Position numbers and translations under genes: made by a program. Under the pieces are notes generated by a model. It made no database searches and was not told the origin of the DNA. It saw only the letters and a program-made list of their open reading frames with translations. DNA of 64,000 nt, taken from positions 782,403 to 846,402 of the forward strand of contig NW_027192195.1 of NCBI RefSeq assembly GCF_041956535.1, read 5' to 3'. The DNA is from Calcarisporiella thermophila CBS 279.70. Lineage: Eukaryota; Fungi; Calcarisporiellomycota. Below are positions 1 through 64,000 of this stretch, in pieces (position 1 is the stretch's first letter; each line of letters starts with the position of its first letter).

Positions 1-737
1 GGCACAGTTGATTGTATTATATTCCATTAGCATTCAGCTGAATCGCTGCAATTATCATGAAATGTAGTGAGTGCTACTTACGGGCTAATTAACGTGAATC
101 GATGGCAAAATTGAGGAGCATTATGTTCCATTAGCATACAAGCTGCAAATATCACGGGATCTGGTTCTACTTACCGCCTATTTAGATTAAACAGATGATA
201 GAAATAACCCATTCGGATTTTCAGCATTCATCAAGACGAAAGTATATATAATATGGATCAACACTTACGTTCTTTTAGTGAAAATGAATTGCGTAGATTA
301 TAGGATCTAAATTAGCTATATAAAAGGAAAATTGACAAGATGCTATGAAACTTACCTTCTATTTTGGATCAGCAAATAATTGTGTTCCCATAGTTATTTT
401 TAAAATTAATTAAATAGTGTATATTTTTTTTTTAAACCGGAGTACTTGCCAACTATTTATTCAATTGCAAAGGAAATGAGGTATAGCAACCCATCAGTAT
501 TCATGTATACTTGGCTCATCTTCAATTTCGCGATTATACTTACGGACTAATTGTACGGATGAATTTTAAAGATGAAAGTATAATTGAGTCGTAGTGAAAT
601 GTTATGCAGTATTAGACTTCAAATCTACCTGATCCATGGATCTTTTGAACTTCAATATTGGGAATAATGCTAGCTGTAGCAAACTGCTGAGTTGCGAAAA
701 CAACCACGAGACTGACGGCTAATTTGACAATTTGCAT
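1..737 (-). CDS. Secreted protein gene with an array of 3-nt microexons (3' part lies beyond the window start)
   Basis: ATG at 737. Exon 1 (737-629) encodes MQIVKLAVSLVVVFATQQFATASIIPNIEVQKIHGS plus 1 nt, signal-peptide-like. It is followed by AG|NNN|GTAAGT units at 546-544 (TCC), 452-450 (TTG, GC donor), 358-356 (AAG), 271-269 (AAC), 177-175 (GCG) and 84-82 (CCC), which splice to VLEERAP. Unspliced read-through hits TAA six codons past the last complete exon-1 codon. Confidence 0.85.
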
Positions 738-855
738 TTTGGTTGAATAAACTCTCTAATAAGCTTGCGGTTAGTTCTTTTGCCAATGGTATATACTCGA
801 CTGACGACAACAATAATATGGAAATAGTGGTGTAGCGAGATGCTCCATCAAGAGC

Positions 856-863
856 TTTTTATA
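856..863 (-). promoter_or_regulatory. TATA box of the microexon gene
   Basis: TATAAAAA on the - strand about 120 bp upstream of the ATG at 737. Confidence 0.5.
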
Positions 864-3492
864 GTTATGTTGACCGACAGTTGGGCTGGGTGACCTGCTG
901 GCGAGTGCATGCTGGTAATAAATCTCAACCGGTTATCCATTTCCATTCGGGCGAGGGGTTGCTGGGTAATGTCGCCGCGAAGACGAGAGAAATGCTCAAA
1001 AATGCAATCTTGGATGCATATGGCATACACCACACCGTTTTTATCAATATTTTCTCAGCTTGGTATCCGAGATTGTTGCAGATATTGATTGATGGCAAAT
1101 CCCTGAATAGTACGGTATACCTTTATTTAAGCCCAATAATCGCTGCAGAACATTACATAATATTAATATTGATTGGGCCTTTGGTAATCATATTAGTGCT
1201 GCGATGAGAAATGAGAGCAGAGAAAGCTGCGTAGAGACGCAGACAAGGATGCAATCGGTACGATGCATACGGCAGTGACTTCAAGAGAACACGGAGTAAA
1301 TAAGTTGATTGAGCAGGAGCATCACAACAAAGCATCCTTTCCCCTCGGATTCTGCTCACTTCCGCTCATAAATATCATTGTTCGTATGCGCTCTCAAGCC
1401 CTCATGCCAACCGCAGGCTGCACACGATTTCTTACAGAAACGTGAAAACGTCTGATTGATAAGATCAATGTGTAGGATAAATAAAATTTTGAGTTGTATA
1501 AATATCAAAAAGTTTTCATAGCTAGTATATAGATGAAAAGACAAAATTTAACACAGGGAGGAATCCATGTGATAGCTAGGGTTATCCTGAGTGTATTAGA
1601 TATTAGTATAAATAAGCGTGGCCTTAATTATAGCACAATTTCATTTTCTCGGCATCTCTTCAGCGTTTTACAAATATTTTCTTTTAAGAATGATCCCTGC
1701 ACATACGTATTCACCTCTCTGAGTCTGCATGTTACGAAGCATTAGATAGCGGTTGAGGGGGACATGGCTATTAGTAGAGGTCACCATCACAAGCATTGTA
1801 TATAACTATGTATTGTTGAATACCCCTTAGTATAACGATTGGGCAAGCAGACAGTACAAACTAAATAGAACTAGAGAACCAATGAAATATACATGGGTTT
1901 AAATTGGAAAATATATTAGAGAATTCTAATTTATCTTCATTATTTAGATGTGGCATAGTGGCTTTGGGCACAATAAAGTATGGCCTAATTCACCATGAGA
2001 ACATACAGGGATTCTCTGAAGGATTGGCCACTTTACTTATACTTACACAAGTAGGGGAAAATGTGACAGTGTATTTTTAACAATTTTTCATTGAATGCTC
2101 TTAGCTCCTGAATGGATGGAATATTATATGAGCAGCTTTATTATTAAACACTGGTGGATCTACACTATTGCTGTTCCAACCGCCACCCCGGTTACATATG
2201 CATTTCTGGTAAAACTAGGATATCATTGAATAGCACCCCGAATTTATGGGAAATTGATGTTTTTATAAATATTGATGTGTGCCAAAGAGACCCAAATACT
2301 TTGATATCCTCTCCACGATTCCATCTAGATATTTTTTATTTGCGACGGTGTTGCTTTTATTTTTTAACAGCATCTTACACCTATGAAGCCAAATCGTAAA
2401 ACAATTCGAGATCGTGTGCTTGAACTTAACGGCAAGCTGTCATTATCTTTGCATTCTATTGAGTAAACAAAGAATCCCATCATGGGAATAGAAAAAGAAT
2501 TGAATAATACTGCAATTACTCTTTATAAGCAAGAGAAGATGTAGTAACCTTTAAAACCAACCTACCATATTTTTTTTATGTGGAGCTTTTGACAAGAAAC
2601 GGGCCCCACCTTGGGAATCAAATGGAAAGAAAGATAAATTTAAAAACAGATATATAATTTGGTCTAAAATTTTGATGATGATGAGAAGCTAAGAAATGCA
2701 ATAAAGTATTATTATCTCTCTAGATATTGAGTTTTTAAAAGATTTATTAACAGCTGCTGATGCTTCTGAACCTCTGGTTCTCTAATTAGAGAATTTCACA
2801 AACTAAGATAGAGCGGCCCCCTTTTAAACTCATGATAGCATTTCACGATAGAGTGAAGAATCCCTCGCCGTCACCTACTGTTCTGGCGACTTTATTACGT
2901 AGAGCATAGATTGGAGACTACCACGGAGAGCCGGGATTTAATGAGGTCATATATGTATACAAATCGAGATATGGAAAGCGTCCATGACCAGAGGAGCGCC
3001 GAATTCGGCTCGGAAATTTCTAGTTATCCCTCTTTTGTCCTGACGCTATGAGGCCCCGCCTTCTCCTGACTGAACCACCCGGGTTCTCCCGCGGCGAGGA
3101 AGAAGGTAGAGCGACAACCCATGCGCTTTTCAACTCCCTTCCGCTCATATAAAGTTTGAAGAGAGGTGGGGGAGTTTGGTAGAAGAGGAGGAGGGGAATG
3201 AAAAGCCAACCGTCAATGCACAAACCAATTAGTCAGTGTAACTGACTTAATTTTCCGAGTGTAGCTGTGGAAGGCGAGTGGTGGCTCGGTCCGAAGCCTA
3301 AATATCATGTCGCCAACCACGAAATTCTTGATTTGTCGTACACCCCTTTACCTCCATTTCTTTTTTTAATGTGGGAACTTTTGTTTTGATTTTCCCGCTC
3401 TCCCTCCACTCTCTCCCCTGTACATACCCGCTACCCTCTCTCCCTAGCCCTTCGATCTTTTTGCTTCTCAACTGTAAATAGAAACGAAGAGG

Positions 3493-5013
3493 ATGTTGGC
3501 CGCTGCAGATATCCCATCTCCACCCCTCTCCACACCCAAGACATTGGCATCATCCGCATACAGGCAAACCAAACTCGAGGAATTCCTCTCCGCCGTCGAG
3601 CACGAGTTCACTCTAAGTGCAGAGAAGCTCCATAGGATCGTGGACGGCTTTCTCGACGAACTCGAGGTCGGCCTCCGACAACCGGGGATCACGCGGAACC
3701 CCTCTTTTATCACGAACCGCCCCGATGGGAGCGAAACCGGAATCTACCTCGCAATCGATGTGGGCGGCACAAACATGAGGGTTGCAGCAGTGCAGCTGCT
3801 GGGCGAAGGAAAGGTGAACGTGTTACAGCACAAGCATGTCGTTTCCGAGGAGCTCAAGCGCGGGAAGGCAGAGGCGTTCATCGGCTGGATTGCCGATAAT
3901 ACGGCGAGTCTGGTCACCGAGATGGGCGAGGCGCAGGAGACCCTGTTCATGGGAGTCGTCTGGAGCTTTCCATTAAAGTAAGTGGCGCCGCTGTATACCC
4001 CTTGTTCTAGGAGAAGTGCTGACGCATCTCCTTATTGTGTGTGTGTTAATTCCAGCCAAACGGATATCAATAAAGGCATTATCGAGAGCATGGGCAAGGG
4101 CTTCACGGTGGTGGAGGATCTCAAGGGGAAGGACCTCAGCACCATTCTGCAGACGGCCTTTGAGGATCGGGGGCTGCCCATCAAAGTGTCCGCCATCCTG
4201 AATGACACGGTGGGCACGCTTGTCGCGCACGCCTATCAATGCCCGCTGACCACGATGGGCATCATCTTCCCCACGGGAACCAATGCAGCCTACATGGAGA
4301 AGGTCTCCAACATCGTCAAGCTCCCCTCCAGCTACAAGGTCACAGACCCCTCTTCAGACCGCATGATCCTCAACACGGAGTGGGACGTGTACGGCCGCCC
4401 CGACTATCTCCCCATGACGCGGTACGACTTGGAGCTGGACACAGCTTCGCCCATTCCCGGATTCCAGGTCTATGAGAAGATGAGCTCCGGAATGTACCTC
4501 GGAGAGCTCTGCCGGCGCATCCTGGTAGACGCGGTGCAAGTCGGGAGGTGGCTCAATGGCCACCTCCCCGCCGGCTTGGATGAGCCTTTTCGGTTCAAGA
4601 CGGCGTTCATGAGCGAGATCGAAGCGGACCAGAGCGAAGATTTAGCCCTGACTCGTAGGCTGCTGGAAGAAAACTTCCAGTTTGGAGCGCTCCTCTCCTT
4701 GGAAGATGCGCACCTGGTGCGATGGGTATGCCAGCTAGTAGGGAATCGTTCGGCCTCGCTGTTGGCTGCCGCCATTGGCTCGCTCGTGCGCAAATCTGAA
4801 GGAGGAGGGTTCGCGCCAAAAGGCGAGCCCATCGTCATTGGAATGACGGGCTCGGTGTGGGAATTTTATCCGAACTTTGAAGAAAGGATGCGCTACCACC
4901 TGGCAAAACTATTTGGCCAGGAGGCATGCGCGCGCGTCGAGGTCGGGATTTCACTCGATGGAGGTTTGGTCGGAGCTGCGCTGGCAGCCATGTTGGGCTC
5001 GAGAACGTTATGA
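3493..5013 (+). CDS. Hexokinase-family sugar kinase, atypical (GlcNAc-kinase/HxkC-like clade); 2 exons (3493-3977, 4056-5013)
   Basis: Motifs YLAIDVGGTNMRV, WSFP, MGKGF, NDTVGT, TGTNAAY, NTEW and EKMSSGMYLGE. A GTAAGT...CAG intron (3978-4055) joins the two ORFs in frame. Confidence 0.93.
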
Positions 5014-6228
5014 TACAGTGATCCGCTGTTTTATTCTTTCACTTTTGTAAGTCGCTCTCTATGGGCGAATGCGCTTGCCACTATATTATGTTTGTACTTG
5101 TATATTTTCCAAATTTTACTCTCTCTCCTACATATTTGCTCGTGTTTGATACTTAGAATGAAATACACACTCCATATTAATACCGCAAAGGCGAAGCCCA
5201 ACCACGCCTCCTACATTGAGGCTACAAGGGAATATGAAAGGGGCACTGGGTTCGTCTCTCTGGTCTGGCCCCTCTGCAAGAGATATTCCGACTGATTGCG
5301 TTAGTGTGCTAATGATCAACACCATTGAGCAACAAATGGTGGGGATCCAATTTCCTGTACCGGATCCACCTTTTTCACGAGGGAAGCGTGGATGCAAAAA
5401 GGAAGGGGCTGTGAGAGCAACTTCCAAACTTCATCCGTGCTCCCAACGTTGCTCAAAACGCCTTGCAGTGGCACCATTTGCAAAATCCAGGTAGGGGCTG
5501 TGAGCGGGCCCGTTTTCGGCATGCGGCTCTACCATAAACGCTCCGCGGCAGCCCTCGCACCAACCTACCCCGCGCTCTCCTCCCGGTCTGCGGCCCGTTG
5601 CACGCCCCGCAATTCTCAGATGCTTGCGGGGGGAACGCACGCACGCTTGTTGTCAAAACGCCGCGGGATGTCAACCTAAACGCCCTGGGCCTCGGGCCCT
5701 CTTCCCAAACCGCCCTAACCCAAAACCCTCCGCTCTTGTTGGGCCAACCTTCTTCTGGCCTATGGAGGCCTCGCAACCTCCTTACGTGAAGGTGGGCAAC
5801 GAAAAATGACCATGTAACACCTGAGCCAAATAGAGTTAAGGCAATTTGAGTCAAATCCCACGCGAACTCGAACTCTATTACTAGTGAATAGGAGCCGGAT
5901 CGGAATCGGATTGCATCTGCTTCGCGGTGCAGCTGCACGTCCGCCCTCTCGAACGCCTCATCCTGACGTGGCCGAGGACGCTTGGAGGGCGTGGCATCCG
6001 CTCCGCTCTTGTCGAGGCAAGGCAGGCATGAGCCATGGTCGGAGAGCGTATTGCTGAAGCATGCTTGGCACGCGAGAGTTGTCAGATTTTCGTGAAATGT
6101 CCTTGCTCGTCATCTTGTGGATGCGTGGCTGACTGAGCTACCAGGGCTTTCCCCTATTACGTGTTCACGCTGCTTGTGGATCCTCACGTAGGATCACACT
6201 CGCAGTGCAGTTCCGTTCCACCCTGCCT

Positions 6229-6235
6229 TATATAG
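6229..6235 (+). promoter_or_regulatory. Possible TATA box upstream of the UNC-93-like transporter
   Basis: TATATAG in a GC-rich context about 600 bp before the start codon. Confidence 0.3.
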
Positions 6236-6824
6236 AAGCAGCGTCCAAGCGCTTGGCCGGAGCCAGATCCCGCCGTCCGCAGCGATAACCTTCGCTCATC
6301 GTTCAGCAAACCTTGATAAAAAGAAGGGAGGGGGAAGCGTTTAGGCCAGCGTAGTCTTGGCCGTCGTCCTTATCTCCACCGCAAAACCCTAATCTCGAGA
6401 TTGGCTAGGGAATAGAGTTGCGACCACAGGAAACAGAAGATCCTCTGCCCTTTCAACTCCAGCTTCTAGGAGCGGGCCGAATTTATTCCTGTGTGACCAC
6501 ACGGCCGGGCAGCCCAACGCCTCGTTCTGAGTAGAAATAATTCCCGAAATGTTTGCCTTCTGTATTTTGTCGTCTTTTTTTTCTCCCTCGCTCCTCATTC
6601 CGTTCCCTCTTTCTATCCTTTCCCTCTCTCCCTTCTCCCCCGGTGCTCACCGCTTTGCCGCCTTGGCCTTGGCTATTGTGCAGCTCAACTCCATCAATAC
6701 TAAGCCGTATAACAAGCGCCGCTCACCTCCCGATATCCTATTCATATCGCCCGCATTTTGCTCGGGATAGCTTGTCTTTCGAGTAGAATCCTTCGCTTTC
6801 TTCGAGAAGGCCCGCCTATCTTCA

Positions 6825-8966
6825 ATGTAAGTGGGGGAATGTGTTTCCGCGTGTCAGCGACACAGAATAGCTTATCCTCCAAGGGGAACATGTAGGACGT
6901 TCTGGGAGAGAATTGACGACAAACTGGCCAACTTGGCCATATACCGCTGGTACAGGCAACCCTTGGTCCAGGTGGCCATGATAGGGTTCATTTGTGTAAG
7001 ATGATGCATCCTTTCAAGGCTGCGGTTTGGCTCTGGGCTAACGACTGGTTTTCCTGTCTCTAGGTGTGCTGTCCCGGGATGTTCAATGCTATCAATGGTA
7101 ACCCATGCTTGCAGAGATAAAAGGGGGCCGTGGCTAAACCTCTTCGCTCTGCATAGGTATTGGAGGAGGGGGTTCCAGCGACGAGTATATATCCGTGGTA
7201 GCGCGAGCTAACGCCGGCCTCTATGCCTTCTTTGCCATTTCTGGTTATTTTTCGGGCGGTATCAACAACATCCTTGGCCCCAAAACCACCATTTTCGTAA
7301 GTGAACCGAGAGCTGTTTTAGCCACCTTAACAAGGAGCTGACCTGTTCTTCCACGGCTTGGATAGTTGAGTGGATGGGGATATGTACTGTACGTCGGTGC
7401 GCTCCTCTACTTCCAGATTTACAAGGCGCCTGCCTTTATGATCATCGCTGGATGCATTCTGGGTATAGTTCACCTACTTAAGCTACCCTCCTTTGTCTAA
7501 CCCTCTTTTTATGGGTTCGCTAGGCATTTGCGCTGCCCTATTATGGTCTGCACAAGGAGCCCTAATGATGAGCTATCCGACGGAACAAACCAAGGGTCGG
7601 TACATTTCCGTGTTCTGGGCGATCTTCAATGCGGGAGCCGCCGCCTCCAGCGCGGTGGTGCTCGGGTTGAACGCCTCGCAGAACAAATCCGGTACCGTGA
7701 GCATCTCCACCTATGTGGCCATTCTGATAGCAATGTCGCTTGGCCTCCTCGTCACCGCTCTCCTCGTGTCCCCCAACTATGTTCGCCGTAAGGACGGGAG
7801 CCGAGTGGTGGTGCTAAAATACCCTCCCGTCCGACAGGAGCTGATTGCTACCGCCCGCCTCATCTTCGATAAGAAAATCATCCTTTTGATCCCGCTCTGC
7901 TTCTATAGCAATTTCTTCTACGCCTACCAGTTTAGAGCCAACGGTAAGCAATATTTGCCCTCTCCTCTTGAATCTTTGCCCGCTAAAAGGGCTCCCTCCA
8001 CTCCCCCCCCATATAGGAGCCTATTTTAGCGTTCGGGCCAGAGGCCTCAACAATCTTGTCTATTGGCTGGCCCAAATTCTCGGCGCACTTCTCTTTGGAT
8101 TGTTCCTGGACTCTGGGCGCTATGTCCGACGAACACGTGCGTATTTCGGCCTCGCCATCGTGCTGGTCCTGTTCTCCGCGACTTGGGCCGCAGGGCTGTT
8201 TATCTGGCAGCTTACCTTCACCAAAGATCAGCCCAGCCCAAATGTCGACTGGACCGATCCTCGGTTTATCGCGCCGTGTATCGTGTACATATTCTATGGG
8301 CTATGCGACGCTATGGTATTGCATCTGGCTATAGACTCTCCCTCCCCTATTCAATCTAATCCTTCATTTTGCAATGGTTCATAGTATCAAGTCTACTGCT
8401 ACTGGTTAATGGGTGCGATCACAAACGATCCGCTTAAGCTTTCTCGCTATGCTGGTGAGGATCCCGAACTATGAAGGCCGCATTCCTCTTTCTTCCCACT
8501 AAATCATGATTTTTTTATGTCCCTTTTGTTAGGTTTCTATAAGGGGGTGCAGTCTGCTGGTTCAGCCGTTTCTTGGTACCTGGATAGCGTCGATAGCTTC
8601 CCTTTCCTTGCTGAAATCCTCCTTAATTGGGGGCTGCTGCTCTTCTCGGTCCCATTCGCCTTCCTCATTGCCCGCCAAATCCGCGACACCAACTACACCC
8701 TGGATGATATTGCCGTTGCTAGCTCCAAACCCAGCCCCTCTGACTTTAACCAGAAGTTAGAGCAGCATACCATGCACATTCGCAAGCCACATACCCATAT
8801 CGACGAGGGCTCACACCCCAGAACCCTCAGCTCCAACATCAACACTAGTCCTTATAACCAGTTCGAGGATCTGCCATACGATGGGAGGCAGCCTTATGGC
8901 GCCGCTAAGCAATACCCATTCCATCCGAATAGCCATAGAGGCAACGCCTACGGAGATAATTGGTGA
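6825..8966 (+). CDS. UNC-93-like (DUF895) MFS transporter, multi-exon
   Basis: Spliced product MTFWERIDDKLANLAIYRWYRQPLVQVAMIGFIC-VCCPGMFNAINGIGGGG...AALLWSAQGALMMSYPTEQTKGRYISVFWAIFNAG...GFYKGVQSAGSAVSW, with many TM segments. The start codon is split AT|G by intron 6827-6895. Stop TGA at 8964-8966. Confidence 0.9.
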
Positions 8967-9460
8967 AGAGAAAGTTAACTTTAGACCCTACGTGCATCAA
9001 AGAAGTAGAGCAATGTCTGGTTTCAAGGTTTATGAGTTAGGTATCCTCCTTCGGATCTGTATTATCACTGTTACTTCTACACTTCCTCTCGTTTGATACT
9101 CCACTTATTTATTTATATTACACATATACTTTTATTTAATACCTCCCAGCGTGCTTGAGAGTAAAGAAAAAAAATCCGTTTTCTTTTCTCTTCCTCCTAC
9201 AAACGGCTTCTGTATCTATTTTTCAACGTTTACAAATAAACTATTTATTGACTTGGATGCTAGGTGCGAACATGCGCTATGAACCTCTTTCATATTGTGC
9301 TCAACTGCTTTCCACCCACCTGTCCTCCTCCCCCCTAGCGCACGCCGCAATTCTGACGTAGTTGTGACGTTTGAATTTTTATTTTAGCATTTGTGTCACT
9401 CAACCGTATTGTTTACTCAATAACTCGAAAAGCAACCTTCGATCCTCCTCCACACTTGCC

Positions 9461-10693
9461 ATGCTCCGTAATCATTCCATCACACGATTGCTCCGCGAGG
9501 TCCAATCCACACGGCGGTTGTCATGCCATCGATGTGATCCCCAACGTGCATCTATACGATTCATCAGAACCTTTCGCCCCCTTAGAATAGACGGCAAAGC
9601 AGCCAGAGCCATCTCAAGTAGCTCGCAGAAAAACAGTACTATCGCTGCTACTGTATCGACCCTCGATCCCGCAAGTTCCAAGGATTCCACTTCCACCCCC
9701 TCCACTTCCAATCAGCCATTTTCACATCATCCGCCCTGCGACTATGCTCCGGCGGACACTCGATGGAAAGCAGTCGATACCCTTCAGCTCTCCGCCCTCC
9801 CCGGCATTTATAAGGAATTAACCAAAGCGCAGCTTGCCGGCTTGGTCGTCCTCACCACCATGTGCGGCTACGCCATGGCTCCGGGGGCCACCTCGCTCTC
9901 CTGTCTCTTATGGACGACGCTTGGGACAGGCATGTGCGTCGCTTCGGCCAATTCCATTAATCAGTGGATCGAGGCCCCTTATGATGCGCAAATGAAACGC
10001 ACACGGAATCGCGTTTTGGTGCGGCGAGCAATCCAGCCCGCGCATGCGTTCGCATTCGGAAGCGCGGCAGGCATTGCTGGTGTAACCATGCTAGCTTCGT
10101 GTGTGAACGGCGTGACCGCCGTCCTCGGCCTCGCCAATATTCTTTTATACACCTCGGTCTACACGCCGCTCAAACGAGTCAGCATCGCAAACACATGGGC
10201 GGGCGCGGTGGTGGGAGCCATTCCTCCCATGATGGGGTGGGCGGCATGTACGGGTGGGCTTGAGCCGGGCGCCTGGGTCCTGGGCGTGATGCTCTATGCG
10301 TGGCAATTCCCTCACTTCAACTCCCTTTCGTGGAACCTACGGAGTGACTACTCGAAGGCGGGATACCGAATGATGTCCGTAACCCATCCCGGCCTGAACG
10401 CACGCACTAGCCTCCGTTATTCCCTTTTGCTTGTGCCGCTCAGTTTGTCGGCGCCTCTTCTCGGGATGACCACACCGTTGTTCGCAGTAGACTCCACCGT
10501 GGTTAATGGTGCGCTCACATTTTTGGCGTATCGCTTCTGGCGCGACTCGAACGACAAAAATGCACGGCAGCTCTTCTTTGGCAGCTTGCTGCATTTACCC
10601 GCCCTGCTTGCCTTGATGATGATTCACAAGAAGCCCGCCGAGTCCAGATTGGAGGAGGAGTTTGAGGAGGAGGAGCATGAAGATCTGTTGTGA
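9461..10693 (+). CDS. COX10: Protoheme IX farnesyltransferase (heme O synthase), mitochondrial
   Basis: Arg-rich presequence. UbiA motifs NSINQWIEAPYDAQMKRTRNR, YTPLKR, GAVVGAIPPMMGW and WQFPHFNSL. Intronless. Confidence 0.96.
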   Translation: MLRNHSITRLLREVQSTRRLSCHRCDPQRASIRFIRTFRPLRIDGKAARAISSSSQKNSTIAATVSTLDPASSKDSTSTPSTSNQPFSHHPPCDYAPADTRWKAVDTLQLSALPGIYKELTKAQLAGLVVLTTMCGYAMAPGATSLSCLLWTTLGTGMCVASANSINQWIEAPYDAQMKRTRNRVLVRRAIQPAHAFAFGSAAGIAGVTMLASCVNGVTAVLGLANILLYTSVYTPLKRVSIANTWAGAVVGAIPPMMGWAACTGGLEPGAWVLGVMLYAWQFPHFNSLSWNLRSDYSKAGYRMMSVTHPGLNARTSLRYSLLLVPLSLSAPLLGMTTPLFAVDSTVVNGALTFLAYRFWRDSNDKNARQLFFGSLLHLPALLALMMIHKKPAESRLEEEFEEEEHEDLL

Positions 10694-11038
10694 TGACTGG
10701 ATATAGTCTGGTTCTTGTGGCCGGAAGAGTGGTGCTATTTATTTTGTAAAAGTTTTCTTTCTTTTCTTTAATCGTCTTTTTTTTTTTGTCTCTTTTATTT
10801 CTAAGTAATTTTGGCAGTGCTCTTGCTGATTTTTCGTCTGTATAAATATTTTGCTTTTAATTCCTTTGTTTTTTTTTCTTCCTCGATATCAAAAAGGGGG
10901 ATACTGAAGTTTGTCGTAGCATTAAAGGAAAGAGAAAAGCACATGTAATGATAAAGATAACATTATTACTAATATACAAAATTCAGCCCTTCTTGTCGTG
11001 AGAAGAGCACCACACAATCTACTCCATCTTCTCCTCCC

Positions 11039-12370
11039 CTACAACACCGAATTCCACTGCCCCTCCACCTTCCTAATGACCTCCCCCGCTCTGCTCCGCA
11101 CCTCCTTTCCCGCCTCCTCTGAAATGGCCAATGAATGGGGCCCGCCTGGTTCGTCGGGGGTCTGTAGCGGGGCAATGCAGTCGTTGGCAAGGCCGATGAC
11201 AAGGCAGGTGGACTCGTGCGTTTCCGATGCCAATTGCGAGGCATACGAGGGGTACACCTCCCCAGGTAATGCTATTAGCGTAGTGCTCAAAAGATGGATC
11301 GCAGTGGCAGAGGTGCCGGCGGTGATGAACGGCTGCCATCCCTGGACTTTCATCCCATAGTCCTCGTCGTCATCCTCAGCATCACGACCAAGGTATCCAC
11401 CCGTCCAGAGGGCAATCAGTGTTTTATTCTTGATGCGTAGGGTGAAGTAGGTGGTGGCCACTCGAAGCGGTGGCGTGTCTGGCTTGGGGGAAAGCATCTC
11501 AGCTCTTGAGAGCGCTTCCTGCACGACCGCAGCCATTCGGGCACCATAGGCCTCGGCCCTAGCAAAGGGGCCCGCTCCTCTAACCTCGGCGATGGGCATG
11601 AGCCCCCTGCACCCGCCCAACAGCAAAACGGGGGTATCCTTGTTTAGGAGGCGGGCTAGCTCCGTCCGGAAGTAGTGGGCCCAGTCGCTCGATATCTCAC
11701 GACACCGCTCCTCGGTCGCGTTGAGCTCAACCCCGGAATGCACGATAATACCCAGAGGATGCCCGTTAACATCCTTGACTTCGAATGCGACCACGGGCGC
11801 CTCAACCGTTGCGTTTGTAGCCTTGTTGAGAGCAAGCACCGAGGCGCGCCCCAGAGACACATGGGCGGGACGCACGTTGTGATATGCGGTGATGAGCGCT
11901 TCACTCGCGGCGCGGATAATGCGATCCCTGTAGTCGACATGCACCCCCCCATACAATCTACCGAACAAGATACAGTATAAGACTAATTAGGAGAGTGGCA
12001 ATAACGCTGTTCTTGGCCATTTATACCCCTGCAGGTCAGGGCCGGAGTGAGTGTTGGTTGCTACGACCACTACATTAGTGGCGCTGATTTGGGTCGCGCT
12101 TGCAACGCGCTCCCGCACCACATCCGCGACGCTACGCGGCACATTCGTCACGTCCAGAACACATAAGCCGAGGCAGGTGTCCTCTGTTCGGATCACCACC
12201 GCGCGAGCTTCTACGGGATCATGGACTCTCACGCTAGGGGTGCGGAAGAGGGACAGGTATCGATAGCCCAGCAAGCCATGGCCACCCTGATATATTTGCT
12301 GGGTGGCCATTTCAGAAGGGATGGGACTTATATCTCGACGCGCAAAGCCGAATTTGAGCAGCGTTGCCAT
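11039..12370 (-). CDS. Neutral/alkaline non-lysosomal ceramidase N-terminal-domain-like protein (bacterial-type hydrolase); 2 exons (12370-12027, 11957-11039)
   Basis: Motifs GFARRDISP, VHDPVEARAVVI, ATNTHSGPDLQG|LYGGV, ISSDW, ALPGEVYP and IGLAND are typical of this family. One intron (12026-11958) restores the GPDLQGLYGG motif. Confidence 0.75.
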
Positions 12371-12518
12371 TTTGCCAGTGTTGCCTGAGAAGCTAAATGC
12401 ATTTGGAGAAGCAAAAGGGCAACTTGTCGGTGGGTGGCTTGTAAAAAGTAGAGTCGCCTGCATTTTGGATTCCGGAGCGGCAAACGAGCTTTTCGGCCAA
12501 TACACCAAGAAATCAACC

Positions 12519-13477
12519 ATGAACGCGATCAAGGAATGCATTACCTATCGCGATTTTAAAAAACTAATCACCGTGTGCGAAAGCTTGGAATTTGAGGTGA
12601 GTTAAATGAAAATGATGTTGATAGAGGGGAGGGAGGAAGAGAGCCAATTCATAATTCAATACTTTGCCCTAACTTCACGATTTCAAATGTAGCTTGCCGT
12701 CACAACCACCGACAATTCACCCCCCATTGATCGGGTGTACGCGGCACTATTAGCTGGCTATATGCTAGAACACGATTTGTAAGATTTTCTCCTGCCACCT
12801 CCTTCCACCGCCATTTTTTTGATTTCCCCTTGGATAGATGCTCTGCTAGATTTTTATGGAAGCGTATACCTGAAGCGATCAAGACTGCTTCCCCAGAACT
12901 AACCCATTTATGGCAGCTTGGAGCAGCCCTGTGGCAGCGCGATTACTCTGCCATCTACCAGGCCTTGAACGGCTTCCAGTGGAGCCCTGAGATACAGCCT
13001 CTTCTCTTAGAGCTGACAGGTAAATGCTCCTGGCTTCGTGGCTATCCAAAGCACTTGACCGGATGTTCATTAATCTCTCGAGGGTAGAGCGGACTCGGCA
13101 GCGGGCATTTGCACTCGCCTCGAATGCATACTCGGCTGTCAATCTTAGCGACATTGCGGCCATGCTTGGCCTAACCCCCGATCAAACTGTGAAAGGTAGC
13201 TTTGCCCAACTTGGTGCGACTGATTGGAATAGCTAATCTCTAGCACTCATTTTGTCCACGTAGCATTAACAGAGAAGGGCTGGATCTATGACAGCGCAAG
13301 TCAAGTGTTTCAACCCAAGAAAATTGGTAATACTCAGCTATCATATGCATTTTCTTTAGTGTTCCCCGCTCCTTACTCTTGTACGCCATCTTTTCAGAGA
13401 GATTACCCGCCGACATCTCGATGTTTGACCAGTTTTCACGCCTCGCGTCCATGGTCGTTCACTTGGAGAAAGCATAG
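12519..13477 (+). CDS. CSN8: COP9 signalosome subunit 8 (CSN8/PSMD8/eIF3K family), 6 exons
   Basis: Spliced segments CESLEFE, ARFLWKRIPEAIK, LWQLGAALWQRDY, RAFALASNAYSAV and GWIYD, with C-terminus QFSRLASMVVHLEKA*. Confidence 0.88.
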
Positions 13478-13827
13478 GGAAAGCCGAACACCACCTTTCA
13501 TTTCCCTGGCTTCTCCATACGCCTTCTCCTCCTCTGCCACCCCAATGCCCACATTGAGCCTGTTCCATATCTTCACACCTCTCCCTCCCTCCCTCCCTCC
13601 CTCTCTCTCGGTTGCTCAAACAATAAAATAAAATCCCCCTCCTATAGAAATGTAATTATTTTTTTTATACTTTAACTTGGAGAAGGGAAATATCAAACAG
13701 AGAAACACAAAGACAAGCTGCATCTCAAAAAAGAAACCATCCAACCGAGTTGCTTCACCCAACCCAACCCTCCAATAAAAAGCGACAAAAATATAATGTA
13801 CATCGAACTAGTCTTACTCATGCTGCC

Positions 13828-15321
13828 TTATGCGGCCGTAGTTTCCAGCTGCTCTTTCCGGTACGTCCAATAGGCCTTGCGTATCTTGTCATGCTTAGAA
13901 GCGAGCTGCGTGCAATACTGGGAAAGAAAAGCAAAAAAAATGGTGGGCTTAAACATCCACGTTAGAGGCAGAGCGCCACAGTTTACAAGTTACCTCGATT
14001 GCCTCTTGCACACGCTCCTTGGAGCCCCTTTGCGCCTCTTCCTCGTAGATTTCCACCAAACAAGCCAGCGCGTGCTTATTCGGCTCGGTCTCTAGCTGCG
14101 TTTTGCAAAAGTTCTCGACCACGTCCCGGAACTCGGTCGTCTTATTGAGAAGACTAAAAAAATAGCAGCCAACATGATTAGACGATCGTGGGGTGAAGGG
14201 CGGTGCGGCTACTTACCCCTTTATATAGTTCCAAGGGCTAGCGTTGTTAGGAGCAAGGAGGATTTTGTCCATTGCATAGCTATCCAAGTCAAACATGGGA
14301 AATCAATCCACGGGTCGGAGGCTTGTTTGGAGAGAAGTTTGCGGACTTACTTGATCTCCTCCTTAATGACATCGGGGGTGGCCTCGACTGGCCCCTCAAA
14401 CACAACGAAAAACCGCTGGTTCCATGCAGAGTTGTTGCGCACATCCTCCAGTAGCAGGTCTTCGATGAATTCGAGCTCTTTATCCCACAGATTAAACTTG
14501 CGGATAACCCATTGTCTACGATTGGGAGGTTAGGGCGGGTAAGCTCTCATGAGCTAAACCAGAGCTTGAAGAGAGAAAATGAAAATGCACCTGTATGACC
14601 AAGCGTGATAATTCTTTGGCTCCTGAATCAACGCTTCTTCGATAAAGTCCAACTCGCGTGACGCGTCGCCGAGTTTTTCTACAATCACTTGTCGATGGTG
14701 CCTAGATATTGAAGCGTTAACGAGCTAGGATCTCCAAGGATGCTTGAGGGTAATAACAAAATGGCATACCACAGCTGATAGCATTTCGGGTTGCATTCCA
14801 CCATGCTCTCAATCAAATCAAGCTCAGCATCCATATCCTTGTTCAGGGTAAAAAGAATTTTCTGGCGATATTGCCTAGTAATCAGAAGAAAATCCAGCTA
14901 AATTAGCCAACAGCAACAGCAGACGGGCCGCGATAGGAATAGGGACCATATAGTGTAATGGGCGGGATTCATCGATATAATATCGGTAGTAAGTCGAAGT
15001 GCACGCTCGCTGCATTCATCCGTTTTGGCGATCGCACGGAAATAATTCATTGCATCCTGATCTAGAAAAGAGATAAACACCGCATTGATTCGCTGCTTTA
15101 TTACAAATGGCAATGCCTGAAAGCCTACACTCTTGCGAATAGGCAATGGGCACCAGAGGATTCGGTCCATCGTCCTGAGGGATTGGAACCACATCAGCCC
15201 ATTCTGGCCGTTCACTATAGGGTATATAACGCTATTTATTTCAATAATACAGTAGGAAAATGATCAGCACTCAGCATCCAACATATTCTGTGCACGACTG
15301 TCTCTTCTCCATTACCTCCAT
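13828..15321 (-). CDS. RAM2: Protein farnesyltransferase/geranylgeranyltransferase-I alpha subunit, multi-exon
   Basis: [49 protein letters not shown] repeats ([27 protein letters not shown]) and HDKIRKAYW. Confidence 0.95.
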
Positions 15322-15483
15322 TGTCCGTGGTTTTCTCCAAGTTGGCCCAAATGCATTCCTTCAAATCGCGTTCGATCTAGGTTAGGTTCCAAGAGGCAGT
15401 CACAAATAGCCGTCCTTTTCTTGTAAACACAATTCTTTGGCCCTCCTCTTCTCCATCTCTTCATAATAAACGGCCATCGGAAC

Positions 15484-16570
15484 ATGTCGGCAGCAGAATC
15501 CTATAAAGCACCAAAGCTTCCCGCCGAAACTCGAAAACAGGACGAGGATGCCGACGTCGTCATCGATCCCGATGCACTTCCTACAGAGGCAGAAACGAAG
15601 AATGAAGAGGGCGGCATGGAGGTCGACTCCGAAAAGCCCAACTTCAAGCCGATCAAGGCCTCAGAGTTGCATGTGGGTAGCCCTTGTTTCTTCCGACCAA
15701 GCTACAGAAATTAATGGATCCTTTTTGCTTTAGAATAACAAAGGACAGGTTCGCCGCATCACAATCCCCCCCAACCGCATGACTCCCCTCAAAAACGACT
15801 GGCTGAAGATCTATTCTCCATTGGTCGAGCATCTTAAACTCCAAATCCGCATGAATACCAAATCCAAACAAGTTGAAATCAGAGTAAGCATTCCATGGAA
15901 AATCCGCCACAGCTCATTCTGAACTCACTTTGCTCCTCCTCTGCAGACCTCAAAACACACAACCGATAGCGGAGCTCTACAAAAGGGTGCTGATTTTGTT
16001 CGCGCTTTTTCGCTCGGGTTCGAAGTCGATGTAAGCATATTCTTCATGCATTCTTTTCTGCTGGTTGACTCTGAGACTTGTATTTTCCACCCTAGGACGC
16101 AGTCGCTCTTCTACGACTGGATGATCTCTACCTCGAGACCTTTGAAATCAAAGATGGTACTGTTACGGAGGCTGCTGCTGATGGCGGACAATGTGTTTTC
16201 TAATCTCCCCCCCCTTTTTTTTTCTTCTTTGCAGTGAAAACTCTACATGGCGACCATCTCTCACGTGCCATCGGCCGTATTGCGGGCAAAGATGGAAAGA
16301 CAAAATTCACCATTGAAAATGCATCCAAGACACGGATCGTGCTGGCAGACACGTAAGCCTCCTCGCTCTTCTAGTTGAACCCCGCCCCTCGCCCCTAGAA
16401 ACTTACCTTTTCTTCCTTCCATTTGCTTTAGTCGAATTCACATCCTCGGCTCCTTCCAAAATATTAAGATTGCTCGCGATGCTATTGTTTCGCTCATTCT
16501 CGGAAGTCCTCCCGGTAAAGTATATGCCAATCTGCGCACCATATCCGCTCGCCTCAAAGAACGATTTTGA
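15484..16570 (+). CDS. PNO1: Pre-rRNA-processing KH-domain protein Pno1/Dim2, multi-exon
   Basis: [65 protein letters not shown] and [14 protein letters not shown]...KERF*. Confidence 0.97.
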
Positions 16571-16754
16571 TGATTCTTGCTTTTTCCTTTTCCTTTTCTC
16601 TTTACTCCTTTCTTTTGTGTAATACATACATAAATATATCTCATCCTATTCTTGATAATGTATATGCGTTATATTGAAGACTCGGACAAAAAAAAAGAGA
16701 GAGAAGAGGGAGGGATGGTGTCGATAATTATATACAAGTACAATACAGGGAGGG

Positions 16755-18039
16755 TCACTTGCTTCCCATCCATCGCTGCATCATCTGTCCCTCCATCCCA
16801 CAATCCGCAGCAAGATCCAAGAGCCGTTGCTCCGCCGACCGGACTTTGCACATTAAATCTTCTAGTGGCTTGGTATTGGCATTGATGTGCTCTAACGAAT
16901 TCGAAAGACTGCGGACGGTTGTCTTCAGGGGTCTATCTTTGGCCAACTGACCAATTCCGAAGAAGCATTGGAGGCAGCGTTAAATACACATACGGAAGCG
17001 AGAGAGTCCCTGGAGACAACGTGGACACTTACATCATAGAACAGTCGCTCTTCATTTGTCTTCTTGGAATTGCTTTGGCGGATTAGGTGATCGTCGATTT
17101 CTACGGGATCCTCCACTTCGCTCTTCAGCAGCGGGTGCAACTAAGCAACATCAAGAATACCAGTCAGTTTAGGTCGCTTTCGGCGGAAAACGAGAAGTGA
17201 AAACTACCTTTTGCTTCTGTAGTGCCTTATTTCTTGCATCCAATGCCCGCTTTTTGTCCTGAAAATGGTGTAAGCTCGCGGTGTCCTCCTCCAGTCGGCT
17301 GTAGAAAGAGTTCGTAAATCACCTAAAAAAACTTCAAATCTGGCTTCACTCACGTTTGTTCACGCCTTAGTTCAAGTTCCAGCACTCCTATCTGCTCTAG
17401 CTCTGGCACAAGTGTCATTTCCATGGCTCTCTAAGAAAAAGAGGAGAGGCTAAGGCTATGCTAATCGATATACACATGGTCGCCACTCTGGACGTACATT
17501 TTGGCTTGACAACTTTTCATAGCTAAAATTTCCCTCCCTTGTATACCGTGGTACCATGATGCCGGTAAGCTGTCCATTGATGCTTGAAGAAAGTCAGAAT
17601 GGCCATAATAAAACACGTCCATCGACTGATGATATTATGAAATCCTTACTGTCTTATTAATGAATTCAGCTCTTCTTGAACCGCCTTTTTCTTATTTTCA
17701 CTTCTAACGTGAGTCAGGACAGAACTATATCAAGTTGAATACCTATTATTATTACACGGTATCAGACAGGAAAAAAAAAGTTTACGTTAAAGTATCCTCC
17801 AAGAGTTTTTTGATGTGCTTGTGGCCAGATTTCCCCATAGGTCGCCAGTGTTGTTTGATAGTGGATCTTGGAATGCTACGTACCGCCGGGCGAAGGATGG
17901 GCATGGGCACCAATCCATCGTCTTCATCTAATTATCGGCGAGCATGTTCAGATTTCATTCCGATGTCACAAGAAAGAGAGCTAGCATTATCTTATTTACC
18001 CAAATCTTGTCTTCTCTGAGTTCTCCTTCTTGTCTCCAT
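16755..18039 (-). CDS. Kinetochore protein CENP-Q (Okp1/Fta7)-like, multi-exon
   Basis: Spliced METRRRTQRRQDLDEDDGLVPMPILRPAVRSIPRSTIKQHWRPM...LTGIMVPRYTREGNFSYEKLSSQN-RAMEMTLVPELEQIEVLELEL, followed by coiled coil. This resembles fungal CENP-Q as recalled; no search was run. Confidence 0.7.
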
Positions 18040-19090
18040 TCTTTTGAATTGGGTGGCTGCTTGAGCTAAGAGTATAGAACAATGACAGGACGCGTGTCTT
18101 GTATCTTGGAGAATATCCAAAACTGCGCGTCAAATTAAAATGAGCCGTGCCAGAAATGAGAGGGCAGTCGTGAGATAGTTGGGATACGTGGTCATGATAA
18201 AATAGGAAAAGTCTATTTATCAGATGCCATACCGGCAAGGCAACTGTCTGAATGTCCCACAGCTTGCACATGCACGCTCCACTCTCCCTGCCTTCTCTAA
18301 TAAAGCTCTCTTAATAAAGGATATTAGAGAGCTTTATTAATAGAGTAGATGCAGGATCCAGCCTTCATAGTAGGATCCCGCAAGCTGAGCAAATCTAATT
18401 CTCTGAAAAACGAATGGCCCTTCGCCTAGCTCCAATATGGCACTATAGCATGCACCAGCTCCTCCACTCCACTCCTGAAAAGTATGTTCAACGGAAAGTC
18501 GTATTTTGGATAACGGTTGCTTTCCCGTCCAATGAGATACCTCCATAGAGGCTTTGTCCCCTTCTCTGCGAAGGGGAAACGGCCTGGCTTTTTTTGTCTC
18601 GTCTTTATATTTAGTATCAAAGAGAGGAATTAGCTAATCCAAAGGATTTGGCCCTCTCCCCATGAGCTGAGGCGGCCACATGAAGCATCCTTCCACGAGG
18701 GCTATCTCCCATGCAATGGGATTCGCACCCTATGGCCACCAAGCCTATCTCCCACACCCACCCACTCTCTCATAGACTACAAATGTAACCTTGCTCCTCA
18801 GGCGGGTGACCCAGTGTGTAACAAGCAAAACAGCCTTTTCCCGAAAAAAAAACATTTGTTTTGGGGGTTGGATTGTCGATAAGTAAATGAGGTCGTCGTT
18901 TTATTGAGGAAATGAATAATCAATCGTGAGACGTATATACAGTGAGAATCCAGTAGGGAAAGGGGGATGAATTAGTGAGATGCGAAGGAAGGAAGGAGGG
19001 GAGGGGCCGCCAAGAAGGGCATATTATGAAGCAATCGAAAAAAGAGACCAACAAGAAAAGGATTGAAAGCATTAGTCAGGTGGGAGAGGG

Positions 19091-19402
19091 CTACTGTTCA
19101 GCGAGGACGCCAGCTAGAGCATCGGTGCGCTCCTCGAACCGGCGGTGTACCTCGCGCTTAATCAGCTGGAGAGCGGCATGCGATATGCGCTGGTTGAGAC
19201 TGCGCCGGTGTTGGATGATGCGGCGTATCAGCTCGGCCTCGTTTTTCGGGGTGGGGAATTCGTCGAGCACTTTGGCGTCGAGGGGAGAGATCGGGGCGGC
19301 CTGGACGAGAATCTGGTTGGTGGTTGATGCGGCCAAGATACAGAAGAGGGCGACGACCGTGATCACGATAAGCTGCTTGATGATGTATTCCAGACGAGCC
19401 AT
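19091..19402 (-). CDS. Small secreted protein (103 aa), intronless
   Basis: MARLEYIIKQLIVITVVALFCILAA...QAAPI hydrophobic signal region, then a basic helical region with RR/KR pairs. GC-rich coding-like codons and a TATATAA at 19659-19666. Confidence 0.65.
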   Translation of the reverse strand: MARLEYIIKQLIVITVVALFCILAASTTNQILVQAAPISPLDAKVLDEFPTPKNEAELIRRIIQHRRSLNQRISHAALQLIKREVHRRFEERTDALAGVLAEQ

Positions 19403-21707
19403 GGAGGCGATTTGTGTTTGTTTCGCAATATGGTGGTTTGTTTGTTGGATGTGCAAAGAAGCTGAAACTGGTGGAGGGGGCTGCAGATAAGGCAAGAACA
19501 ACAGGGCAACCAACGGCAATGAGGGGTGGGGGAATGCGCTAATGACGGAATGCGAATGCGAGCAATGCTAATGTGCAAATGAAGGGATGTACGGAATGCG
19601 CGAAAACAAAGGATGGTGAAAATACAGTCGAGGTTCCACGCACTACGGCCCTCCGGCCTTATATATCGGCACGCTTTTTGTTTTGGTGCCTCGGCGCCCT
19701 GCTGATTGGCACAGCCGCTATATAATCGTGAGGGTTCTGTCTTTGCCTACAAGGATCGGTGTAACTTACACCGATCCACGGGAGGAACTTGGCCAACCCT
19801 TACAAATCGCGGGTCAATTTGCGATGAAATTGGGGGAGAGGGGAAGGGAGTGTGTGCGAATTTCCCAGCACTAGGGCAAATGAAGCCCGGCGCGTCCGGG
19901 CCAGGGGCCGAATCCGAACTCCTCGAGGCGACCGCTACAAAGGGGAGGTGATCACCGCACTAACCCGTCTGATACTCTTAATATCCGGCTACTAGGAAAC
20001 CGTAGACCATCGTCGGGCCAAGCCGCTGCCCTTCAGGGCCATTCGATAGCGTCAGATGCTCCCCCCCGGCCCCCGCCAAACCCCCGCCTCCCTCTTGCGG
20101 TGATGGGGCTGCCCGTCTCCGCGGGGAGAGGGCTAGTTCGACATGCGCAAAATCGCCCGCAGGTTCTCGAATTTCGAGGCTTCAGTCCAGCTCTTCTCCT
20201 CTTTCGGCCCCCATCTCACCCCAGCCCCCGTGCCCTCACCATCCGGTGCACAGATCGGCCATGATTAAGGTCGGTAGGATCACTTAGTCACCGAACCCTC
20301 TACAATTTCCTCCGTCTATGAAGGATCGTCTAAGAAGTCATCTGCCCTCAGCATGACGCAACGACTCAATTATCTCGTCACAAGCCAATAAGGAGAGGCC
20401 ATCGAGGTGGTATGTGCACAGTAGAATGTACAAATGGAAGCGTCCTCCTCCCCGACACGGCACAAACAGGAGATTAGGACGTCCCTTTCTTTCTCTCTCT
20501 CCTAAGACATGCCTCACCTAACACCACACATATCTCTGCTTGAGCTCTTCTCAGAGCAAGGGCACCCAAACCCCTCCTCTCGAAAGCCTTGCCTGCCGGA
20601 CGGGCCAGGGCCTAGGCTAATGTGGTCATATGCTCGCCGGCGGGAGGGGAGGCTGCAGACACGTTAGGAGAAGCGTGCAGACGGGAGGGGGGGGGGGGGC
20701 GCGGGGCTGACGTCGATGGACATCGTGGAGGGCTGCGGCCTCGGATCCTTGCATAAGCCTGCGCGAGGCTCCCCTGTTCTACAAAGGGGGGGTTTGCCGG
20801 TGGCCACAGATCACATTGGCGATATCGATTTTGTGCGTGTGCATTTGCTGACATGATCCAGAGACTGGGGGCATTTTAGGTTTTCCCAAGGTTGGCCCTG
20901 ATGACGTGAGCATCCCACGCTGGCCTCCAAGCAAGACGAGAATGATCTTCACCGAGGCCGCAATTCTACCTGCGCTCCGGCCGGGGTTGGGCCGGCGGGG
21001 CGGCGGCCAAGAAGGGCTCTGCCTGCCGTCAGCGGGGTGGCGGCTGCTGATTGGGGGGTGCTGCGAGGGCAGGCGGTCCGATTTGTTCACGGTCGGGGCG
21101 GGAAGCAGACTGGCCGCAAAAATGGCTCAGCGCTTTTTTTCCACTGCGGCCACAAGCCAAGAGCACTAAGTTTCGCGGTGGCCAACTGGGCCGGAAGCTT
21201 AGTGGTTTCTGTCGCATAGTAATATTGGCTTAAATTACCTGTCTGTCCCGTTCCGAATCCTCACAGGCTGCGTTTTTGGGTTTTCCATCTCCACCCAATC
21301 ACGCGCGGCGCTCGGGCGGGAGTAGAAAGCGTGTTGATTCTATTTCTCTGTCCTGAACCTTGCCCTCCTCTCATCATCTCTGTTCTTTCTCCCTCTCCTC
21401 GCCCTTATCACTTCGCGCTCGACGCCGGTCGTCTGCTTTCCCCTCTCATAGAAAGGCGGTCTCCCCCCCCCATCCCCGGCTGGTCCCACCCCCGAGTTCC
21501 CCTTGCTGAATTTCCATTGCGCTGGCGGCAATCCCTTTCTTAATTCCGCTTTTTCCTTTTCGCTTTTCTGTTTTCTTTTCTTCCGCTTGCTGCGCTCGCA
21601 CCCCTTGCTAGTCTGCTAGAAGACTCCCCCGTTGAACTGCGCGCCGCTCGCTCTCCAATCCCAGCCACATCCAATCTCTGTGCAGGATCACAATCGTTTT
21701 TCGCACC

Positions 21708-22758
21708 ATGGCAACCGCAGTGCACACCATCTCAAGCCAGCCGCTGGTCGAGGCCACCAGCGCCCCCAGCTCATCGCTGATCCACGCATCCACAAAGTAC
21801 GCAACCTCGGTGCCCGAGGCAGAACGGCTTGCTCAAATCGAGCTGCTGCGCTTCTTCCTCGCCACCTCGCCGACGTCCATGTCGGCGGCCTCCGTGGTCG
21901 AGCGCCATCACCTCCCCAACGGCGAAAACATCTCGTGCGTGCTGTGGGGCGGCCTCTTCTACATCACATCGACCGACATTCTGCGTGCGCTCACCTTCCG
22001 CTTCGAGGCTTTCGGCCGGCCCATCGTCAACATGAAGAAGTTCGAGGAGGGCGTGTTCAGCGATCTGCGCCAGCTCAAGAGCGGCACGCACGCCGTGCTC
22101 GAGGAGCCCAAGTCGGAGTTCCTCGACGTGCTCTTCATGAACAACTGCATCCGCACCCAGAAGAAGCAGAAGGTCTACTACTGGTTCGCGGTGCCCCACG
22201 ACAAGCTGTTCGTCGACGCCCTCGAGCGCGACCTCCGGCGCGAGCGCAAGGGGCTGCCCGCCGCCACCCTGGCCGTGTCGGAGCCGGCCCTCTCGATGTC
22301 GCTGGACCAGACCGACTGCCTCTTCTTCCAGTTCAAGCGCGCCACCCTGGGCGAGGAGGAGTACAGCGGCGGCTACACCACCCTGACCATGAGCGTGCCC
22401 ACGACCCCCGCCGACCCCGCCTTCCCCAACCCCTCCTACTCGGCAACCCCGGAGCCGGTCTTCGGCGAGTACGACCGCAGCGAGCTGGACCCCGTGTTCG
22501 CGGCCGCCGACTCGGTGCTGGGCGACGACGTCGAGGTCGAGGGGCTGCGCGACCCGCTCATGGAGCTCACCGCCACCGCGCCCTCCTGGCTGGCCCAGGA
22601 CGCCGTGGGCGCCATGGACCTGGAGTGGGGCGGCGACATGTGGAGCTCGCCAAAGCTGGTGCTTTCGCAGCTGGACCTCACCACGCCCTCCTCCTCCGCC
22701 CCCTCCACCCCCCTCGCCACCCCTCCCATGAAGTTTGGCTGGCCCACCATGGGCTCCT

Positions 22759-22793
<35 letters not shown>

Positions 22794-23435
22794 CCCACCA
22801 AGCCCCCCTCCTTCCCCGCCCACTTCCCCGCCCACTACGAGCCCTACCCGAGCCCGACGCCCCTCGCGGCGGTCCCGCGGGCGCCCAAGGGTCGTCGTCG
22901 TACCACCGTCTCCAACCCGTCCGATGCCTCCCACGAGGTCGCCTCCGGAGGAGAGCACGAGGAGCACCGCCCCTTCATCTGCCCGTTCACAGAGTGCCAG
23001 CGTCGCTTCAAGCGGCAGCAGCACTGGAAGCGCCACATCCGGAGCAGCCACACCAGCATTCGCCCATTCACGTGCCCCCACTGCCCTAAGGCCTTCACGC
23101 GCTCCGACAGCCTGACGGTCCACATCAAGACCCACTTCAAGGCGCGCGAGGGTGGCCGGAGATCAAGAGGCGCAAGCGTAGGTCAAGAGGCAAAGGAGGA
23201 GGAGGCGGCGGTGGCGGCTCAGCCCGAGAAGAAGACGGACCCCAGCGACAAGCCAGCAGAGAGTCCAAAGGAGCAGCAAGCACAAGAGGCCGAGCCCTCC
23301 GCCCCAGTCCCAGATGGGCAGCTGTTGGAGCTGGACGGCGACCTGATGGACGAGTTACGTCAGTGCCTGTCCGAGCCTCCCCCGGACTTCAGCTCCAACC
23401 TTGCTGAGGACGGGTATACCTCTTTCTCGGCGTGA
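21708..23435 (+). CDS. STE12: Ste12-like transcription factor (STE domain plus two C2H2 zinc fingers), intronless
   Basis: STE domain (ISCVLWGGLFYITSTDI, KKFEEGVFSDLRQLK, CIRTQKKQKVYYWFAVPHDKLFVDALERDLRRE). Fingers CPFTEC...HIRSSH and CPHC...HIKTH. Confidence 0.95.
22761..22790 (+). repeat. (GCC)10 trinucleotide repeat encoding poly-Ala in Ste12
   Basis: Ten perfect GCC units read directly. Confidence 0.95.
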
Positions 23436-23850
23436 GAGCAGAATAGGATTTCTATGCACCAAAAAGAACAAAAAACCGATCTCGAAAGCAAGTTTCTATA
23501 AATAGTTGTTCCTTTAGCTGTATATTTATTATTATAACTCCATATTATTACTCTTATTTTAGTTATTTTTTTTCTTCTCGTTTTTATATTTTATTTTTAT
23601 TGGGTTTTTTTCTTCTTCTCTCCCTCCCCCCCCTTTTTTTTGCCTCTACTCTGTTATTTCACGTCTCGTTTGTTCTTATTGGACTCTCTGTTTTCCGCTT
23701 CTATAAATATTAAGCTAAATCTTCTTCTCAACTTCTCTCTCTTCTTCTTTTTAAGGAAACACGAGGGTGTGGAAGCACGAACAGACAATAGAAAAAATAT
23801 ACAGAAAATAGAAAGAAAAATTAAAAGGCAAAAAAAAAAAGGCGGCGTGA

Positions 23851-26800
23851 TCATTCCGGCCCTTCTTCCATGGTTTCCGTGGCGGGTGCTGCGGCTTCAG
23901 GCGAAAGGGCGACGGCCTCGCCAGGCGCGGCGACCTTTTGCCTTGCCCGCATCTCCCACGCGCTCACCGAGGGCATATCGGGGACCGTGCCCGGCACGGG
24001 CTTCCAGTTGGTGCGCTTGCCCACATCATACACGTCCTCGAGCACCTCCCCAAAGATCCCCGCCGCCCGGTAGTCCAGGTACTTCCGGTAGATAAGGAGC
24101 GCGGTCTTCGCGTCCTCGATACTGTCGTGCATATCCTGCTGGATGTCGGCGCCCAGGAGGCACCACGCGAGGAACCGAAGCGAGATCTTGCGCTGGCGAT
24201 TCGGAATCCGGTAGATGTCCACCGTGTCGATGATCTGCTCGGGCGGCACCAGGATATCTGGAGAAGAGATGTGGCTCGACGTTAGTATGCGCAGACATCG
24301 CCCCTCCCCTCAGTCAGCGAGACTTCACTTACTGATCGTTCGGAAATCCTTGTTGAGCCCATGGCCCACAAAGATGCATCCCAAGTCCACGAGCAGCCGA
24401 AGCTTCTTGTACGCAGCCTATTAACAAAGATCGCGTTAGCTTAGCCCCTACGCTTCCCTCGAAAAAGGAATCCTCTTCTCGGCCGACCTTGAGGGGAACC
24501 AATGTGTGCTTCGAACTCCCCGGATCCAAATCACCCACTAACCCAAAAAGAAAGAGGAAAATGCAACGCAGGGTAAGCAAAAGCAATTTTCGACGTCTCG
24601 AAAATTCTCCAGAGGAGCTCATGCTTACGCATAATGCCTGAAAATTCGGTCAGATAATCCACCACCGGCTCGGAGGCCGCGATGTAATCGTCGATGAACG
24701 GCAGCCCCTCTTTTTCGCCCTCTCCTCGCAATACACTCACCCGGGCGAGGGAGAATCGGCTGGGTCGCAAGACGGACTTGGTGCCATCGCTGCGAATCTC
24801 CGTCTCCTCCTGATTAAGGACGACAAACTCGGCATCAATGGCCACCAGCTTACCTCGCTCGGGGATCTCGTCGGCAGTCAGGAGCGTATGCGTGATGCCG
24901 GAGGCGTCACGGTTTCTATGTGGAGGGGGGGGGGGTAAACAAGAGGTGAGTGCGTATGGCACCCGGGTCAAATGGATAACACGACGTTACTTGGAAATGT
25001 TGATATCGGAGAGTAGAATCGAGGGATCAAGCGGTGCCTGTAACGACGACATATCCATAATGTCCGAGACGTCCACGCGAGTATAGAACAACACGGACGG
25101 AGTCTGCGCCAGAGGCAGAGGGTTATTCGTCGGATTCCAAGGTTGCTATGGAGTGCCAGGCTTACCTTCCATGCGCCCTTGAAGTTCACCGGCTCCATTT
25201 CGCTGACATTTTTCACCAAAAAGTCGTTGAACAAATACCAAGGGCTCTCGGAATCCGGTGTTAATTCAGAGTCTGGGACTGTTTGGAAAGAGAAAGTAAG
25301 GTGAGGACAGGTCAAGAGATGGGCGCAACCAAAGCCAAATAAGCAGCTGATGTTACCCTTGATCAACGACACCAAGTGGGGGATTTCCTTGCCGCCTTGA
25401 ATCTGAGCAACCACCCCCTACAGTCATGGGCAAAGTGAATATTGTGCATCCCCTCCATCCATTTGTCCTCCACCTTACCGTGAGTTCGTAGACGGCCTTC
25501 TCCTCCCCCTCGGCATCCCCAGTCTCCTCAGCTCGTTCCTCCACCACCAAAACCTCTTTTCTGCGTGCCAAGCATATCCGCTTGGGCAACCACGGGCGCG
25601 TTCGCTTCTCCCCGCCCTCCCCCTCGGGTAGTTCCCGCTCCCCGCGCCATATCTCTAACTGCTCTCGCGTGGTGGCGGCACAGTTGATTGGGAGCAAGGG
25701 AGGAAGGTTCTGCGTCCGCTTCTGGGCATTGGTGAGCTGATAGTTCTTACAGTTATTGCACCAGGCCTTCGTCTGCGTCTCGCGTTGCAGTGAAGACTGA
25801 AGTATCTCCGCGAAAGACCGAGCTGCAGATGGCTTGCCACCGGGTCCAGCAAAGGCTTTTGGTATGTTCGTGGGGTATACCAAATCTACCACAAAAGGCC
25901 AAGTCTCCCTTGACATCTCGTGCCCACATTGCAAACACCGGCTCCATGTTCGTATTTTCGGGCCGAAGAGCTGCTGAATCGGAGAGAGCCCCGCGACGTC
26001 GCCTGCGCACGTGACAATTTCTGGGGAAGGTGGCAGGTTGAGCTCCTGGTGCATGCGCTCGAGAAGAAAGCGGTTAAAGTTTTGGATGAGTAGCCCATAA
26101 GGAGTGGCAATATCGGGTTCTTCGGGCTCAAAGAGACCCAGGGCGGATGCTTGCGGGATCGTGCTGAAGGCACGAAGGAAATTGGTCGCTTGGCAGTTCT
26201 GCCCTCTAGAATCCTCTAGCATGCCTGTAATGAAAAGTATTGTTAAGGACAGACCTAGGAGCACTTCATCCTAATGCACCCAAAGAGCATTGATAAAAAG
26301 GATACGGAACAAAAATCCTAATTCGCAAGTCAGGCAATTTTCCTTAGGGCACGGAGTGGCAATGTGCCATTTGGTGACCTCCCGTAATGCAGGAGTAAAG
26401 AAGAGCAATTGAAGCAATCCATTGCAATAGGAATTCGCAATGTGGGTCTCGAGTCCGCCATAGGCGGTCTTGTTATAAAAGCTAGCAGAAGATACGTTAA
26501 GCCTGATAAAAGAGTGCCTATTTCAATTTAAAAAACTGTGCATATACCCAAAATCAAAATCTTCGATTCCAAATCGACTGTATTTTATCTCCACTCGGCG
26601 ATAGTACTTTGGCATCGTCAATCCAGAAACATCGGTTGGTCCCGCCACTTCATCAAAGAATAATGGCTATTCAAATCGTGGAAAGTATGAGTAGCTGACT
26701 CATGGCGCCGTGGGGCGGGACGCAAAAACTTACATCTGCAGATGCTCCCGAGTTCCCAAAGTAGAGCTCCTTAGCTTGCTCTGATCTGAACTTGGGTACT

Positions 26801-28474
26801 TCCATCCGTGACTGGGAGGCGTTGGATTTGGTTGGCACCTGGTTGCGCCGATGAGTACCTGGGTTGGGTGCATATCCAACGAAGTCGATCGTCTTCATGT
26901 GGGCAAGCACTTGAGAGTCGATTTCTGGCGCAGCTTTGCCAACCTCAAATGTGATGTTAGGCGGGAAAGTGGATAAGAGGGGATCGCGATAATAGGGAAG
27001 GCCTATCAATGAGAAAGGGCTTTATGGTGAAAGTGGTTAGTGTAAACCTTCTAATTGGGGCCAATCATAAACATGGTCCAAGTGTACCTGTCTTCACCAA
27101 CGTGGGTATTTGGGCGGGGCGGTACAGGCTCTGGTAATTCTAGCGGGCTCGAAAAGTTATTTGGTTTTGCGTCGTCGCTTACTTTCCACAAATGCACAAA
27201 ACTCCCTGCATCTCCAAACGTAAGAAGCTCGCCAGAGCTTGATATGTCCATGGCGGTTATATAACTTGTGGTAGGTAGCTAAAAGACCGGGGCAGTATAC
27301 AAAAGTTTATAAGGATTGGTCTTAGTTTCAATAAAGTTGGCCCCCGCATTACCTGATAAAATTTCAAGCTAGCTGAAGGATTGCCTACATCGCACATTTG
27401 AAACTGCCCTGTTTGGCTTACAATGAACACAGTAGCTGATAATCTTGGGTGCATGGCGAGAAAGCAGGGCCCACTGGGGAAGGGGAGAGGCGCGAGAGTA
27501 CGCATAGTTCTGAGGTCGTATATTTTTACTAGAGGATCAATAATTAGCGTGTCTTGTCTAATAAAAGTCGAAATCGATAGGTTAAGTTGTGCGTGAAAAA
27601 AAAGATTCTAGTTGAATAGTCACCTATGAGAGAATCCACATGTTAATAGATAATTCCCCATCACTCCCAAATCCGATAATGCTCCAGTGTGAGCCTGTAC
27701 ACGATGTTCGATCTTGAGTGAACGAGGATCCCGGAGTATGACATTACCCGTTGCGGAGCCGCAGCACAACAATCGCGATTGACGCATTACCACCAGTGGG
27801 TCACCACTATCTATCTAGAAACAGTAGAATTATCCCAAGTTGAGAATGTACTATGCATACTCTTTCCACAATACGAATATCTACAAACCTTTTTGGTGAC
27901 TATTCCACGATGTAAGTTCACTGTTAGCATATGATCCTGTTGCCCGCCCACAATTATTTCCGAATTTGTATGCGATGACTGAGTAAAACAATGCAAATCC
28001 TTGGTGTCGTCACTACTGTTAATGCGATTCATGAAAATCAGAATACAATATGAGTTTACGGCCAATTTAGACGCTTAGTACATTAGAAAATAAAGAGTGC
28101 ATTTCACACTGACCTTAAGGCCCATTTCACTATCCCGCGCCGGTGCGTTAGCCGCACCCTTTTTGGACTTAGAGAAATTAATCCACGGTCAATGACACAA
28201 AGTTGACGGACCTGCTCATCGTGTCCTTTGAAGTTTGTGTATTTTTGTAAATTGGTTCCATAATAAGATCCAATATGTCCCTAAAGTTCATTCGATCCAT
28301 TTCACTATTGAGCAATCCAGCAGTTGTATCAAATGGTGTGAACCACTTCTATACCTGATCGTTGCCAGTCCACACTAGCTCTTGGTATGGATCGAATGCG
28401 ATGGCCGAGATGGGAGATAAAGGCAGATTCTGATCGTTACAAACTTGCGCAGACTTTGTCCATTGTACGTCCAT
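23851..28474 (-). CDS. PAN2: PAN2 deadenylase subunit (WD40, pseudo-UCH and DEDD exonuclease domains), multi-exon
   Basis: N-terminal [60 protein letters not shown] and [11 protein letters not shown]. Confidence 0.97.
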
Positions 28475-29122
28475 GTCCACAGTAGAGAGCACAAATTCGA
28501 ACGCGTTCAAACTGTTAGCTCCACATATTCATTTTATGCAGTACTCTCAAGGTAAGTGTCGCAGCAAAATTTCAGAATTGTATCAACCATAGCGGTTTAT
28601 TCTTATATTTTATAGGGCTCCATTTTCTCGCGTGGAATTTTCAAATATAATTTTAAAGGGATGAATTTAGAAATTTCCCAGTTTTATGATAGTATAATTG
28701 CCAGTCTATTTAGGCATTATACCATAGGAAAATGGTATTTATCTTCCCACCGTTTCCCGTAACCAACAGTTCATGGGAAGGAACTGCGTACTGAATAGGA
28801 GGGTTGAAGAACATCGCGACAAACTTTATAATAAAATGCATAAAATAACAAAAACTAGACACTCCACTTTATTGAGTCCACTTTATCCTGAGAAACAAGA
28901 AACAAGAGACGAAGAATAAGTATTAAGCAAGAGAGTAAGAAGAGAGAGTTTAAGGAAAACCAAAATCACTGGCGAGCTTTTATAAATAGTATAGAATGAA
29001 AGTAAATAGATGACGTTATTGACTTACGTCACAAAGAGTCCTAAAACGCGAAAGTCTTTCCCCTGCGTTCAGAGATTTCAAATTCTCTGATAAAAAAATC
29101 ATAAGAAAATAAGATAATAACC

Positions 29123-31589
29123 ATGAATCCGGAGCCTATGGAAGCTGATGAGCAGCTTTACCCGATTGCTGTGCTGATTGATGAGCTCAAACATGAAGAC
29201 ATCTCCCTTCGCTTGAACGCTATCAGACGGCTTTCAACCATTGCATGTGCACTAGGAGTCCAGCGAACACGCGAAGAGCTCATCCCTTTCCTAGACGGTG
29301 AGTGACGATACACTTCCCTTCTCTAAAATTATCCATTTTGCTACAGGATGTGCTGATTATTTACTTGCGGTTTTAACTACTTATTATGAACCAGATTCCC
29401 TTGATGATGAGGATGAAGTTCTTGTTGTGCTCGCAGAAGAATTGGGCAATTTCGTGGATTATATTGGTGGTCCCGAGCACGCATATACTCTATTGGGTTT
29501 GCTAGAAAGTTTGGCTGCTGTAGAAGAAACTGTTGTTAGAACAAAAGTAATGTTTTTATTTGTGATTGATTACAAGTGCAGTCATCCTTAACGATCATCT
29601 CTTTTCATTTTCCGAGTAGGCTGTAGAATCTTTGACAAAAGTGTGTGCAATTCTGCCGCCGCAACATCTCCAGGAATATTTCTTCCCATTGTTAAAACGT
29701 CTTACAGTTGGCGATTGGTTCACGAGTCGCACTAGCGCCACTGGTCTTTATGCCGCTGGTTATGAGAAAGCCACCCCAGAGATACAAGAGGAGCTTAGAA
29801 AGTGAGCTGGACTTATGAGAAAACAACACCCACATTGCAATTAATTCGCCCTCTATTTTAGGCTATTTTCTTCTCTTTGCCACGACAGTACACCTATGGT
29901 TCGAAGAGCTGCTGCAACTAACCTCCAGGTATTATACACTGAATCTTTTTTGGAAGCTTCGATCTGGCTAATAGTCCGAGTTTGTCCTAGCATTTTGCCG
30001 TAAAGCTTACAAAATCGGATGTGACAAGTGACATTATTCCTCTTTTTAATCATCTCGCCTCTGACGATCAAGACTCGGTTCGGTTATTAACAGTGGAGGA
30101 TTTCGTCGCGATTGCACACTTGTTGACCGTAGATGAAATCAAGTCTTATCTTCTTCAGACACTTCGATCGTTGATTTCAGATAAATCCTGGCGTGTTAGA
30201 TACATGATTGCTGACAAGTTTGTGGATGTAAGTTTGAACTTAAAAAACGTCTACAAATAACATTGGCTAAGTATATTTTTCCCCATTAGATCGCAAATGT
30301 CGTGGGTCCTGATGTGATTCGGGAGGATCTTGTTACTGCATTTGTACATCTGATAAAAGATAACGAGGGAGAAGTAAGAACAGCTGCTGCGGGTCAAATA
30401 CCCGGTAAGTATTTTCGACCATTTTGCTAGTGAAGAATCCTCCACTAATGTTCATACACCCCTAGGCTTCTGCAAATTGATCAATCAGCCGACTATTCTA
30501 GACCAAATCATGCCGTGCGTCAAAGAACTGGTCACAGATGCATCTCAACAGGTGCGCGCTGCGTTGGCAACGCAGATTAGTGGACTCGCACCAATTCTCG
30601 GAAAAGAAGCGTACCTATTCAAACTTGAACTTTCTCGCTTGACCGCTTATTAATTTTCTCGACGCATGTAGGACTATCGAACATCTTCTACCATTGTTCC
30701 TCCAATTACTGAAAGACGAGTTCCCTGACGTTCGTTTAAATATCATTTCCAAATTAGAACAAGTAAACGAAGGTAAGTTGTGCTCCATACTCTCTTGATT
30801 GTAGCAGAATCTAATTGATTGTACTCCCACCCCTTAGTCATTGGCATTGAATTACTTTCTCAATCTCTACTCCCTGCTATTGTTGAGCTTGCTGAAGACA
30901 AACAATGGCGAGTGCGCCTTGCTATTATTGAATATATCCCACTTCTTGCGAGTCAACTCGGCGTGCAGTTCTTCGACGAAAAGTTGGGTACGCTTTGCAT
31001 GTCATGGCTTGGTGACCACGTGTTCTCCATCCGAGAGGCTGCCACAAACAACCTCCGGAAACTGACGGAAGTGTTTGGTGTCGAGTGGGCGAAGGTGACC
31101 ATTCTGCCTAAAGTTCTTGCAATGAGCAACCATGAAAATTACTTATACCGGATGACTATGATATTTGCTCTAACGGTATTGTCTCACTTTTATACTCACA
31201 TAATATGACACTGGGATTCATGTGAACTTCATTTTATAGACGATGGCAGAAGCGGTTACTCCTGACGTCCTCACCGACTACATACTCCCGACAGTTAGCG
31301 GGCTTGCGAACGACCCTATTCCCAACATTCGGTTCAACGTTGCAAAATCACTTGAGACCATGATTCCAATGCTACGAAAATCGCACGATCTGAGCGCCTT
31401 GATTGAAAATGACGTGAAACAAACCCTGCAGAAGTTAAGTGAGGATACAGACAATGATGTGAGATTCTTTGCACAGAGAGCACTTGAAAATGGTAAGTCA
31501 AAGACACCCTTTTGTTCTTGGCATGATATTTGCTAACAGGCGTTTCTTGTTTCAACCCTAATTGAACTACCTTCGATTCAGCTCAATAA
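29123..31589 (+). CDS. TPD3: Protein phosphatase 2A scaffold (A/PR65) subunit, HEAT repeats, multi-exon
   Basis: [65 protein letters not shown] and [12 protein letters not shown]. Tiny last exon 31582-31589. Confidence 0.97.
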
Positions 31590-32012
31590 ATAAGTAAGTC
31601 CAATAGCCACCATATGGATTATGGCGCCTTTTCATAATCTCGTCTACAACCTCAATAGATAAATCATGTGCCTTTGCCTATTTTTCTTTTCGCTCAAGAG
31701 GGAATATTGCAATTGTTTTTTTTTTTTTCTATTCTTCATAAAGAGCATACATTCTTAGTTAGACTATTTGGATTTTGTCTTTTTTTTCTTTTCCTAAAGA
31801 AAAAAAAAAATTATATGATTGAAAAAGTGTGGGAGTGGAGAATTAACAAACAAGTGTGAAACCTACGAAGAGAGGGTGAGAAAAGTAGTCAATCAGCATA
31901 ACTCCACAATTGGGCAAAAATCTTGCGGAGCTTCTTTTTTTTTGCATTCAGTTCCCATTCTATTTTGTTCTCCATTATATCGATACAAAACGCTATTCAA
32001 CACACCGTAATA

Positions 32013-33327
32013 ATGCCAAGGCCTTTCCAAGGAGAACAAGCCAATGCAGCTTATATGATCCCCAACCCTTTATATCCGCAAGACTCGCGAGAGGCAATTG
32101 AATTTTTATCCAATGACACGCTAATTGGCATCTGGCCAGACCTCTCACCCACGCTGTCCGAAAGACTCGAGCGCGTAGTTCACACATTCACCCCACGCCA
32201 GTTACGCGAGCGGATTCTAGGCTTCTTCAGGTGGGCATATACTCATCGGATGGAGAACCAAAACTTATTAGAGGTGTTGATGGAAGGCCTTGAGCGGATA
32301 GAGCATGAAGAAAGAGAAAATTCGTTGACAAGAGAGCAAAGGAGTGAAGGCTTGCCGACCGAACTGGAATGCGGAGGTCTACTCCGCAATGCGAGCCCAA
32401 ATTCTCTCAATGAAGATGGAATCGCACAAGCGTACCCTTCACCAAACTGTAATGATTCAACCAATCTCTGCAATGCCCCCGACTCATTAAATTCCTCCAA
32501 TGCTGTAGTCCTTGAACAGAGTGTAGGAGGACATTCTACACAAGGTCTTTCACTCTCATTTCTCAGAGTGGGTCAATCATTTTCAGGCATGCAAAGTCGC
32601 CTGGAAGATGGTTTTCAAAAGTCTACAGAGGTGGAGTGGAGAACACGAGCAACGATTATTTCAGTGGATTCTTCAAGTGGGCATATCAGTGGAATCATGG
32701 AAATGTCCAATGTTCCTAATGTTCAAGGAACCATCGTAACACACTGGGAGGGCGAAGTATTTATGCGCAATATTTCTATAAGAATGATATATCAACCTCA
32801 TTTGACCCGTTGTTAGGTGATCGACTTCTCCCGCGGTTCGCTGCTAACACAGAATTGGGGAGCGAGCCTTGACACGGATCTGATATACTGGCGGCGTCTC
32901 ATGCCATTCAAAAATATGGATAAGCGAGATTTCGCAAGATGTGTTTCCGATCCCACCGTATCTCAGAAAATGTCTAAAGACTACGTCTTAATGCGGTGGA
33001 AAGGTGCATTAGATTCTTGTATATGTTTTTTAACTGGGCCATAAACTGACACCACATATACTCAGAAAACTTCTTTGAGAGTGAAGATATGACTCACTCC
33101 AACTTGCTGACTATTTCAGGATTTTACTACATATCAATGCGAAGAGAGGATGGGTGTGTTGAGGGTAAATTCAGTATTATCCCATTAAAGAATGCACTCG
33201 ATTTCTCACAAGCATCCTGACACTAGGATATTATTGGGATCCCAACTCAAGCCCATACGAGTACCTGACGCTTGTTCCCGAGTATCAAGGTGAAGGAATT
33301 TCTTTTCCAACATTTTCATTCACCTAA
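32013..33327 (+). CDS. GID4: GID/CTLH E3 substrate receptor Gid4/Vid24 family, 4 exons
   Basis: SFLRVGQSFSGMQ, THWEGE|VIDF, MRWKE, LTISGFYYISM and YYWDPNSSPYEYLTL. Confidence 0.88.
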
Positions 33328-34557
33328 ATAGCTAGGATGGCTGCAACCAGCCCCCGTCTTTAACGAACAAATTCCTTGTGTATTTAATTGACACTAGCCA
33401 GTTTCAATGCACACTTATTTTTCAAAACACTTTTCTTGTACAACTTCAGCCAGCATTTTAGATAAAACTCCTTTAAAGATATCTTGGGAAAATAGGCTTG
33501 GTCCGTTTGGTGCTCGAGCAGGGAAATCCAAAACAAAATAAAGGGAAATAACTCAATGGAGGCCAGGAAAGCTTGTGGATGTAGCAGCCAATACTTCTTG
33601 CAAATTAGAGTGGGGCTTATGAATAAAAGCAATTTACACCACTTTCTTACCTTGGTGCGCCTCTTAATTAGTTAATATCCACGTCATCATTGATATTTCT
33701 CCAAACAGCACGATCGCGTGCTAAATAATGTCCCCCTGAACGAGGCTGAACTCTGCCTCGCCAGCATTGATACCACGACTGCACCCAAAATAGTAGGCAA
33801 CAAATGATGCGAGCCTGTATTTTGGGCCAATCCTTAATAGTGGGCTGCAGAACGGGAACAGTAATTCATTTTCTTGATTAAAATTTAATAGGACAATAAA
33901 TTAGGTAGAAATCTTTTATTGTTTATTACCTATATCATTTATTTTCTTGTTGGAGTCCACTTATATTACAAATGCTGCTTTCTTTCCATCAAGCGGTGGG
34001 CAGAAAACGTAACAAAACAAGACATTAAATAGCATTTCACGTTTGTTAAGTCATGATAAAACATCCATTTAATAGATGTTTTCAGTTGTGAAATCGAAAA
34101 CCTTCCTCAATGCCCTAATAAAAGCATGAGCCAATTGAAATGCAGTCTATTTATTTTCTTTTATTTTAGGAAAAGAAGGTGCAAAAAAAGGATCTTTTCT
34201 TCTTTCATTCTTTTCTCCCAAAATTCCTCACTCACCCATCATTCTTTCCTTTCGTTTTTGTGATTGTTCTATTTAAGTGAGTGACGGGGACATTTTAAAA
34301 AAAGAATTCGTCCGCGTGATTGAGAGACAAAAATAGCAACGAAAAGGTGCGAATTCGACACTTGAGAGTTTCATCAGGTGCAAAGGGCAATATCATTTTC
34401 CAAACTACCACTTTTACCCCTACTGCAAATTTTTTGTATTCGGACCAAATCTCTTTAGTTGTCATTAGTTAGCATTTTTTTTCCCATCATTCCCCCCCCC
34501 TTTTTTTTCATCACGATTATTTATTTGATATTTTATTTTGATTTGCGGTGAAGCACC

Positions 34558-36909
34558 ATGGCTGCTGTCAAGCGCTCGTACCCGTTCACATTTTCATCCT
34601 CCCATCATCTACAGGCGCCATCTCATACATCGGTTTCCAGCTCATTTTCTCGTCGAGAAGATATTTCCTCAGCCCCAGAATTATCCTCTAATGGCCTAAT
34701 CGGAAATCCCGAACATCAAGGATCTGAAATCAATTCTGAAGTGGGCGAAAAAGCGGCAGCTGACGGGGAAGAGATGCGGAAAAATCGGCGCATGTCAGCA
34801 TGTATTACCCTCACTCCACCGTCAAGTAATTCTCATGATGGCATTGGTGAAAATGGGGTTGGAGCGGTAGGAGGTAAAAAGAGGAATGCAAAGAATTTGC
34901 ATTTGGTCGTGCCGGCCGCGGCCAGTTTTTTATCAACTTCTGCCCCATCGAGCCCATTATTATCCTTAGCCTCTCCCGGTGTGTCACGGCGAAGCTCCAC
35001 ACCTGGATGTAGATACGAAGAGACAAAAGAGGGTGCGTTAGAGGCGCCAGAAACCAAAATTTCTGCTCGCGACAATAATGAGTTCGGCCCTTCAGCAACG
35101 GCAAGTCTGTCGATGCTTTTGAACAACGAGAGCAACCCCACTAGCGATGAAGCAGCCTATCGGCAAGGGCCTATCGAGATTTTACCTCGTTTATTCTTGG
35201 GCAACGAGCACAATGCTGCAGACGAAGAGATGCTTCGTCGTTTGGGAATCGAATATGTTATGAACGTGGCGAAAGAGGTGGAGAACCCGTACGAACAGTA
35301 TCCGCAAGATTCGAAAGGCTGCTCTTGGTCCAACTCTTCAAATTCTACGTCACCTGCCATGCCATTCAGCCCTTTCACCGCCACTTTTAAGTCTAGCCTC
35401 TCGCTCTCACCCACACAAGAAACTCATCTCCATGAGCATTCCCTATCCTCATCCCACGTCTCACTCCGCTTCCCCGTGAAATATAAGAAAATTGCCTGGA
35501 CTCACAACCAGCAAAATCTTTGTGCAGACTTTCCCGCCGCGTTCGCGTTTGTGGATGAGGCGCGCAAACACCGTCAATGTGGAATTCTTGTACATTGCCA
35601 GTGTGGTGTAGCTAGGTCCGCATCGTTGGTGATCGCGTACGTGATGCACTCAGAACGCCTGTCGCTAAACGAAGCATATGCATTTGTCAAGCGGAGATCG
35701 TTGTGGATCAGCCCGAATATGAGTTTGGTATATCAGCTTTTAGACTACGAGAAAAAAATCCATCCAAGTTCAATATCCAGGGACGGCAGGTCAAAAAATC
35801 TTACAAATGGAACTGCAGCACTGCAGAGGAAAGCAAGCTTGGGAAGTGCGACTGGTTATGCCAGTGGAACTAGCACGAGTGATCGGAGAGCAAGCAGCCC
35901 TGCAGCTGCAGAGATGCCTACAAGACCGGTGAGCTACTGTTTTGGCGATACTGTCACATCGGAAGCACTACGGGAAGGCCTTAGGAATGGAATAGGTGCC
36001 TTAACAGTCGCTCTTCCTGCACCCCCACCCTCTTCTGTTCCTCCTCTGTTATCCCTCAGACCTTATACTCCACCGTTCACCATTGCATCTGAGTCAATCT
36101 CTTCTCAGGCTAGTTTTCCAAGAAAGAAAAATCAACCAACAGGCAGAGCTGCGCTGTCAAGAGAAGACGGTATGCCTATAGCATCTCCGAAACCCACTTC
36201 CGAGCGTCGACATATCGTTCGTGATCGACGCGCCAACTCTAAGGTGTTCTCTAGCGCTCTACCATCCCTTCCTTCTGACAACAATAAAAGCAAGGACCAT
36301 ATTTTTTGGGGGAAGGCGTCCGGCACTACCTCACACCTAGCGACTGCGTCGGTTATCCTTGGTTTTGCAAGTGCAATGGGTGTGACGCCACCACCAATCG
36401 TGCTCTCACCCGCCTCTAAAATGGAGAATCCAGGCTATGTTTCGCGGCGTCGACAGCAATCCTCAACGTCTAACTCATCCTCACTCTCCTCTGATTCCTC
36501 TTCGTCAAAAGAAAGATCAAAATCAGCAATTCCCAAACGGCCCTCCTTTACTCGTCTTTTCCCAAAGAGTGCTAGCAATTTATTTTGCGGACTAAATGCC
36601 TCTGAAAGGGTGTCTGCTTTTGTGAGAGGACGCTCGAAATCAGCAAGCTCATCGAGTATGCTTACCAGCAGCTCGGAAGGCTCGTTATCTACCCCGGTTC
36701 AGTCTTCTCCCTCTGGAAAGATGCCGAGCGGCAGCGATTTCGGGAACAACAACGAAAAATCGCATTCGGAGAGAAAATTGGTACCGCCGTTGCATCAAAA
36801 AGAGGAATTTATAAACATAAGGAATAACAATATTTTCTCACCAACACGTGCAGCGCATGCGGCTAGCGTATCAAGCTTTGGGGAAATACTTGGAGGACTG
36901 GGGCATTAG
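34558..36909 (+). CDS. Dual-specificity (MAP kinase) protein phosphatase, Msg5/Pmp1-like, intronless
   Basis: GPIEILPRLFLG, catalytic VHCQCGVARSASLVIAYVM, SPNMSL. KKRNAKNLHL is a MAPK docking-like motif. Confidence 0.92.
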   Translation: MAAVKRSYPFTFSSSHHLQAPSHTSVSSSFSRREDISSAPELSSNGLIGNPEHQGSEINSEVGEKAAADGEEMRKNRRMSACITLTPPSSNSHDGIGENGVGAVGGKKRNAKNLHLVVPAAASFLSTSAPSSPLLSLASPGVSRRSSTPGCRYEETKEGALEAPETKISARDNNEFGPSATASLSMLLNNESNPTSDEAAYRQGPIEILPRLFLGNEHNAADEEMLRRLGIEYVMNVAKEVENPYEQYPQDSKGCSWSNSSNSTSPAMPFSPFTATFKSSLSLSPTQETHLHEHSLSSSHVSLRFPVKYKKIAWTHNQQNLCADFPAAFAFVDEARKHRQCGILVHCQCGVARSASLVIAYVMHSERLSLNEAYAFVKRRSLWISPNMSLVYQLLDYEKKIHPSSISRDGRSKNLTNGTAALQRKASLGSATGYASGTSTSDRRASSPAAAEMPTRPVSYCFGDTVTSEALREGLRNGIGALTVALPAPPPSSVPPLLSLRPYTPPFTIASESISSQASFPRKKNQPTGRAALSREDGMPIASPKPTSERRHIVRDRRANSKVFSSALPSLPSDNNKSKDHIFWGKASGTTSHLATASVILGFASAMGVTPPPIVLSPASKMENPGYVSRRRQQSSTSNSSSLSSDSSSSKERSKSAIPKRPSFTRLFPKSASNLFCGLNASERVSAFVRGRSKSASSSSMLTSSSEGSLSTPVQSSPSGKMPSGSDFGNNNEKSHSERKLVPPLHQKEEFINIRNNNIFSPTRAAHAASVSSFGEILGGLGH

Positions 36910-37494
36910 ATATATAAGAATATTTCGTATTTTTTTTTTTTTTTTACTTTTTTGATTCTTTTTCACTTTTTCTCGCTCTTATTTCTCTTGATTCCCTGTT
37001 TGGATGTATAACATATTCTTCTGAAAGCTTTTATATTTCATTTCCTTTCATCCTTTGCTCATTGTTTCCATTGTAGATATTTGAGAATATTTTTATCTCG
37101 TCATTTTTAAGCTCTAAAAAAAATATTTTCTCATTTTGTTGTTTTCTCATGGGAATATTATATACATTTCAGGAAAATAATATGTTTATTTTAACCTCTT
37201 ATGTTATCCTCAAACTGGAAAAGGATCAGGCACTATGATTCATACCGATAAACCTCTTTCCAAAACCAAGTGGATCTTAAGAATCGAGTCCCTTTATAGA
37301 AAATAAACAGCAAACTTCGACATTAGAGTAAAACAATACTGATATTCAAATAGTACAAGAATAGAATGAAGTTTTCGAAAAATACAACATAGAAAGCAAA
37401 TGACCCCTGTTTCTTTTTCGAAAGATTAAATTAGCAATCCATAAAATTTGAAATAATAAAACCTAGAGAAGCTCGATAAAAGATTAAGCGATGA

Positions 37495-40400
37495 TTAAAT
37501 AAAAGTTTCATTCCTAGGGGTTCTGATCCTTCGCGGTGGCGGCTGCGGCTGGGTTACCTGTTGCTGTTGCTGCTGGTTTCCCCCACCAGCTTGTCTTGGC
37601 TGATTTCCGTGAGCCTCGTTATCCCTTTTCTCTGCACCAACACCTCCAGTCTTCCCAGCCATTACATCTTGTGCAGATACGAATGAATCCTGCGAGGATG
37701 GCGAAGAAGGAGCGAAAAGTGAGTTTGCATTATTGATCAAGTACTCGACAAGAGTGTTGCGCTGCCTCATGTCAGTGAGATCACGTGTGACATCCGTATC
37801 ACGCAGAAGTGTAGGTCCAAAAACTACCGCCAGATTTTTGGGATTCATAAGGTTGATATCCATGTGATTCTTGACTCTGTCAAGAGAATTCAATTAAATA
37901 TCGAATGATTATTAGAGAATAATCCGCGAATTTACCTATCAAGGTGGAGAACTAGATAACGAAGCGTCGAGTAGTTTCCAATGGGAAGCTGGTCAATGAG
38001 CGACTTTATCGTCGAAAACTTCTCACCTTCATCAGCAATATCTAAAAAATGAACTGTTAGGCTTAAATTTATATGATTAAAAAATGAAGCACACTCACCA
38101 ATTGCCGAAATAAATTTGGGGTAAAGTTCGTAGGTGACAAGCGGGTTAGGGAGTTGACGAAGATATGATTTCAAGAGACTCGTAATGGCGCAGATGTCAT
38201 AGTCCGAATCTCCAAGATTAATGTCATCGCCAGAATCAAATATTGCCTGGAGAGATTGTATAGTGGAAGTGCTACCTGATTTACGGTAAATACCTTCAAA
38301 ATCCATTCCGCGAGTTTCCACGGCCTCTATACATCTCTTCAGCACGAGGGGAATATTGGAGCCCTCGATTTCGAGCTGCAAATTAAGATCTCTTCCGAAA
38401 ATTGGCAACTTTCCAGAAGCAGCAGCTCCACGCCCACCATCTCCATTCGCGTGTCGGACCACATTACAGGTTACCGGTGTTTTATCAATACACTTGGCAT
38501 GAATTTGTAGGAAGCAGCCCGAACATTTTAGCACCCCTAATCCCCACAGTGTCTCTCCACACACTTCACATTTGATGGGCCTTAGAAGAGACGCAGCCTG
38601 AAATTGGTGCTGTCCATGCGTGACCGTGCTTTGTGACTGCAAATGTTGCTGTTGGCCGTCCTGCGGCTGCTCATTCTGCTGTAGCGGAGGTTGAGGCGAT
38701 CGTGGTTTTGTCATCACTTTCATTGCTTTTCTCCATGTGAATTTCTTTGGTGCTTGAACCCGAGGGCGAACCAGATTTTCTCTGAATCGAACATCGCGTA
38801 AGGCATCAGTTGGTTGAGATTGTGAATCCAGAGATTTTAACAAATAAATTTGAGAATCTCCTTGTTGGGATTGGAGTTGTTGGGACTGCTGCTCTGAGTC
38901 CTCTATTTGACTTAACAAATTTCTGTTGATGGTGGTCAGTTCTTCAAATGATTGCTTGAGTTGCTGCAGCTCATGTGTAATATCTTCATGTGAATTTCTC
39001 CATCTCTCCATCTCATCCTTGATATAATCGCGATCACGCTTGAGTGATTCAATCTCGATTTGATATGCCTCCCTCATACGATCAAGTTCTCTGTTTTGTT
39101 CCGAGCTGGAAAAATAAGTGGTTAGATTAATATTTACCGTCAAGCAAACGATCTTGTTAGAAAAAAAATTACTTTGCTGGTTTAGGCTGTTGCTCCACCA
39201 AAAGCTCCATGTCCTGCATGAGAGCATCCCTTTGTTGCCGTAGCCCCTCAATGGAGCGTTCAAGGTCGTTACGCACCGAACTCAGGCGATTTATGTCGTC
39301 TTGGATGTTCTCGTTTTCACGCCCATGTTCAGATTTCCCTTCATAAACTGCTTCAAGTTCACTTTGAAGACGTTGAATGTTAAGATCTGCCTCCTGTCTC
39401 CGCGCAACCTCTTGCATAAACTCTTCTTTGGCACATTGGAATTCTTCGACTGCTTTTCGACTCACTTCCTATATAAAGAAGATATAAATAAATCTCACTT
39501 AATTTTCCGTAGCCTGTTAAAACCATCGTACGAACCTTTATTTTCTCGTAGTTTTGTCGGGTGTTTTCCAGCTCTTGTCTCAGAAGTTTATTCTCCAGCA
39601 GCAGCACCGATATTTTGTCATTTGATGATTTCGCAATAGCATCGTTGGAACGATCAACCCACTGATCCAGAGATTTCTCGTCCATTGCCACTGAACTTGA
39701 AAACTCAACTTTGACGCCTTCTTTTTCAGGATGCTCTAGCATTTTGCTAAGACGATCAAAGGTTCTTGAGTGAGCCTCAAAAGAAAAGCGCATTGGAAAT
39801 TTTGGTTGATCCAAGTTTTGATTGTGCTCAGAGGATAAGTGAGGCAAAAGCCCTGGAGATTCGTCTTCGAAATGCACGCTGTATCCTTGATTTTTATCCA
39901 GAAATTGAAGATGAATTGGTACATCATCGATATACTGCTGCTCTCCGGAGGTGGGATTGGCAGAAAAGGGTGATGAAGATCGTGAATTGGAATTCTCCCA
40001 GAACAGTTGGCCATCAGATTGTTGCTCAGTTGAATTGGGTAGACCCTTTTGTAGTGTGCCTCGAAAATCACCTGACGCATTAGCCCATTTATCTGCTTGT
40101 CGTGGTTCCATTGGTGAGCGCCTTGACCGCTTTTCATTTAGATTAAGAGAGGGAGCGGTTTCTGGTCGCGGTGGAGGTCTGCGAGGATTCTCTAGTGAAT
40201 CAGAGGAAAGCCTGTGTGTGCTGGTAGAGTCAGTCGATAACTGTTGTCGCATTGGGGGACGAATATCTGACAGATTTGTGCTCCCCAATGAGGCTATATT
40301 GTTGCCGCGAGGTATTGCAGGGAGTGTTTTCTCACCCGAGTATTCTTCACGCTTGCGACTACGAAGTTTTTCTTCTTTCCGCCGCATCTTTTGCTCTTTT

Positions 40401-40967
40401 CTTAACTCGTAGCATGGCATACAATAAATGCCCTAAAAAAAAGTTAAATAGTGATACATCTACATGAATGGAAAATACTAACTTTGGTACTTTGTGTGAA
40501 CACAAGATCCTCAATACGTCGATTACAAGAAATGCAGCAGAAACACTCAGCGTGATATGCATCATCCCCTATATAACAAAAATTTAATCACATATATCAT
40601 TGAAAGACAACGAAGCCAAAAATAAAATGGCACCTGTCATAATTGCTTCATCTTCGATAGCTTGGCCACAAGATCGACAACTGTATGAGCATTTTTCGCA
40701 GATCGGCTGACCATCTGAGAGCAGCATCAAATTTCCATCACAGTCAATTTGTGAATTACATTTTGCGCACCGGAAACTAATGAAAATAAATAATTAATGT
40801 TTTAATGTTTTTGCCGACAATAGATTATTTAATATGGTATTATATTGAGGATAGAGTGGTGTTTCTGGTTACCATTCAATATGCCAAATTCCATCGCCAA
40901 ATGCAACAACTGATCCCTCTTCTATGGTTTGATGGCATCCTAAACATTTTGGATCTAAATCCTCCAT
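37495..40967 (-). CDS. Rho GTPase-activating protein with N-terminal LIM domains, coiled coil, C1 domain and RhoGAP domain (Rga-like)
   Basis: LIM (CLGC...WHIEC-FRCAKC; HAECFCCISC), C1 (HQF...CEVC...CSGC...HAKC), RhoGAP (FEGIYRKSG, LLKSYLRQLPNPL, NLMNPKNLAVVFGPTL). Confidence 0.93.
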
Positions 40968-41568
40968 GAAGAAGATGCTGAGCACTGCTCAATAAGCTAT
41001 GTACTGACGAAATATTGGCAATAAAAAGAAAAAGTAAGAGAGAAGATGGAAAAGACAAGAAGCAGAAAACTAAAAAATAATATTTAACAGTTTAGTTTAA
41101 TAATAAACTTTATTCTGACTTAAGATTCCACAGCCGATTTTCTTTTTTTCTTTAATTTCTACGGCAATACTGCTCAAGATAAAAATAGTATTGTGGAAAA
41201 ACCCCGAAACCACTATTTGTTACTTGTCAACTTATGTGAATGGTAACTAATTCTCAGCATTTTTAAAACGTGAACACAGTATAATATATTTTAATAGTCA
41301 GCCTCCCCCAAGAGGTTAAGAGTACATGAGACAAACGCCAAGACTAGATCGTAGAGTGGATCATAACATCTTTTTTGCCTGTTTAGTTTTGATTTTTACG
41401 CAAAACATGTAGGATAAATATATCTTAATCAACATTATACGAGCATCCCTAATAAGCGAGTTATCATATATGCTTTTGCATATTTTCGTTGAATCCTTGT
41501 GAGCTAAACATAAAGTAAGGCTTTTTTACAATTGACAATAGCTAACAACTTTTGCGAAAAATACAATA

Positions 41569-42480
41569 CTAATATGCAATAATAGCTCTTTCTCGTCCTG
41601 CTAAATCCTTCCATGTTTCGACTCGTGAAAATCCGTTGTATTTTAAATATTTAGACACCATCTTTTGATGGCTTCCTCCAACCTCCAAGACAACTCGAGG
41701 GATATCACATGTAGTGGAAGATGATAAGAGAGCCGGAGCAACCTGAGCAATCCTCTCATGGAAAGCCATTCCGCCATTTTCTGCAAGGAGTGCGCCACTG
41801 TCTTCCCAATACTTTACGCTATTACTGAGGTTATTATATTCCTCTTGGGTTATATACGGGGGATTTGACACAATTAAATCGTATGGCGTATTATTTGTGA
41901 GTGATAATAGGCGTGGGAGTGCATCTCGTTGCATAAGGTCAACCATCGCGAATTCTACGTTTTGAACTTTAGATACTTGGGCATTAAGACGTGCGAGCTC
42001 CAGTGCTTTCTCTGATATATCTATTCCATAAACACTACACACCTCTTTTCTTAGATTCGTAGCAAGCGTGAGAGCAATACACCCTGTGCCTGTGCATAAA
42101 TCGAGCACCCGAAAATTATCTTTTCGCTTCTCATCAATACATTTCGACAGCATATTGACAAGCCGTAGTGTCCATTCCTCAGTCTCCCATCGAGGAATAA
42201 GCACTGGTGGATGGACAAGAATGTCCAAGCGCCCAAATGGTTGAGTGCCTAATATATATTGGAGAGGTTTGTGACGAATAACTCGATCTTCTATCCAGCT
42301 CTTTAATTGAGTAGATCTACACCAAGATGATTGATCTTTAGTGGTTTTGTTGAAATGTTCTCGGAGCCATCGTAGCTCTGTCCTTGCTTGAGTGAGATTT
42401 CCATCAACTGCTGGAAGAAGACGATGTGCTAAAAACTCAGTTACAGTAACTGCAGAGCGAAATCTCCTACGAATGCGCAT
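41569..42480 (-). CDS. HemK/PrmC-family release-factor glutamine methyltransferase (mitochondrial Mtq1-like)
   Basis: PLQYILGTQPF, LIPRWETEEW, LDLCTGTGCIAL, VSNPPYI and KDLAGRER. Arg-rich N-terminus. Confidence 0.93.
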   Translation of the reverse strand: MRIRRRFRSAVTVTEFLAHRLLPAVDGNLTQARTELRWLREHFNKTTKDQSSWCRSTQLKSWIEDRVIRHKPLQYILGTQPFGRLDILVHPPVLIPRWETEEWTLRLVNMLSKCIDEKRKDNFRVLDLCTGTGCIALTLATNLRKEVCSVYGIDISEKALELARLNAQVSKVQNVEFAMVDLMQRDALPRLLSLTNNTPYDLIVSNPPYITQEEYNNLSNSVKYWEDSGALLAENGGMAFHERIAQVAPALLSSSTTCDIPRVVLEVGGSHQKMVSKYLKYNGFSRVETWKDLAGRERAIIAY

Positions 42481-42736
42481 TACTTCTAATAATTCTTTTA
42501 ATTCAAATTATAGTTTATAATATATGTGACTGTTCGTGGTCAAATGTATCCTGTAGTCAATTATTGACTCACGTCAAAGTCGCGTAATGAAGAGAATTAA
42601 AAATGAAAAGAATTTTTATAATATTTTCTTAGTTCGCGTTTTTTTTTTACCAAGTATTTTATTTATCCAGTAAACATATATTCGCTGTTCCTATTTTATT
42701 ATAATATCTTCTACTCTATACAGGAGTCAGAATCAA

Positions 42737-45700
42737 ATGTCGTCTACTTTAATATCGAGCGAGTTAGATGATCTCCGTCTCTCGAGATCAAGGCCAAAAT
42801 CAGTGGTGTTCAGTCCACGAAGGCTCGAATCTTGCTCCTCTATCCCTGGGAAAGTCAAGACTCCTGCAAAAGGAATTCTGAAAACGCCTTCCAAATTATT
42901 ACCCGATGAAAGACCACTTTTAACCTCCTCTCCGCCTCCGCAATTGACTCAAGTTGGCTCTGAGAAAAATATCGAAAACATCGTATTAGCAACTGTTGAA
43001 GCACTACGCAATGGAGATGAGAAGATTCGGACAGAATATTATCAAATGCTACATACACGATATCGAGAGAGTAGTGATAATCTCCCTTTCCTCGATGATA
43101 CAGAAATGAATATCACTGTTTTCAGCGAATCTTTCCGAAGAGACGTATCGCAGAACCATAATACCGAGTTGTAAGTGCTTTCTTTACTGAATAATATTTC
43201 AAATACAGTGCTATTAGACTGTATATATCCATACATAACTCTTATTTCTCCACTCATAGAGCACATGCAGCATTAAGATGTATGGGATTTTTCTTATTCC
43301 ATGGTGAACTGGTGATTATGTTTGACGGTAATAACAGAACTCCTGTTCAAACTCCTTATTAATATACTATATTAACATTTCTTCCTTGTTATACAGATGT
43401 AGATTTGCAAGAACTTTTGATATTGGTTGCGAACAAAATCCGAGAAACTTCCAACAAAGTAGTCGAACACTCTAAACTTCACATTATTTTGCCAATGGCT
43501 CACATTGAATATTTTATTCTAGAATACTTGCAATTTTTGTGTATGGTGTCTGGCGATTCAACGACTGAAACCTAATACAATCTATCCTCTTGTTCCACGT
43601 CTAGTCGAGGCGCTAGTATTTGCCCTGGTGTCCAATTTCAAATCAATTACAATGCAAATGGAAGCTATATCGGTAATAAAAATCGTGATTGCCTTCATTA
43701 CAAGTATTCACTCACTTTTGTGGCATTATTACACTAGGCACTTGGAGTTATTTTTAAGCAGGTGCCCACTTCGGCAATTGTGTACTCTGAACTATGGTTA
43801 TTAGAGGTTGTTCGCTCTTTGGTGCATAATATGTCTGGAATTCGCTCTAGAGCGATGCAATTGCTCGAAAATTCTCTCAGTAATTTAGTACTACAACCAG
43901 ACATAATTGACCGTGCATTGGGGGTAAATTCATAGCTTTGGATACATATTAATATTGGACTTTTTTTATTATTGCCATTATTATATTTTTTTTCAGAACT
44001 TTCTGGATATCGAAGGTGCAACATTTACTAGGGAGCTTGACAAACTTATATTTTCTGGAGAAGGTGAGTGCACTAATTCAACAGTATAACATTAATTCTG
44101 GTAGCGTATTGATTATTTTTCAGAAATACATGCTATCAAGGCATGGGGAGTAGTAGTGCTTTTGCTAGGGGAAAAATTACATCGGAATCCCAATTTAAAC
44201 GCGTTTCTCAAATGTATTGAGGTAAATATCAAGTGAAAAACATTAAAAAAACCATTTTAAGTTATTTATTTTATTAAAATAGAAATGCTTCAATGTTAAG
44301 AAGCCAGCTGTTAAGGCTGCCGCTTTCGCAGCTTGGACCAAATTCATATATAATTTTTCTCTGAATGGACATATTTTAATGATCAAGAGAATTAAGTTAA
44401 TCAGAGTTCCGATTGAGAACTGGTACGTTCATTGCTATATATACAGAAAAGAGAATGAAATAGAGAATGACTCAGCATATCTCCATAGCCTTCGGCGCGA
44501 GAGATCCCGAGCAGTCAAAGAGGCATGTATCCACACATGGGCCAATTTTATGTATGCTAGTTCCGAGGTGTTGACAGAGGTATTCCACCACAATTATTGC
44601 AATTGATTCGCAGATTGTCTCCAATTTCCTTGTGGTAGTATTTTGATGGCATTGTAGGCGATATGATGCAATTATCAATGAAATCAAACTCGCCCCTTAT
44701 TCGCAATTATGGATTTCAAATAATGTCCTGCCTCCTATGTGGTCGCTCCAATGGTACTGTACTACAGAATTCTCTGCACCAATATTGCATTCTATATAAC
44801 TCTTCTTGACCAATCTTTATAGCCTTATGGAATGATATTAATAATCCTCTAAAAAGTGATGCGCAAAAACCCGCGGAGGCGATCCGACGGGATCCACAGT
44901 GGATTCGACGCAACTCTAAGAAATTTTGTGAATTCTTTCATATCAGTCTGTCTATGCAGTATCTTCTTGAGAGTCAGAGCAGCGACGAATGGCACTTATG
45001 CGAATTATCTGAAAAGCGGATTGTAACAGTAAGCATATTATTTTTTTTTCACCTTATTTATTAGCTTAAGTGCTGACATGATCTCTATAGAACGAATTTG
45101 TAGCTGCATGGAACGATTTTTTAGCGGCAATACAGCAAGCGAACCAGAAGGAAATTGGTCCATCACGGGAAGCTATTGATTCTTTGCATGAATGCCTAAG
45201 AATGTGGAGACAAGTGTGGGAAACGGATGAATCAAATATGACAAACGTAATAATCGAAGAATCAGAAGAGCGAGGTAGTATTATTTTTTCCTTTTCATAT
45301 ACCTGTCTCAATCTCATTCTTTGATTTTATTCAAGTCAACCCTTGGGTCGTGAAACTCGGGATCCTTCATTTCATGCTACAAACTTATGAAAAATATTTT
45401 ACAGCTTCAGTGTTAACTTCAATCAAGTACAGCTTGAATGAAGAGGAGGCGAAAGTCCAGGAGGATCAACATGTTACCCCTATTCATTGTACTCCGATTG
45501 GTAAGCGGACATTCAATAATATATTTTATAATTGTTTGAATTTTTTTGCCTTTCGTATCCTAGTCTACATCCTCAATATGCTCTTGTCCGTTCCTGCCAA
45601 TGCACTTGTTGATAAGCAGGTGAAAAATATCCTCATAATGCTCATCAACAAATCATTCCAAATTGCGGAAATTGACACTGAGTTGAACAAAATGCTTTCA

Positions 45701-48282
45701 TGCTCTCTTTCATTGCTCGAGACCCGGTTAATAAGCTCTGATAAAATTTTAAACATCGACATTGAATTGGATTATCAAATGGAAGCGTGGCAATGTATTG
45801 GTAAGTATCTATTCAAATAGGTATATAAAGGCATATCATTGCAAAATTGTTTCTTTATTTTAGCTTTATCGCTGGAAAAATATATCCGTCGTAGCGGTCA
45901 GATATTTGACATCGATATCGCTCAAGATCAACTTACCATGACTCTATTGGAAGTCATTATCTATCCATTAAGGTATGTGTCCGCGTTTATTTTTCACATT
46001 TACCATCATTATAATATCATGCATGCATTCAATAATAGAAAATACCTAGAGCAAAGTGTTACGCCTTCGGACGACCTAGAAATGGGTATTTCTGTCGCAC
46101 TATCGAATCTTCTCGAATCATATTACAAGGCAACGACTTACTTGAAAGCCAACACCTGTATTGATTTAATTGCCGCACGCATTCAGTCAGCACTAGATTC
46201 GCATAATAATACCATTCAAAATATAAGGTGAGTTCAGCGAGGATATTGAGTTGACACCAACTCTAATTATAAATTATACCGTAGTTGTCTGCGAATTATC
46301 ACAAATCTTACTACCTATATGCTCAGTTTGAACGCAAACTCAGCTGCATTTAATGCAGATTCAAACCATACATCTCGTGAGCAGTAAGTATCATTTGATT
46401 GAGAATAGTCATAAATTTGTCAGCTTACTCCTATCCCTGATTAGATCTGTGTTTCAATCACTATATAAGCTTTCTACTTCTCTCCTCAAGTATCTCTATT
46501 TATGGCTGGATAATTCAGCTCAAAATCCTAAAGATGTGCCTGGTTTCATCAAGAACTTTTTCACGGAGCTCACGACACTCTTAGTTAACACACCCAGTGA
46601 GAATAATATTTTTGACCTACTATCTGACGGAATCCTTACATGGATTAAAGATGACGATCATCATGTGCGTGATCAAACTATACTTGTAAAAAAAAAATAT
46701 GGAGAAATGGTTAGTACATATAGATAGTGTCATGTTCACTCTGATTACTAATATTCTAAATTTTTCAGTTATCGGCTTTCTGGAAGGAAGGGGTTATTTC
46801 TGGTTTATGTCGTGGTCAAAATGTATACACCACCGAGCTTCTTACACGCGTTCAGGAATATATTGTTGTTGGTTTTGATAGCTGGGACAAATCAATCGAA
46901 GAGTCCACGTATTCGTTCTGGGAGAACACATTTAAAAAACAAGGCGCAATAGAGTATCCACCAGAAGTGGCTCGTGTGCTTGAGAAACGAGAAAAAGAAG
47001 GCCATCAACCCGAACCAAACACCCCGCAAAATCAAGAAAAGACCGAAGTTGTTGATACGAATTCGCAGACAAAGTCTTCAACTAGCAATAAAAATCGAAA
47101 GAGAAGTAATTGATATATTTCTCCTCAACATCTTTAACTTTGTCAATGAAACGTATTAACGATTTGTAATTTATAGAACGCCGTGAATTGGAGTATCTTG
47201 AGGTTGAATCCGATTTAGTCGAGACTCCTCGAAGTTCTAGACGAGTACGTCGTTCGATTAACCCTATTGTAGGTTGTTGTATATTAGTTAGCCTTAACTC
47301 GATAATTTATAATCATTCAAATCTACAGGAAATCTCTCCTAAAGATAAAGCTAGCAGCGTCGATCCCAAAACCCCTAAAAGTGGCGACACTACTTGTACA
47401 CCTAAAAGTGGTAAACGGAATCGTAAGTTCTATTTTCAGGCACTGAGCATTAATTCTTGTTTACGAGAATTTTAATTAGGTGCAAGACGTAGACAGAGCC
47501 GTCAACAGGCTGAGACTGATACCACCCCTGTTTCTAAGGAGCATACTGATATCTCGAATGAAAACAATTCTACGCCATCCATAAAGTTAAAACAAGGATT
47601 CCATAAAGAAAACGCAATGGATTGGTCAGAAAATAGCACAGTAGTTGCTCAGCTGGGAGTGACGATGCCGCGAGAAATTGAGATTACGGAGGTTACTCCT
47701 GCCGGTGCCGAGCCCACAGATCTACAAAAAATGAACGTAGATGTTAAAATACTCGCCACAGTACAAGAGGAAGAATGGCCTCAGTCCCCGCATAGCTCAA
47801 TTTCAGAAGACGAGATATTCACGGACGCTAAAGATGAACTTCCAGAAGAGAACGAGAGTGAAACTGTCAAACGAAATAATGAATTTGCTGTAACCAGCAA
47901 ACTGCCTGTCCAAGTGGAAACGGTTGTAACAGCGCGCAATATGGTTGGAAAATTACCAGCCCTGCTAGATTCAAAAGAAAGTGGGAGTGAATTAGACTTG
48001 ACTGGAAATACAGAGATTATAAATTCCGCTACTGACTTGCCAGGGTCGGGTGATCTACTGGTTGAAGATCTCCTTGTTAAGATGCAGAGACTTGTGGAAA
48101 CGCCTGCAACTATGGAAAGATTTAGCACCAGGTAAGACTCTTTCTCATTTTCATTCATATAAATAAGATTAGTAAATGACTATATTTATTATTATAGACA
48201 ACTTGTTGAACTGCAGCGAAATATCAACCTACTGAATACAATGGCGGTAGACACAATATCTAAGAGAATCACTGATTCATAG
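42737..48282 (+). CDS. RIF1: Telomere-associated/replication-timing protein Rif1, many exons
   Basis: N-terminal PP1-docking KSVVF and GILK motifs. HEAT-like Rif1_N segments (AWGVVVLLLG, EKCFN...AFAAWTKFIYNF, DPQWIRRN), a disordered S/TP-rich tail and a short C-terminal helical domain. Confidence 0.85.
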
Positions 48283-48424
48283 TTTTCGCTCGTAATATTT
48301 AGACATTTATATAGACATTACTGTTTTATTACACACTTTGTAATAATTTTTTCTGATATTCAAACTTTTCTCTGCATAAATATTAAATGAAGTCAATTAT
48401 TTACATACAGAATTGAAATATTTA

Positions 48425-50125
48425 TCAAAGCTCATCGTGAGATATCCCGCCTGCCTTATCTTTTCCAACCATATCTTCCGGCACCGGTTCAGGTTCCTCT
48501 ACTTCACTAACATTTTCTAGTTTGTTAAAAGCATTTTTTGCGATAAATTCAAGAAAATTCTCTAACGATCTATCTCCTGTGTAATCAATGATCTCTCGAT
48601 CTGTGCCGGCTTTGAATAACTTAATGGAAGGGAAGCCTGTGATTTTGAAAGGCACGGAGAGCGGCATATCATTCACAGTACCATCCATTTTCGCTATAAT
48701 TATATTCCCGCTCGGATTACGACTGCGCACTGTTTTACCAAGCTCTTCCCATGTTGGTGCCAACCGCTTACAATGTCCGCACCAAGGAGCATATATTTCG
48801 AGCAAAACGTCCTTCTGTTCATCAAATACGATTTTATCAAATTCATCCGCAACTACTTTCGTGACAGGCGCGTCGTTCACTTCCGGAATTGGCTCAGATT
48901 TGATGGCAGGTGCAATCTCGCCTTTAACGACTCTGCTTACAAAATCATGAACCGCATCAGCCGTGATCTGTTTGCTCTGATTGAATGGGTACTTAGTAGC
49001 GTCGGACGTGTTTTGAATACCAAAAGCGGGCCATTGAGGTTTAAGATTGAGAGTTTCAGCAGCAACCCCATATCTGGTTGCATCTATCCAAACCATGTTG
49101 ATCTTTTAGGAAGCGAAATCGATAGTAAGTTAAAAAATGCAACACTGTATAATAAAATAAAAATCACCTACCTGTTCTCTAAATTCTCTTGCCACTGGCT
49201 CTAATGTTTTTGTCAGTCTCACTCTCATTGAATCGCTATCGACAAATATATATGCCAAGAGTTTTCCAGTCTGATAACTTGCGTAGTTATCTGGGCCGAT
49301 TTCATCGATAATCGGTTGTGCATTAGACCTGATGAATTCTCGCAAACGTTCTTTATCAAACGCTCCATTAAACTTATTTATTCCTTCGTCGAACTGTTTA
49401 AACAGTACTACGGAAGGAAAGTTCACCTCATATTTTTCTGCACCTTCAGGGTCAGTGCATATGCCAAAAACATATCTGCTACGCCATTCCTTAGCTAACT
49501 GCTCAACAATTTCCTTTGCTTCTCCATCTTGCGAAGAGAGGAACGCAACTATAACAACACGATCAGATTCTTTAAAGGTATCGATATCAACCGCAGAGAG
49601 CTCGGATAATACAGGTAGCACCTGTCTGAAATAAAAACAGCGTAAATTAAATTATTGCAGAAAACCAATTCCGATATAAACCATACTTTTTCATATAGCT
49701 AACTATTCCAGCTGATCGTCGTGATCCAGCGTAGTCATCTATAGGCTCTTTCCCTTCATGAAATACTTTCAATGTCGGAAAGCCTTCAACATCGTGTTCG
49801 CTACATAACTCCTGTTCAACTGTGCAATCTACTTTAGCAAGCTTAATTCCTGTAGATTTAAGCTCTGTTGCAGCTTTTTCGTACTCAGGCTCGAGATTTT
49901 TGCAATGCCCACACCAAGGTGCGAAGAATTCTACTAGTATTCTAATTGCACTGTTATCAATAAATATATCCCATAATAAAAAAAACTCCACATTTACAAT
50001 TTCTCACTATTTACTACAGAGCTGAAATTATTTTTTGCAAGTAATAGTACGTCAGATTCAGCGCACACATAATTCGAAAATATTACAAAGCTCAAGAATG
50101 TAATTGAAATGCAAAAAAAATTCAT
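48425..50125 (-). CDS. PDI1: Protein disulfide isomerase, 4 exons
   Basis: Signal peptide MNFFCISITFLSF..., two APWCGHCK thioredoxin sites and a C-terminal HDEL. Confidence 0.96.
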
Positions 50126-50275
50126 TGAATTGTTAAACAGATTAAAGAGTAAAAAATGTGAAGAACTGATTTTGTATTTAAAAAATTGGCGGCAATTTTT
50201 ACTCGCGAGGAACCCCTGGAATACATATATTAATTATTTCTTGTGGCATTATTTGTTTACAAGCACTTGAATATT

Positions 50276-51164
50276 ATGGGAAATATTGAACGCTTACGAG
50301 AGAGAAAAGAAAGTAGAGACCGCTCCGGTAGAAAAAGTAATCTGTTTTTCTTTTTTCTAATAATGAAAATTATAATAATATAATGATTAATTCTTAGAAA
50401 GTGAATATAAGAATTCAAGATCTCGATCTCGAAGTCGTAGTCCCCGTCCTTCTCATATTAGCAGTAGTAAACTGAGTGGTTCAGATCATGATCCAGGTAT
50501 GCACTAACGATAAATTTTTACTTCTTTCCTTTAAAATTACAATATGTGCGATAATACTATTGTTTTTTTATCAGCAGTAGTATACATTTATCCTTGATTT
50601 TATTTTATTCAATTATTTGAAAAATTTAAGAGATTGCTAAATTTTCTTCGCAAGATCTCGAGATTATTTAACCTATCATTTATAGGACACTCTTTAAAAA
50701 GAAATTCCAGAAGTTCAAGTCGTGAAAAAAGGAGAGAGTCGAAATCGCGCTCTGTATCTTCCGATACTGATTCATCGAGAGGTTGATATCTACCTGGTGA
50801 TTTCTGAGTATCTTTCAAATACATTGAGTATTTTTATTGTAGAGGAAAGGAGGCGGAAAAAAAAGTACAAAAAAGACAAAAAGAAGAGTAGAAAAAAGAG
50901 AAGAGCATCTTCCTCAGATGTGAGTCTTAACTAATCATTTTATTAATACTTGATTTATCTTTGAATATACTATAGGATGACGGACCTCGCAGTGCTATTA
51001 CTGGCAAAAAGGTTAGCTATTGCGTTAATAGCTTGGCAGTGCCCAATCTAACAAATTTTTGAATATTCAAGTTGAAGCTGAAAATTCACAAATCCAGTGA
51101 AGATAAACTTCGTGATGAAAACCGTTCTGATCTCTTACAATTTTTAAATTCATCTTATGACTAA
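50276..51164 (+). CDS. Small RS/lysine-rich putative nuclear protein, about 6 exons
   Basis: Spliced MGNIERLRERKESRDRSGRK-SEYKNSRSRSRSRSPR...RRRKKKYKKDKKKSRKKR...DDGPRSAITGKK-LKLKIHKSSEDKLRDENRSDLLQFLNSSYD*. Consensus splice sites keep the frame. Confidence 0.75.
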
Positions 51165-52393
51165 AATCACTATTTTATGGTTTGTCTTTTGCATAAAGAT
51201 CCTCGTTTAATTCAATTACTAAGTTCTAATGCTATTGTAAAATTTATAGGATTACACTAAGGATGGGAAAAGAATTGAGAGTGACATAATTTAAAATATT
51301 TTTTACAGTGGATGGCGAAGCAAGATACTATATATAGGATTCCAAGCCAAATACATATGGTCCTCTGCAGCGGTCCCTTCTCAGTCCCTTCTCTTCGTAA
51401 AGAAAATGTTAACTCCCAGACATTATAACTAATTATCCTAAGATTCCAATAAATTTCAATAAAAGACGCTTTCAAACTTATTATCTTGATTTTACAAAAT
51501 ACAGAACATTGCATTCTTAATGCTAGAATGTGTTATAGGACTTAAGATATCCTAAGACAATAGAAAGTAGGCATTTTCATGTGTAGTGATAGTATTCTTT
51601 TGTTGCCTCTAAGAACTAGTTTAATTATAGTCGAAATTGATAAAAATACAAATGACAATATATTGTGCTTTTCCATTGGTGTATTTTGCTATAATATATT
51701 TTTATTATATTTAATATAATTTTTCATCTCATTTTAATATCTAGATGCTTTTTGGCGCGCAATAATCTGATGCATTCATATCCTCATTAAATTTTTCAAT
51801 AGTCTTGATTCATAATTCTCTTGAATTATATAAATCGAGAAAATTTTATACCTGAGAGAAAAGGCACCAATACACAAATGATTTTAAAAGCAACTCAACA
51901 ATGACGATATAATCCCTATATTATACAACGAGTATATTTGATTCCTAATGTTGATTCAGTAGTTGCATTAAACTCTTCTTGAAAATCTTGTATTTAATTT
52001 CTTGATTTTTTTTATAAAAAGCGACTCTAAAATAATAAAGACGCAATTTCTATATGCGTTAAATTAGATGGTGTAGAGTAAACAAGTATAGCATAGAAGA
52101 AATTTGCGAAATTAATATCGTTTTAGTATAAGGTTGAAACTCACAATAGTGGAAAGTATTTCGATGGAATTAAATTGTTTTTTTAGTATAAATGCTATAT
52201 CTGTTTATGTACTTGAAGTGACTGCATCTTAATTAAAATTCGATCATTATTGAAACCAGTCTAAAAACGCGTCAATTAAAAAGCTACAGAAAGCTTTTAA
52301 ACCTTTCACAGATACACTCAATGGATTTTTTTTTTTTCATATTTCCAATATAATACTCACACATAAATTTATATTTCTTTTTTATTATTGTAG

Positions 52394-54671
52394 ATGATGA
52401 CAATTGATAATGAAAGTGTTGAATATAACTCACCAGATATCGGGGCGAAAAGGATAGAAAAATTATCACCTGAGAAGGCTTCAATGGAACTGCCGCCTAT
52501 CGAGAACTCTTTGGATAAAATCAAAGGAATGAAAGGAAACCAGGAGCAATCAACTCGAATTTCCACATCTGGAACCGAAAAGCCCATTATATATACCCGT
52601 GGATTAATTAGCACAGATGCGACTTTTGAGAGAGTGATATCAGCTGGTGAAAACACACAGGGTAAAGGAACAGGATCTTTGTTAAATGAAGATTGTAAAC
52701 AAAACCACATTGCACAAGATTTGCCAACTGACTATAATCAAGACAATGTTGGCAACATAAAAAATGCGGGAGATGAAGAATGGCGGCGAGTCACAAGCTT
52801 GCACGAAGTCAGCCTACATGATGATGCACCCAATCCATTTTCACTTACTATCGAATGTCCAGTGGATACTGCTGATACTTCTTCAATATCTTCATTTCCT
52901 TTCCATGCACCACTCACCCCAACCTCACCTATTTGCGCTTCGCCAATATCAGAATTCCCGCCCAAGTTACAACGCTCCAACTCCTTCATCGAGGGTCTGC
53001 GCTCCACATTTTCGTTTCGTAGAGCCAGCACTTTCGGAAATGTTGATATGATGCTGGCGAGAATCGAAGTACAAACAATAGAGTTGGAGAAGGATCCGAG
53101 AGGAAAAGAAATTTGTATGAAGCTGCAGGAAGGAATACAAGCGAATTTCGATAGGGTCAGGACTGAAGCTGTTCTTGAAGGTATTCAGGACGAGGTTGAT
53201 TGGGGTAACTGAACTAGGCACTTCTCTCGCAATCATAATTAAATGTTCATTTATTATTGTAATCTTAGATTTCTGGGGACAGCTCATTTCAGATTTTGAC
53301 AATGTTATCAAGACTCAACCCAAGAAAGTGACTGAAGTTGTACGACTCGGTATTCCGCCTTCTATACGTGGTATGATCTGGCAACTCTTTTCGAAATCGA
53401 AAGATCCGGAACTCGAAACGACTTACGCGGAGCTTATTAAGCAACAAAGTCCATACGATAAAATGATTGAGCGTGATATTAGCCGCACATTTCCTGATCA
53501 CGAATATTTCAAGTTGAAAGATGGTCCTGGACAAGTTGGATTATTTAATGTTTTAAGAGCATATTCTTTATATGACGAGGAGATAGGATATTGTCAAGGA
53601 TTAGCATTTGTAGTTGGGCCATTATTATTAAATGTGAGGATAATGACATTTCTGCTATAAGAAATTAAACTCATAATTGCTTTTAGATGCCAGAAGAAGA
53701 GACTTTTTGCCTCTTAATCCGGCTAGTATCTCACTACGGACTTCGCGACCTTTTCACACCTGATATGGCAGGCCTGAACCTTCGCCTATTTCAATTTGAT
53801 CGCCTCCTCGAAGACCATCTTCCGCATGTGTTTCGCCATCTGATGCGTAAAAATGTCCGCTCAACGATGTTTGCTGCACAATGGTTTATGACCCTATTTG
53901 CATATAAATTTCCGATGGACCTTGTGCTCCGTATCTTTGATGTTATTATGGTAGAAGGAGTTGATGCAGTGTTCAGGTTCGCAATTGCGTTGATGAAGAG
54001 AGGAGAACGAGATATACTTGGGTTGGAGTTTGAGCAGTTGGTAGAATTTTTGAAGATAGGGTTATTTGAATTTTATCCAGTAAGTCAGAATTATATTCAA
54101 GCTTGTATTTACTTTTTCTTAAGACTCCAAATATTAGAATGCCAATGAACTTGTTTCGGATGCATACAATATTTCCATTACCACCAAACAACTAAAGCGC
54201 CTTGCGAAAGCGTATACCGTTGAGCTTAAAAAGGCAGCTCAAGAACATCAGCAGCTCTTCGTATTAAAGCAAGCGAATTCACAACTTGCAGCTCATATTA
54301 AGAGACTCGAGGCAAGCCTGGATGCGCTCAACTCAGAACATTGTACATTGACAAATGAGCTTATCACCACGAAAATGCAGCTTGCTCATACACAGGAAGA
54401 AAATGAGTCTTTAGATGCCCGATGTGAGGAATTAAAATTGAGGATAGAAGAGATACCCCACGAAATTGAAGAGAGGTTTAAAACTGAGATGGATTCTTTA
54501 GCAAAGAAGAACGTAGAACTTGTACAGCGAAATACGACTTTAGAGGATCAATTAAATCAAACCGAGGTTCAACTGATCGATACACGAGTCAAGCATGCAC
54601 AGTTAGAGAGTGAGAGAGAGAGTTTGAAATGGACTCTAAATGAGTTAAGAAAGACTCTGGGAAACGTATAA
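52394..54671 (+). CDS. Rab-GAP TBC-domain protein with C-terminal coiled coil (Gyp5/EVI5-like)
   Basis: GIPPSIRGMIWQ, IERDISRTFP, LFNVLRAYSLYDEEIGYCQG and STMFAAQWFMTLFAYKFP. The exact 5' start is uncertain. Confidence 0.92.
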
Positions 54672-54824
54672 AAATTAAGCTACATCTATTTTAATGCTCA
54701 ATCCATTTATTGTGTCGAAGATGTTTTTTTTTCTTTTTTTCAGCATTTCGTATTATATATTTTTTTATTTCTAATATGTTTTGGAACAATCCTTCTCTAC
54801 TCTCTATTATAATCCCAATGAAAA

Positions 54825-55430
54825 TTATTGTCCAAAAATTCGACTATATTCGGGGGGAATTTTGAATACGCGACATTTATCCTTAAAAACTTTCAAGCTT
54901 CGACCGCGAATTATACTTTCAACTTCCACTTCATTTGCTACCCACCTACGCTATTAACTCATGTAGATCATGTCAATTAGTCACAATTAATTCCTAATCG
55001 AATATAGATGTATACCTTAGTTTCCTCTGCATATACTGCATCCTTAATATCGTAATCATCTGGATCTTCAGCCAATATTTTATTTTTTCTATCAAGCTCT
55101 GCATCCATTATCTATATAATTGGATTTCATTACTTTAGTTTGAGTAAAATACTAAAGAGCTTATAAGAACCTTCAAGCATTTATTAATGGCGTCTTCTCT
55201 TGTTCGATAGGCATTCATGAGCTGCTGGAAAAACTCTGCGCAGGCTTGTTCACTGTGTGTGTCGGTTGTATTCATGCGAAGCATAATATTATCGTCGGGC
55301 TTACGAAGCTCTTTCATTATTTCTATACAATATAACTATTAACATAAAATATAATGTATTGTATATAACCTTGATATATACCCTTAAAATAAGAGAGATT
55401 ATAACATGTACTCATCTCTATTTCAGGCAT
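54825..55430 (-). CDS. MIX23: Mitochondrial intermembrane space protein Mix23 (CCDC58/Cid2 family), 4 exons
   Basis: MPEIEMSTCYNLSYFK-EIMKELRKPDDNIMLRMN...CAEFFQQL...REDAINKC...RRWVANEMEVESIIRGRSLKVFKDKC. Confidence 0.88.
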
Positions 55431-55907
55431 CGTGGGTGGGAATTTAAATATGTATATATATGTGTGTGTAAATAGTATGATGGCAAGGCGCGTTTCAATG
55501 AGAAAGAAAATGTGACTGTTTATGTTTTGAACTAAAGGTTAAAATCTGAAACTATTTCTTATAGTATTATATGTGGCTGCGTTCAATTATACTTTCGGTA
55601 TAGATGCCCAATTTCAAATGGCAATAAATCCTCTTCCAAAATTCAAGGTTGATTTGGCAGTTGTCATGATCATCTTGATATTAAGCCCAAATGTTTAAAC
55701 AGTGTGTGATTTTAATTTTTGTTTTTCATAAAAAGAACGCATATAATATCAGAACACTTAAAATTAAATATTTCTTAATAGGAATAAATCATTAAGCTAC
55801 AAGATTTTAGGCCTGCTATTTTTTTTTTACTGCATTATTCATATTTTAAATGATATTATAAATATAAAACATAATTTAAGCTCCAACCTATATTCATTCT
55901 CTTGCTT

Positions 55908-58465
55908 CTACCAGCTACGGAACACGATATTGCGACATTCACTCGTAGTATCAACGATAAAGTCTTGCTTTGCTGTAAGTAGTTTTTTAGGATCGATACG
56001 AACTTCAGGCTGAATCAATTCGAGTTTTACTTCCCACTTTTGTTTTGTATTAGAAGGCAAGTCACGTAATTCGAAGCTAAATTTGTTATCCAAGTCAGGT
56101 TGAAGCTGGCCTTCTTTATACCATTTCACCAAGTATTTTTCTCCTACAATGCGCTGATCTTTTGGACGAAATTGGGCGAGAGGAATAGCCTTAAGTTCAA
56201 CACTGTAACCGCGCCCGTTTTCCTGGAAATTTTTGGTATTATCGTCATGTTGATGTTGTAGGAAAGGTGTACCAAACTTGGTTTTGTTTGTACATGAAAC
56301 ATTAACCTCATCGATTAGCGAAATTTTTTTCAAAAATTGATGCCAAAGACATTCCTGGCAGACCGGACACCTAATAATAAATACGATATTTGAGCTATGA
56401 GTGAATATTAGCTTCAAGTATAAAGAATACAAATGAGTTCTCGTCATGTTTCGCATAAGGCACTGTTACATATTAGAGAGTTATTTGAAAAAGGCTTAAT
56501 AATTGAGTAGAAAGTTATTGCTTACCCCTAAAGAAAAAATAATTAATCAATACCATATCACTTCATGATATAAGAGAAATAGTACCTTCATTCGTTGGTC
56601 TATATGTCTTTCGTGTCTGTGATTCGGCGATGGTGGGATAGGCCGATATCTATGTTTTGAAGTTAATCAGTCCTCCTACCATAAATAAGATATCTAAAAA
56701 TACAGCATACATGCGAGGAGTCTAATACGAATTCATCTTCGCCCGCGTATTCCTGAACTGTGACACTACACAATTGGCGGATAGGGGAACTTGGACCATT
56801 TTTAGGAAACCCTTGGCGGAATTCGAGCGTGTGCATCCCAGCCTTGAAGCCCCCATTGTTTCCTGTGCTAGAATATTCGAAGAAGTGTCGGTCCAGATCT
56901 CCTGTTGATTTCCATGGAATCGCCTTTCCATCTAATAAGATCTAATTTTAAAATTTATTAACCAATAAATTTATCAGTAGAGAAATTGTGATCAATATAC
57001 TTTGAGGGATCCTTCACTTTCCACCCCAGAGGCTGAAATTCGAATCATCCAACGTGGAAAACGGCCAGTTGTATTGAATTTCACTTTGTATGGACCTTGT
57101 GCCAGGTCATACCAGGCATAATCAGCTGCTGCTAGGTTGCTTTTCTCTTCCCGCACAGGACCAGTAAGCCAATGCTTCCATGGAATATCTCTGAGCGATT
57201 TTGCATTATTACATCCAGAATAAACAGAACCATTATCGTATTCCTCTGGAAAAATGTGTTATAAAAAGGAATAAATATAATCTATTAAATTGACACTTAC
57301 CGCCGACTTCCAGAAAACTATGCCTGGTTTTATTTACAATTAGAATTAGCCATATTAGTTATTGGTTTATAATCGTAGTTAACACACCCCATTTCGTGTC
57401 TAATGACAATTGTTCCCGAAGTCTCAGATGAAGTACTAATAATAAATTCGCCACCAAGCCCTCCGTAATATGGGTCGTTTCCTATGAGAGAAGGAAAATC
57501 ACAGGAAGACTGTCCGATAGAATCACATGCTGCGTGGGCCTCTCTCCTTTTAGAAGCGTAAATCCCTCGTAGTTCTGATCCCTCACGGTAGAGACCGAAA
57601 GCAGTATCCTTTGGTTTTCCTTTAGAACCAATTCCGCTTTCTTTGGAAGGTCGGAAAAGTGCCCAGAGATTAAATAATGGTCTAACAGATGTAAACGTTC
57701 CAATCAGAAACATATCATTGGCGAGACGTTGGATGTCTTTGAAGAATTTATCGCGCTCTTGTTGTTGATATCCATCGCCCATAAAAACGACATCAATACG
57801 GTTCTGTAGCTCAATACTTAAGTGAAGCTTTTTTTTTTCAATCATGGAAAAGAGGTTACCTTAGAGTCACCATTATCGAGAATTTTTCTCTAATGATTAT
57901 TACATTACGCTGTAAGTATTAAAATTCATTTCAATATTCCGAATTAATTCTTACCACTTCATCCGCCGTACCTACATCTGTCTTATCTAAATTATTTCCT
58001 TTAATTGCGAGAGTGCTAGCTAACTGCCGAGCTCCAAATAGACTTTTATCTTTTTTCCAGCCATTGACCCTAGAGCAGATACGACTAAGTGCTTCGTTGA
58101 CATTTTTTTGGTTATAACCATAGATTGTTATGAGCTCATCCCTATTGTGAGAGTCTCCAAATTGGCTAAACTCCTCTGAATTCAAGTTCTTGTGCCGTTG
58201 AATCAAGTTAGCTCCATTTCCTACTAATCCACGATGTAATTGCGAATACTCAGAACTTAAGATTTCACATTCTTTAGTGCTCGGATTGAAATACGCTTTA
58301 ACTCGCAAAATATCTATCCCAGTACGGGCTATCGTCGTTGAAGCGGTTATACTAAGCATACAATACTTAGAAATTACACAGACCTATTTTATTAGTAGAT
58401 ATTTACCCAAGAATAATTTGGTAAACCGATATTGCAAACAAAAGAAATTTGTTTAGATACCACAT
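55908..58465 (-). CDS. Secreted M64 (IgA peptidase-like) zinc metallopeptidase, multi-exon, includes a 2-nt exon
   Basis: Signal peptide MWYLNKFLLFAISVYQIILG, NRIDVVFMGDGY, GNDPYYGGLGG, spliced IRHEMG|HSFLEVG|EEYD (HExxH), YRPTNEG|CLMRNM and CPVCQE. Confidence 0.9.
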
Positions 58466-60337
58466 TGTGTTTTGAGCATAAAGGACTATGAATAGGTTAT
58501 CTAGAGACTCTTGATTATAATGTGGAGAGATCAAGTCTCTTTGTAATATATAAGTGAAATCTCAGCTTCAGGTCATGCCTCTATCATAATTGCGCTAGTC
58601 ATAAGATACTTTCGTAATCCTCTAGTAATATAACTTCCACGGGACACAAGGTGTTAAAATCACACGCAAAAAATTTGTACAAGAAAGTGCTAACCTTACA
58701 AAGTTAATTGTATGTTACACGCGATCGTCGATTAATTCTCCTAAAATAAATAACAGATGAGATGATCTTAGCTTTTCTCAAGCTATTCTAAGCAAATTGA
58801 GGAGACCATGGTTCAACGAATACTTATACTTATCATACCGTTAATACCAGAATATTCCAAGAGGACACAAAAATCATAATCTATTAGGTAATATATCTAT
58901 ATCGTAATACATCTGGTCAGCACAAAAAATGAAACTATATCATTTGGAAGCACGAAATCAGCTGCATCATTCGTTTAGTAAACTCAAAATTCTATATTTC
59001 TTTGCTTTTTACGAGGATCTTAGAGACACTAAGCTAATTATTGACCTCGAATAATTTGAATGTAATTCTGGCAAGGTAGGGTAGAATTGTACGTACAAAT
59101 AAACCATCCAGTTAAAATCCCTTGGTATAGTTTGATATAGTTTTTTCTATTTGAAATAGATATGGTAACCTTGGGCACATCGTGCATCACGGATACTTGA
59201 CATACTAAAGACATGACACTTTTTAATTTTTAGCGTTTTTATCATTATAACTACTAATTGTCTAATCAGTGAAATATCATTTGTGCACTTATCTAAATGT
59301 CAATTCCTTATACTTCGCTAGAGTTGATTAAGTCTGATTATAATTTTGATAACTTAAAAACCAAAATTTCAAAATTTTGAAAAAATCAATAAAATAAAAG
59401 TTTTTAAAAATTTTCAATTTTATCGAAAATTTCTAAATTTCATAGAATTTTTATAATTTGCGCCAATAATATTTTTATAAAACAAAAATATTGAAAATGT
59501 TTATTATGTTCAAAAATTGTAATTCTCTTAACTGGTTCTTACATTGTCAAGTATAATAAAACTTGTTTGGGGATAATAAAGGCATTGTAAATTGTATGGC
59601 GATAATGTGAATCTAGTATTTTTGTATGAGCTATAATCTTTTGCAGTAGATTATAGAATTTTTTAATAGATGGCTACTTTTGTATCAGATGATGATTCCT
59701 TGGGTGAAATAGCCCTTAGTATTATATTTCCTTGGAGATTTACAAAAAAGTTGATTTACAAATATATAGTGTATAATTAAGCGTATATTTGTTCAATTGT
59801 ACACTCGTCCACTTTTATTATGATTCTCATGTTTACTCAATGAAACTATGTTAAAATATTTAAATACATGGATTGACAAAAATCCCAATGACTCATTATT
59901 TACAACAAGTATTATCTAATCTTCGATGTATCTCGATTTTGGCAATGAAGTTAATTGAGATTTTTATACGACTCAGAATGCAAAAAGGTTTGAGATAAAT
60001 ATTTTATTGGCATTGAAAAAAAAAAAATCATAAATCCGTAGGTCTTGTTAAATAATTCCCTTTATCCGAAGTTGCCTAAAAAAAATTGACATCCTGCGCA
60101 GTGACCCCGCCTGTTAATAAAAATAAACCAAAGTTTTCCATCATGAATAAGAAGCAAGTAGTAGTAGTGGCAATCATATGGCAATAATATCATTTTTCTA
60201 TCGTGTTGAAATATCGTCGTTATTTAAAATTTGTATTAAAAGATAACTCTAAGGCACAGGTAGGAATCAACAAATATAAAAAGAAGATATATAAGAAGAA
60301 AGAGCGAAAAATATCTTAGAAAATAAAAGGTTATAAA

Positions 60338-62286
<1,949 letters not shown>

Positions 62287-62733
62287 TATTGTGAGGGTAT
62301 GGATCTCAAAGGTTATCAAGATACCTTAGAATACAAGATATAAAATAGCTGCGCCACTCAACTTGAAATTGCCTAGATTTATTATTAGCATGTGCTATTT
62401 CTTGGGTGCCAATAATGCCTTAAGCATACTTTTGGTAGTTTTAACATTTTTTAGAATCCTTTATATTGTAATGGGGTCTATTGAAGTTATGTTTATTTCA
62501 GCGAATATATCTTATAGCATTCCTTCGTTTGACTTATAATCGTATAGTTCATGCTATTTACGACTGTTTTGGAATATCATTTTTACCCAGGATACCTCTG
62601 AACAGCAAATCTTAGTCTCAACTCTGGTTTGAGAACCGTACCCAGCTCTCTCTGCTGAATATCAAATTAATTTAATTTATCTCTTTTTTCTTTCTTTCTT
62701 TCTTTCATGTACATAAACACGCAAAATTCCTCC

Positions 62734-63268
62734 CCTACAAAAACCCGCCTGGTGAAAACTGCTAGAAAACGTATAGGAGCACGTAGAAAAGTAGGTAAAA
62801 AGTTTGTAAAAGTTTAGGGAATCGCAAACCTCCTCCATCTTTTCTACNNNNNNNNNNNNNNNNNNNNNNNNNNNNNNNNNNNNNNNNNNNNNNNNNNNNN
62901 NNNNNNNNNNNNNNNNNNNNNNNNNNNNNNNNNNNNNNNNNNNNNNNNNNNNNNNNNNNNNNNNNNNNNNNNNNNNNNNNNNNNNNNNNNNNNNNNNNNN
63001 NNNNNNNNNNNNNNNNNNNNNNNNNNNNNNNNNNNNNNNNNNNNNNNNNNNNNNNNNNNNNNNNNNNNNNNNNNNNNNNNNNNNNNNNNNNNNNNNNNNN
63101 NNNNNNNNNNNNNNNNNNNNNNNNNNNNNNNNNNNNNNNNNNNNNNNNNNNNNNNNNNNNNNNNNNNNNNNNNNNNNNNNNNNNNNNNNNNNTCGACCTA
63201 ACCTCCTCCATCTTTCTACGTGCTCCTATACGTTTCTAGCAGTTTTCACCAGGCGGGTTTTTTGTAGG
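62734..63268. repeat. Inverted repeat of about 58 bp flanking the assembly gap, plus a direct repeat of about 20 bp at the gap edges
   Basis: CCTACAAAAACCCGCCTGGTGAAAACTGCTAGAAAACGTATAGGAGCACGTAGAAAAG (62734-62791) is the reverse complement of 63212-63268 apart from homopolymer indels. AACCTCCTCCATCTT(T)TTCTAC occurs at 62827-62847 and 63200-63219. Confidence 0.85.
62848..63192. other. Assembly gap (N run)
   Basis: Run of Ns. Confidence 1.
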
Positions 63269-64000
63269 CGCTCTATGTTTTTTTTTTCCTTCTTCCAACT
63301 TCCAGTTCCTTCAAGGAAGCCCAGGAGCATTTCCTGAGTGATTTTGAAGTAGATCCTATCCTACCTTATTAACAGGATAGATTACTTTTCAATAAAGGAC
63401 CTTCGTAAAAAAAGTCTAGGAATATTACCTAATATTTCCCTAATATATCGCCATTTATAACTAGGTAATAACTTAGAAAAAAAGCAATAACTAAGGATGC
63501 GATGTCTTGTCAAACGGCTCAATAGTTAAGCGATTTTATTGCTTATACTCGATACGAAATATTGTAGTGCCAAAAAAAAACTAAAGGATAGTGGAAATGC
63601 ATGTTGTTTCATAAACACGGAGCGTTTATCATCATAATCCTTTCGAGTGACCTAACTCAAATGTGCGGAGCGATTAGGGCAAATAGGAATAATTCTAATA
63701 TCGGAGCTAGAATCAACCCCATCTATATTACTGTTTTTCATATGAACATTTTACATAGCTAGTAGATGAGTCTGGCAATTCAGAGGCGATATTACCGAGT
63801 AGCATGTTGGGAGTTAAATAGTTGTAACTTCCATTGAATGGATAGGGCAATTGGTATATATTGAGTAACTTGCAGTATAGCATTTTTTTTTTTTTCAAAG
63901 AAACGTCTTTTGAATTAAAGGCCAGATGTTGGGGTAGTTTTCTGAATTTCCTTGGCTGCCAAATGCATCAATCGGCTCAAGCAATTTACTAAGTCATGCT

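Follow-up and report, generated by a model that had tools for sequence, protein, structure and literature searches.

Three-base exons in series in a family of predicted secreted-peptide genes of Calcarisporiella thermophila

Can a protein be encoded by exons of only three nucleotides, placed in series and each separated from the next by an intron of its own? This question is raised by the minus strand of the first 737 nucleotides of a 64,000-nucleotide stretch of DNA (the window; contig NW_027192195.1, here C5, positions 782,403 to 846,402) of Calcarisporiella thermophila CBS 279.70, a thermophilic saprobe (PMC11393059) of soil. Its assembly consists of SOAPdenovo scaffolds built from short reads (PMC11393059); in it we found seven tyrosinase loci and no CotH, in agreement with the published account of the species (PMC10079182). 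An initial annotation had described here a signal-peptide exon followed by at least six consecutive microexons of 3 nt. These had been read as the processing junction of a secreted protein, and the gene as a fungal counterpart of the micro-exon genes (MEGs) of Schistosoma.

The exon-intron ladder

In Table 1 we list the features of the window gene; the coordinates, triplets, donors, acceptors and intron lengths first reported for the six microexons all proved exact. If a donor-like site is defined by at least 5 of 6 matches to GTAAGT, the minus strand of positions 1-628 has six and no more, each exactly 3 nt past an AG. When the same walking rule is applied to the ~1,130 donor-like sites at window positions 1001-64000, never more than two are chained, which bears out that the ladder is very unlikely to be a product of chance. 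A genome scan for the ladder pattern, which had been proposed as a check, was carried out with a three-unit consensus and returned 46 matches, all of them in one gene family; with the reversed control there were none. In the genome as a whole, neither ladders with 3-nt exons and shorter introns nor ladders with 6-nt exons rose above control level. Tandem Repeats Finder, run on the window, left the ladder undetected. Overall, the ladder is a real feature that is specific to one gene family.

Table 1. Features of the window gene (window positions unless a C5 coordinate is given)
Feature	Position	Strand	Remarks
TATA-like box	857..863	-	126 nt 5' of ATG; putative function
Exon 1, coding part, 109 nt, phase 1	629..737	-	ATG at 737; signal peptide and start of pro-peptide (predicted)
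Intron 1, 82 nt	547..628	-	most similar (67%) to intron 1 of the C5:14 kb paralog
Microexon 1, TCC	544..546	-	register agrees with intronless paralogs
Intron 2, 91 nt	453..543	-	CTGAT branch-like motif 42 nt before 3' end
Microexon 2, TTG, then GC donor	450..452	-	triplet also in C5:14 kb paralog and intronless C10
Intron 3, 91 nt, GC-AG	359..449	-	donor is GT in paralogs
Microexon 3, AAG	356..358	-	flanking signals; comparison with intronless paralogs
Intron 4, 84 nt, AAG acceptor	272..355	-	CTAAT 41 nt before 3' end
Microexon 4, AAC	269..271	-	same triplet in intronless C10
Intron 5, 91 nt	178..268	-	GT-AG
Microexon 5, GCG	175..177	-	finishes Arg codon of processing site
Intron 6, 90 nt, repeat-unit type	85..174	-	CTAAT 47 nt before 3' end
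Microexon 6, CCC	82..84	-	within predicted mature region
Intron 7, broken by 2,870-N gap	1..81	-	gene extends outside window
Last microexon	~C5:779,430	-	found past gap
Terminal exon, Gly-Asn-stop	from C5:779,314	-	two codons

The first position of the window abuts the run of 2,870 Ns. Extension to the left, as had been advised, brings up more ladder and the end of the gene: past the gap we found one further full unit (microexon CCG), a last intron and the terminal exon, and the introns flanking the gap (intron 6 and the post-gap intron) are ~80% identical. As the ladder resumes after the gap and the 3,051 nt between microexon 6 and the last microexon correspond to ~31 units, the gene probably holds ~37 three-base exons, ~30 of which are deduced from the length of the N gap, itself an estimate of the scaffolder. 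The count of at least six was thus an understatement, and the mature region of the window gene is mostly inside the gap. Two further copies, on C30 and C54, are likewise gapped within the ladder. Gaps inside the ladders on C5, C30 and C54 are expected if near-identical units collapse in assembly.

A pattern search yielded an ungapped paralog at C5:14,923-9,325 (minus strand), in which a homologous exon 1 of 109 nt is followed by 57 consecutive 3-nt exons. Microexons make up 57 of its 59 exons, its introns measure 80-126 nt (median 94), and AG, GT and a distance of exactly 3 nt are kept in 57/57 units. All of its microexons are phase 1-1, as are the six visible in the window. The frame is open from the ATG to a stop two codons into the terminal exon (Cys-Arg-stop), and the window gene has a similar terminal exon. 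In the public model of this complete paralog (VTP21DRAFT_9095) extra upstream exons are added and exon 1 reads into intron 1 and stops; it contains zero microexons, in line with the earlier remark that standard gene finders miss the structure. For the window locus, no annotated protein was found among the homologue-search matches.

Copies of a single ~94-nt unit make up the introns of the complete paralog, with a mean column identity of 0.68 and a minimum of 0.35. Units 7-9 recur as units 14-16 with identical exons and an intron identity of 79-96% (a block duplication), and units 42 and 43 are adjacent copies. Introns 1, 2 and 4 of the window gene are each most similar to the intron of the complete paralog with that number, and the unusual AAG acceptor of window intron 4 is also present in the C5:14 kb, C8 and C29 copies.

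Coding character of the central triplets

The units are plainly tandem repeats that collapse in assembly, as the gaps on C5, C30 and C54 illustrate, and the public model of the complete paralog ends a few codons into intron 1. It might be argued that the array is an intron-derived minisatellite in which GT and AG are held by concerted evolution and nothing is spliced, the gene consisting of exon 1 with either read-through or a jump to the last exon. Concerted evolution would, however, homogenise the three central bases too, yet those vary most. In the complete paralog the pairwise identity at exon positions 1 and 3 (codon positions 2 and 1) amounts to 0.25 and 0.28, below all 94 intron columns, and in unit pairs with introns that are at least 80% alike these two positions agree in just 34% and 23%. 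Moreover, units 1-5 are old: the paralogs agree on them position by position, and the motif that they spell is intact in paralogs that have no introns. We consider the minisatellite highly improbable.

The middle position of the triplet, which is the wobble position of the codon, behaves differently from the splice consensus. At position -2 of a donor an A is expected, opposite to the pyrimidine seen at exon position 2 of the complete paralog, with C 42 times and T 8 times among the 57 units (50/57, or 88%, pyrimidine). The mature part of the intronless paralog on C24 has C or T at 59 of 72 wobble positions, like the codon bias of the ladder.

The two intronless paralogs, on C10 and C24, carry the same leader and the same (V/A)(F/L)EKR junction as one continuous sequence, in a register that matches microexons 1-5 at every base. 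Immediately past the point that corresponds to the end of exon 1, the sequence is TCT TTG AAA AAC GCA in C10 and CTC TCG AGA AGC GCC in C24, next to TCC TTG AAG AAC GCG for the window gene and CCT TTG AAA AGC GCG for the complete paralog. Read in phase 1, these give VFEKR (C10), ALEKR (C24), VLEER (window) and AFEKR (complete paralog). The register supports the proposal that the first microexons spell the processing junction of a predicted secreted prepro-protein. The further proposal of an LE(K/E)R propeptide junction holds as far as a processing site is concerned; the window gene itself has L-E-E-R, a non-canonical LxxR site, and the intact paralogs have EKR.

Both paralogs are annotated as NCBI proteins (KAL1920356.1 and KAL1916344.1), and together they form one side of a branch (91/86) in an unrooted tree. 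Their upstream homology, with each other and with the rest of the family, ends at about -100; two intron-bearing copies also lose it early. This loss in C10 and C24 would fit retroposition of a spliced mRNA. The coding register is supported whether introns were gained or lost.

To the order of the exons we applied 5,000 shuffles. Compared with shuffled orders, the genomic order of the complete paralog gives a higher aliphatic helical moment (0.30 against 0.18, p 0.003), a longer uncharged run (38 against 15, p 0.002) and a lower amino-acid entropy (p 0.009), values that are only indicative because the units are related by duplication, hence not independent, and five statistics were tried. Exon order thus seems to yield a non-random amphipathic, uncharged block, with the same caution. 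The lack of stop codons was also considered as coding evidence and was rejected (P = 0.41 under shuffling).

Predicted product and copies of the family

The product would start with a signal peptide (exon 1 encodes a hydrophobic N-terminal core, judged by hydropathy only) and a short pro-peptide, followed by a Kex2-type cut after (L/F)E(K/E)R and the mature peptide. The mature part of the complete paralog consists of an acidic Asp/Pro-rich spacer and then a Cys-bracketed, uncharged, amphipathic stretch of ~37 residues that is rich in Gly, Leu, Val, Ile and Ser. Its mature region has two cysteines, and there is one dibasic site, as in each of the intronless paralogs. C10 and C24 likewise have mature parts that are aliphatic and rich in Gly.

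For the intronless paralogs we found no homologue outside the own genome in a search of 1.84 billion representatives, NCBI proteins and the ESM Atlas, and no Pfam match. Because of the former, function is judged here from composition. A surface-active or self-assembling coat peptide of hyphae or spores is the likeliest predicted role, to which we give about an even chance. Second comes a membrane-active antimicrobial peptide, a tentative suggestion on the same compositional grounds; the remaining probability falls to other roles, for example signalling. The product may resemble repellents, chaplins or the C3-C4 loop of hydrophobins. Hydrophobins proper are set apart by their eight-cysteine pattern, against two cysteines in the mature part of the complete paralog, and the intronless paralogs have no Pfam match.

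Kex2-processed pro-domain proteins form the K2PP class, and LxxR with Glu at P2 is among the sites tolerated by Kex2 (PMC8528282). The predicted sites of the ladder family are similar, since in K2PP a KR/RR or LxxR site also follows a short pro-region (LEER in the window gene; EKR in the complete paralog and in both intronless ones). With a single site each, the complete paralog and both intronless ones differ from KEP precursors, in which several repeated peptide cores lie between Kex2 sites. The Rep1 repellents of Ustilago are small amphipathic peptides that form surface amyloid on aerial hyphae (PMC3133707), and they share with the predicted product the signal peptide, a short pro-region, an LxKR/LxxR site and a small amphipathic mature peptide. 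Unlike Rep1 and other Kex2-processed peptides, the ladder product has no homology to any described peptide and its host is a saprobe.

A search of the own genome with exon 1 gave eight family matches, and a ninth member is a decayed copy on C8. On C17 (310,746 onward, plus strand; L016:1247-1830) a paralog combines the family leader with a 9-nt exon and a ladder-type intron. Its terminal exon, Cys-rich with repeated CC motifs, comes after a second KR site, and the donor of a possible third tiny exon is ambiguous. As far as can be judged from sequence, the family design is a conserved leader with a variable mature part, the C17 leader being joined to its Cys-rich terminal exon by ladder-type introns.

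The other copies are incomplete or decayed. On C30 (L010:5700-8600) we observed a 5'-truncated copy of the 3' end of the window gene and its flank, 93% identical and fused to MSH6 fragments, with a perfect 26-bp palindrome at the break, inside a ladder intron. On C54 (L012:2843-3080) a second copy of exon 1 and microexon 1 (94% identical, CCC instead of TCC) runs into a gap of 4,402 Ns; it might supply the 5' half that the C30 copy lacks. The C8 member (~18.7-19.6 kb, minus strand; L051) has a damaged exon 1 and a ladder that is broken after about seven units, by an interruption that by eye resembles a decayed Tc1/mariner-type transposase. The C29 copy (L013:7456-8456) has TTG at the start codon and has lost splice sites, and in the C33 copy (3,670 downward; L055) exon 1 is shortened and just two units can be recognised. 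The C8, C29 and C33 copies are thus damaged at donors, acceptors or the ATG, all of which the intact genes retain.

Family members are frequently found near gaps, contig ends or mobile elements. A Gag-like ORF (L049:1500-2100, minus strand), by eye probably from a Ty3/gypsy retroelement, lies ~700 nt 3' of the gene with 57 microexons. The downstream neighbour of the window gene is a convergent MSH6-like gene (by eye; L009:1-5000, plus strand). Its upstream neighbours, a hexokinase-like gene (3493-5013, plus strand) and an intronless heme O synthase COX10 gene (PF01040; 9371-10693, plus strand), have no tie to the ladder.

The family has a quick turnover and several decayed or truncated copies (C8, C29, C30 and C33), and in the window gene LEER replaces EKR and one donor is GC that is GT in the paralogs. 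One could accordingly ask if the window copy is a recent pseudogene or an unexpressed duplicate, with other family members alone active. Against this, ATG, frame, six acceptor-donor pairs, TATA-like box and terminal exon are all intact, LxxR with Glu at P2 is tolerated by Kex2 (PMC8528282), and the 94%-identical copy on C54 retains both exon 1 and microexon 1. A pseudogene at this locus is considered quite unlikely. The reading that we prefer, and hold to be likely on the sequence evidence, is a functional, lineage-specific gene for a secreted prepro-peptide, with a phase-1 spliceosomal intron splitting each codon after residue 36 and with exons spliced in order.

Splicing, origin and relation to known systems

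A perfect GTAAGT donor is present in 48 of 61 ladder introns against 1 of 13 ordinary introns, and ladder introns are longer (94 against 65 nt) and have a longer AG-free zone (57 against 21 nt), where it should be noted that the 13 ordinary introns are heuristic calls and that the ladder features are partly inherited from one ancestral unit. A CTAAT or CTGAT motif lies 40-49 nt before the acceptor in 37 of 57 introns of the complete paralog, and in introns 2, 4 and 6 of the window gene. Some units of the complete paralog have weaker donors (GTAATA, GTAACA and GTAAAG).

These signals suggest intron definition across ~94 nt: the donor is a strong GTAAGT, the branch point would lie ~44 nt before the acceptor, and the tract free of AG is long. 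Since two spliceosomes cannot flank a 3-nt exon simultaneously, introns would be removed one by one, and the main product would contain every exon, in order. As to the origin, a unit of ~97 nt (one 3-nt exon and one intron) may have multiplied by tandem duplication, both of single units and of blocks. With exactly three exonic bases per unit, every duplication would add one codon without shifting the frame. The peptide would subsequently be shaped by selection on those three bases, and the introns would keep their signals and otherwise drift.

With all exons symmetric (phase 1-1), any subset of them stays in frame. It might thus be proposed that the exons are real but frequently skipped and that the selected function is a cloud of single-residue peptide variants, in the way MEGs use their symmetric micro-exons (PMC4350168); the weaker donors mentioned above agree with such a diversity generator. 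The order-dependent amphipathic signal and the conserved L/F-E-K/E-R junction argue for selection on the fully included product instead. In addition, most donors are perfect consensus, skipping of exon 2 in the complete paralog creates a TAA, errors at plant microexons are more often intron retention than skipping (PMC8831610), and a soil saprobe meets no host antibodies. Frequent skipping as the selected function is considered unlikely, and ordered inclusion remains the preferred reading.

MEG exons measure 6-81 nt, mostly 15, with 10-20 per gene and introns of 0.1-5 kb; alternative splicing is documented and the genes are apparently restricted to flatworms (PMC4350168, PMC10526429). A lower limit of 3 bp for MEG exons is also stated (PMC10526429). 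Similar to MEGs, the ladder genes (known from DNA) have a signal-peptide exon, place most of their coding sequence in tiny symmetric exons, belong to a multigene family with fast turnover and are missed by automatic annotation. In contrast, ladder exons are uniformly 3 nt with up to 57 in series, and their ~94-nt introns are tandem copies of one unit. Even with a 3 bp exon limit, the introns (80-126 nt against 0.1-5 kb) set them apart, the host is a fungus, no sequence homology to MEGs was found, and the sequence speaks for ordered inclusion rather than combinatorial skipping. The proposed kinship with MEGs therefore holds as an analogy only (small symmetric exons and a secreted product), and fails on exon size, intron size, taxon and homology. 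The ladder genes are better described as extreme micro-exon-encoded secreted protein genes.

Closer in exon size are the microexons of fungi and plants. The Coprinopsis cinerea annotation has 27 three-base exons in 26 genes, and exons of 1-3 nt are spliced in fungi (PMC12230235). Microexons of land plants have strong flanking signals, the two flanking introns are removed consecutively and upstream introns are delayed (PMC8831610). Such microexons also merge into long exons through reverse-transcriptase-mediated intron loss (PMC12230235, PMC8831610). The ladder shares with these the tiny exons, the strong signals in flanking introns and, by our reading, consecutive intron removal. The difference is that theirs are single microexons amid ordinary exons; one ladder gene has twice as many 3-nt exons as the Coprinopsis annotation. 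In a literature search, conducted mostly outside subscription journals, we found no published gene with a run of 3-nt exons. For the 9-nt mini-exon of potato invertase, studied by Simpson et al. in 2000 and 2002, constitutive inclusion reportedly depends on two elements of the upstream intron, its branch point and its pyrimidine tract, both said to be unusually distant from the acceptor. That case differs from the ladder as it concerns a single mini-exon within a conserved enzyme.

Summarizing, the family fairly probably represents a new mode of gene construction. A tandem unit of codon plus intron would grow and rewrite a secreted peptide residue by residue, reverse transcription would occasionally freeze intronless versions, and skipping may add single-residue variants. 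As part of this, and with comparable credence, the spliceosome would build ~60 residues from a satellite-like array of 5.6 kb. If transcripts confirm the structure, the ladder genes would come close to a new gene category. If true, theirs would be the densest exon-intron structure that we found described, with one intron per codon for up to 57 codons. The ladder would then lend itself to natural tests of how far intron definition can go, of the order and fidelity of splicing over 3-nt exons and of intron gain through tandem duplication. At an accuracy of 99% per intron only ~56% of transcripts would be complete, and splicing fidelity, or selection on it, should therefore be measurable. More generally, apparent satellites and assembly gaps can conceal secreted-peptide genes that are missed by annotation pipelines.
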